Shown piece by piece: positions 1 to 64,000 of a stretch of 64,000 bases of DNA. The notes under the pieces were generated by a model. It was not told the DNA's origin. It saw only the letters and a list, made by a program, of their open reading frames with translations, and made no database searches. This DNA comes from the human T2T-CHM13v2.0 reference genome, Homo sapiens: the NCBI RefSeq assembly GCF_009914755.1, contig NC_060927.1, one strand, 5' to 3'. How positions within the stretch are numbered: position 1 is the first letter of the stretch; each line of letters opens with the position of its first letter. The translations under genes were made by a program, and so were the position numbers.

Positions 1-1107
1 ATCTCCACAATTTGCCCCCAGTCTACACTTTTAACATTAGCTCTCATCATTCTCAATCGCACACCTTAGATTTCAGTCTCACCTTCCAGTAAATAGACCC
101 TTTTCCATGATGTTTTATACCTCTTCCAGACAAATTCCAACTCCTAGAATTTTCTTAATTCTATGAGCTGAATATAATATGGGGATTTTTTTCAGAAGTT
201 CTAAAGATCTTTACTTTCTTAAATACTTTTTAACAGGAAACTTTTTGACCATTATTGAATGTATGGCATTCCTTGATGAAATGTAGGTTTCTAGGCTGCC
301 AAGACCATAGCTTACTTAATTGTATATAACCTTCCATACCAACTCAGAGCTCAAAAATGTAACTAATAGTTTTATTAATGAGATTAAGAAAATGACAAAT
401 AGAAATGCTAAAAAACATATATTTTATCCAGTTCTTTTAAATATCTAGATCTTAAGTCAAGAGAAGAATTATAAAACCTTATGAGAAATTCCATTATCAC
501 AAGTACCTTTTATAAAAATAATACCTGTATAACAGATAAAAATAGAACCTAGAGTATGTAATATATTAATGAAGAGTTCCATGTTTTTGTATGTTCAAGA
601 TTCAATGACCAATATCAACATTGTTAAACATTCGATTTATATTTTTTATTGCTTTTTACTCCCACAAACTCAGAAACATGATGGTTTTAGGGAATCCTGC
701 ATTTTCATGAGTTTGCTGCTTACTTTCTGATTAATTTCTTAAAACAAATTACATATTCTGATTTTCCTTTTATCATTTTGGGAAATTTGACATGTGACTT
801 ACTCAGACTTTCTTCTTTGTATGTAAATAAGGTAGAAATTAAGGTGTATTACCTGACACTTTTATATTGCTTATGAATCATTTTCTATAATAAAACTTAA
901 TCAATTTTACTACTTAATTTTTATGTACCAGGGTGATGTCAAAACTCTTCAGAAAGTTTAACATTAGATCTTTTAAGTAGTTAATAATTTTGAAAGCACA
1001 AAATTTCCATCAGATGACATGGAAAGCACAGAAGTAGGGTATCAAGAGGCAAATATTGAAGTCTGCTGAATTTGACTGAAGATAGAAGAATAGAGACAGT
1101 TCTAGAT

Positions 1108-1317
1108 CAGTGCTTTCCAACAGAATTTTTTGGGGTAATGAAAATGTCCCACATCTGTATTGTCCAATAGAAGAACCATTTGCCACATATAGCTATTAAA
1201 CACTTTAAAGTATGGCTAATGTTAACGAGAAAATTAATTTTAAATTTTATTTACTGTGAACCAATTTAACTTTAAATAGCCACATGTGATAAGTGGCTCC
1301 CCCACTGGGCAGTGCAA
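1108..1317 (+). mobile_element. MER3 (hAT-Charlie MITE)
   Basis: Starts CAGTGCTTTCCAACAGAA, ends TAGCCACATGTGATAAGTGGCT..GGGCAGTGCA; ~210 bp, matches recalled MER3 layout. Confidence 0.75.
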
Positions 1318-1920
1318 GTATGGAGTACAGCATACACAGAAGAGGTACAGATGGAGAACTGGTATTGGGAGATGCTCAGCAGCCATGTGATAGCTAAGAC
1401 CACTGGGTATCTCAAGTTAATATTGCAGAATAAATGTTTAACCTGGGAATGGGAAGATGTCAAAAACAAGTTTCCCTTACTTTACAATTGTATCTGGACT
1501 TTCTCATCTTCGGAGGTGGTCTTAGTGTGGGGTAATAGACTGGAAGAGTTACCAAGGTTGTTATTTTATTTTATTTTATTTTATTTTCCCAAATACCTAT
1601 TCTAATTTTGGTAAATACTTGTTGAGGGAATATTTAAAGTTAGAACATTTAATTTTTTTTTCCAGTGATACCTAAAAGAATATACCACTGGAAAAAATGT
1701 AATTGATATAAGTAAGAGTGGAAAAATTCACAATCCATATATAAACCTTCTTTAGAAATGATAAGATATATAATTTAAATTAATGAAGAGCACAACCAAG
1801 ATAAAAAATGCTTTTATGTCTCTGCAAGTAGCTGTGCTGACGTTTGTGTACACTACTCTGGCAAACTGGATTAATGTTTTCAGATATATTCTCCATTCTG
1901 CTTTTGATTTTGTAGCTATT

Positions 1921-1962
1921 AGTTATTAGTATAAGTGTTATAAGTTATTAGTATAAGTGTTA
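1921..1962. repeat. 22-bp tandem duplication
   Basis: AGTTATTAGTATAAGTGTTA repeated with period 22. Confidence 0.85.
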
Positions 1963-2572
1963 ATAACTTGCATATAATTTTTTTCTAGTTGCCTAACTCA
2001 TTGTTGACAAGTAATTTCAGCATCAGAAATAAATGTTACTCTCACATATTCTGTGTCTCGGTTCTATTAAGAGAGAGAATCTTAGGACATGGTAAATGTC
2101 AATTATTCGTTACTCTACTATTCCCACTAGTTCAATGGTACGATAAGAATGCCACCAATTATCATTTCATTGATACCTATCATAATGAGAACCTGTTAAG
2201 TTAATGATGAGACAGGTGTTCATCATTTAAGGGACTCCCGAGAAGACTGCTCACTTCGCCATTAATAACATTTCTGAGACATTTTCTATTTATGGATACC
2301 ATAAAGACTGGGTTTCACTAGCAACTGGATCATTAAGGAGAAACTTTTTTTAAAGACCGGTTAAATTAATGCTAAAATTTTATAAAATAAATTTTAAAAG
2401 AAACCCAATTAGATTAGTCTTCTGCAATTATTTTAAAACTTAAAAATCATAATAAAAAGCACAAGAGTACAAGTGTACTTTAGGGTTAGGAGTGGATGTT
2501 GAAAATTTTTCAGCAATTACCAATTTAAATATAATTAAATTCTACTGAGTACCTTCTTGCTGCAGAGTGTGA

Positions 2573-2862
2573 TCTAGAAGTTCAAGATCATCAAGGTTGG
2601 TATCTTCTGAGGTCTCTTTCCTTGGGTAGTGCATGGCGGTCTTCTCCCGTGTCTTCACATGGTCTTTTCTCTGCGTGTGTCTACCTTCTAATTTCCCCTT
2701 CTCATAAAGACACTAGTCATATTGGTTAAGGCCCAATGTAACGACACTGTTTTAACTTAATTACCTCTTGACAACGCTTATCTTCAAATACAGTCACATT
2801 CGGAGATACTAGGAGTTAGGACCTCAATATGAGTTTTGGGTAACACGATTCAGCCCATAACA
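2573..2862 (-). mobile_element. MLT1 (MLT1A0/MLT1B-like) MaLR LTR, partial
   Basis: Ends ...ACACGATTCAGCCCATAACA (reverse complement TGTTATGGGCTGAAT, MLT1 LTR start); internal AAATACAGTCACATTC. Confidence 0.75.
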
Positions 2863-3589
2863 GTAAGTATGCCTTCAAGCTGCACCCTCTAATAAAGTTA
2901 GATAAGTGTTAAACTAGAAGTGTAAGTAGGTGTAAAAGTTTTTAAGATATTTTAAATAATATAAGATATAGACATAATTCACTCCTGAATAAATGCTAGA
3001 AGTACTATTCATAAACTGGAAATACTATTTCAGGCTGAAGTTTGGGGAAGGACATGCATGGCTTTAGGAAAGAGGTGAAAATTGATCTCAGTCTTACAAG
3101 ATTTGGTTAGAACAGTTAAGAAAATAATCCAGGAGAGTGAGATGTCATCAATAATCATGGAGATAGGAGAAAGCATAATTATAAGAAGAAGAGGAAGCAA
3201 GTTGGGATGAAGCGCAATAGGACATTATACTGGAAACTTATTTGTGTTCGAGCTGAAAATGTGGAGGCACTGAAAAGACACTCTGAGATTTATCAATTGA
3301 GAAAAAGAGAAGGTCCAAGAAAGGAACCTACTGGCATGCCTGAATTTTCAGTAGCTATCTGATTCCACAGTAACAACTGACCATTTTCATTTCGCTGTGC
3401 ATCATATAAACAAGAAACTTATTATGACAATAACTGAGAATCAATCTAAGCCAAATATAGTATGAATTTAAATGGCCAACCTCATGGGAATAAAACTATT
3501 CCTTCTCTCAGTGCCCTAAGCAAAGATTTTGGTCACTCATCAAAGGCCAAGACTGAGGTAAAACCTCAGCAAGTAGGGAACTACTAAAA

Positions 3590-3722
3590 GTTGCATTACA
3601 GTCTGGATGACAGAGTGAGACCCTATTTAAAAGAAGAAGAAGAGGAAGAAGAAGAAGGAGGAGGAGGAGGAGGGGAGGGAGGAGAAAAGAAAAGAAAAGG
3701 AGGAGAAAAGAAAAGAAAAGAA
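3590..3722 (+). repeat. Alu 3' remnant followed by a purine microsatellite (GAA)n(GAG)n(GAAAA)n
   Basis: CAGTCTGGATGACAGAGTGAGACCCT (Alu 3' end) followed directly by a pure-purine tract. Confidence 0.65.
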
Positions 3723-4532
3723 ACCACATTAAATGATTCCCATGGGTAGTGGAAACTAGTATAAGCAAGCATCTATTCACTTTCTAATAACTTCAACCCT
3801 GGAAACATCTGGCTCTACATTATAAAAGGACAAACGTCTTTCAAAATACATTTTTATATTTATATTTTTCTTTCAACTACAAAAGTAATTTCTAATTGAG
3901 TCAACAAAATAGTTCCTGGATAGTTTTGGAAATACACTATTGTAATACACTACTTTCACAGTTCCAATATAATTAGTTATACTTGAAATAGTGAGTTTCG
4001 TGTTTAGAATTAATATTGTATTTTATTCTTTTAACATTTGAAAAGATGGTATGGAATTTTAAACGCAGAATAACATTAAAACCAAATCAATATGTTGTTC
4101 ATGCATGGTGTACAAGGGAAATTTTTTAGTAATTCCTACCTTTTCAGATCATTAATCTCAATCATTATATTACACCTGCTTTGTACCCCCCTCAAAATTA
4201 CTAATACGGCAACGCTTATGACTCTGAAAATTGGATAGAACACGGATTCCAGAGTGACTCAACAGGCAAGTCTCAGGAGACAAATGCACCTCTAATTTAA
4301 CCGTATAGCTTCTTGATAATAAACTAATATCAAAGACGTAAAGATGAATACCTTTACAACTACAGCCTATTTTGAAGAAGCTTTATATTATTTTATCATT
4401 GCATTGGACTTCAAACATTGAATCACCATTTATGTGTTTGTTCTGCAAATAAAAACAAATAAACTACTTGACTTAAATTTAATTTTGCAATATTTTCACA
4501 TCTTTAGAGTCTTCCACCAAAATAAGTCCCTT

Positions 4533-5522
4533 TGGGACCTAATTAAAGAGCTTCTGCATAGCAAAAGAAACTATCAACAGAATAAACAGACAACCTATAG
4601 AATGAGAGAAAATATTTGCGAACTATGCATCTGACAAAGATCTAATATCCAAAATCCATAAGATACTTAAACAATTGAACAAGTAAAAACAAATAATCCC
4701 ATTAAAAAATGAATGAAAGACACAAGAAGAGACACTTCACCAAAGAAGATATATACAATTGGTCAAGAAACATAAAAAAATCCTCCACATCACTAATCAT
4801 CAGAGAAATGCAAATTGAAACCACAGTGAGATACCACCTCACATCAGTCAGAACGGCTATTATTAAAAAGTCAAAAATAACAGATACTGGCAAGGTTGCA
4901 GAGAAAAGGGAATGCTTATACACTGCTAGCAAGAATGTAAATTCGTTCATCCACTATGGAAAGCAGTTTGGAGATTTCACAAGGAACTTAGAACTACCAT
5001 TTAATCCAGCAACTCCATTACTGAGTATATACCCAAAAAAACAAATCATTCTACCAGAAAGACGCATGCACTTGCATGTTTAATGCAGCACCATTCACAG
5101 TAGCAAAGACATGGAATCAAGGTAGGTGCTCATCAAAGGCACGCTGGGTTGAAAATGTGGTATATATACATCATTGAATACTACAGAGCCATAAACAAGA
5201 ATGAAATCATGTCTTTTGCAGCAACATGGATCCAGCTGGAGGCCATTATCCTAAGCAAATTAAAACAGCAACAGAAAACCAAATACCACATGTTCTCACT
5301 TATACGTGGGAGCTGAACATTGGGTACTCAGGAATATAAAGATAGCGACAACAGAACCTGGGGACCTCTGGGGCCAGGGGTGAAGGGCTGAAAAACTACT
5401 GGGTACCATGTTCAGTACCATGGTGATGGGATAATACACACCCCAAACCTCAGCATCACATAGTATACCCAGATAACAAACCAGCACATGTACCCCCAAT
5501 CTAAAGTAAAAATTGGAAGAAA
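4533..5522 (+). mobile_element. L1 3' fragment (L1PA15/16-like): ORF2 C-terminus and 3'UTR
   Basis: ORF 4709-5083 resembles the ORF2p C-terminus ([17 protein letters not shown]); 3'UTR CCCCAAACCTCAGCATCAC...CACATGTACCCCC. Confidence 0.85.
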
Positions 5523-5738
5523 TATACATGTTCCTTTGATATCAGATAAAGTCAAACATCTCAACACACACAAAAAACTGCATTTCACAAAGAAGGTAGG
5601 CAATTCACAGTGGTAACTCCTTTTCTTTCTACTATGTATTAGTGGTAAATATTTGGGCAAATGTAGATTTTAATAATGTATTCATTAGCACATATGTAAT
5701 GTAATATTTCAAGAATTCCACCAAACACACAAAGTGTG

Positions 5739-6191
5739 TTTCATGCCTGTCCGTGTGAAGAGACCACCAAACAGGCTTTGTGTGAGCAACATGGCTGTTT
5801 ATTTCACCTGGGTGCAGGCGGGCTAAGTCCGAAAAGAGAGTCAGCGAAGGGAGATAAGGGTAAGGCCGTTTTATAGGATTTGGGTAGGTAAAGGAAAATT
5901 ACAGTCAAAGGGGGTTTGTTCTCTGGCGAGCAGGAGTGGGGGTCGCAAGGTGCTCAGTGGGGGTGCTTTTTGAGCCAGGATGAGCCAGGAAAAGGACTTT
6001 CACAAGGTAATGTCATCACTTAAGGCAAGGACCGGCCATTTACACTTCTTTTGTGGTGGAATGTCATCAGTTAAGGTGGGGCAGGGCATTTTCACTTCTT
6101 TTGTGATTCTTCAGTTAGTTCAGGCCATCTGGGCGTATACCTGCAAGTCACAGGAGATGCGATGGCTTGGCTTGGGCTCAGAGGCCTGACA
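5739..6191 (-). mobile_element. 3' LTR (LTR7, LTR7up/u-like)
   Basis: Reverse complement begins TGTCAGGCCTCTGAGCCCAAGC, ends CATGAAA; TATAAAA at 5869-5875(-); AATAAA at 5798-5803(-). Confidence 0.95.
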
Positions 6192-6204
6192 TTCCTGCCT
6201 TCTT
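6192..6204 (-). other. Polypurine tract of the provirus
   Basis: Reverse complement AAGAAGGCAGGAA immediately upstream of the 3' LTR. Confidence 0.8.
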
Positions 6205-6499
6205 ATATTAATAAGAAAAAATAAAACAAAATAGTGTTGAAGTCTTGGGGCAGCGAAAATTTTTGGGGGGTGGTATGGAGAGAGAATGGGCGATGTTTTT
6301 CAGGGCTGCTTCGAGCGGGAATAGGGGTGGCGTGGGAACCTAGAGTGGGAGAGATTAAGCTGAGAGGAGGTCTTGTGGTAAGGGGTGATATTGTGAGGAT
6401 GTTAGAAGAAACATTTGTCGTATAGAATGATTGGTGATGGCCTGGATACGGTTTTGGATGAACTGAGAAACTGAATGGAATAACAGACGGAGAAAAACA

Positions 6500-8600
6500 G
6501 GTATAAAAGTTCTAAGAATTGGGACGACTCAGGATATCTGATTAGAGAGTGCCTAAGGAGGTTCAGCATAGTCCTGCCAGCAAAGACTATTTATTTACTT
6601 CAAGGGTTAAGAGTGGCAGTTTGGGGATAGCACCAGGAGATATCAGCTGTGATGGCTTGGAGAAACAGTGTAAACTGGCAGTGTAAACAAGAGCAGGGCA
6701 TGTATGAGTAGTTGAGAACGGTGAATAGGAGTATGACTAGACAGAAGATAGTAGGGATGACAAGTTTTTTTGGGGGCACAGTCTAAGTTGGTCTGGTGTC
6801 TGGAATGAGACTCGGGCCTAATAAAAAGGAGCGTCTATACAGGAGCTTAAATGGGCTGTACCCTGTAGCATTCCGAGGACAGGCCTGAATTCTGAGAAGG
6901 GAAAGTGGTAAAAGTATTGTCCGTCCTTTTTAAGTTGGTGGCTGAGCTTGGTGAGGTGTGTTTTTAAAAGACCTTTAGTCCATTCTACTTTTCTTGAAGA
7001 CGGAGGACCGTAAGGGATATAAGGGTTTCACCGAATACTAAGAGCCTGAAAAACTGCTTGGCTGATTTGACTAATAAAGGCTGGTCTGTTATCAGACTGT
7101 ATAGAGGTGGGAAGGCTAAACTGAGGAATTATGTCTGACAGAAGGGAAGAAATGACTGCAGTGGCCTTCTCAGACCCTATAGGAAAGGCCTCTGCCTATC
7201 CAGTGAAAGTATCTACCTAGACTAAGAGGTATTTTAGTTATCTGACTCAGGGCATGTTGAGTAAAGCTAATTTGCCAGTCCTGGGTGGGGCAAATCCTCG
7301 AGCTTGATGTGTAGGGAAGGGAGGGGGCCTGAATAATCCCTGAGGAGTAGTAGAATAGCAGATGGAACACGGAGAAGTTATTTCCTTGAGGATAGATTTC
7401 CACGATGGAAAGGAAATGAGAGGTTCTAAGAGGCAGGCTAGGGGCTTGTACTATAGCATAGCCTGCCTTTGCTGGTGTGTGGCGATTAGGCCTGGTGGAA
7501 CTGCCATCAATAAATCAAGCGTGATCAGGGTGAGGAACAGGAAATAAGGAAATTTGGGGAAATGGGTGAATGTCAGGTAGATCAGAGAGATGCAGTCATG
7601 GGGGTCAGGTGTGGTATCAGGAATAATGTGGGAGGCCAGATTGAAGTCTGGACCAGGAACAACGGTAATTGTGGGAGACTCAACAAAGAGTGCGTATAGC
7701 TGAAGGAGCCGGGGAGCAGAAAGTATATGCATCAGCTATGAGGAAGAAAATAGATTTTGGAAGTTATGAGAACTGTAGAGAGTGAGTTGAGCATCGTTTG
7801 TGATTTTGAGGGCCTCTAAAAGTATTAAAGCAGCGGCAGCTGCTGCACGCAGACATGAGGGCTAGGCTAAAACAGTAAGGTCAAGTTGTTTGGACAGAAA
7901 GGCTACAGGGTGTGGTCTTGGCTCTTGTGTAAGAATTCTGACCGTGCTAACCATTGCTAGGAAGGAAAGGAGTTGTTGTTTTGTAGAAGGTGCTGGGGTT
8001 TGAGAGATCAGTCGGACACGATTGGCAGGGAAAGCACATGTGTTTTTATGAAAATTATGCCGAGATAGGTAACAGATGAGGAAGAAATTTGGGCTTGACT
8101 GAAGTAATGGGGGCTGTCTGTGAAGCTTTGCGGCAGTACAGCCTAGGTAATTTGCTGAGCTTGATGGGTGTCAGGGTCAGTCCAAGTGAAAGCCAAGAGA
8201 GGCTGGGATTAAGGGTGCAAAGGAATAGTAAAGAAAGCATGTTTGAGAATAATGGGTAGTAGAGGCAGGTATCGAGGATAGGAGAGTATATGGGTTTGGC
8301 ACCACGGGGTGGATGGGCGAAACAATTTGGTTGATAAGGCGCAGATCTTGAACTAACTTGTAAGGCTTGTCTGGTTTTAGGACAGGTAAAATGGGGGAAT
8401 TGTAAGGACAGTCTATAGGCTTTAAAAGGCCATGCTGTAGCAGGCGAGTGATAACAGGCTTTAATCTTTTTAAAGCGTGCTGCGGGATGGGATATTGGCG
8501 TTGAGCGGGGTAAGGGTGATTAGGTTTTAATGAGATGGTAAGAGGTGCGTGATCGGTCGCCAAGGAGGGAGTAGAGGTGTCTTATACTTGTGGGTTAAGG
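6500..8600 (-). pseudogene. pol: HERV-H pol remnants (RT N-terminus, RNase H, presumed integrase), frameshifted and deleted
   Basis: ORF 8177-8563: PYNSPILPVLKPDKPYKLVQDLRLINQ..VPNPYTLLS (RT motifs); ORF 7451-7732 resembles tether/RNase H; no continuous frame. Confidence 0.85.
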
Positions 8601-8699
8601 TGGGGGGATACAAAAGGAGGATGCAAAGGAGGCTTTGGATTGGGAAGAAGGGCAGCAATGAGATGCAGCTATAGTCCAGGAATAGTCAGGGAAGCAGAT

Positions 8700-8965
8700 A
8701 ATTTGGTTAAAATATCTCAGCCTAATAAGGGAACTGGGCAGGTGGGGATAACTAAAAAAGAGTGCATAAAAGAATATTGTCTAAGTTGGCACCAGAGTTG
8801 GGGAGTTTTAAGAGGTTTAGAAGCCTGGCTGTCAATATGCACAACAGTTATGGAGGCAAGGGAAACAGGCCCTTGAAAAGAAGGTAATGTGGAGTGGGTA
8901 GCCTCTGTATTGATTAAGAAGGGGACGGACTTACCTTCCGCTGTGAGAGTTACCTAAAGCTCGGC
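8700..8965 (-). pseudogene. pro: HERV-H protease remnant
   Basis: Reverse complement translates VTLTAEGKSVPFLINTEATHSTLPSFQG; catalytic DTGA reads NTEA at 8900-8911. Confidence 0.75.
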
Positions 8966-9007
8966 ATCCGTGATGGTCTACGGGGCTTCCGAGGCGATCA
9001 GGCAGCA

Positions 9008-10200
9008 TCAGTCTTCAGCCGCTAAGCCAAGAAGGAGTCAGTCAGAGAGCCTTGGGCCAGAGTTCCAGGGGCTCTGGGAGTGGCTGCCAGGTGAGTTGAA
9101 CAGTCCGATTTCCAGTGGAGTCCTACACAGATGGGACACGGCTTAGGAGGAATCCTGGGCTGAAGGCATTCCTTGGCCTGGTGGTCAGATTTCTGGCACT
9201 TGCAGCAAGCTCCTGGGGGAGGAGGTTCTGGAGGAACGCCTGGCCGCTGCGGTTCAGGCGTTTGGAAGTTCTTGTGTGCTGGAGATGTGGCTGGGGTTTG
9301 TCTCACAGTGGAGGCAAGGAATTGCAACTTTTTTTTTATTATTGTACACCTTGAAGATGAGGTTAATTAAGTCCTGTTGTGGGGTTTGAGGGCCAGATTC
9401 TAATTTTTGGAGTTTTATTTAATGTCGGGAGCAGATTTGGTAATAAAATGTATATTGAGAATAAGATGGCCTTTTGACCTTTTAGGGTCTAGGGCTGTAA
9501 AGCATCTCAGGGTTGCTGCCGAAGGAGCCATGAACTGGGCTGGGTTTTTATATTTGATAAAAAAGAGCCTAAATGCTTCTGATTTGGGATAAAGAAAAAG
9601 GAGCATTAACCTTGACTATGCCTGTGGCTCCAGCCACCTTTTTAAGAGTAAATTGCTGGGCAGGAGCGGGAGGGCTAGTCACAGAATGAAACTGTAAGCT
9701 GGACCAGGTGTGAGGAGGGGAGGTGATAAAAAGATTATAGGGTGGAGGAGCAGAGGCTGAGGAAGAATTGGGACCTAGCTTGGCCTGGCGAGGAGGGGAG
9801 AGGTCAGATGGGTCTGTAGGAAAGGAAGATTAGAAAGACTCAGCGATGCTTGGGGTTGGGACTGAGGGGACAGGCAGGAGGGAAAGAAGGAAGATTTGGG
9901 ACGAGTTCCACTGGGCACAGAGACTAGGAAGGGACTGATGTGTAAAAGAATGCCTGGACGTCAGGCACCTCAGACCATTTGCCCCTTTTACGACAAGAAT
10001 TATTTAGATCTTGTAGGAAGGAAAAATTGAAAGTGCCATCTTCCGGCTATTCAGAACTACTGTCGAGTTTGTATTGGGGTCAAGCGGCATTACAGAAGAA
10101 AATAAGATGCTTAGATTTTAGGTCAGGTGAGAGTTGAAGAGGTTTTAAGTTCTTAAGAATATAGGCTAAGGGAGAAGAAGGAGGAATGGAAGGTGGAAGC
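9008..10200 (-). pseudogene. gag: HERV-H gag remnant with two NC zinc knuckles
   Basis: ORF 9022-9327: CCKCQKSDHQAKEC and CPICVGLHWKSDC; ORF 9415-9606 capsid-like; probable gag stop GAC-TGA at 9008-9010. Confidence 0.85.
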
Positions 10201-10375
10201 TTGCCCATAGTGAAGGAGGCAAGCCCAGAGAAAAGAGTAGAGACACAGAGAAGGGGTAGGGGTTTCTTGCCCTCCAGAAAATCAGAGAAAGGGTTGGGGC
10301 ATGGAAATAAGGAATTGGGGCACAGAGATAAGAGGTTGGGGTGCAGAAATAAGGGATTGGGGGTTCATGCCCCCT

Positions 10376-10600
10376 AGAAAAGCGGAACTTGCTGCTAAGG
10401 GTGAAGGAGAAGGGGTTGAGGGGTACTTGCCCCTCCCCCAGAAAAGCAGGACTTGCCGCTAAGGGTGAAGGAGAAGGGGTTGAGGGGTACTTCCCCTCCT
10501 CCAGAAAAGCAGAGAAGGGGTAGAGACAAGGAGAGAAGGGGTTGGGGTACTTGCCCCTTCCCCAGAAAAGCGGGACTTGCTGCTAAAGGTGAAGGACCAA
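10376..10600 (-). repeat. HERV-H leader tandem repeats (~61-64-bp unit)
   Basis: AGAAAAGC anchors at 10376, 10440, 10503 and 10564 with shared AAGGAGAAGGGGTTG..GGTACTT cores. Confidence 0.85.
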
Positions 10601-11168
10601 GGCAGGCATCCCTGCGTGGTCTGACACCTTTGAAACGTGAGTGAATAATCAGAGAGGTGTCCCTGCAATGATTAAACACCAAGGGAAGGCTGCCTTCCCA
10701 TTCCATAACCGGTGCTGGAGTTTTGGGTCCACGGATAAAACTTGTCTCCTTTGTCTCTACCAGAAAATGAAAGGAATTGAAATTAAGAGACGGGAGAGAT
10801 TGAAGTGTGGCACCAAGATTGAAAGGAGAAAGAGGTTGAGGGATAGTGAGGGAAGCCGGAGAAGAGAATGAAAAGAGGCCGCTTACTGGATTTGAAATTG
10901 GTGAGATGTTTCTTGGGCTGGTCGGTCTGAGGACCTGAGGTCGTAGGTGGATCTTTCTCACGGAGCAAAGAGCAGGAGGACAGGGGATTGATCTCCGAAG
11001 GGAGGTCCCCCAATCTGAGTCACGGCACCAAATTTCATGCACGTCCATGTGAAGAGACCACCAAACAGGCTTTGTGTGAGCAACATGGCTGTTTATTTCA
11101 CCTGGGTGCAGGCAGGCTGAGTCTGAAAAGAGAGTCAGCGAAGGGAGATAAGGGTAGGGCCGTTTCAT
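10395..11168 (-). CDS. 257-aa ESRG/HESRG-like ORF spanning the 5' LTR and leader; translation unproven
   Basis: LTLFSDSACLHPGEINSHVAHTKPVWWSLH...GASTPQPLLLHP closely matches the recalled ESRG protein; stop TAG at 10395-10397. Confidence 0.45.
   Translation of the reverse strand: MKRPYPYLPSLTLFSDSACLHPGEINSHVAHTKPVWWSLHMDVHEIWCRDSDWGTSLRRSIPCPPALCSVRKIHLRPQVLRPTSPRNISPISNPVSGLFSFSSPASLTIPQPLSPFNLGATLQSLPSLNFNSFHFLVETKETSFIRGPKTPAPVMEWEGSLPLVFNHCRDTSLIIHSRFKGVRPRRDACLGPSPLAASPAFLGKGQVPQPLLSLSLPLLCFSGGGEVPLNPFSFTLSGKSCFSGGGASTPQPLLLHP
11013..11030 (-). other. Primer-binding site for tRNA-His
   Basis: Reverse complement TGGTGCCGTGACTCAGAT, one mismatch to TGGTGCCGTGACTCGGAT, 2 nt from the 5' LTR end. 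Confidence 0.92.
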
Positions 11169-11485
11169 AGGATTTCGGTAGGTAAAGGAAAATTACAGTC
11201 AGAAGGGGTTTGTTCTCTGGCGAGCAGGAGTGGGGGTCGCAGGGTGCTCAGTGGGGGTGCTTTTTGAGCCAGGATGAGCCAGGAAAAGGACTTTCACAAG
11301 GTAATGTCATCACTTAAGGCAAGGACCGGCTATTTACACTTCTTTTGTGGTGGAATGTCATCAGTTAAGGTGGGGCAGGGTATTTTCACTTCTTTTGTGA
11401 TTCTTCAGTTACTTCAGGCCATCTGGGCATATACGTGCAAATCACAGGAGATGCGATGGCTTGGCTTGGGCTCAGAGGCCTGACA
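11033..11485 (-). promoter_or_regulatory. 5' LTR (LTR7, LTR7up/u-like), HERV-H promoter/enhancer
   Basis: Colinear with the 3' LTR (~18 substitutions, no indels, by eye); ACAAAAGA motifs at 11341-11348 and 11391-11398; TATA altered to TATGAAA at 11163-11169. Confidence 0.93.
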
Positions 11486-11784
11486 GTGTGTCTCTATAAT
11501 CCCTTATCACTCCATTTCTTATATATACAGAAGTGCATGTCAAATTTTTTGGACATTTCTTTATACTTGTATTACATAAGTATTTAATATCTCTTTCCAC
11601 TTCTAAAATAATGGCAAATCATTTAACCCTGCTCAGTGATTTTCTTGTTAGAGTAAATTTCACTCAGGATTGTGAATCTAACACACAGACTACTCTAGTT
11701 ATTTTGTTTAAAACATAAAAGCCTACTGTGGCTGTGGTTTTAATAGGCTTCTGGATTTCATATTCCAAGGAATTCCTCAGTCAC

Positions 11785-11937
11785 AAACTTGAAATGTTCC
11801 CAACACATAGAAATGATCAATGTTTAAGATGATGGGTACTCCAAATACCTTGATTTGAACATTACATGTTCTATGCTTGCAACAAAAGATACCCCCATAA
11901 ATATGTAAAATATTATGTATCAGTTTTAAAAAATAAA
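11785..11937 (+). mobile_element. L1MA 3'-end fragment
   Basis: AATGTTCCCAACACATAGAAATGATCAATGTTT...CCCCATAAATATGT then A-rich end. Confidence 0.7.
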
Positions 11938-14165
11938 TTCTTTGGTCATCTTCTGTCTCCAAACTATGTTGCCTCTTAAGTTAAAAGCATTCTGTCTTCA
12001 CTGAAAATCTATGAAAATAGCAAAATCAGTTTCTTAATAGATTTCAGCAATTTGATTCCTATTTCAGTATGCTCATTTCATGGCTTGTGAAAACATTGAC
12101 ATATTGCAAAAAGTTAGGTTGGAAGATCCAAGTGCCAGTTATTTGCAACTTACGACATTTATCACCAAAGATGGGTGTGACCCATCTTCATTAAAAAACA
12201 GCTAACAAATGATTATTGGGCAGTTCTCTGTTGGAAGAAATATATATTAGGTGGTGAATGTAATGCAAAAAAAAAAAAAAAAAAAAATGCAAATCAGGCT
12301 TCAGAAATTTGGAGACAAACACCAGGAGAAATTTGTTCTTAAACTCAGTCTTAGAAGAATGATGAAAATTTTCAGGGATTTTTTTCCCCTTCAAGATCTA
12401 TAACTGGATAGCAAACTGGATAAAGTTTATACAAGTCAAAGTCTTAACTGAATCAGTATGTAAATACATGGAGGAATGATGCATGTTAAGGCAACCAGAG
12501 ACATTTATAACTCAAAGAGAAAGAGTCCTATTCATTAACATTACAATCTTACAGAGAAAGTCACTTAATCATATGGTAATATCCATGGCCTACACAAAAG
12601 AAAAGGAATCAGTATCAGTTCTCACTGGAAATTAATATAGTCTTTAAAATAGAAAGTAAAAGATGTAGGTGCTTAGAAAGTATTTATAACATTTAAAGGA
12701 ATAAATATTGGTTTGTATATCTTTATTATATTTGGAACAAGAATGATGTTCTGTAAATCCACATATCTTGTTTAGTAACCTCTCCACTTTATCTAGGCTG
12801 TTTTTATTTAATATTCACAGCAAGGCATTTTATAACAGTAATATATATTATGTGCATTTCAACTATAAAGTGTTACAATAGCTGACACTGCACACTGCAT
12901 CCAAATCCTCTAATAGAGTTTCAAAATTTTTCACAAACTCATCTTATTCCTTCAACAGAAGTGATCCCCAGTGAATCTCTCTCCAGCAATTGGCTTTACA
13001 TCAGAAAAATTTAGTTCCCTGGACAAAGGAAAGAGAACATTTGCTTTAGTATCGTAGACTTTTTTCCCCCAGCATATCAGATTTATCTTGCTTTTTAAAG
13101 AAATCCATTTTATCTCCACCTCCTAAAATCAATAGAAAATATATCTTTATAAATTCTGTGTTTAATCCACCTGATAAATAACATGTAGTTATATAAGATT
13201 ACACAGTAGTTTATGCTAATGCATTTGCCACTGTTGTTATTATCATTAGCATTTATTAGAAAATACTATGAAAGAAGGCAAAGAGCAATAAGGAACAATG
13301 TAGACAGAAAGAAAGTAGTACTAGCATCTATTCTCAACATTTCCTTAGCATCTTTTTGTAAAATCACTTTCCTTCACCTTTTACATGCCATCTAATTCTC
13401 AACTACACAAAAGAGTCTTCATTCTGGAAGCTATCAACAATTTTGGCCCACATCAAGTTTGGCCTTCATAAAAACTGTGTCTGAGGCAATTGAACGAACA
13501 ATAGCCAATACAAGGCTTTATAAATTTAACAGTTGAAAAAATAGCAGAAATGCAAGGTTAATCCAGCAAATTTATACAGACATAATTAAAAGTCACACAT
13601 ACACCCACCAATGACAAGGGCACCTGTGCAATCAAACTGTTTTCTCTGGCCAACTTCTCAATCAATTGTATATTATTCTCTTGGAGTTATGATGCGGTCA
13701 ACAGATTCATGTACAAAGACAATTGAAATGACCAAACCACCTTTTCCAAAATACAACCATTTAAGCCACGCAAATAGAAATGTAGCACTGTAAGGACCTT
13801 TTATTTAAATTTATTTTTCAAATGGTCAAAATAAACTAAGAAAAACAAGCAAGTCTTGGCAATATTCAAACTTAGCATATCAAGAGGTTTGTCACAAGTG
13901 GAAACTATTCAATGTAGAACTAACATTATTCAGTGAGAGTCAAGGAGAATTGTAGCAATTGAAAGCATTCAAATAATAAAATACTTTAATTTTACTTTTA
14001 ATTTCATTTCTAATGTCCTGCAAAGCCCACTTGACTTCTTCACAAGCTTTCCTTATACTAAGTTTTCTATAGAAGGTATGACTACATATTATATTTCTGC
14101 TAATCTTCGGGGCAGGAGGAGAAATTAAACTAGTGTTTTAATCAGTATATAAAAATGTTTTATCA

Positions 14166-14567
<402 letters not shown>

Positions 14568-14683
14568 TCAAAATGGTTATCTCTACCAAATGCTATCATG
14601 TACACAATGATATTTTTCAACAAGAAACCACAACTAATCATTGTACATCATGCCCTGCTACTGAACTAGGTGGGCCCTCGTAA

Positions 14684-15117
14684 TGTAGTTTCAAAAATAC
14701 TTTCTTGAGCCAGTTTTTAGGTCTTGGTGAAAAGTGGATCAGTTCTCCTTTTTAAGCAGCTGATAAGTTCACACAGGAACAACTTCCCATTATCCAGCTC
14801 TCACACTTCCAGGTTAGTATAAACCTTCCCTATTCATCCCAGGGCGAGGTAGTAAAGAAGTAAAAACACCTCCTATCCCTACAGCCCACAAAATTAATTA
14901 AATTCACCAACTTACATGGATGGGGTAGATGTAGCTAAACCCACCCCACTTGCCATTCATAAGCTGCCCACTTCTGGCTCCAGTTTGCTGTGACCTTGTC
15001 CTTAGCACAACTCCCAGAGTGGCCCTGCCTCATAGCCTTCTCTTATTTGAAGCAGTAAGTAGCAAACAGTTCTGCTTTTCATCTATCCAAGTGTTAGTGT
15101 GTTGTGTTATGCCATCA
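14684..15117 (+). mobile_element. Old ERVL-class solo LTR (MER54/MER73/MER74 group)
   Basis: TG...CA termini, ~430 bp; GATCAGTTCTCC..GCAGCTGAT and CTCTCACACT..CCCAGGGC resemble recalled consensus. Confidence 0.45.
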
Positions 15118-15904
15118 GAAAAAAAAAAACAAAAACAAACAAGCAAAAAAAAAAACTTTCTATTTTATAAAATAATCCTAGGGCACTAGAGTCTTCATGA
15201 CTAATTGTCATAAATGAAAGAAATTCACTCATGTGTAAAATCAATTCATTTTATTTTTTCCTTATGCACAGGTGTACATAAAGTGTGAAAAATGAATAAT
15301 TTTATTAACTTTCATAAAAATACCTTTGCACAAATGTCGATTGTTATGAAGAATTATTTGGATCAATTCCGACATTCTCATATTTAAATGTTAACAGTCT
15401 TCCTTCCTTTTTCCCATCTACGGCAGTAGAGAGTTTAGAGAAGAGAGAAACAACCACTGACAACTTTTTAGTCTTTTTGGTGTTTTCTTTATGTGACATA
15501 GTTATTATCTAAATGTAGAGAGATTTTTAATCCTTAAAATGCTTTGCTCTTTCTACCATATTACATATTACTGTCTTTGTATGAAAAGTATAGATATAAT
15601 AAAATTGTAGGATTTAATTAATACCAAATCATATCTTCTTACCTCCATAAAAGAAGAAAATAGAAACTTCAGATATATTGGATATTAAGCTATTATAAGA
15701 GGAGCAAAAACTGAGAGTAAAATGCAGAAACTAATAAAAGAAAATAAAATACAAATGTAGGGATCCCACCCCTCCCCCAGTGTGTTTTGATAGTAATAAA
15801 GTAATGGAGGAGAGATAGGAGATTTGTTAACGTAAAGATTGTCCACACAAGAAAGCTTTTTTCATTTACATGTATTTATTTAATTACTAAGGAGAGAAAG
15901 GAAG

Positions 15905-16125
15905 AGAACTAACATTTATTTGGCATCTGGCATTTTCTGGGCACTGGCTCAATGATTTCACATTTTTCTTACTCTATACAACATCATGATGTGGTAATTA
16001 TTATCCCCATTTTATATACAAGGAAACAGGTTCAGAAACACTAAAGGGTTTGCTCAAGTTTGCATATCTAATAAAGATTATGAGCAGGATTTCCACTCCC
16101 ACTTTGGATCTGAAGCTTATAATAT
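15905..16125 (-). mobile_element. MIR
   Basis: Core ATTATTATCCCCATTTTATA..AGGAAACAGG..TCAGA. Confidence 0.75.
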
Positions 16126-17812
16126 TCGTTCCCTATAGGTAAAAGAGATTCATGGCAAGAAGGTGGCTACTGATGCATAGAAGCCAGAGAAAACATTAAC
16201 CCATAAATTGGTTCATTTAAATAACTATGTATTAAAAATTGTGAAAAGAAATACTAGTTGATAAAATGAGACTGAATCACAAAGAAGATATGAAATATCC
16301 AAACAAACAGAAGACACATAATATGTAGGATGGAAATGTACATAAAATATATCAGGGTAGTTATGTCAAAAAATAAGCAGCAGGAGCTTTATACTATTAT
16401 ACAGCTTAATTCTTAGTATTGGGGGATTACATTTATTTTTGTTTGCTTGTTTTTTCATTCACATGCCTTGAACGTTAAATTGGATAGTAGTTGAAACATG
16501 GAAATATGTAAAGTGGTCACATATAGACTAATTATTTCAGTTATTCTAATGATTAGACATGGATCTTTTAGCACAATCTATTTTGAGACGGTCCTATAAT
16601 TGGTTTATGGAGTCACATGGATATTCAAGAGTACTACTTTAAAAACATTATAGAAAATGTTCACTTCCCAGAAGATGGAGTTCTGAATGCATTTTTAAAA
16701 AATATCTCTTACTATGTACAGTTAAAAACCCTACACATTATATGTAAACAAACGTAAGAAGATCCTCAAAGGTAGAGAGAAGAAGGCGACCAATTAAGGA
16801 CCCTGGGACCCAAGAAACAACACAGTAGTAAGTCCCTAAGTTTTGTTTTTGGCTCGTATATCATTGACTTAGAGCTGAAAAAAAAAAAAACTGGTAAGCC
16901 AAAAATGCCAATGGGCATAGACAAAAAATACATATATATATATATATTTTTCCAATATATATATGGAGATTGGATATATTATATATATCCAATCAAAATC
17001 CTTCTTTGTCTAGCCCAAGGACTGTGAAAGAAATAGTCTAGAAAGATATAAAACTTTAAACAATAATGGTTTTACTCCAGACAAACACATAGAAAAAAAA
17101 AAAAAACTGTGGCCCGACCCTACTCACAGTAGCAAAGGTTGAGTGGGAAGCCTAGACTTCCATTTTCAACTGGCTTGATGAGGCAGCCCAAAGCCTTCCT
17201 CCCTGAAGGTGGTATCAGAAAGACTAAGTAGAAAGCTAGCACTTTCATCCCTACCCAGCAGTAATGAGGAGACCCTACTCCTCACTGCTGGAGTGGTGCC
17301 AGAGGAAGCCTCACACAGTCAGGACTTCCATCAACACCCATAAATAACAAGCACTTTTTCTCTCCACCCTACCCACCTAGAGTCAGATGTTAGTGGAGGC
17401 TGTGCAGTGAGCAGTAATGAGGAGTATTCCCACACATGTCAGCTGTCACTGAAGATTCAGTAAGGAGCCTGGACTTGTACATAACTGCCTCCCACATCTT
17501 GCAGTATTGAGGCAGAGTGCCTTTTCTTCCCCTGGTGAAGTATTGTCAGAAAAAGCCAATGAAAAGAAGTTTAAATAAGACTCGAAATCTTATAACATAA
17601 TACCCCAAATATTTAGCTTTTAATCAAAAATCATTTGTCATAACAAAAAGAGTATACTGAGTGGGAAAGGAAGTGAATACTGAGAAAATAGAGATGTTAG
17701 AATTCTCTGAAGAAGATTTTAAGACAACAATAAAGGAAATATTTCAACAAACATTATAAACAAGCTTGAAATAAATTTTGAAAAGAGGAAGTTTCAGCAA
17801 AGTGATAGAATA

Positions 17813-17958
17813 CAGATACTCCTCTACTCATAGTGGGATTACATTCCTAATAGCCCATTGCAAGTCAAAAATATCATAAGTCAAAAATGCATTTAGCATC
17901 CACAGTGAACTCATCCGAAAGTTGAAATATCCTAAGTCATCCTAAGTCAAGAACTTAT
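17813..17958 (+). mobile_element. MER47-like (TcMar-Tigger) MITE
   Basis: TA then CAGATACTCCTCTACTCATAGTGGGATTAC..AAAATATCATAAGTCAAAAATGCATTTA. Confidence 0.65.
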
Positions 17959-18423
17959 ATTAAAATGGAAATATATAACTGAAAAATAAAATAACAAAAG
18001 AAACAATAGATGGGTTCAAAAACAGAATAGAGAGAAAAAGAAAAGAATCAGTGAACTCAAAGATAGAAAGATACAAATTACACTTTTGGAAAAACAGAAA
18101 ATGGACCAAAAAAGGAAGAAGAAATGAAGAAACCCTCACAGACCAATGTATACATAATAAATGTATCTAGCATTTGTGTCATCAGTGTTCCAGAAAAAGA
18201 GGAGAAAGAGAATGGGGTGAAAAAAAGTGTTCAAAGAAATTATGACTGAAAACCTCCCAAAGTTGGCAACAAAATAAAAATCCACAGATTCAAGAAGCTA
18301 AGCAAACCCCAAACAGTATAACCCAAAGAAATGCAAAGCAACGTACATAATAGTGAAATTCCTGAAAACTGAAGACAAAGAAAAAATTCTTGAAAGCAGC
18401 TAGGGTGAAATGACACCATTCTT

Positions 18424-19829
18424 TCTTTTTTTTTTTTTTTATACTTTAAGTTTTAGGGTACATGTGCACAATGTGCAGGTTAGTTACATATGTATACATG
18501 TGCCATGCTGGTGTGCTGCACCCATTAACTTGTCATTTAGCATGAGTTATATCTCCTAATGCTATCCCTCCCCCCTCCCCCAACCCCACAACAGTACCCA
18601 GAGTGTGATGTTCCCCTTCCTGTGTCCATGTGTTCTCATTGTTCAATTCCCACCTATGAGTGAGAACATGCGGTGTTTGGTTTTTTGTCCTTGCGATAGT
18701 TTACTGAGAATGATGATTTCCAATTTCATCCATGTCCCTACAAAGGACATGAACTCATCATTTTTTATGGCTGCATAGTATTCCATGGTGTATATGTGCC
18801 ACATTTTCTTAATCCAGTCTATCATTGTTGGACATTTAGGTTGGTTCCAAGTCCTTGCTATTGTGAATAATACCGCAATAAACATACATGTGCATGTGTC
18901 TTTATAGCAACATGATTTATAGTCCTTTGGGTATATAGCCAGTAATGGGATGGCTGGGTCAAATGGTATTTCTAGTTCTAGATCCCTGAGGAATCGCCAC
19001 CCTGACTTCCACAATGGTTGAACTAGTTTACAGTCCCACCAACAGTGTAAAAGTGTTCCTATTTCTCCACATCCTCTCCAGCACCTGTTGTTTCCTGACT
19101 TTTTAATGATTGCCATTCTAACTGGTGTGAGATGGTATCTCATTGTGGTTTTGATTTGCATTTCTCTGATGGCCAGTGATGATGAGCATTTCTTCATGTG
19201 TCTGTTGGCTGCATAAATGTCTTCTTTTGAGAAGTGTCTGTTCATATCCTTTGCCCACTTTTTGATGGGGTTGTTTGTTTTTTTCTTGTAAATTTGTTTG
19301 AGTTCATTGTAGATTCTGGATATTAGCCCTTTGTCAGATGAGTAGGTTGCGAAAATTTTCTACCATTTTGTAGGCTGCCTGTTCACTTTGATGCTAGTTT
19401 CTTTTGCTGTGCAGAAGCTCTTTAGTTTAATTAGATCCCATTTGTCAATTTTGGCTTTTGTTGCCATTGCTTTTGGTGTTTTAGACATGAAGTCCTTGCC
19501 CATGCCTATGTCCTGAATGGTAATGCCTAGGTTTTCTTCTAGGGTTTTTATGGTTTTAGGTCTAACGTTTAAATCTTTAATCCATCTTGAATTAATTTTT
19601 GTATAAGGTGTAAGGAAGGGATCCAGTTTCAGTTTTCTACATATGGCTAGCCAGTTTTCCCAGCACCATTTATTAAATGGGGAATCCTTTCCCCATTGCT
19701 TGTTTTTCTCAGGTTTGTCAAAGATCAGATAGTTGTAGATATGCAGTGTTATTTCTGAGGGTTCTGTTCTGTCCCATTGATCTATATCTCTGTTTTGGTA
19801 CCAGTACCATGCTGTTGTGGTTACTGTAG
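18424..19829 (-). mobile_element. 5'-truncated young L1PA (L1PA3-like), 1.4 kb
   Basis: Poly-T tail; ORF2 C-terminal ORFs including [18 protein letters not shown]; TSD CACCATTCTT at 18414-18423 and 19830-19839. Confidence 0.93.
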
Positions 19830-19899
19830 CACCATTCTTACAGAGAAAAAACAATTCAAGTGATGGGAGATTTCTCATCAGAAACCACAGAGACCAGAG

Positions 19900-20503
19900 C
19901 CGTTCCCCAGTTGCTCTCCTCTGGCCTCCCTATTCCCTGAGACACAGCAGTATTGAAATTAGATCAATTAATAATTCTACAGTAGTCTCTACGTGTTGAA
20001 GTGAAAGAAAAAGTCACACATCGCTCACTTTATATCAAAAGGTAGAAATGATTAAGCTTAGTGAGGAAGGTATGTCGAAAGCCAAAATAGGCCAAAAATG
20101 ATCCCTTTTGTGCCAAACAGATTGCGGATGCCAAGAAAAAAGTTCACTAAGCAATTAAAAGTGCTACTCCAGTGAACATACAAATGATAAGAAAGACTTA
20201 CTGCTGATACAGAGAAAGTTTTAATGGTCTAGATAGAAAATCAAACCAGCCACAATATCCCTTAAGTCAAAGCTGAGTCCAGAGCAAGGCTCTAACTCTC
20301 CTCAACTCTATGAAGGCTGAGAGAGGTGAGGAAGCTGCAGAAGAAAATCTGGAAGCTAGCAGAGGTCAGTTCATGAAGTTTGAGGGAATTGTCTGCATAA
20401 CATAAAAGTGCAAGGTGAAGCAGCAGGTACTGATGGAGAAGCTGCAGCAAGTTATGCAGAAGACCTAGCTAAGATAACTGACGAAGGTGGCTACATTAAA
20501 CAA
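19900..20503 (+). mobile_element. Tigger1 internal fragment (transposase N-terminus)
   Basis: GGCCTCCCTATTCCCTGAGACAC and GTAGAAATGATTAAGCTTAGTGAGGAAGGTATGTCGAAAGCC (EMIKLSEEGMSKA). Confidence 0.88.
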
Positions 20504-22616
20504 GGATCTATATGCTGAAAATTACAAAATGCTGCAGAAAGAAAGAAAATTTTAAAAAATGAATAGAAACATTATGTGCAAATAGTTAAGATGTCAATCC
20601 CCACCAAATTTCTATACTGATTTAAAGTACTTACTGTCAAAATTTTTGTACATATAGAAAAGATTATTCAAAATTTATATGAGGAGCAAAGGAAGAAAAA
20701 TAGCTAAAACAATATTGAAAAAAGAATAGAGTGGGAGAAATCAGTATACCCAATTCAAGACTTGTTGGTTAGCTATAATAATCAGTACCATATAGTATTT
20801 ACGGAGTGATCTATTAGTGCAACAAAAGGGAGAACTCAGAAATAGGCCACAAATAAGGCTAGCCGATTTTTGACAAAGGAGCAAAAGAAATTCAATGGAG
20901 GAAACAGAGAATTTTCAACAAATTGTTCTCAAGTACTCCACATCAAACGCCATCCCCCACCAAAAAAGTGAAACTAAACCCGTCTCAAACCTAAACAAAA
21001 ATTAACTCAAAATGAACTACAGACATACATACAGAACATAAAATTCATAAACTTTTAGAAAAAAAAATGGAAGAAAATATTTGGGATTCAGGGATAGGCA
21101 AAGAATTCTTAGACATGACACCAAAAGTCTTATCTATAAAAGAAAAAAATGATAAATTAGAATTCAAAAAAATGAAAAATTCTGTCCTGTGAAAAATTCT
21201 GCTAAGAGAAAGAAAAGAAAAAATACAGATTGAGAGAGAATATTTGCAAACCACATATCTGGCAAAAGAATAGGACTGAAAATATATAATGAACTCTCCA
21301 AAATCAACAGTAAAAACACAATCCAGTTAGAATATAGGCAAAATAAATTTAAAATATTTTCACCAAAGGATATACAGATGGCAACTAAGTACATGAAAAT
21401 GTTTAACATCATTAGTCAATAGTAATATAATAATGAAAAGCCTAATGAGATACTGCTACATACCTACCACATGGCTAAAATAAAAAATACTGACAGTGAC
21501 AAATGCTGACATAAATGCAGAGCAGCTTGGTCAATCATGCATTGTCATTGGAAATATAAAATGATACAGTCACTTTGGAAAACAGTTTGGCAATTACATA
21601 AGAAAAAAATAAGCTTGTCATTACCATACCATACAACAATTGCACCCCCTAAGTGTTTATTCCAGAGGAATGAAAACTAATGTTGGCACAAAAAGCCTGT
21701 ACATGAATTTTTATAGCAACTTTATTATAATAGCTGAAAACTAGAAAAAAACTCGGATTCCTTCAGTGGGTGAATGGTTAAACAAACCATGGTACACCCA
21801 TACCAGGAAAAATTACTCAGCAATAAAAAGTAATGGACTATCAATACAAAGAACCACCTGACAAACCTCCAGAAAATCATGCTAAGTAAAAAAATATATA
21901 TAGCAGAAGGTTACATACTACATAATTTCATTAATAAAACACTTTTTGACATGACAAAGTTATACAAATAAATAACAAATTCATGTTTGCAAGGGGATAA
22001 GAAGGTGGTGATGGTGAGAGTAAAGTGGGTTTGGTGATACAAGGAGAACATGAAAGATCCTTGTGATGGAAATGCTTTGTGTGTTGACTGTACTGATAGC
22101 AATATCTTGGTTGTGATATTATACTATAGTGTTACAAGATGTTATCGTTGGGGGAAACTGAGTAAAGAGTACATGGAATCTCTGTATATTTTTTACAACT
22201 GCATGTGAATATACATTTATCTCAAAATAAAAGTTTCAAAATAAAATACAAACTTATGAAATATTTTCTTTCTTAGATCTGTTTTAAACATGAAAGCAGA
22301 TGGCTGGTTCATGCTTTCAAAAGCCGATGTATAATTTGGACTTAGACAAGTGAGATTCTTAAAGAAAAGTGAAAAAGCACTTAAGGAGCCAAATCTGTTA
22401 CAAGTTAGTTGCACTGTGTATTGTTTTCCCTCATGGGAAACTAGGTTTAGGGACTTCCATTTTACTTAACTGTTTTTTCAATAAGATTGCTTAAAATTTC
22501 TTAATTAAATAGTTATTTATTTAGCACATATTATACAACAGGAACTATCCTAGGTATAGAAAAATCGATGTGCAAAAATGACATGCCCAATAGAATGTGA
22601 CAAGAATATATAATAT

Positions 22617-22698
22617 TCAGAACCATGAGCCAAACAAACCTCTTCGTTATGAATTATCTAGCTTCAAGTATTCCTTAACAGCAACACAGACTGACACT
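22617..22698 (+). mobile_element. MST-type MaLR LTR 3'-end fragment
   Basis: CAGAACCATGAGCCAAACAAACCTCTT...AGTATTCCTTAACAGCAACAC. Confidence 0.55.
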
Positions 22699-24531
22699 TA
22701 GCAAGACTTCATGTGAATTTCCATGTGTTAAAAGTTCTATCTGCACTGAAAATATAGTTCAAGCTAATGACTTTCAAAATGAAAAAAAAAAATTAAACTT
22801 AATTTCTATACAATGCATAGGCAGTTTTAGGTTAAGTTTTTTGGAAAATCAAATTTTGTAGATTTTTGTATTTTTAAAAAAAGAATTTAGTAAATATCAC
22901 AATGGAGTTTGCCTGCTCCTTTTCATTCAGCAAACAGCAGCATCTACAGTCACTAAGAGGAGCATACTTCTAAGGAAAATTACTAAATATTTTTTCCATG
23001 TTGTCAGTATTAATTCCTTTAAATGAAATCTCCATCTTATTAAATTTGTTTGTTCTTTAAAAGGTTTTGAAGTGAAAATAACTAAAGATTTGCTGAAAAA
23101 TAAAATAGTATTCAGTTCCATAAGCCAGTAATGTCCATAAAATAATAAGGCAAATAGGAAACACCATAGCTATTTCATGGATAACTGGGATTTATGTAAC
23201 TCATATAATTTTTGCTTGCCTTCTATTCCCTAGTCACACAATAATTTGTCCTTGAATTGCAGAATATCATATTTTTATAGAATTTGTTTGGATGACTAGA
23301 ATCTAAAGCCCAGCAAAACATAAATCTCTCATTTACTATTTTGATGACAAAATTATATTCTTACCTTGTCTAGCTCTTCAAGTGCTCCCTATAATTTCCT
23401 GGATAACTCTTGTTGTTATAAAACTTAACATCGATTTTCTGTGGGTATCATTGTTTGGATGACATAATCACAAAATATTTTATAAGGAGAGCACATACTA
23501 TTTTATAATATTTTAGTTGTCCTTTAAGCTTCACTATTGAATGTTTTTCTGAAACTGAAAGGTAGCAGTAACTTAGCATAATTAATTTCTACTGTGAGCA
23601 ACAGAGATTTAAACATCTGTTCCTTTATTATTGAACTCTGCCTAAAAACCAATGTAAGATTTGGATTAAAGCTGTCAAGGACAAATTACACTTATGAAAC
23701 AGAAAAAAAAAAGTGCCTTTTAAAAAAAGACCATTTATTTTTAGAAATCTCAACACCTTTGCCATTTATATCACCTGGTCAGTAACATGTCTTTATGGGA
23801 CAAGGATTTCTGATCATGCCAAGTTATTTGCCAATTTGTTCAAACAGTGCATAAAAAGATGAATTAGAATAAATAATACAGAGAGAATTTTCTTTGCATA
23901 CAAATAGTTTATTTCTCCTTTTTTACGTCATGGGATCCATTATGGAAAATTAAGTAAGCCACGATCACATAGTACATGCTAGTTTAAATATCAATTTCAA
24001 ATCCACTACATCTAATCTTTTATAATAAGTATTTTTGATTGCTCCAATCATTGTCCCATGCTTCTGAAGGGAAAATAAGGATCAAAAGGGGCTTTTTAAA
24101 ATTGATACATAATATTTGTACATGTCGATAGGATATATGTAATATTTTGTTACATGCATAGAATATGTAATAATCAAGTCAGAGTATTTAGAATATCCCT
24201 CGACTAAAGCATTTATCATTTCTGTGTTCAAGACCTCTCTTCTAGCTGTTTTGAAATATACAATTCATTGTTGTTAACTATAGTCACCCTACTCTGTTAT
24301 TGAACATTAGATCTTATTTCTTCTATCTGTATGTTTATACCCATTAACCAATCACTCTTCATTACCCTCCGTCTACACACATACTCTTCTCAGCCTTTGG
24401 TAACTATCATCCAACACTATCTCCATGAGATTAACTTTTTAAGCTCCCATACACGGATAAGAACATGTGAATACGAATAAGAACATTGTCTTTCTGTGCC
24501 TGGCTTATTTCACTTCACCGAATGACCTTCA

Positions 24532-24826
24532 GACTAGGTATGGTGGCTCATGCTTGTAATCCCAGTGCTTTGGGAGGCTGAGGTGGGATGATCATGTGAG
24601 GCCAGGGGTTCAAGATAAGCCAGGTCAACATACAGAGACCCTGTCTCTCAAAAAAAAAATTAAAAAATATTAGCCATGTGTGATGGCATGCATCTTTAGT
24701 CCTAGCTACTCAGGAGGTTGGAGTGGGAGGGTTGCTTGAGGCCAGGAGTTCAAGGCTACAGTGAGCTGATTGTGCTACTGCACTCCCACTTGGGCAACAG
24801 TGTAAGAACCTGTCTCCAAGTAAAAA
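24532..24826 (+). mobile_element. AluJ
   Basis: J-type features GGAGGGTTGCTTGAGGCCAGGAGTTCAAGGCTACAGTGAGC. Confidence 0.88.
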
Positions 24827-25789
24827 CCCATAAAGGCCTCCAATTCCATCATGTTGCTGAAATAATAAGGTTTCATTAGTATGGCCAAATAGTATTCCAT
24901 TGTGTATATATACCACTTTTTCTTTATTCATTCATTTGTTGGCAGCTACCTAGGTTGATCCCACATCTTTACCATTTTAAATAGCGTTGCAGTAAACATG
25001 TGTGGGTATCCCTTTGATATACTTCATTTCTTTCTTTGGATAAACATCCGGTAGTGGGATTGCTGGATCATAGAGTATTTTTATTTTTAGTTTTTTGAGA
25101 AACTGTCATGCTGTTTTTCATAGTGGCTATACTAACTTACATTTCAACCAACAGTGTATAAGAATTCCTTCTTTAATACATGTTTACCAGTATGTGTTGT
25201 TTTAGTTTCTTTGATAAGAGGCATTCTAACTGGGGTGGGATGATATCTCATTGTGGTTTTGATTTGCATTTCCCTGACTTTGATGCATTTTTTTCATATA
25301 CTTATTGGACACCTGTATATCTTCTTTTGAGAAATGTCTATTCAGATCTTCATATTTTTGCCCACGTTTTAAAGAGATTTATTTTCCATTGAGATGTTTG
25401 ATTGACTTACTTGTATATTCTGGATATTAGCACCTTGTTAAATGAATAGTTTGCAAATATTTTCTTTCATTCTACAGGTTATTTCATCTCTCTATTGATG
25501 GTTTCCTTTGCTATGGAGAAACCTTTTTATTTAACTTAACCCCATTTGTCTATTTTTGTTTTTGTTGCCTATACTTCTGAGGTCTTGCACATAAAGTCTT
25601 TGCCTAAACCAAGGTCCTGAAGTATTTTCCTTGTGTTTTCTACTAGTAGTTTTATAGCTTTGGGCCTTAAATTTAAGTCTTTAATTCATTTTGATTTGAT
25701 TTGTGTACGTTGTAATTGACATATGTCTACTTCCATTTTGTTAAATATGGATATCCAGTTTTCCCAGAATCATTTATTGAAGAGGTTCT

Positions 25790-26424
<635 letters not shown>

Positions 26425-27764
26425 GTTGTCTTTTCCCCAGTGTGTGCTCTTGGTGCCTCTGTCAATAAATTGGTTGTAAATACATGAATTTATGTTAAGT
26501 TCTCTATTCTGTTCCATTGGTCTATGTGTTTGTTTTTATACCAATACTATGCGGTTTGGGTTACTACAGCCTATTGCTCAGGATTGCTTTAGCTATTTGG
26601 CATCTTTAGTGGTTCCATAGAAATTTTAGGCTTTTTATCTATTTCTCTGAAAATTGCCTTTGGTATTTTGATAGGGATTGCATTGAATCTGTAGATTCTT
26701 TTAAGTAGTTCAGTCATTTTTAACTACAATAATTCTTCTAATCCCTTATCATTGGATGTCTTTCCATCTATTTGTGTCCTCTTCAATTTCTTTCATCAGT
26801 GTTTCATAGTTTTTCTTGTAGGGATCTCTTACCTCTTTGGTAAATTTATTCCTATATAGTCCTTTTTTTGTAGCTATTGTAAATAGGATTGCCTTCTTGA
26901 TTTCTTTTTCAGCTAGTTCATTATTGGTGTCTAGAAATGCTAATGATTTTGTATGCTGATTATTAAATTTGTTTACCAGATCTAAAGGTTTTTAGTGAAG
27001 TCTTTAGTTTTTCTATATATAAAACATGTCATATGCAAACAAGGACAATTTGATTTCCTCTTTTCCAATTTGGATGCCTTTTATTTTTTTCTCTCACATG
27101 ATTGCTCCTGTTAGGACTTCCAGTACTATGTTAAATAGGAGTAGTGAAAGTGGGCATCCTTGTCTTGTACCAGTTCTTAGAGAAAAAGGCTTTCTGATTT
27201 CCCCATTTCGTATAATGTTAATTGTGGGTTTGCAATATATGACCTTTATTATGTTGAGAGATGTTACTTCTATGCATAGTTCGTTAAGAGTTTTTACCAT
27301 GAAGGGATATAAAGTTTTATAAAAAGCATTTTCTGCATCTATTGAGATAATCATAGGGTTTTTATTCCTCATTCTCCTTGGTGTGATATATCACATTTAT
27401 TGATTTGCCTACGTTGAACTATTCTTGCATTCGGGGTATAAATCCCACTTGATCACAGTGTATTATCTGTTTGAAGTGCTATTGGATTCAGTTTGCTAGT
27501 ATTTTATTGAGAATATTTGTGTCTATGTTCATCAGAGATATTGGCATATAGTTTTCTTTTTTGTTGGTGTCTTTGTCTGGTTTTGGTGTAAGGATACTGT
27601 TGGTCTTGTAGAATGAGTTAGGGAGAATTCCCACCTTTTCAATTTTTGTTTTGAAATTAATTAAAGATAATTAGTGTTTAGTTCTTCTTTATCAGTTTGG
27701 TAGAACTAAGCAGTGAAGCCATCAGATGCTGGGCTTTTCTTTGTTGGGAGACTCTTATTACTGA

Positions 27765-28070
<306 letters not shown>

Positions 28071-28099
28071 TTTTTGTGCTATTTTTATGTGTTGCTCAG

Positions 28100-28394
28100 T
28101 GGTTTTGTTTTGAGGGAGGGCCTTGCTCTGTTCCCCAGCCTGGAAGGTGACATAATCATAGTTCATTGCAACCTCAAAATCTTGGGCTCAGGTAATCCTT
28201 TTGCTTCAGCCTCCTAAGTAATAAAGACTACAGGCACATGCCACCATGTCTGCCTATTTTTTTTTTTAACTTGTTTTAGAGACAGTGTCTCACTAGGCTG
28301 CCCAGGCTGGTCTTGAACTTCTGGTCTCAAGCAATCCTCCTGCCTCGGCCTCCCAAATTGCTGAGATTACAGGCATGAGCCTCTACACCCAGCC
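28100..28394 (-). mobile_element. AluJ
   Basis: ATCATAGTTCATTGCAACCTCAAA..TGGGCTCA; CTCAAGCAATCCTCCTGCCTCGGCCTCCCAAA. Confidence 0.85.
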
Positions 28395-29152
28395 TGGTGT
28401 TCTAGTTCCTCCTGACGCAATCTTGGCAGGTTCTATTTGTCCAGAAATTTGTCTGTTCTTTAAGTTTTCCAGTTTGTTAGCAAATAGTTTTTCATAATTC
28501 TGTGATGATCCTTGGTACTTCTGTGGTACCAGTTGTAATGTATCCTTTTTCTTTCTGATTTTGTTTATTTGGCTCCTCTCTCTTTTTTTATTGTTTACTC
28601 TAGCTAGTAGTTTACGGATTTTGTTTATATTTTCAAAAAATAGCTTTTTGTTTTGTTGATTCCTTGTATTATTTTAGTGTGTATTTTATTTAGTTCTGCT
28701 ATAATCTTATTTCTTTTCTTCTACCAATCTGGGGTTTGGTTTGTTCTCGCTTTTTTAGTTCCTTGAGGTGCATCTTTAGATTGTTTAGTCAAAATCTTTC
28801 TACTTTTTTGATGTAGGTATTTATTGTTATAAACTTTCCTCTCATTACTGTTTGTGCTATATTTCATAGGTGTTGCAATTCTATATATATTTTTTCAAGA
28901 ATTTTTAATTTTTTAAAATTTCTTCCTTGACCCAATGGTCGTTCATTAGCACATTGTTTAATTTCCATGTATTTATACAGTTTCCAAAATTCCTGTTGTT
29001 TATTTCTAGTTTTATTTTATTGTGGTCTGAGGATATATTGATATGGTTTTGATTTTTAAAATTTGCTGAGAGTTGTTTTGTGTCTTAACATATGGTCTCT
29101 CCTGGAGAATGTTCCATGTGCTGATGAAAAGAATGTGTATTCTGCAGCTGTT

Positions 29153-29185
29153 TGTGTGTGAGTGTGTGTGTGTGTATGTGTGTGT
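29153..29185. repeat. (TG)n microsatellite, imperfect
   Basis: Direct reading. Confidence 0.9.
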
Positions 29186-30469
29186 CTGACTGGGTTATTT
29201 CAAAAGACCTCTCTTCTAGTTCTGAATTTCTTTCTTCTACTTAATCCAGTCTATTTATAACCTCTTAATTGAATGTTTTAATTTCACTCATTGAATTCTT
29301 CAGCTCCAGGATTTCTGTGTGGTTCTTTTGTGTATCTCTTTGGTGAATTTTTCATTCATATCCTGAATCGTTTTTCTGTTTTCTTTGTATTATATATCTG
29401 TGTTCATCACAGTCCACACCAACAGCTATGGCCTAAGGCACTAGTGAAATTACAAACACTACTGATGCTGTTTACAGCCAAAGAAATCATACAGAGACTA
29501 CACTATTACACACACTCAGATGCACTACTCATTCCCCGGGGTGCAGGACACCATGTGTACTAGAGTGCTGCGTAGCCTGCCACTCCACTTGGTCCAACCA
29601 GCATTGTGCCACTGAAGCCCTCTGGGTGGACATAAAGAGATGTCAGTAGAGCTCTAGGAATGATGCAGTCACTGTTGGGCCCCAGGGCAGCTGCAGTTTG
29701 TTTGAGGCTGGGCTCTCAAAACGGCACCATGCTGCAGCCACTTGGGGGTCAGGGGATGTGTGGGACCTAATGTGAGCTCTCTGTCTGGAGCAATATTGTC
29801 ATGTGAACTCATAGCCACACCCTATACCAGCCTCAGGGCTCACAAGGGTCCAGGGCCTCTCTCATGACTAGAATTGCAGGAGTCCACCATGGGAGTGTGG
29901 ACCACTGGGGATTTCTCACTTAGTCTTTCCCCACACTGGGAAGTGTCTCTTGGCTCTCAGCCAATCCTGGCCCAGACCATCCTCACATCCCTTTGCTTCT
30001 GTGCCTGTAGGATTTCCCATCACTTTTCTGCTGAAGTCCAGTGTTCTCCCTTGGATGCTCTATGTGAAGTATGATTATCTACTTACTATTTTGTGGAGGA
30101 AGCAAGTGGCAAATGTCTCTCTAGTCAGCCATCTTGATGTCCCCATGAGGATCAGAAGTTTTAATGTGACTTGCATCATAGAGCTTTATGAAATTCTTAT
30201 TTAACCTGCATCAGATAGGATGGTCTATGATGGTTTCACACACATGAAAAGAATTTACTGTTTTTTTTTAATTTATTTGTTTTCTGTGATCAATGCTGAT
30301 GAGAACATTTTGTACTGCAAAATCCCCCCAACATTTTTATTTATTCATTTTCAGTATTGTTTAGCATGGCATTGATTATGAACAAAATATTTAAATAGAC
30401 ACAGACAGAAGCAAAAATTATAAAACACAAATTCTTGCCTTGATTTATGACTTCATAATAATAACTAAT

Positions 30470-30527
30470 AAAAACAATGACTGCACCAGTTATTGAGCAC
30501 TGTCTAAAAGCCAGATGCAGATGCATA

Positions 30528-30563
<36 letters not shown>

Positions 30564-30690
30564 TGTCTGTCTGTTACTTCATTCAATCATTACCATGAGA
30601 AAATACTGTGAGAAATGTACTATTATCTCAATTTTTCCCATGACAGAAACTGAAGGACAAGGAAGTTAAGTAACTTACAAAAGTACAAAT
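30470..30690 (-). mobile_element. MIR containing (TG)n(TCTG)n at 30532-30574
   Basis: TATTGAGCAC..; TACTATTATCTCAATTTT..GAAACTGAAG..AAGTTAAGTAACTT. Confidence 0.65.
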
Positions 30691-31492
30691 ATTTAGTAAA
30701 ACTTTATAAAGTTTAGCAATCAGTAGGTGTATATTCCAAAGTTGTAGTTAGCAAGGTTTTTTTTTTTTCCTTTTTCTTAAAACCAAGATATAGGTCCTAG
30801 TGCCTTCTTGTACAGCCCTGTGACTATCTACTGTTAAAGATTTGCCTGGGAATTTAAATAGAAGTGCTAACTCATAGCATTTTTTGTTTTCCCCACATCT
30901 TTTCTCCATTAGTATTTCTCTCTAAGTAGAAACTTGCCTATTCAAACAGTATATTCATCCCTGGATTTCTGATGTTCTTATAGACTTCTAGTGCCAAAGA
31001 CTTTGATTCAATTTTCTTAGATAAGGGATAAACATTATCAATACTATACAAACCCTTCCAGAGAACAGGAAAAAAAATGGAAAGAATTCTTAACATACTT
31101 AGAAACCTGACAGTATTATTAGAGAAAAAAACTATAAACCAATAACTCATAAACATAGTTTCAAAAATTATTCCAAAATATTAGCAAATTGAATCCAGTG
31201 GCATACCACAAAGATAACATATTTTAACTAAGTAGAACTTATTACAGGTATAAAATGTCTTAACATTTTAAAATAAATTAATGTATTTTACCAATTTAAC
31301 AAAAATATGAAAAAAATCATAGGATTATCCTATTCAATACAAAAGAGACAAAATTCAATACCCATTTATGGTTTTTAAAAATCACTTTAGGAAACTGGAA
31401 TAGAAGAAATTTTTTCTTAATGTGATAACAATATCTACAAAAAAAACCCCAACAGCAAACATCATAATCAACAGTAAAACGTTGACTGAGTA

Positions 31493-32109
31493 TGTTAGCA
31501 GAAACGGGTTTCAATCCAGACCCCAACAGAGGGTTCTTGGACCTCACACAAGAAAGAATTCAGGGAGAGTCCATAGAGTAAAGTGAAAACAAGTGTATTA
31601 AGAAAGTAAAGAAATAAAGGATGACTACTCCATAGGCATGGGCTGCTCAACTGAATATACTTACAGTTATTTCTTGATTATATGCTGCTCACATGGTGTA
31701 TTACTCATGAGTTTTTCAGGAAAGGGATGGGCAATTCCTGGAAATGAGGTTTCCTCCCCATTTTAGAGCATGTAGTGTAACTTCTCAACGTCGCCACGGC
31801 ATTTGTAAATTGTCATGGCACTGGTGAGAGTGTATCTTAGCATGTTAATGCATTATAAGTAGCATACAATGAGCAGTGAGGAGGACCAGTGGTCACCACT
31901 TTTCTCACCATCTTGGTTTTGGTCAGTTTTGGCTGGCTTCTTTATGACATCCTGTTTTATCAGCAAGATCTTTGTGACCTGTATCTTGTGTGAACCTCCT
32001 ATCTCATCCTGTCACATAACCTCCTGAGAATGCAGCCCAGTAGGTCTCAGCCTTATTTTACCCAACCCCTATCCAAGATGGAATCACTCTGGTTCAAACA
32101 CCTCTGACA
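31493..32109 (-). mobile_element. MER41B solo LTR (ERV1)
   Basis: TGTT..CAATCCAGACCCCAACAGAGGGTTCTTGG ... GGTTCAAACACCTCTGACA; B-type segment CATGTTAATGCATTATAA; TSD AGTA/AATA. Confidence 0.85.
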
Positions 32110-32119
32110 AATACTTTCT

Positions 32120-32573
32120 TCTTCTTCTTTTTTTAAAAATTATATTTTAAGTTCTGGGATACATGTGCAGAACATGCAGGTTTGTTACATAGGTATACAC
32201 ATGCCATGGTGGTTTGCTGCACCCATCAACCCATCATCTACATTAGGTATTTCTCCTAATGCTATCCTTTTCCTAGCCCCCACCCCCTGACAGGCCCCGG
32301 TGTGTGATGTTCCCCTCCCTGTGTCCATGTGTTCTCATTGTTCAACTCCCACTTATGAGTGAGAATATGCAGTGTTTGGTTTTCTGTTCCTGTGTTAGTT
32401 TGCTGAGAATGATGGTTTCCAACTTTATCTGTGTCCCTGCAAAGGACATGAACTCATCCTTCTTTATGGCTGCATAGTATTTCATGGTGTATATGTGCCA
32501 CATTTTCTTTAACCAGTCCATCATTGATGGGCATTTGGGTTAGTCCCAAGTCTTTGCTATTGTGAATAGTGCT
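32120..32573 (-). mobile_element. 5'-truncated L1PA7-like 3' end
   Basis: TTCTGGGATACATGTGCAGAACATGCAGG..CCATCATCTACATTAGG; 15-bp TSD TGACAAATACTTTCT at 32105-32119 and 32583-32597. Confidence 0.9.
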
Positions 32574-33636
32574 AAAGACACATGACAAATACTTTCTCTG
32601 GAGATCAGGAACAAGAAGAGAATGTCTGTCATCACCACTTCTATTCAAAACTGTACTAAAGGAACTTGTCAGTTCAATGGGACAAAAGAAGGAAGTCTTT
32701 AGAATTGTTTTCAGAAATTTTGATTTAAAAATTTTTTTAGTACCCAGAAAAACTTGAAATATGTGTCAATTTAGCAAGGAAGTTTTATATAAAGACTATA
32801 TATTGTAATTTTATAACCTAGCAACAGAGAAGTTTATTTCAAAAAACACCATTTCAGTATTTTTAAAAACAAATACCCAATAATAAAGTTATTTAAAATG
32901 AGCAACTAAACACAAGAGTAAGATAAAAAAAAAAACAAAAAGAAATTGAGATATACCATGTTCATAATTTGTAAAATTCTATAATATAAATATATAGATA
33001 TTTTCAAATTAATCTGTAAAATCAATGCATCCCAATTTTTTAAATTTCCATCAGGATTTTTTGCAGAAATTTGGTAGACAATTTAAAAATGTATATGAAT
33101 ATGCAGGATCAAGAAGAGCTGAAAAATCATTTGGGGAAGAAAAGCTTCATTGTTGAAACTATCTATACCAAAATCGATTATAAAGCTACAGTAATTAAGA
33201 CTGTGATATTTTTGTATGAATAGAGAAACTGGTTAAGGAATAGAACAAAGAGTGTAGAAATGCAATAGGAAAATCAAATGCAAAGGAGGAAAATGTGGCC
33301 TTTTAAATAACTGGTACTGGATCAATTGGATAGCTACCTGGAAAATGGTGTGTCTTCATCTCACATTACACCTTGCCCCCTCTGCACCCTGGCAAAAAGT
33401 AAAGCTTTCATTAAAAAGAAAAGAATACCTAGGAGGACATCTTTATGAACTTAAAGTAGGCAACTATTTCTTTAACAGAATATGAAATGTGCTGATTATA
33501 AAAGAAAAAAATGATCAACTAAACTATATAGTAATTAAGAACTTCTTTTAAACTGAGACCATCAAGAGAGTAGAGAGGCAAGGCACAACATGTGAAAAAA
33601 TATTTGTCTATGCAAAAAGCTGTTTATCCAGAATAT

Positions 33637-33642
<6 letters not shown>

Positions 33643-33675
<33 letters not shown>

Positions 33676-33763
33676 TTTTTGAGACAGAGTCTCACTCTGT
33701 TGCCAGGCTGGAGTTCAGTGGTGCAATCACAGCTCACTGCAACCTCCACCTCCTGGGTTCAAG
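33643..33763 (-). mobile_element. Heavily 5'-truncated Alu with (TTTA)n tail
   Basis: Right-arm 3' part only; TSD CAGAATATTTATTT at 33629-33642 and 33764-33777. Confidence 0.88.
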
Positions 33764-34567
33764 CAGAATATTTATTTTAAAAATACACACAAGGTACAAA
33801 TGAGAAGTGAAAAATACGTGTACAGACATTCCATAGAAGAGAATATTCAAATAGCCCATAAATACAGGAAAACATGCTCAACTTCAACAGTCATCAGGCA
33901 AATTTAAACTTCAGCAACCACCACATGCATGACAAGATGGCCAAAATGAAAAGGACAGAAAGTTTCAAAATTCTATGGAAAAATTTGGAGCAACCACAAT
34001 TCTCATATAATACCCATGGGACTGTACATTGTACATTGGTACAATATCTTCAGGGAAACTTCTGGCAGCATCTACTAAAGCTGAACATAGGAATAAGCTA
34101 TGACTCAACAATTCTACTTGTTGGTATATAACCAAAAGTACAAATTAAATTAGCCCAGAACTCGAAACTACTCAAATATTCAACAGTAGTACAACAGATA
34201 AAACAAACTGTTGGATATTCACACATTGGAATACCTGAAAGCAATGAGAGTGTATGATCTCCAACTACACGCAACAGTAAAAAAGAATCTCACCACCATA
34301 ATACTGAGATAAAGAGGCCAGGCACAAAAAAGCACATACTGCATGGTTTTGTTTATACAAAACATAGAAATAAGCAATCCTAATCTGTGATGTTAGAAGC
34401 TAAGTGATTATGCTTAAGGTAGGCAGGAGTGAATTGCAATGACTGAAAGGGCATGGATGGTGGGGAAAGAGGTGGCTTTGGAATGACAATGATATTAATT
34501 TTTTTAAATCTGGGCCCTGGTTACACAGGTGTGATGAGTTTGTGATAATTCTACCAGCCATATAGAG

Positions 34568-35120
34568 TGTACTAGTCAGAGTTCTCTAGAGGGGCAGTAC
34601 TAATAAGATAGGTATATATATGTAAAACGGAGTTTCTTAAGGAGTATTGACTCACATGATCACAAAGTAAAGTCCCACAATAGAATATCTACAAGCTGAG
34701 GAGCAAGGAAGTCAGTACGAGTCCCCAAACCTCAAACGTAGGGAAGCTGACAGTGCAGCCTCCAGTCTGTGGCCGAAGGCCTGAGAGCCCCTGGCAAACC
34801 ACTGGTGTAGGTCCAAGAGTCCAAAAGCTGAAGAAGTTGGAGTCTGATGTTTGAGAGCAGGAAGCATCCAGCACAGGAGAAAGATGGCGGCTAGAAGACT
34901 CAGGCCAGTCTAGTCCTTCCACATTCCTCTGCCTACTTTTATTTTAGCCATTCTGGCAGCTGATTAGATGGTGCCCACCTGGATTGTGGGTGGATCTGCC
35001 TTTCCCAGTCCACTGACTCAAATGTTAATCTAATTTGGCAACACCCTCACAGGCATACCCAGGAACAATACTTTGCATCCTTCAATCCAGTCAAGTTAAT
35101 ATTCAATATTACCCATCACA
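34568..35120 (-). mobile_element. MLT2A2 solo LTR (ERVL)
   Basis: TGTACTAGTCAGAGTTCTCTAGAGG ... CAATATTACCCATCACA; 553 bp; perfect TSD TAGAG at 34563-34567 and 35121-35125. Confidence 0.88.
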
Positions 35121-38100
35121 TAGAGTTTGGTGTGTGCATTTGTAAGTATATATGTATACTTCAATAAAGAAATTCTAAAAATAATTTTAAAAGAAAAGCC
35201 GCCACCTGCATAGCACTTAAAAATCACTGGGTTCTAAAACAATTAAAAATTATAAGTTTGAATTCACAGACAGTGATTTGTAGAAAGGTAATTAACATAT
35301 TTTTATTTAAAACATAGTTGTCTTTTATCAGCCTAGTTTTACTCTCTACATCTTAATATAATGACCAGTTTTATTAAAAAATCATTTTAAATTAAACTTT
35401 TCCACATTTGTGCAATTCCAGTGATGAATTCGTAAACAGGTTGTAACACATGTTTGCCACCTGGTATTAATTTTGCAGGAGTGGGAAGGTGTGAAACAAA
35501 ATCAACCAACAATTATAGGTGATTTTTACTACAAAAAAAATCAAATATTACTATGCTAGGCATTTTGTGGCCATATGGAAAATTTAAATTCCAAACACTT
35601 AATTAAAACCACAGTGCATTTTTGGATAACTATCATAGCCTTTTTCACCCCATATCTTAGGCAATACTTTCAGATTCATTTGTGAAATTTTTCCACTTCT
35701 ACTCATATTTCCGTGTCTAAGCACTAGACTGAAGTAATACCTCATTTTTCTTGGAAAACATTCAGTAAAATCCAGAGTCCATCCAAGAGCAAACTGTTAC
35801 ACGATAAAATGAGTCTTCAGTGCCTCCAAGCTTCCTATTTTCACGGTGCCTTCTTGGTGCCCCCACATACACACACATGCACACATACATTCTTATCCAC
35901 TGCTATTATAGGTGTCTGTGTCCTCCAGTCCGGTGCCCATGGAGGAATCACACTCTGCCAGTCCTCCAGGAGCTGAGCGTCATGTCAAATTTCTCCTGCC
36001 CTTATTGTCAATAAAACATACTAATTTGTAATTTCATTCTCTTTGGACTAGGTGTACTTTCCAAAGGCGCAGCCAAAATTAATATGTCCTACAATCATAT
36101 GTGTAAAATGCAATAGCCCTTGCTTCTCCTCCCAGGGAAATGCATCTCCCACAACAGTCCTCTTGAGACTAGGCTTTAACTGCAATGTACAATGTTTATG
36201 ATGAACTTGTTAGACTCCACAGAACATTCACAAGAGATTTTTGGGGTAGCAAGAAACTCTCAGTGCCCGTCTCGTATTTTTATACAAGTATCTAGCCTAT
36301 GGCAGATCTTGTGCAATCCATTCTTCAATGATAATACTTCAGTATTTGCCATCTTCTTTTAAAAGACAGTCAAAATAAATATCAAAAATAGACAATGCTG
36401 AAATACTTGTATATTAAAAACAAATAAGCAAATTTGAAGAACAATTGTCCAGAATCAAATAGCGAAATGTTAGCCACCCTCGTTTAATTTCCCAAAGCAC
36501 AAAAATTTACCTTTATTTGCCTAATTTTATAGACTCTATCTTTTGTGAAGCTAATTACTTGAAAATTTATTCTATTCGATTATATTTTTTGTTTTATTTT
36601 TCTAATATGGTCTAGAAATGCCTAGCTTATTGGTATGTTCTGACCTTTGAAATTAATAACTGTTTTAAATAATTGATCAGAATTGTTTACTATATAAAAG
36701 AATGAATAAGATCTATTCAGAATATTAGGGTTGGAAAATATCATTTTTAACCTTTCTTATTTAAAAACATAATCAAAAAAATTTTTTTAAGTCTATGTTA
36801 AGATCTTCCTGTAGAAAGGCAAAACTATCCCTTTAGGCTAAAAAAAGATCTCTATTCAGTTATGACATTTTCTCAGCACCCAAGTGAATGCTATACATAT
36901 GAAAACCAGTTTTTTTTGAGAACCTCATCTATTTTACAAAGTTACTTAAGATTTTGTGGGAATTTTCAGTCAGACATAATCAAAGGGAGAAAAATGAAAT
37001 ACTCATTATGACTCAGCAGTTGTTTTAATGTGTGAATGCTCCAAAGGTCTTGACATTTATTTTCTTAGAAGAGTATTCACTTTCTCATTATTTATTTATA
37101 GTAAGAAAGAAGAAAGTACAACATACACACTGAAAAACATGTTGTATTATTGAATAAGGCAGGGAATGACTACGGGTGGGGTAATGTCGACAGTAAGTAA
37201 GTCAAGGTCATTGGGTGCTAAGGTTGTGGCCCTGAATAAAGTCTTAAATGAAAGCTTTGTATGGAAACTTGGAGAGGTTACAGGAATCAGCCACTTGGAA
37301 ACACAAAGTGGGAAAGTCAGATACCACGGAACTAATGGAGCCACCAAGGAGAGAATTCCAAGAATATTGTTGAGTGAAAATGGCAAGTTGTAGCAAAATG
37401 TATGAAATATATGAAATAATTGCAGCAAAAATACTTGTAGCATTACTATGTATAAGGTTATCTGCTATATGTTTTTATGCTTCCCTTCTTATTTTACTCT
37501 CTCCTCCATCTATCCCTAAATAAATATTTTTAAACATCTCTCCTTCATCTGAAAGATTCATATAAAGTGTTACTGTTACAGACTTCCAGAGAAAGAATAA
37601 GATGATTTTGAAAGAGAGGGGAGGTGTCAAACAACTACTTTAGATTTAGAGATAAATTATTATTATTCATCAATTTTTAGAGGGAGAAAGTAATCATGTA
37701 TTACAATAACTAATTACAATAACTAAAATTTTTAAATGTCAATAAAATGAATAATGAATTCAGCCATCAGAGCAGAAATGAGAAGCCATGGACCCTAAAT
37801 AGGTTAGAAGTAAGTGGCAAGAGGAAAGTGCAGTGTACACAGAAAGAGTTTCAGTCTCCAGATCCCAGAGTGCACTTGCTATGACTCTACATCCCTTGCC
37901 TTGTCACTCACTCAGCAGATACTAATTTACCCACAATGTACCAGGGAACATACAGCTGTTGGGTCTTTGATGGCTCCTGACTTTGAGGAAAGACAGGCAA
38001 TTAAATTACAATATGATATGAGCTTCTTGGCAGTCCGTACTCTGTAGTCCTACATACAATAATAAAACATTATTTTTGCCCTATGCAGTAAGGAGATAAT

Positions 38101-38339
38101 ACAGAAAAAAAATTCTTGGAGGAAGGTGCAGTAAAGTGCATAGGGATTTAGAGACATTACTTTAATTTGGATGTTAGAGATATTGACCTAAATCAGATCA
38201 CCTCACTGAATAGAATGTAACCTCTAGAAAATCCTTGAAATTGGAGTCGATTGAGATGGAAGCTGATCTCTGCTCAGCAAACACAAGTTTCCTTCAAGTG
38301 GCAACTCCGGAAGTACCATGAGAACCACAGACTCAGTAG

Positions 38340-38683
<344 letters not shown>

Positions 38684-40494
38684 AAGAGATACTTTTCATA
38701 GTCTGTGTGTGTCAGTATAAATTTTTGCCAACTTTCAGTGGTCTTATGGTATTTCTCATGATCATCAAAACTGGGAAGCAATCACAATGTCCCTGGAGAT
38801 GACGAATTAGTGTGCTTCTTATAATTGCTGATATTGAGATAAAAGATTGTGTATTTTTGAGATAACTAGTGTCTTTATTTTCATATAAATTGTTTATAAT
38901 AAAATTTAGCTCTTTTTTAGTTGTGTCTATTTCCTAATTTCCCAGCTGACCTAACTAGAAGTATTGCAGATTTTCCCCTAAAGGTGAAGCCCATTCTGAT
39001 TCACAGCCAATCCTGATCAAAGCAAGAAAAATATTTGGAAACTAATTTGGAATAGCAGCTGAAATGAAGAATTAGCATGCAGTTGGTTTGATGATATGCC
39101 CGCTAAATTGTAATATATAAATCTTGGCTTATGGTTCTGTTTCCAGTTTGTTATTTTGTCAGAACCTGCCAAAATTTGAAATGGTTTTTCTCTCTTGGCC
39201 TTCCATAACTTGATTACTTTAATTGGGACCAGATGATAATTTTAAGTGCTTGGGACTAGACGATCATTTTAAGTAAACAAAAGGTAGAGAGTGGTCAAAT
39301 TATTTTCCTAATTGAAATTCCTAATCAAATGTAACATCAAGATATTATATAAAGTGCTTCTTCTGTCTTTTTGAAAGTGAGATTCTTCAGCTGTCCAGAT
39401 AGTTGTTAAAAACAAACAAACAAACAAAAAGAACAAGTCTGGACTTAGATAAAGAGAAACTTTGTAAAAGAAACTATTGTAATAGTTTTTGTGAACTATT
39501 GTGATAGTTATTGTAATTGAGGGAGAATGTCTCAATCTCAAAAATCAGCAAGTGTCTCAGAATAAAACAGAAAAAGATCTGTATGACAAAAAAGGTTGTT
39601 TTCTTCTATGGTAACATCTTCCACAACAGAGTATCACTGCCACGATATTGCCATTGATGCATCAAGATATAGGACATTTCCATCACGAGAAGAATCCTCA
39701 TGTTGCTGTTCTATGGCCACATCCATTTCTCTTCTACTTAGAACTCTCTTTTACTTACCCATTTTTCAGCTACTTAACCTTGGCAACCACTGATATATTC
39801 TTCATCCCTATAATTTTGTCATTCCAAGAATATTATATAATGGAATCATAGAGTGTTTAACCCTTTGAGATAGCTTTTTATTTCACTCAGCATAATTTGG
39901 GTAGATTCATTGAGGATGGTATAAGTATTGATATGTTGTTTCTTTACTGTTGAGTGGTATTCCATTGCATGAATGTACCATTGTCTTTTCATTGATCAAT
40001 TGAAAGAACACTGAGCTGTTTCCTAATGTTGGCTATTATAAATACACCTCCTATAAAAATTTGTGTACACACTTTTTGTGTGAAATAACTCTTCATTTCC
40101 CTGGAACAAGTGCCCAACAGTGCATTGCTGGGTTGTATGGTAATTATGTGCTTAGTTTATTATTAAGAAGCTGAAAATATTTCCCATTATAGTCATATCA
40201 GTTTATCACATTATGGTCCCAGCAGCAAGAGTGTAAGTCATCAGGTTGTGTCACATTCATGTCAGCATTTGACATTACCAATACTTTTTATTTTAGCCAT
40301 TCTGGTAGATATGTAGCAACATCTCATTGAGGTTTCGATTAGCATTCTCCTAATGGTAAACCATGCTGAACTCCTTCCCATATACTTATTTGCAATCTAT
40401 ATATCCTCTTTGGTGAAATATCTGTTCATGTATTTTGCCCATGTTATCTTTGGATTATTTCTTTTTTTTTTTTTAACTATTATATTTTGAGAAT

Positions 40495-40887
40495 TGTATT
40501 GGTTTTCTAGGGCTGCCTTAACAAACTACCACAGACTGGGTGGCTTAAACAGCAGAAATTTATTTTCTCACAAGTATGGAAGCTAGAAGTACAAAATTAA
40601 AATGTCAGCTGGCCTGGTTTCTTCTGAGGCTTCTCTCCTTGGCTCGTGCATGGCAAAGGAAGCCAGCCTGTGTCTTCATATGGCCTTTCCTCCATATGTT
40701 TCTCTATCCTAAATTTCTCTTTTTTAAAGAAGAGGAATCATATTGGATCAAGACCCACCCTTATGACCTAATTTTAACTTAATTAACTCCTGAAAGACAC
40801 TATCTTCAAATATAGTCACATTCTGAGGTACTGAGGGTTAAAACCTCAATACGTGAATATTGAGGTGACACATTTCAGCCCATATAA
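40495..40887 (-). mobile_element. MLT1B-like solo LTR
   Basis: TGTATTGGTTTTCTAGGGCTGCCTTAACAAACTACCACAGACTGGGTGGCTTAAAC ... TTCAGCCCATA. Confidence 0.8.
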
Positions 40888-40904
40888 AGTTGTATTATAT
40901 ATTT

Positions 40905-41516
40905 TAGATAATGTATCCTCTCCAAAAGTCAGTTATTTCCAATGTGATACTATTAAAAGATGGGGTCTTTGAAAGGTTATTAGGGCTAGGAGCAGTGGCT
41001 CATGTCTTTAATCCCAGCACTTTGAGACGCCGAGGCGGGCGCATCACCTGAGATACATGACCATATATGAGATCGAGACCAGCCTGGCCAACATGGTGAA
41101 ACCCCATTTCTACTAAAAATACAAAAATTAGCTGCGTGTGGGGGTGCACACCTGTAATCCCAGCTACTCAGGAGGCTGAGGTGGGAGAATCTCTTGAACC
41201 CAGTGGGCAGAGGTTGCAGTGAGCCAAGATTGCAGTCTAGGTGACAGAGGGAGACTCCGTCAAAAAAAAAAAAAATAGTTATTAGGCCATGAGAGCTTCT
41301 CCCTCATGAATCAGATCAATGCCTTTGCAAAAGAGGCTTCACGCAGCATTCAGCTAGTGTGCTCTTCCCCTCCTGACATGTGAAGGCCCTCACGAGATCC
41401 CAGTTCCTTGATCATGGGCTTTGCCACCTCCAGAGCTGAGAGAAAATAAATTTCTCTTTTTCATAAATTACTCAGCCCCTGATATTTTGTTTTAGCAGCA
41501 CAACTGAACTAGGACA
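40905..41516 (+). mobile_element. MST-type MaLR LTR interrupted by an Alu
   Basis: TTATTAGGCCATGAG..CCCTCATGAAT; AATAAATTTCTCTTTTTCATAAATTAC; ends AACTAGGACA. Confidence 0.7.
40984..41275 (+). mobile_element. AluS with internal indels
   Basis: Alu dimer with poly-A; flanking repeat GTTATTAG. Confidence 0.9.
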
Positions 41517-43479
41517 ATCATCCTTTGTCAGATATGTAGTCTACAAATACTTTCTCCCCATCTGTAGGTTTCCATTTCATCCTCTTAACAAACTCACAGA
41601 GCAAATAGTTTAAATTTTGTTAAATTCTAATTTATCAACTTTTCCATTTGTACTTGTGCATTGATAGTTTTTTTATTATGAATAGATGTCAAATTTTGAT
41701 TTTTCTGCGTGAATTGATATAATTATGTGATTTTTCTTCTTCAGTTTGTAAACAAGGTGGATCACGTTGATTTTTTAAATATTAAACTAGTCTTGCAATT
41801 TTGGAATAAACCCTACTCAGTATAACATTCTTTTTTTACACTGTTACATTGTTGAATTCTATTTGCACGTATTTTTTAAAGAAATTTTGAGTCCATTTTA
41901 TGAGAAATATTCATTGGTGGTACTCCTTTTTTGGTACTGTCTTTGCTTTTGCTGTCGGGCTAATTCTAGCTTCATAGAATAAATTCAGACGAGTTCTCTC
42001 GTTTTCTGTCTACTTTATCTTCCTAGAATCAGAAGTCATTCCTTAAGTTTTTAAGATTAACTTAAAAATTGTGTTACTCTTTTCCAATTTAACAAATTCT
42101 AAAAATCACTTTTAGGGAAATTTTTATAGCTTGATAAAATCACTTTTTTGAATCTTGCAATTGCATTTATAAAGTTAATATTAATATATGCAGGTTTTTT
42201 CCCTTTTTACTAACTTTAAAAACCTTTAGTCAGCAAAATGTTTGCCAATGTTTAAACTATTCTAATTTAATTTTTTCTATTGCTTACAAACATATCCAAA
42301 TTATATTTTATATTTCTAATTAAAACTTGTAACAATAAAATCACTTAATTGTATACTTTTACTGTAATCCCAAGACTACTTTGAATAATATGTCAAAATA
42401 TCTTAAATAGTTAAAATATTTTTAAACCACTATACCCATATTTTTCTGAACATAAAAGATTTGTAGTAAAGTAAGCTTTATTATTTCTGTACAAAAGTCT
42501 GAATCTTTCCAGGGTTAAAAAAAAAAAAAGATTTCAACGAAAACTCACTAAAAAAAACAACTGTATCATCCCAAGCATATTAGAATTACCACATCAACAG
42601 CTAAATTTACATATCGACTGAATATTTGGGCAAGGGTATAAAACTCAAAGCTGTGACTATCAAGAGTGATTTTTCTCACTGCAAAATGAACAGGTTGAAT
42701 CCCTTATAGGTGATTGGTCTTTCTTGGATTCAAGATATGCCATTAATTAATTCTTCTAATTGATTTCAATCTGGTGCCCCACTCAGGCTGTGGCTAACTT
42801 CGTTCAATATTGAGTTTGATTTTCCAATTTTCCCATATATTTGTTATTATTATATTTTAATTTTTTTCGTCTCGTGCTAAAGGCATGTAAGCTTAGATAC
42901 TGTATACCCTTATACTTATTTTTCCTACTTATTTTAGCTTTATCACCTAATTTGAGCTGATAGATTTCCTATATATTTTACATTTTTTTCTATTTGGCAC
43001 TTTTTCATCATTACACACATATATATTTAAAAGGACCATACAGTGGGCTGACAAACTGCTAGTTGGATAACTATCCCAAACATTATTCACCAAGTACTAT
43101 GAATCTGCTTCATATATAAGTGGGTCATTCTGTTACCTAGAGCCCCAAGTTTAGATTATTTTTCTTCAGACTGAGTTTACTGAAACTCATTAGAAATTAT
43201 AATTAACATTAATTGGCATGCCTTCCTGGATTACAGTAATTCCCCAGCAAATAGGTGTCTTCTTTCTTCTGGCTTTAGGGGGAACTACTTCACCTACATA
43301 ATTATAATTTGTTCCAAAGGGGGCTTTCAATAATGATACTTTGAATTATTTCACACCCTAAATATAAGAACATGTTTCAAACTTAGACAAACATAATACA
43401 TTTACCCAAACCCTCTGCTGCAAAATGAACTAAGCAAGGTGTGAGCTGTGATAAATGGCCTGCCAATCAGAGTCCTGCT

Positions 43480-43810
43480 CTGATTTTCTACAAAACATTG
43501 TGGAGGGTAAAAGTCTCTTTTCCTCCAGCAATGAAGCTGCCAGAAACTGAGCCTAGTGCCTCTAGTGGCCCATCTGCCATCATACGGTGAAAAGTGGTCG
43601 GTGGTAGAAGAATATTAAGGTAATACACAGAAAACCAGGAAAGGGAGGAAAAGAAAGCAAGCCCCAGTGATGTAATGGTTATTTTTTAGCCATTTCCTTT
43701 AGTATTTCTGTAATTTCTGATTACATGAGCCAGTATATCCCTCAATTTGCCTAGGGGGCTTCGGGTTAGGTTTTTGTCACCAGCACCAAGAACAGACCTG
43801 ATTACTATAG
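43480..43810 (+). mobile_element. Old MLT1 (J/K-like) LTR fragment
   Basis: TTACATGAGCCAGTATATCCC..GGTTAGGTTTTTGTCAC..GACCTGATTACTATA resembles an MLT1 3' end. Confidence 0.45.
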
Positions 43811-44869
43811 TCACAGCTTTTTGCCTTCCTCATGTGACAGACAGCTTTCTGCGCATTTCCCTTTCTACCTACACTCTTACTCATTTGAATTATAAATACT
43901 TGAGAATTATCTTAGACACTATATCTAGTTTTTAAATTTAATAATCAGAAAACATTCTACAATACTCAAAGAAAAGCACCAACATGCATGGTCTGACATA
44001 CTATTTGTAAATTGAAAACAATTGGCTTTTTAAAGGAATTATTATGCTATAAGGGTGTGGTTATCTTCTTGGTTTGTTAGGTTCCTAGTAGCATTATAAA
44101 ATGTTAATTAATATGATTCTATTTCTGTAAAGGATATCATCTATTCTATTCATTCATTCTAAACCAAAAAAAGTCACAGAAAAAGAAGCATAATTTGTCA
44201 CCGTGTCTTTCTAGAATTTGCTTAGCATCCCAATTTTTTACACTAGCTTTTTCTCTTCCGTTCCATTTATAGTATTCCAAAACTGCCAAGAAATTATCCC
44301 CTCAAAGAAAATAAGATCATATTCTTAATAGCTATGCTCAGATAAGGATACTAATCTATGCCTTACAGAGTTATTCTAAAGATAAAATGAGTTGTCTTTG
44401 TCTCTCCAGTTACCCTGAAAAGCTCCTTGAGAATAAGAATCCTTTCTTCTGCTTCTTTTTTCTGTACACTGTGCCACCAAGGCTCACCAGGTTCACAAAA
44501 TTGTTTTCAACCAATTAAAACTATACTACAAGTGTCTTCCTTTCTAAGCATTTCAATCCTAGAGGTTTTAGTTGGATAAAGCGAGGTAGATGTCCAGAGC
44601 AAAAGTGAAGAGGGGTTGCCTCAATGAACAGAGCCTAAGCAGAGTGAGAATAACAACACTGCAGAAGAAACATCACGGTTTGGGGAGTTCAAACAGTGTG
44701 GCAAGGGGCGTTGGAGTGCACGAAGGCTGAGGAGACAGCCCATGCAATTGTGAAGGAAAACGTCCAGGAAGGGAGCATCGGCGTCTGAGCAGGGAGAGGA
44801 CAGCCTCCATGCAGAAGAGAAAGTCGAAGCAGGAGAAGGAGATTGGATATATACAAGGTGATTGATTGG

Positions 44870-47090
44870 ATTTAAAAAAAAAAAAAGCCAGAGCTCCTTG
44901 GAGAAATGGATTATTTCTAGTTTGAGTCAGGGAAAGTACAAGATAAGCCTGGGCCATATTTTTCTTTCAGAAAGTAAGGAAATGCCCAGAGAAAAATGCG
45001 AACATCTCAGAAGCACAGAGCAGATAGCTTGAATGAAATAAAACTGGCCAAATCCAGGGACAATTTGAGCATCAAAATAAATAATGATAGCAATGGATTG
45101 TAATCAACTGAACACAAAAGTAACCATGAGTGCATATGGTATGAAAAAATTAATGAATAAATGGAAATGTTAAAAGGGAGGATTATTTTCATAGATTTCA
45201 GAGTAACTCTATGTAATACTAATTTCAAAGTGAGAAGGTGTACTTTTAAAATTGAGGAACCTGACAGTCATCACCTTAAACAAGTGATCCAAGTAGACAA
45301 CATCAGTGATGAAACAAATTGAAACCGTGCATCAACCTGATAGTACACACAAGAAACAACATTATATAAAACTCTTTCCATAGATGAATCTAAACATGAG
45401 GAAACATCAGACAATCCCAAATTAAGAAGTATTCCATAAAATAACTAGACAGTAATCTTCAAAAATATGAAGGTAATGAAATCAAGGTGTGTTCAGAATT
45501 GGTGGGTTCTTGGTCTCACTGACTTCAAGAATGAAGCCGCGGACCCTCGCCGTGAGTGTTACAGTTCTTAAAGGCGGCGTGTCCGGAGTTTGTTCCTTCT
45601 GATGTTCGGACGTATTAGGAGTTTCTTCCTTCTGGTGGGTTCGTGGTCTCACTGGCTTCAGGAGTGAAGCTGCAGACCTTCGCGATGAGTGTTACAGCTC
45701 TTAAGGCCGAGTGTCTGGAGTTGTTCGTTCCTCCCCGTAAGTTCGTGGTCTTGCTGGCCTTAGGAAGTGAAGCTGCAAACCTCCAGTGAGTGTTACAGCT
45801 CATAAAGGCAGCGCAGACCCAAAGAGTAAGCAGCAGCAAGATTTATTGCAAAGAGCGAAAAAACAAACCTTCCACTCTGTGGAAGGGGACCAGCCTGGCT
45901 GGGCTAGTCCCCAGCTGGCTGGGGTAGCCTGCTTTTATTCCCTTATCTGGCCCTACCCACATCCTGCTGTTTGGTCCATTTTACAGAGAGCTGATTGGTC
46001 TGTTTTACAGAGCGCTGAATGTTCCTTTTTGACAGGGTGCTGATTGGTGCATTTACAATCCCTGAGCTAGACACAAAAGTTCTCCATGTCCCCACTAGAT
46101 GAGCTAGATACAGAGCACTGATTGGTGCATTTACACACCTTGAGCTAGACACAGAGTGCTGATTGGTGTATTTACAATCCCTTAGCTAAACATAAAGGTT
46201 CTCCAAGTCCCCACTAGACTCAGCAGCCCAGCTGGCTTCACGTAGTGGATCCTGCACTGGGGTCGCAGGCGGAGCTGCCCGCTAGTCCGGCACCTTGCGC
46301 CCGCACTTCTCAGCCATTGGGCAGTTAATGGGACCAGCGCCGCGGAGCAGGGGGCGGCGCTGGTCGGGGAGGTTTGGGCAGCGCAGGAGCCCACTGCGGG
46401 GGCGAGGCTTGGGCATGGCGGGCTGCAGGTCCTGAGCCCTGCCCTGTGGAGAGGCAGCTGAGGCTCAGCAAGAATTCGAGTGCAGCGCTGGTGGGCCGGC
46501 ACTGCTGGGGGACCCGGCGCACCCTCCGCAGCTGCTGGCCCGGGTGGTAAGCCCCTCACTGCCCGGGGCCCGCGCCGCCGGCGGGCGGCTCAGAGTGCGG
46601 GGCCCTCTGAACCCACACCCACCCGGAACTTGCGCTGGCCCGAGAGTGCCGCTCGCAGCCCCGGTTGCCGCCCACGCCCCTCCCTCCACACCTCCCTGCA
46701 AGCAGAGGGAGCTGGCTCCGGCCTCGGCCAGCCCAATGAGGGGCTCCCACAGTGCAGCGCGGGGCTGAAGGGCTTCTCAAGCGCTGCCAGAGTGGGCGCA
46801 AAGGCCAAGGAGGCGCCGAGAGCAAGGAGCAAGCGAGGGCTGAGGGCTGCCAGCAAGCTGTCACCTCTCAAAGGTAAGATTGAGGAACTGTTACAAATTG
46901 AAGAAGACTAAGGACTAAATGCAATGAGGGATTCTAAACTGAAATCTTCTGTCATGTGTAAATTACATGACAAAATTTTTAGGGAAATTGGAAAAATTAG
47001 AATGGGAACTAAGGATTAGGTAGTCATATGTATCATTGTTAAGTTTCTGGTTTTGATAGTTATGGTTATTAAGGAGGATACAACTTGTTT
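44870..47090 (+). mobile_element. L1MC4/5-like 3' region split by LTR12C
   Basis: GCCAGAGCTCCTTGGAGAAATGG; CATCACCTTAAACAAGTGATC; resumes after LTR with GAGGAACTGTTACAAATTGAAGAAGACTAA. Confidence 0.65.
45488..46870 (-). mobile_element. LTR12C (ERV9) solo LTR, 1383 bp
   Basis: Reverse complement starts TGAGAGGTGACAGC; GC/CpG-rich U3 at 46240-46870; repeated CTGATTGG units; U5 repeats GAGTGTTACAGCTC; perfect TSD AAGG at 45484-45487 and 46871-46874. Confidence 0.93.
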
Positions 47091-47147
47091 TTTGTGCTAA
47101 AAACTATGTCCTACTACTACTAAATGCTACTAAGAGCTATTAAAAAC

Positions 47148-47805
47148 ACAACCACTATGGAAAACAGTGTGGAGGTTCCTTAAAGAACTAAAAGTAGATC
47201 TACCATTTGATCCAGCAATTCTACTACTAGGTATCTATCTACCCAGTGGAAAAGATGTCATTACATGAAAAAGATACTTGCACATGCATGTTTATAGCAG
47301 CACAATTTGCAGTTGCAAAATATCGAACTAGCTCAAATGACCATCAATCAACTAGTGGATAAAGAAAAAAAAAATATATATATATACCGCATTTTCTTTA
47401 TCCACTAGTTGATATATGTATATATATGTGTGTATATATATATATATGAGTACTACAGCCATAAAAAGGAATGAAATAATGGCATTCACAGCAACCTGAA
47501 TGGAATTGAAGAGTATCATTCTAAGTGAAGTATCTCAGGAATAGAAAAACAAACATCATATGTAGGCGTAAGTGGGAGCTAAGCTGTGAGGATGCAAAGG
47601 CATAAGAATGATACAGTGGGCATTGGGGATTCGGGGAAAGGGTGGGTGTAGGTGAGGGATAAAAGACTACACATTGGGTACTGTGTACACTGCTCAGGTG
47701 ATGGGTGCAACAAAATCTCAGAAATCACAACTAAAGAACTTATTCATGTAATCAAACACCACTTGATCCCTAAAAACCTATTAAAATTAAAAATAAATTT
47801 TAAAA
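47148..47805 (+). mobile_element. L1PB1-like 3' fragment
   Basis: GAGGATGCAAAGGCATAAGAATGATAC..GGGATAAAAGACTACAC..AAATCTCAGAAATCAC. Confidence 0.85.
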
Positions 47806-49277
47806 AAAGGAAAATTGAAGTTTGTCAACATAAAAAGACAGAGTATAGTACAATAAGTGTAATAAAATAGCAAACAAATCCAGAATGTTAACAAACCCTG
47901 ATATAGACTATGTTTTAAAAATGAATAAAATGCAGGTGACCTTGAATGACAACAATTAAAAAAAAAAACAAACCTATGTTCTTATTTCTAGGACTAAAGT
48001 ATTGGAGTGTTAAATGGTATTAGGTTGTCAATTTCATCTCAAATTAGTCAGAAAAAAGAGTTCCTTGTCCAGTACATCCAACTTGTTTATGTTTAAAATT
48101 GTTACAAAGTTAATAAGAATACTATTTACTAGCATTATGAAATGTAAAATATCCTGAAGTATATCACTGTCACAATACACGCAAATAAAATTATAATACA
48201 ATTACTATTTATTTCATGTACAGTTTATCTACCTAGTTAAGTATTATGATTCTAGATAGAAATCAAATATCATCTTTTTAGGTAAAAGGCAAATCAACCA
48301 CTTTAAAATAAAAATACAGAAACAACTTAATTGTGTCAAGTAATTGTATCAGATTGTAAGATGCATAAGGGACTTGGTTCAATTTTTCAATTTTTCTCCT
48401 GTGCTTTGCACTTAGAAATAAGGACATAGCTATTTCAATTCCCTTCACACACCACATTGTAATTATGAGTTTCCTTGTCTGTCCACCATATTGTGAGTAC
48501 CTGAAGGGCAGAATCCTTGTCTTACTCAGCTTTGCACAGCTGGGGCTTATAACATCTGCTAAAAAAAAAAAAAAAGAAACCATTTATTAAACTGTTGCTA
48601 TTTTCATGAACTTTTGTTAACAGCCTGATGAGCTTGGGAATGATCATTGCTACCTGAAATGAATGAGCTGTGCAAATGGAAGATATTCTCAGGGCTCATG
48701 ACCACACCTGAAGCAGGTATAAATGCAGGAGTGGATGAGAAAATCTATATATTGACACAAAGTGAAGCGGAAAATTTAGAGTAACATAGCAATCAATTTT
48801 TTAATCTATAGGTTATATATATATATTTGCGTTCTCCTTATCCTCTTCTATGAGAACTGCCTTTCCCTTAGCGGTAAGACCCTGAGACTACTATATGCGC
48901 TATATGGCTCTCCGGGCCATAGGTTATTTGGCAGAAAATGAACACCTAATAGAGAGTATCTCTAGAGATTTGGCTAGGCCAATTAAATTCTGTCTTCCAG
49001 GAATTCAGAACAAGGATAAGAGAAGTGTAGACACTGGACCAGTGAATATAGATATAGAAGCTAAGAAAACTGACCAGAGAAAAGAGGAAAAAAAGGGAGG
49101 GGAAGAGCAGAAAGACCAATAAGTCTTTCTGTGAAGAAATTGTAGAAGTGCTGCCCAAATTTTCAGGGTTGTTCGAGTCCCAGCCTCACTTCCTGTCCTT
49201 GGCTTTAATGTGATGTCCTTTTATCTTTCCAATACAATGATTCTTTTTTGTGCTATAGGTGTTTCAAATGAGATTTG

Positions 49278-49315
49278 TTCCTTATAATCAAAGTATTTCC
49301 TTATAATCAAAGTAT
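49278..49315. repeat. Perfect 19-bp tandem duplication
   Basis: TTCCTTATAATCAAAGTAT x2. Confidence 0.9.
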
Positions 49316-49609
49316 TGCTGATCAAGAAATTAGTGCAGTATACACATAGCCAACATCTATCAAATGCAATGATTGCTGAACCAGACTAAGCAGGGAAAGT
49401 AATAAAAGTAGTAATAACAATGAGAACACAAAATCAACTCAACTGAAGCTACCAAGTGATTTAATCAACTGAGACAAAAGCTTTGTTGTAGAATCTCTGG
49501 GCAATATCAATATTAATAACTTGGAGGCGATTGGTAATGTTATCAAGAATTATTTTAGTGGAATCCTGGGGCCAGATAACAAAGTGAATTCTATAGTGAA
49601 TAAGAGGTT

Positions 49610-49848
49610 TAAATGAGCTCTGCTGTTCTATAGCACTGTAGCATGACTATAGTTAACAATATTATATTATATAGTTTCAAATAGCCAAAGGAGGAAATTG
49701 AATGTTCCCAAAACAAAGAGATAATAAATGTTTGAGATGACAGATATGTTAATTACCCTGGTGTGATCATTTACATTGTATGTATCAAACTATCACTATG
49801 CACCCCATAAATATTTACAACTATTATTTGTTAATAAAAAAAGAAAAA
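49610..49848 (+). mobile_element. L1MA 3'-end fragment
   Basis: GACTATAGTTAACAAT..TTCAAATAGC..GAATGTTCCC..CCCCATAAATAT. Confidence 0.8.
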
Positions 49849-50019
49849 AGTTTAAAATATTGAAGTAAGTTTAGACAAATTTTATATCATTTTTAGATAT
49901 GGAGAGGAGGTAGAGTGGGATTGGAGAATACATAAAGAGTTTTTATGGCTTTTGTGTTTGAGGACTGACACAACACAAAGTTTAGATGTACAAGAGATAA
50001 AAAGTATAATTGATAGTGC

Positions 50020-53000
50020 ATGATTCATTCAAAACAAGTGTTTACTGTATGCCCACTTATGTGCTGAGCTTTATTCTAGGAGCTAGAGATGTGGCAGTAA
50101 CTACGAGGTCACCTTTGTCGTGAAGCCCACAATCTAGTATGCAAAGCGGACAATAAAGAAATATATGTCAGTTCAGATCAAGATTTTGGAGGAAAAAATA
50201 AGCATTTCAAAGTTAAGCAGAAATATAGAGTGTGTGGGGAGGGGGTGTTAGTTTAGGTGCTGCATAGTTAGGGAGGTATGGGTAAGGTGATACCTTTCCA
50301 TCAAGAACTGAATGGAGTTATGGAGCCAAGTAAATATCCAGGGGGAAGTTTCAAGTAGAAAGTATAGAAAGTACAAGTGACCTGAAAGAAGATAATATTC
50401 TGAGGCATCTAAACAAAGTAAGTTTGGCTGCAGCACTCTGCAAATTAGAGAGCGGTGAGAAGTCATAGAGGTGGCCAAAAACTAGATTTTGTAGGACTTT
50501 GAGGAGTCTTGTAAATTTTTTTTTTTATTATTCTGAGTAAAATAAAAAGCCATTGGAGTTTTTTAAATTTGGTTGTAACAGACAAAAAGTGAGGAAAATA
50601 TGCCTGTAGCTTGGTGAATTTTGCACATATGCTATGTAACTACCACATTAAGCAAGTATACAACATTTGTAGCAGTCCAAAAGATTCTCTTCCTATTTAA
50701 TAGTTCATTTTTTTTCAAAGGCAATTACTATTTTGATTTCTATTAAAAAGATTAGTTTCTCTTGTTCCTGATCTTCACAGGGAAGATGAAGTAGGTAATT
50801 TTTGTTTTCACATTTTGGCAACATAGCATCTTTGATGTTTTTTATGTTTTGCGTGTATTTTTTATATTGCCAAAAGGTATTCCTTATATAAAATGTGATA
50901 TATATAATTATAAAATGTGATATAATTATATATATCTTCAATTTTTGGCATTCGGGTCGCTCCTGGCTTGAGCTTTATGATGAATAAAGCTGTCAGGAAT
51001 ATGCTTGCACATGTCCGTTGGTGTACACATGCACACATGCACTCATTTTTAATAGGTCTGTAACAGGGATTGCTTGATTGTTGGGTATGTTTCAACTTGG
51101 AAAAAAAAAAACTGCCAAAAGACTTTCAAAAATGATTTTACTAATTTATATTCCACCCAGAAATGTGTCCGTTTCAGTTGCTGCCTGTTTTTGCTAACAC
51201 TTGATATTACTAGGCTCTTTAATTTTGGCCATTATTTTGAATGTTTATTAGTACTGCTTTGTGGTTTTAGTTTTCTTTTTCCTTCTTTTTTTTTTTTTTT
51301 TGGATGACTGATTGTTGGGCACCTTTTCATGTGCAAAGTGTCAAATTAAATGTTTTATTTTTTGAATCATCTGTTCATGGGTTTTTGCTGACTTTTGTTT
51401 ATTAGGATTTTTTCTGTTTTGTCTTTTAAAATTCATTTATAGAAGTTCTTTTTATATTTTGTATGCAAATCATTTGTGAGATATATATTACCAAAATCTG
51501 TTCTGAGCATGTGTCTCGCTTTTTCACATTTTTAATGATGTCTTTTAATAGACAGAAGTTTTTACTTTAATTAAGATCAATTTTTTTCTCTTATAGTTTG
51601 TGCTTTTTGTGTCTTATTCTTAAAAGTTATGCCTACTCTAGAGCTTCAAAGATACTGTTTCTTTAATACAAGCTTTATTATTTACTTTACATATTCATAT
51701 ATGTAATCCATTTGTGTGAGTCTTGTGTATGGACTGGTCACAGCCAAAGTTCATTTGTTTCATATGGATATCCAGTTGATCCAGAATTATTTATTGAAAA
51801 AGCATCCTGTACCACTTTGTTGTACATTAAATGAATATGTATATGGAATTTCTGTTCTGTTTCCTTATTTGTTCATCATTATAATATCACAGCATCTTAA
51901 TTTCATTTTTTATGATAAGCTTTGAAAATTTATCAATGTAAATCTTGTGGTTTGTTCTTCTCTAAGATTGTCTTGTCTATTCTATGTCCTTTGCATTTCT
52001 ATATACATTTTGGAATCTACTTACAAACTTTTACACACACACATATTAACACAAACATTCTCAAAGGAAAAAGAAACCTGCTGTAATTTTTACCAAAATT
52101 ATACTAATTCAACAACTTAATTTGAGTGCCACTGACATCTCTATAATATTGAGTCTTTCAATCCATAAGCATGGTAAACCTCTACATTATTTAGGGAGTC
52201 ACTAATTTCTCTCAACAATATTTTGCAGTTTTTAGTGTAGAAGTCTTGCATATCTTTAATAAGATGGTTTTTTGTTATTGTAAATAATATAGTTTAATTT
52301 CATTTTGTAATCTGTTGCTTGTGTATTAAAATATTATTGACTTTTTTGTATAGACTTTGTATCTTTTGTATATTGACCTTGTATCTATGAACATACTACC
52401 TCAAATTCTTTCATATTGATCTTGCTAATTTACTTAATAATTCTCATGGCTTTTTGTAGAGTCTTTGGATTTTTCATTTATACAATATTGTCATTTGCAA
52501 ATAATGAAAGTTTAGCTTCTTTCAAAAATGTATCCCTTATATGTTTTCACGCCTTGTTGCCCTGCCTAGAATTGACAAAGATTTTAAGTAGTGAAGTCAG
52601 AGAATTAAAATATTTTTGCTACTATGAGATAAATGGGCCAATAGAAACAAGAATGGAGGAAGAGACCCCAATTAATTTCCTATTTCAATAGTGCAGGCCA
52701 GTGATGGTGTTACTGTATAGGTGTACAGAAGTAATCACATTTTAAATATACTTTGAATGTAGTCAGTAGGCGTTTCTGATATATATAATAGTATATGATC
52801 GTAAGACGAATTCTGAAAACTTCCAGATCTTCTTGTTGTTGTTACTTGACTGAGCATCTGAGTAACAGGAATTGCATATTACCAAGATGAAAATACTGGG
52901 AAGATGAGGTTACAAGAGTAGAAACAAAAATTGCATATTCAGTTTTGAACATTAATTTGGAGATTCTTACCAGATTTCTTAGTAGATAGGTTGAGCTGGT

Positions 53001-53360
53001 AGTTAGATACAACAATCTAAAGTTTAGGAGGGAGGTTTTTGAGTTCTGTAAATATATATTTGGAAGTCATCAGCGTATGTGTTATTTGAAACTGTTGAGT
53101 ATTTGAAATAAGTGTAAAGAGGAGGAATAGTATAAAAACATAGCTGTGGGACACTCTGACACTTTTTGGCTTGTTCCTTTTCATACAGTAAAGCAAAACA
53201 AATAGGAGCAGCCATTAAGGTAGGAGAAACCCCAGGAAATTATGTTTATCCCAGTAACTAATAGAGGAAAGTGTTTAAAAGGTAAAAGGAATTACCAACT
53301 ATGTCATATGATGCTGATAGTTCTACCAAAGTGAGGACTGACAAATGACCATTGAATTAT
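50020..53360 (-). mobile_element. L2 (50020-50560 and ~52690-53360) interrupted by an old L1M
   Basis: ATTCATTCA L2 3' end; TTTGGAAGTCATCAGCGTAT; AAGTGAGGACTGACAAATGACCATTG. Confidence 0.65.
50570..52590 (-). mobile_element. Old L1M (L1ME-like) fragment
   Basis: CATATGGATATCCAGTTG; ATAATATTGAGTCTTTCAATCCAT; TGTCATTTGCAAATAATG. Confidence 0.7.
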
Positions 53361-55699
53361 TTCTTTGAGGTTGTCAAATAAGTATGAAAATCAGATTGGC
53401 AAATCTTCCCACCAAAAAGTAGTTCTACTTAACGATAAAGACCACCTATCACAAGTAGAATCAATAACTTGGTATCAAGGAACTCAGTTTCCTCCTCTAT
53501 AAATGCCAACAGATTTTTTAAAGTTAGCAAAACAATGATAAATGTTTAAATCAGTAAAAGTTTCAGAGTGGTAGTTATATTTTCCTGTTCATCATCTTCA
53601 CATTTGGGCAAAGTTTGTCTTAATTCCCGAAATCTTTTCAGTTTGCATTTTCCCCAGCTTTAAGTGTCCTCTCCTTCACCCAAAGCAACAGATATTCTAT
53701 GATGACCAAATGGCATTGCCTTTTGCCTATTCACACTGAAATGTAGAGTTTATTTTATCCCTTCGTCCAGAAGCATTTGCATTTTGAAAGAGAATCACTG
53801 AGTTGGAAGCAACTTTAATACACATGAATTCACCACCAATGATATAATTTCAGTCATTCTGCTGGTTGGTTTTGTGGGTGTTTTTTGTGCCAGTTGGCAA
53901 CCATTTGTTAAAATAAGTGCAAACATTCATGAAGAACTGAGGCACAAACTGTCAATATCCTAATACTATGTATCTTTTAAAATTTATAGAGTTCTTATGT
54001 AGACAAGCCATCAAGCTACACCTAAGCCTCAATCTAATTCTCATAATAAAGAATGATATTTTTCTTATTCAGTCTTGCGAATAAGAAAAAAATCATCTTG
54101 ATTTAATTCTGTAAGACTAACTCCTGATTTCCTTCATTCTTTCCACATATATTTCTAATTACAAGAAAGCATATACATTGGAAATATTATTTAGGTCTGT
54201 CATTAACTTAGATTAAGATATGCCTACCTTTAAATGACCATATTTACCAGTTTTGTGAATATGACCCCCAAATAATTGTCAGGAAAATTGCCACTGATTT
54301 TTGTTATTGATTCAGATATCATTTGCACATTATCCTCAAATGTTCTCTTTTACAAAATTTGCTCATGCAAAAGTTCAGGTAGGTATAATCCAGCTCAATA
54401 TATTCCCTTCTTCTTTCACTAATTCTTCTCCTTGAACCCATTGCCAAAGACTAATATAGTTTAGGTTAATACAAATAATCTAATTTAATAAAAATAACCT
54501 TAATCAAATAAGTTTAATCAAAGAGGTAGTCTAGGGAGTATGATAGGGAGATTGACCTCAAACATCTGAAGATCAAAGTTAGCTCGTTGGAATAATGTAA
54601 AAAATCTCATTCTCATTTTAGAGTAGGATAATGATTAAGTATAAGCCACAGATGTGTTGTATAATGTAAGAGATATGATTTTTTTTCTGCTACACCAGTG
54701 CAGCTCCTGGTCAGACTTTAGGGACGAGATAATTAGAATATCTTGTAAGAAATCTAATTTTTCTACACATTTTGCACAAGCCCAATATGTCACTTAATTA
54801 AGACCCTGGAGTATTTATGTTTACTTTCAGAAATTATAAAAATTCAACAAGAAAACAAGAAAAACTTAGCAAAGCTCAACTGGAGCTGACTTATATAAAA
54901 TATTTCCAAATATAGATCATAGAATACTTCCTAATACTCATTCATATTCCTCTGTAAGTATATTTCCATTAACCAAAATGAAGTTTACATTAGGAAAAAA
55001 GATGTGTTTAAAATGCAGATTCATCTTGCTTTGTTAGGAATATAGAAGCCTTGAATATTTTTTTTCCTGAGGAAATGGTATGAAACAAATAAAAAAAGTT
55101 CTATTAAATGCAGAGAAGTTAGTCAAGTTATTTGTCACCTAAAATGAGTTGTGTTTTTTGTTTTTGTTTTTCCAAATTCAGGAATTATCTTCTGAAATAC
55201 TATTTAAAAGTCTATTATAGAGATATTTGTAAAGAGTCATAGATAAGGATGTTCAGACTCTAAACCTTTTTCAGAATAATGTAACTGACCTTCCACAGAA
55301 AGGGAAGAGGCAACCCTTAGTAATAAAGTTAATTTTAACCTAATTTCTGCAACTTCCTTTGAAATAGCAGCTTCTTGGGAATTGCTGTTATAGGACAAAC
55401 CCAGACATTTGGTTCCCAAAATTATACCTAAACCTTCTCAACTTTAGAAACAGTAAGACTACAGAGTTATTTTGAATACTTCAATAATTGAATTGAAGAT
55501 GATAAATCCAATATAAAACACTCTGTGGAGGTATTGTTATTCATATCAACTAAATGAATTTTTCAGAAATTATAATTAATTACTTAGCTAAAAAAAAGTA
55601 ATAGTAGAGCTGTATTACTGGTCCTGGAAGTGTGAGGTAAAAACATTAAAACCTGTACAGGGAGAGGGAGAGATTACTTAAAAGTTTTATGCAAGAATT

Positions 55700-57747
55700 C
55701 CCGATAACAAAACCAGACAATGGCACAGCAAACAAAGAAAACCACAGGCCAATATCTCTGATGAACATAGACATAAGAATAAATCCTCAACAAAATCCTA
55801 GTAAGCTGAATCCAGCAGCACATCAAAAAAATAATACAGCATGATCAAGTGGGTTTTACTTCAGGAATGCAAGGATAATTCAGCATACACAAATCAATAA
55901 ATGTCATATATATCCATATAATAAAGGACAAAAACCATATGCTCATCACCATAGATGCAGAAAAAGCTCTTGATAAAATTCAACATCCTTCATGAGGAAA
56001 ACTCTTAATTATGTATAGAAAGAAAATACCTCAACATAATAAAAGCCATATAGGACAAACTCACAGCTAACATCTTACTGAGTGGGAGAAAATCTAAAAG
56101 TATTTTCTCTAAGAACTGGAATAAAACAAGGATGCCCACTCTAACCACTCATATTTAACATAGTAGTGGAAGTCCTAGCAGAGCAATTAGTCAAAAGAAA
56201 GAAGTAAAGGACAACCGAATTGTAAAGGAAAAAGTCAAGTTGTCCCTGTTTGCAGATAACATGATATTCTATATAGAAAAACCTAAAGACTCTACCAGAA
56301 AACGTGAAATTAATCAATGAATTCAGTAAAGTTGCAGAATATAAAAATAATATACAAAAATTAGTAGTATGAACTAATTTTTGTATATTATTGAACAACA
56401 AACTGGCTGAAAAATCAAGAAGGCAATTCCATTTACAATAACTACAAAATAAAATACCTGGGAATAAATTTAACCAAGGAGGTGAAAAAACCTCTACAAG
56501 AAAAACTACAAAACACTGATGAAAGAAATTGAAGAGGATATAAGCAAATGGAAAGACATCCCATGCTCATGGATTGAAAGAATTCATATTGTTGAAATGA
56601 CCATATTACTCAATGTGATTTACACATTCAATACAATCCCTATCAAAATACCAATGATATTCTTCACATAAACATTTTTCAAAAATTGAAAATGTGTATG
56701 AAATTACAAAAGACTCTGAATAGCCAAAGCAATCTAGAGCAGAAAGAACAAAGCTGGAAGTATTATATACCAGACTTCAAAATATACAACAAAGTTGTAG
56801 TAACCAAAACATCATGGCACTGGCATAAAAAGAGGCACATAGAACAATGGCATAGAATAGAGGACCCAGAAATTAATCCGCATATCTACAGCCAACTGAC
56901 TTGAGAAAGCTTCCAAGAACACTCACTGGGAAAAAGACAGTCTATTTGATAAATGATTCTGGGAAAACTGGATGTTTGTGTACAGAAGAATACTAGATCC
57001 CCACCTCTTACTCTATACAAAAATCAACTCAGAATTCATTTTGCAAGACCTGAAATGATAAAACTGTTAGAAGATGACACAGGGAAATGCTTCACAACAT
57101 TGGACTGGAAAAAGGTTTCATGAATAAGACCTCAAAAGCAGGGGCATCAAAAGCAAAAATAAAATTAAATTATATCAAACTAAAAGCTTCTGCACAGCAA
57201 AAGAAACAATCAACATAGTGAAAAGACAATCTACAGAAATGGAAGAAAGTATATGCAAACTACTCATCCAACAAGGGACGAATATCCAGAATACACAAAG
57301 AACTCAAGCATCTTAACAGAAAAAAAAAGCCAACAATCTGATTAAAAAATGGGTAAATGATCTGAGCAGACATTTCTCAAAAGAAGACATATAAGTGGCC
57401 AGCCAAATATCTGAAAGAGAAGTTCAACATCACTAATCATCAGGGAAATGCAAATCAAAACCACAATGAGGTATCATCTCACTCCAGTTAGGATGGCTAT
57501 TATCAGAAAGGCAATATCAAATGCTGGTGAGGATGCAGAGAAAAGGGAACCCTTACCACCGTTGGTGGGAATGCAAACTAGTACAGCCACTATGGAGAAC
57601 AGTATAGAGGTCCCTTTAAAAACTACCAATAGAGATATACCTAATGCTAGATGACACATTAGTGGGTGCAGCGCACCAGCATGGCACATGTATACATATG
57701 TAACTAACCTGCACAATGTGCACATGTACCCTAAAACTTAGAGTATA

Positions 57748-57784
<37 letters not shown>

Positions 57785-58475
57785 ACCAATAGAATTACCA
57801 TATGATCCAGCAATCCCACTACTGGAAATTTATCTGAAAAAAGGAATTCATTGTATCAGACAGACATTTGGACCCCCATGTTTATTGCAGCAGTATTCAC
57901 AATAGCCAAGATATGGAATTAACCTAGGTGTCCAAAAACAGATGAATGGATAAAGAAAATGTGTTATATATATACACAAAAGAATACTACTCAGCTATAA
58001 AAAGAATGAAGTCCTGTCGTTCACAGCAACATGGATGGAACTAGAGGACATTATGCTAAGTTGAATAAGCCAGAAACAGAAAGTTAAACACTGAATGTTC
58101 TCACTCATGTGAAAGCTAAAAATGTTGACCTAATAGAAGTGAAAAGTAGAACAGAGGGTGCTAGAATCTGGGACTGATAAGGGGAAAGGAGGGATAAGAT
58201 GAGACTTGTTAAAGGATACATAATTACAGCTAGCTAGGAGGGATAAGTTTTACTGTTCTATACTACTATAAGATAACAATAGTTAACAACAATGTATAGT
58301 TTCAAATAGCTAGAAGGGTAATATTGAATGTTTCCAACACAAATAAATGACAAATGCTTGAGATGATGAATATGCTAATTACTCTAAGCTGTTTACCGTA
58401 CATTATACTTACTGAAACTTCACTATGTACCCCATCAATATGTACAATTAAAAAATAAAATAAAATAATTTTAAA
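55700..58475 (+). mobile_element. L1MA (L1MA3-5-like) ORF2 RT to 3' end
   Basis: CAGGCCAATATCTCTGATGAACATAGAC; CTGTTTGCAGATAACATG (FADD-like); [17 protein letters not shown]; 3'UTR and A-rich tail. Confidence 0.88.
57634..57777 (+). mobile_element. L1HS Ta-subset insertion, extremely 5'-truncated
   Basis: GATGACACATTAGTGGG (ACA at 57656-57658); AAACTTAGAGTATAAT (G at 57741); pure poly-A; 16-bp TSD AAAAACTACCAATAGA. Confidence 0.95.
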
Positions 58476-58779
58476 TAAAGGGAAACCAATACCAAAACAC
58501 ATAATACAGAAATTTCTGAACTCAAAAATTAAAAGATACCTAAGGACAGATGGAGAAAAAAGACAGATGGAATAAAATAGATCATTTATCAGGTATTCAT
58601 GCTCACTTTCATGGAAGCAGTATACTTCCCTGCTCTATTAATGCTAGTATTCTCTGTGTGTCTTCTTTTTGTCTCATGATAGACAGAACATAACTCATCA
58701 ACCATTATTTTGGACTCAACCTTATGATTTGTTTTTCCAATAGTCGTTAACAGGAGTGTCCCCAAATACAGAGAAAATG

Positions 58780-59650
58780 TAATTGAAAAGTCAGGCATGG
58801 CTTCTCACACTTTTTCCTTTCCCTGTGAAAAGAACACATCCTGGATAGTCTACTTATTCAAGAAGAACGAGGAACAGCAGACTTGCACTTGACCTGCATG
58901 GGAACCAAACTCAGCAGATCACAGACTTTATCAACAGACCCACTCTTTCCCACTTCCTGACAATTCCGCAAGAATGTGTGATTGCTTTTTAGACACTACA
59001 CTTGTAGTGGTTTATTATACAATTTTGTTGAGGCAAAAGATAACCAAGGTAGACATGGACTAGAAGTGGGTTGCTTCTTTAACAAAAACCTAACAGTGGA
59101 TTTAGGACCAGGTATTACTCCACAAGGAAGTCATTATAGAAGCCTGGAGAAATGATGAGAACTGTGGTGAGAAGCTGAAAAAGTGACAACCTATGTTATG
59201 GAGTAGAAAAACATTTGATAAAAATGTGTGAGATTATATTAAAGATAAAGTATGGATATGACAAGTTTGTAGTTGAGGAGTGGAATCTTAGACAAGATGT
59301 AAAAAGCATGCTCTGTTTGGTTTTTGTTAGGTTGCTTGATTTATTTTATTCCATTTTTTTACCAGCTGCATTTGATAAGAAATTGCAAGGAAGAGATACG
59401 GTAAGGAAATAACCCAGTTTGTAAGCAAAATTTAGTGAGTATATAAGAAGCCAATTAATTTCAGCTTGAAAGATGAAGTTATTTTCTACCAAATCGAAGG
59501 TGTGACCATTATGCTTTGGCTCTATGTAAAGGACCAAAGCCAGGGCTTTGGCAGTAAAATAAGACTTCAGGGTAAAAATTCAAGGGTGAGGCTATAAGAC
59601 CCTTTGCTATTCACAAACTCAAGCTTGTTGTGATTCTCAACTTGATGAGG
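58780..59650 (+). mobile_element. Old MLT1 LTR 3' part followed by MaLR-internal-like sequence
   Basis: GACACTACACTTGTAGTGGTTTATTATAC..GATAACC then CTAGAAGTGGGTTGCT..TAACAAAAACCTAA. Confidence 0.45.
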
Positions 59651-59748
59651 TGCCTCTAAACTTTATTCATGAAATTTCTGTATCATTAGTGATCTTGTCT
59701 TTACTGGGCTGAAAGTTTGCCATTAACTTTCACAAAAGACATAGCAGC

Positions 59749-59975
59749 TATATTCGTTTCCTAGGGCTGTCATAACAAATTACCACAAGCTGGTGGCTTC
59801 AAACAGCAGAAATGTATTCTCACAGTTCTGGATGCTAAAAATCTAAAATCTAGGTGTTGGCAGGAGCATGGCGCCTCAAAAGGCTCCAGGGAAGAATCCT
59901 CTCCTGACTCTCCCTAGCTTGTGGTGACTCTTGTTAAACCTTGGCATTCTTTGATTTGTGGTAACCTCTCTCCAA
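59749..59975 (-). mobile_element. MLT1C-like LTR fragment
   Basis: TTTCCTAGGGCTGTCATAACAAATTACCACAAGCTGGTGGCTT..AGGGAAGAATCC. Confidence 0.75.
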
Positions 59976-61914
59976 GGTACTGAGTTGATGAACAACTGGT
60001 TGTATGCAATTTGGCATTTCTGGATCATAAAGCCCATAGGAGGGGCTGATGAGAGATGATACTGGAGAATTGAGCAATAGCTAGAGAATAGAGGGACTTG
60101 AATGCCACATTAGCAGTATGGACTTTCTCTTTTGAATATTGGATGGTTACAGAACAATCATAAGCAAAGAATGTGACATAATATGATCTACTTAACAGAT
60201 TTCAGTCCCCACAAATCTAAAAGTGGCCTACTTCCCTTCATCTCTACATAAAAGAAAAGTATGCTCCTCAGAGTTGCGTTATCCTCACCACACTCTCATT
60301 TTAATTAATGAACGCATCAGATGGGGCTCTTTCACAATTCTGACCAAGAGATACCATATAATTACTCTATCCTGAGTAGTCATAAAAATATACATAATTT
60401 AAATAAGAATATATAATTGTAAAATTATAAATTTTATATTTTATATGTAAAAATTATATAATCTTACTTGAATTATTGTATAATTTTATATGTAATATTT
60501 ACCTTAGTATCAATGTCATGCTCTTTATTGCATCAGTTCCTCCTTTCTTATATGTGTATGAATACAAATTGTTTTATGCTTGTTTCATTATTTTAAGTAT
60601 TCAAGGATAAACTTGCACAACAATAAGTTTGCATTATCAACCTAGAGAAAAGTCTTTTGATTATGCTTTTTAAATTCAAAGAACAAATTCATGGAGTTAC
60701 TGAAGAGTCAAATCACCTTGTATTTTGCAAAAAAATTTACATTACAAATACAAGTAAAATAATCATAAATATATTGCTACACATTGCAATGTGACAATGT
60801 CACTTTTTTCTTCCTATGAAAAAGAATGAGTCACACACTAAAATAGAATTGTTAAAATATTCTTTTTCTGAATCTCCATCAGGCTCAATGCAGGTGCAAT
60901 TGGCCTCTTGTGTTCTCAGAAAAAAGAAGCAAGTGGCCAATTAAACTGGGAATGAGCCCATTGAATGGTCAATTTTTGGCAGGCATTAACTTGCAGATGT
61001 AAAAAATTGGCTCTAACCTACTCAGAAAACCATGACATGCACAAAGAAGTAAACAGGAGAGGACACCTTGAAATTGGTTTGGTCTCTTATAACTAGCAAG
61101 AGAGAAAATAAAATGAACAGTTTTCTCACTCACAGATGTCTTTGCATAAAACTATGGTTTTCAGAACAATTTTATTTTAATGTTATTGATAAGTGTGACC
61201 ACCTCTTCTGGTTATGTATATGATTTACGAATAAAATCACAAACAGTGAGGGGGAAAAAAAACAGGGAAATAAACTAATGCTTAGTCTCCTCAGTACCAA
61301 AGAATCCATTTGATAGTGTTAGAAGTTTGGTAAGTTGGAGTCATAGCTCATTATGCCTTTTGACAGAATACAACTTTAACCCCTTCCCTCCTTAGTGACA
61401 ATAATATTCAAACATTTTTCTTGCTATCAGCAGTAATTGAATATCTATTCCAATAAAAGGGTGTGTGTGTATGTATGTGTGTACATGTATGTATGTGTTT
61501 GGGAATTTGGATGAGGCAGATAGTCATATTCAAATGTGGAGTATAACTAGACCAAAAAATCTTACTTCCTGACATATTTTAAACAATGCCCTCATTTTTT
61601 TCCAACACCTGAGTCCAAGAACGCTCTAAAAGGCTATCTTCAGTGTTATACATTGAGATCCTGTAAAGCCTTATTTGGAACTTCTAAAGAATTAAGGATC
61701 AACCAAACATGATGAAGAGGCAAAGATACAAGTATCAGACACAGCAATTAGGAAAGAATCCTGGGATCTATTAGCTTAAGCTTGTAAGTGAGCAAGTTTA
61801 TACGCACACAGTGAATAAAGATAGCTGTCTTTCAGTGTGGCTTAATACTTGTAGTTACTGGTGGCATTCAGCAAAGAGCACACATCCTTTTCAATTCTTT
61901 CAGTAAAGAGATCT

Positions 61915-62078
61915 GTTAATCAGAAATCCTGCCTTTCACCTTTAACCTTGACCCTAATTCTATGAATGTTTGCAAGTCACATCACTTCTTTGTCTCAACT
62001 TCCTCATTTATAAAATTAAGGTGTCAAACTCAATGATTTAAAAAATCTCATCCACCTGTTACATTCAGTGATTCTACA
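61915..62078 (+). mobile_element. MIR/MIR3 fragment
   Basis: GCAAGTCACATCACTTCTTTGTCTCAACTTCCTCATTTATAAAAT. Confidence 0.65.
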
Positions 62079-62269
62079 CTTAGCAAAAAGAAGCATATGT
62101 GTCTTCCATATTACCTAAATGAACTCGGGTATTCAAGAAATTTATAGAATAGTTTTTATTTAAAATAAACTCCAGCATAATTTTTAATTAAATTTAAAAT
62201 GCACATATTGGCTAAACCAGTGTTTTATTGAATCAGAAAATTATTTAATTACTCATTCATTACTTGATG

Positions 62270-62700
62270 TCATTGTAGAACACCCCTGCCAGTGAATGCA
62301 AATAGTAAGTTATAGACTTCCATTGATCCATAATGCATACCCTCTAAAGGCAATCTGTTCCTTCCTCAGACTATTTGGACTCAACATTTTTCTTATATTT
62401 AGCTGAAGCTTAGCTCCCTATGGCTTCTACTCATTTCTCCTGGCTCTAATGCTTTGGAAGGCTATACATAATGTGTTTAATCCCTCTTCTCCATGACAAC
62501 TCTTAAAGTATTTGAAGATAGCAATCATATCTTCTCTAATCTATCTGCAGTTCTCTCAATGACTCTGAATATGAGAGTTACATGTTCCCTTATCCTTATC
62601 CTCTGAATGTGTTTCTATCCCACTTAACACGAGGGTCCAAGCACAAAAACTAGACAGTTTGATAAGTGCCAAGGAAAGCAGTTCTTTCTGTCCTTATTGT
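62270..62700 (-). mobile_element. L3/CR1 LINE fragment
   Basis: TAATCCCTCTTCTCCATGACAACTCTTAAAGTATTTGAAGATAGCAATCAT resembles CR1/L3. Confidence 0.6.
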
Positions 62701-64000
62701 GGGCAAATTATTAGTAAAAGTTGAAGAGTAATTACCTTACATTATTTGCTCATATCAGGTTTATAATGTACCAAATTAAAATCTTCTTCAGTGTCTCCTG
62801 GTTACACCCATTTTTTTCTGCTTATATTTGTACATTGGTTAAAAACGGAAGAAAAAAGATGTATAAACAAAGTAAAGAGGTTCTTCTTGTGTAAATACTC
62901 GCCATAGCTTATAATCGCTTGTCCCTACAAAAGAGCTTTGGAGAGACAGTTCACTGAAGCATATTGGCCTAACTGTGATGCAAAGAAACTCTATTTGTTC
63001 TCTGATTCTTGCTAAGTGATATCTGGGGCTATTTAAAAATGAAAATGTTTTAATTTCATCTTGGAGGTTTGGTATTCTGTTTGGTTTTTCTTTTTTCTTT
63101 TTTTTAAACTGAAAAAACTAAGAATTCTTCAGGGTATACTTTCAACAGATACCACTTTCTCTTTTAACTCTCTACACGTGTTGTAAAAGAATAAGCAGAG
63201 TAGAAACAAATGCCCAGTTTTAGCTGTGTGTCACACAGGCCTGAAGCTTTCATGGGAGATAATGGCACATTACACAATAACAAATACGAAAGCTTTCCAC
63301 ATTTCAGTCACTGGGAACAAAAAGCAGTAGCATTGTCTCTTTGAAATGTCTAAAACATGACAATCTTAGTAGTTAATAAAACATAAATACTTTTTCTTGT
63401 CCAAAAGTACACTCAGAAAGCTAGTGCTGATAATGAGACTTTCTACAGTGCAATCCCTGGGCTTTTGATGTGGTGGAGTGGTTATACATCTATAACATGA
63501 AGAAAGGATGCATTACTTTGTCAACAATTTACCACAAAATAAAAAGCAGTGTACAAACAACACAAACTTAGTGTTCATCAAATTATCTTGTATAGTCATG
63601 AATGTTTTCAAAATCAAAATGTTTATTTCCCCCAAAAGTCTTAATGTTTATTTTGAAAGAAAGTCACACAACTTTTGAATTTGACATTTAGGGCAGGCAA
63701 GTCAAATTTTTAAAATTTAAATGAGAAGCATTAGATATTTGAGATAAATGATAATCAAAAGGAAGCAACCAAAATGAAGTTTATTTTGTACAATCTGCAA
63801 ACTGAGTTATATGATAGCAAGAAAAGCAGACTCGGAGTAGTTGCTTTTCTCTACTATGTCTACCAGTGGTTTGTTTAATTTACATACATCACCTTAATGG
63901 TAACAATAATCCTGGTCATAACTGCTCTCCAAACACACTGTTTTCCAGTCCCTGACTTTTGACAAAGCCCACACTAAACTTTCATTAGCAACAAGAGTTT

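What the first reader, a model, noticed from the sequence alone, without database searches (positions are those of the whole stretch)
10395..11169. One 5'-LTR substitution removes the TATA box and creates the ATG of an intact 257-aa ESRG-like ORF
Seen: the 3' LTR reads CCTATAAAACGG (TATA at 5869-5875), the 5' LTR reads CCTATGAAACGG (11163-11169). The new ATG (11168-11166) starts 257 stop-free codons through R/U5, PBS and leader repeats, while gag, pro and pol are all broken. Recalled knowledge: from codon 11 (CTG at 11138; LTLFSDS...QPLLLHP) the protein closely resembles the HERV-H-derived ESRG/HESRG ORF, plus an extra leader-repeat segment. Substitutions indicate a paralogue, not ESRG itself. 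Inference: this may be an independently born ESRG-type ORF. The ATG lies upstream of the normal LTR7 start site in a weak Kozak context (CCT-ATG-A). Using it needs a shifted start site or upstream read-through; otherwise only CUG initiation at 11138 is available.
Basis: partly seen in the sequence, partly recalled or inferred. Interest (0 to 1): 0.8.

Follow-up and report, generated by a model that had tools for sequence, protein, structure and literature searches.

The report
Ordinary ESRG-like ORF in active HERV-H
The 257-codon reading frame is real, but it is the same leader frame that stays open by chance in about half of related HERV-H proviruses, sits in an already catalogued stem-cell-active locus, and shows no sign of being a protein-coding gene.

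Summary
The 5' LTR reads TATGAA where the 3' LTR reads TATAAA, and the new ATG opens a 257-codon frame (10395-11168, minus strand). From codon 11 that frame matches ESRG_HUMAN at 202 of 222 aligned residues, plus inserts of 5 and 20 residues; the 20-residue insert lies in the leader repeats, where the window has one more 64-nt unit than ESRG.

The frame is not a new birth. It is open for at least 200 codons in 23 of 46 other HERV-H copies examined. Neutral decay predicts about 52% open, so nothing has preserved it. Sixteen of the 46 carry ATG-started ORFs of 150 aa or more in this frame, and three reach 257 aa or more. Codon-position diversity shows no coding signal, and Pfam finds no domain.

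The TATA-to-ATG change occurs in 9 LTRs against 779 with TATAAA. It lies about 30 nt upstream of the expected start site, so it is probably not transcribed.

The locus is already catalogued (Carter 2022) as an LTR7up1 provirus that is highly expressed in hESC.

Useful by-products: ESRG's annotated Met1 is a CTG codon in both assemblies, and the ESRG frame has no in-frame ATG. The start site at this locus could not be checked.

The parts
11033..11485 (-). 5' LTR (LTR7up1), 453 bp
   Evidence: It aligns with the 3' LTR over 453 bp. Carter 2022 supplements class it as 7up1 with H3K4me3, H3K27ac, KLF4, NANOG and FOXP1, RNA=1 and top-seventh GRO-seq.
11164..11169 (-). Mutated TATA box, TATGAA; the new ATG is 11168-11166
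   Evidence: The context is aatcctATGa. Genome-wide there are 9 TATGAA against 779 TATAAA 17-mers.
11136..11138 (-). CTG codon 11, homologous to the annotated Met1 of ESRG_HUMAN
   Evidence: It lies 31-33 nt downstream of the first T of the TATA hexamer, so it sits about at the expected start site (inference).
11092..11097 (-). AATAAA polyadenylation signal in R
10958..11086 (-). Out-of-frame upstream ORF (42 codons). Its ATG at 11086 is the first AUG of a canonical LTR-driven transcript
   Evidence: The context is acagccATGt, with G at -3. It overlaps the in-frame ATG at 11048.
11046..11048 (-). In-frame ATG (codon 41), 217 codons to the stop; a difference between the two LTRs at a CpG site
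   Evidence: (T/C at 11047/5753). The reference copy has it too.
11013..11032 (-). Primer-binding-site region directly after the LTR
   Evidence: The position is read. Its identity as a tRNA-His-type PBS is recalled, not tested.
10395..11168 (-). 257-codon ESRG-like open frame (stop TAG at 10397-10395) running through U3 end, R, U5, PBS and leader
   Evidence: Pfam finds no family. The protein is 40% Pro+Ser+Leu.
10884..10889 (-). Splice-donor-like site A|GTAAG inside the ORF (codon ~93)
   Evidence: Pattern match only. Use as a donor was not tested.
10371..10596 (-). 64-nt leader tandem repeat, 3.6 copies (2.6 at ESRG); the ORF's stop lies in it
10283..10362 (-). 21/42-nt leader tandem repeat
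10206..10208 (-). Gag start codon (MGKLPPS...), in the same frame as the ORF and separated from it by three stops
   Evidence: Naming this motif as the Gag N-terminus is recalled. Pfam does not recognise it.
8720..8953 (-). Protease (RVP) fragment
   Evidence: Pfam E=0.0028, below the curated cut-off.
7031..7195 (-). Integrase core (rve) fragment
   Evidence: Pfam E=0.00083, below the curated cut-off.
5739..6191 (-). 3' LTR with intact TATAAA (5875-5870)
11486..11490 (.). Target-site duplication CACAC (the other copy is at 5734-5738)
   Evidence: Read.

Best explanation
This is a full-length, internally degraded HERV-H provirus (window 5739-11485, minus strand) with LTR7up1 LTRs. It is already catalogued as one of the HERV-H loci highly transcribed in human embryonic stem cells. 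The 257-codon frame is the family-wide open frame of the R-U5-PBS-leader ('pre-gag') region, the same frame that is annotated at 3p14.3 as the 222-aa ESRG protein. It was open in the progenitor and has simply not yet been hit by a stop here, as in about half of the close relatives. The A>G change in the TATA box is a neutral transition of a kind seen in about 1% of LTR7 copies, and it happens to fall in frame. The ATG lies about 30 nt upstream of where a TATA-directed start would fall (inferred). A normal LTR-driven RNA would therefore begin at about the CTG codon, meet an out-of-frame AUG first (11086, a 42-codon uORF), and reach the in-frame AUG at 11048 only by leaky scanning. The locus most likely acts as a promoter/enhancer and lncRNA source, not as a protein-coding gene. 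Shown here: the anatomy, the homology, the copy counts, the neutral-rate match, and the published expression and chromatin flags. Inferred: the start-site position and the lack of translation.
For: Same locus as the catalogued one: Carter 2022 supp6 prints the 5' LTR of chr3:176321619-176327363(-) with this window's private variants, TATGAA included. The supp1 row gives 7up1, RNA=1, Top-7th GRO=1, NANOG, KLF4, FOXP1, SMAD1, TCF4, ZNF534, H3K4me3 and H3K27ac =1, and chimeric, KAP1 and H3K9me3 =0. Family-wide frame: 57 of 148 scored six-frame matches have no internal stop (hand count, self and ESRG included). 17 of 29 DNA-selected copies, 17 of 29 protein-selected copies and 23 of 46 unique copies are open for at least 200 codons from the CTG position. 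Neutral rate: about 3% of substitutions in the frame create a stop, and mean pairwise divergence is 5.8%, which gives P(open) of about 0.52. No coding signal: diversity by codon position is 0.070/0.059/0.071, and the third-position excess has p=0.145. Pfam finds 0 families and the ESM Atlas gives no usable hit. The ATG is not special: 9 TATGAA against 779 TATAAA, and the other 8 TATGAA copies have 22-90 open codons. 16 of 46 copies have ATG-started ORFs of 150 aa or more in this frame, using ATGs inside the transcript, and 3 reach 257 aa or more. Start-codon map. [quoted passage not shown]
Against: The ancestral openness is not explained by base composition: 18 of 20,000 shuffles stay open, and the other two frames carry 8 and 6 stops. 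A first pN/pS estimate gave 0.56 in this frame against 0.84 and 1.05 in the control frames (49 copies). I discount it because half of those copies were chosen by protein similarity to this ORF and all comparisons share the window as reference, but I did not repeat the estimate on an unbiased set. In the unbiased sample codon position 2 is the least diverse (0.059), which leans weakly towards coding. The locus is highly transcribed although its TATA box is mutated, so the start site may not be where a TATA box would put it. I found no start-site data for this locus. In the window the frame is in phase with gag.
Confidence: 0.8

Rival explanations
1. Loss of the TATA box has shifted or dispersed initiation upstream, so part of the RNA includes the ATG at 11168 and a locus-specific 257-aa ESRG paralogue is made in pluripotent cells.
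For: The TATA box is mutated and the GC/GT-type box just 3' of it also differs from typical 7up copies (GGCCCTACCC here against GGCCCCACCC). The locus is nevertheless flagged RNA=1, top-seventh GRO-seq and H3K4me3. The frame stays open for a further 8 codons upstream of the ATG (265 aa stop to stop).
Against: The Kozak context is weak: C at -3 and A at +4. No gene lies within 100 kb to supply read-through (hub annotation). There is no start-site or ribosome data. The frame shows no coding constraint. A search of 12 of 15 supplementary files of a TSS-mapping paper for my estimated reference coordinates gave only spurious chr11 hits; I do not know that paper's assembly, and one file was cut when stored.
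Confidence: 0.07
2. The frame is translated from inside the normal transcript, from AUG 11048 (217 aa) by leaky scanning or from the cap-proximal CUG 11138. The product is a non-functional, low-complexity polypeptide that matters only as a possible source of HLA-presented peptides.
For: The in-frame ATG at 11048 has G at +4 and lies within R-U5. The locus is highly expressed. A 2026 paper treats a 208-aa ESRG-like ORF of another HERV-H locus as an antigen candidate, and cites a report of a HERV-H peptide overlapping the ESRG ORF as a top predicted HLA-A*02:01 binder (passages).
Against: An out-of-frame AUG with a better -3 base comes first and overlaps 11048. A donor-like site at 10889 could remove most of the frame from spliced RNA (untested). 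That paper itself claims no mass-spectrometry support.
Confidence: 0.1
3. The open frame is a relic of a viral protein: a pre-gag, glyco-Gag-like N-terminal extension of HERV-H Gag. On this view ESRG-type ORFs are remnants of viral coding sequence, not de novo ORFs.
For: The ancestral openness exceeds the composition expectation. In the window the frame is in phase with the gag ATG at 10208, with three stops between. In 4 copies (L053, L057, L072, L074) it runs without a stop from the CTG position to the position of the gag start. Grandi 2020 reports that Jern et al. [quoted passage not shown] The window ORF is 40% Pro+Ser+Leu.
Against: The phase with gag is not conserved: 22 of 51 copies are in phase against 17 expected (p=0.09), and ESRG itself is out of phase. 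The spacing varies from 723 to 1773 nt. The frame starts in U3/R and reads through U5 and the PBS, where no known retrovirus codes (established knowledge). There is no third-position excess. Pfam finds nothing in the extended frames. I could not read Jern 2005 itself, so I do not know whether their ORF is this frame.
Confidence: 0.15

Closest known systems
ESRG/HESRG predicted protein (UniProt Q1W209, ESRG_HUMAN), HERV-H locus at 3p14.3
   Same: It is the same reading frame of the same LTR7up1 R-U5-PBS-leader sequence. 202 of 222 aligned residues are identical, and both end at the same stop after ...QPLLLHP. Both loci are flagged highly expressed in hESC.
   Different: It is a different locus (3q26 against 3p14). 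The window has an upstream ATG from the TATA change, an in-frame ATG at codon 41, inserts of 5 aa and 20 aa, and one more 64-nt repeat unit. ESRG has TATAAA intact, no in-frame ATG at all, and lacks the out-of-frame ATG of R. ESRG is flagged chimeric and this locus is not.
HERVH_6q21a 208-aa ESRG-like ORF (Front Med 2026, PMC13381639)
   Same: It is another HERV-H locus whose longest ORF is an ESRG homologue in the same frame. It probably corresponds to my L035 (chr6:111.04 Mb), whose ATG-started ORF is also 208 aa.
   Different: That ORF starts at an internal ATG (ESRG residue ~60), not in the TATA box. It was reported in tumours, not stem cells. My equation with L035 rests on chromosome band and ORF length only.
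HERV-H 'pre-gag' leader ORF (Jern et al. 2005, as described in PMC6995185) and MLV glyco-Gag
   Same: It is a long leader between PBS and gag with a Pro/Ser-rich open frame upstream of gag. In this window the frame is in phase with gag.
   Different: The frame here begins in the LTR and crosses the PBS. It is cut from gag by three stops, and its phase with gag varies among copies. The primary paper was not readable.
Transcriptionally active LTR7up1-HERVH lncRNA loci of hESC (Carter 2022; Wang 2014 as cited there)
   Same: This locus is one of them, by the authors' own table.
   Different: It is the only one among the copies I examined with a mutated TATA hexamer combined with a long open leader frame.

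Membership tests
LTR7up1-HERV-H provirus | Two near-identical LTRs flanked by a short target-site duplication | tested here: met
   The 453-bp LTRs are 96.0% identical. CACAC lies on both flanks.
LTR7up1-HERV-H provirus | Assignment to subfamily 7up1 by the authors who defined it | tested here: met
   The locus row and the aligned LTR are in Carter 2022 supp1 and supp6, identified by private variants. I did not re-derive the phylogeny.
LTR7up1-HERV-H provirus | Gammaretrovirus-like interior (gag, pro, pol remnants) | tested here: met
   A Gag-start motif lies at 10208 (the motif identity is recalled). Sub-threshold RVP and rve fragments are present.
ESRG-type ORF (homologue of Q1W209) | Sequence similarity to the named record over its whole length | tested here: met
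   202/247 identities, E=1e-137.
ESRG-type ORF (homologue of Q1W209) | Same frame and homologous start and stop positions in the HERV-H leader | tested here: met
   ESRG_HUMAN equals the L061 frame from the CTG codon to the stop at 221/222 residues. The window's codon 11 is that CTG.
ESRG-type ORF (homologue of Q1W209) | It is the ESRG gene itself | tested here: not met
   ESRG maps to chr3:54.67 Mb (L061). The window is at chr3:179.1 Mb.
Protein-coding gene | Purifying selection on the frame | tested here: not met
   There is no third-position excess. The open share equals the neutral expectation. A biased first estimate did give pN/pS of 0.56.
Protein-coding gene | Start codon inside the mature transcript in a usable context | tested here: inconclusive
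   ATG 11168 lies upstream of the inferred start site, and ATG 11048 lies behind an overlapping uORF. No start-site data were found.
Protein-coding gene | Recognisable domain or fold | tested here: not met
   Pfam finds 0 families. The Atlas gives no usable hit and a low recognition value.
Protein-coding gene | Evidence of translation (Ribo-seq, MS) | not testable with these tools
   No such data are held. The literature searches found none for this locus.
Glyco-Gag-like pre-gag extension | Continuous frame with gag, conserved among copies | tested here: inconclusive
   The window is in phase but cut by three stops. 22 of 51 copies are in phase (p=0.09), and 4 copies are continuous.
Glyco-Gag-like pre-gag extension | Upstream start located in the leader downstream of the PBS (as in MLV; established knowledge) | tested here: not met
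   The frame is open from U3/R through U5 and the PBS.

The most novel reading that the evidence does not exclude
ESRG-type polypeptides are a multi-locus family, and this locus contributes its own isoform in pluripotent cells. That isoform would start either at the TATA-derived ATG, from a start site shifted by the loss of the TATA box, or at AUG 11048. If so, 'ESRG protein' signals and HERV-H/ESRG-overlap HLA peptides come from dozens of loci rather than one human-specific gene. The frame itself may descend from a viral pre-gag protein.
Probability: 0.08. Interest if true: 0.55.

Novelty: new member of a known kind. Interest (0 to 1): 0.25.

Why it matters
For this locus, little changes. It is a known hESC-active HERV-H element, and its ORF looks like a by-product.

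The wider value is cautionary. ESRG is cited as a human-specific de novo gene (Annu Rev Genet 2024, passage) and as a 222-aa protein 'unique to humans' (Mob DNA 2025, passage). Three results here cut against that:
- The annotated Met1 is a CTG codon in both assemblies.
- The ESRG frame has no in-frame ATG.
- The same frame is open at dozens of other HERV-H loci at the neutral rate.

Antibody, peptide or antigen work aimed at 'ESRG' therefore cannot be assumed to be locus-specific. My searches found the resemblance reported in print for only one other locus.

The locus also shows that an LTR7up1 promoter can be highly active with a mutated TATA hexamer.

Tried and rejected
- **pN/pS of the window against 49 copies.** It looked coding-like at 0.56. 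I set it aside as biased by protein-based sampling and a shared reference, and replaced it with the per-column test on DNA-selected copies.
- **'The ESRG frame is the pre-gag frame in phase with gag' as a family rule.** The phase varies among copies, so I rejected it.
- **Pfam on the four longest extended frames.** Nothing found.
- **ESM Atlas.** No usable hit.
- **Start-site evidence.** Passages of Takahashi 2021, the ZBTB12 paper, Carter 2022 and two reviews gave no LTR7 start-site position. Sjottem 1996 and Jern 2005 are not held. A supplement search of the ZBTB12 paper gave only spurious chr11 hits, with 3 of 15 files unsearched, one file cut when stored, and the assembly unknown.
- **Scripted recount of all 148 places.** It understates openness, because some alignments read through the normal terminal stop.
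- **Ape orthologues.** Not available in any tool.

Full report
**What is there**

The minus strand of window 5739-11485 holds a complete HERV-H provirus.
- Its two LTRs (11485-11033 and 6191-5739) are 453 bp each. They differ at 18 positions with no indels, which is 96.0% identity.
- The pentamer CACAC flanks both ends, as expected for an undisturbed integration.
- One of the 18 differences is G at 11166 against A at 5872. It turns TATAAA into TATGAA in the 5' LTR.
- The resulting ATG (11168-11166) opens 257 codons, down to a TAG at 10397-10395.
- The interior is degraded. No stop-to-stop frame exceeds 154 aa, and Pfam sees only sub-threshold protease and integrase fragments.

**Relation to ESRG**

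A six-frame search of the window's own genome found a match at chr3:54.67 Mb, which I fetched as L061.
- There the homologous frame runs exactly 222 codons, from a CTG codon to the same stop.
- A protein-database search returned the named record ESRG_HUMAN, 222 aa.
- ESRG_HUMAN equals the L061 frame at 221 of 222 residues. The one difference is residue 1: Met in the record, CTG in the genome.
- The reference-genome copy printed in Carter 2022's supplement also reads CTG there.
- The ESRG frame contains no in-frame ATG at all.
- From codon 11 the window's ORF matches ESRG_HUMAN at 202 of 247 aligned positions, with inserts of 5 and 20 residues.
- The window has 3.6 copies of the 64-nt leader repeat and ESRG has 2.6.

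**Is the open frame special?**

No.
- 5824 places in the genome were candidates and 148 were scored. Of those 148, 57 have no stop inside the match, counting self and ESRG (hand count, made twice).
- That figure understates openness. For the common 236-codon version, the alignment reads through the normal terminal stop and scores it as a stop.
- I also measured directly on fetched copies, from the position homologous to the CTG. The frame is open for at least 200 codons in 17 of 29 copies chosen by DNA similarity, in 17 of 29 chosen by protein similarity, and in 23 of 46 unique copies overall. 21 of the 46 reach ESRG's 222 codons.
- Most end at the same stop, after ...QPLLLHP.
- About 3% of random substitutions in this frame create a stop. 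Mean pairwise divergence among the DNA-selected copies is 5.8%, or about 2.9% per lineage. Neutral decay then predicts about 52% still open, before counting indels.

**Are ATG-started ORFs of this kind rare?**

No. 16 of 46 copies have ATG-started ORFs of 150 aa or more in this frame. Ten have 196 aa or more, and three have 257 aa or more: L053 at 347 aa, and L056 and L057 at 258 aa each. These use ATGs at recurrent positions inside R-U5 or the leader. The window has one of these as well, at 11048 (codon 41, 217 codons to the stop).

**Is the TATA-derived ATG special?**

- The exact 17-mer with TATGAA occurs 9 times in the genome, and the TATAAA version 779 times. That is 1.1%, in the range expected for a given transition in copies a few percent diverged.
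- Of the 8 other TATGAA LTRs, a gag start could be mapped behind 3 and not behind 5. All 8 have only 22-90 open codons behind the ATG.
- So the window is the one copy where this change meets an intact frame. That is about what chance predicts when roughly half of 5' leaders are open.

**Coding potential**

- Across the window and 29 DNA-selected copies, mean per-column diversity by codon position is 0.070, 0.059 and 0.071. The third-position excess is not significant (p=0.145, or 0.115 without CpG columns).
- An earlier pN/pS estimate gave 0.56 in this frame against 0.84 and 1.05 in the two control frames. Half of those 49 copies had been picked by protein similarity to this very ORF, and every comparison shared the window as reference. 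I therefore treat it as biased, but I report it.
- Pfam finds no family and the ESM Atlas gives no usable hit.
- The product would be 40% Pro+Ser+Leu.

**Why was the ancestral frame open?**

Composition does not explain it. Only 18 of 20,000 dinucleotide shuffles keep the frame open, and the other two frames carry 8 and 6 stops.

A known candidate explanation is the HERV-H 'pre-gag' leader ORF. Grandi 2020 reports that Jern et al. [quoted passage not shown]
- In the window, the gag start (ATG at 10208) is in the same frame as the 257-codon ORF, with three stops between.
- In four copies the frame runs without a stop from the CTG position to the position of the gag start.
- But the spacing varies from 723 to 1773 nt with the leader repeats. 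The phase is not conserved: 22 of 51 copies are in phase after dropping six copies I had fetched for their long frames (p=0.09). ESRG itself is out of phase.
- The frame also crosses U5 and the PBS.

I could not read Jern 2005. I keep this as a minority reading.

**The locus is already known and active**

Carter 2022 (eLife) lists chr3:176321619-176327363, minus strand, as LTR7up1.
- The LTR printed in their supplementary file 6 carries this window's private variants, including TATGAA.
- Their supplementary file 1 flags the following as 1: RNA (highly expressed, after Wang 2014), top-seventh GRO-seq, NANOG, KLF4, FOXP1, SMAD1, TCF4, ZNF534, H3K4me3 and H3K27ac. Chimeric transcript, KAP1 and H3K9me3 are 0.
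- Their text says that 33% of 7up elements are highly expressed, against 2% of the rest (passage).

So the 5' LTR is an active promoter although its TATA hexamer is mutated. This agrees with the RefSeq enhancer features over both LTRs in the hub's annotation.

**How it most likely works**

A TATA-directed start falls about 25-33 nt downstream of the hexamer (established knowledge). That places it at about 11141-11136, on the CTG codon itself.
- The fact that ESRG_HUMAN begins exactly at that codon fits an ORF called from the 5' end of a cDNA. This is my inference.
- On such an RNA, the ATG at 11168 is absent and the CUG is cap-proximal.
- The first AUG is out of frame at 11086, with G at -3. 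It opens a 42-codon uORF that overlaps the in-frame AUG at 11048.
- A consensus-like donor (A|GTAAG) at 10889 could remove the rest of the frame from spliced RNA. This is untested.

I therefore read the locus as a promoter/enhancer and lncRNA source with an incidental ORF (confidence 0.8). The start site at this TATA-less LTR is the one open point. I found no start-site data, and one supplement search could not be sent.

**Comparison with what is known, and novelty**

- ESRG is treated as a lncRNA by Takahashi 2021 and Li 2023 (passages). [quoted passage not shown]
- A 2026 paper reports a 208-aa ORF at HERVH_6q21a that is 73% identical to ESRG (passages). This is probably my L035.
- My searches for a general statement that the ESRG frame is family-wide found none. 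The library lacks most subscription journals.
- The window's ORF is thus a new member of a known kind, in a known locus.

The by-products may be worth a specialist's note: ESRG's Met1 is a CTG, the ESRG frame has no in-frame ATG, and the same frame is open at dozens of loci at the neutral rate.

Noticed in passing
window 11441, 11435, 11429, 11242, 11139 (5' LTR): The reference-genome copy of this 5' LTR printed in Carter 2022 supp6 differs from the CHM13 window at five positions in about 450 bp. At four of them (three within 13 bp) the reference carries the state of the window's 3' LTR. That is far above typical human diversity and suggests old haplotypes or exchange between the two LTRs. The comparison was by eye. 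The fifth difference (11139) is synonymous in the ORF.
   Followed up: partly
L061:2689-3357 (chr3:54.67 Mb, ESRG locus): The annotated Met1 of ESRG_HUMAN is a CTG codon in CHM13 and in the reference copy. The 222-codon frame has no in-frame ATG. The out-of-frame ATG usual in R (CAGCCATG) reads CAGCCTCG at ESRG.
   Followed up: yes
window 11150-11160 and 5856-5866: The GC/GT-type box directly 3' of the TATA hexamer reads GGCCCTACCC in the 5' LTR and GGCCTTACCC in the 3' LTR. ESRG and most 7up rows shown in Carter's file read GGCCCCACCC. The title of Sjottem 1996, seen only in a reference list, says HERV-H promoter activity depends on that box, yet this locus is flagged highly expressed.
   Followed up: no
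L053, L057, L072, L074 (chr13:54.88 Mb, chr2:117.71 Mb, chr1:182.97 Mb, chr2:70.63 Mb): In these four copies the ESRG frame is open all the way from the R-region CTG position to the position of the gag start. In L053, L072 and L074 it continues into the Gag N-terminus, and the four frames run 317-468 codons.
   Followed up: partly
protein database hit P0001: A protein 100% identical to the 257-aa ORF is listed from a contig of 215,289,392 bases, a length different from this window's contig (201,105,948). So at least one other assembly appears to encode the identical frame. I did not pursue its origin.
   Followed up: no
window 14766-15060: The hub's table annotates a RefSeq 'silencer' about 3.3 kb upstream (in proviral orientation) of the 5' LTR. 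I did not examine it.
   Followed up: no
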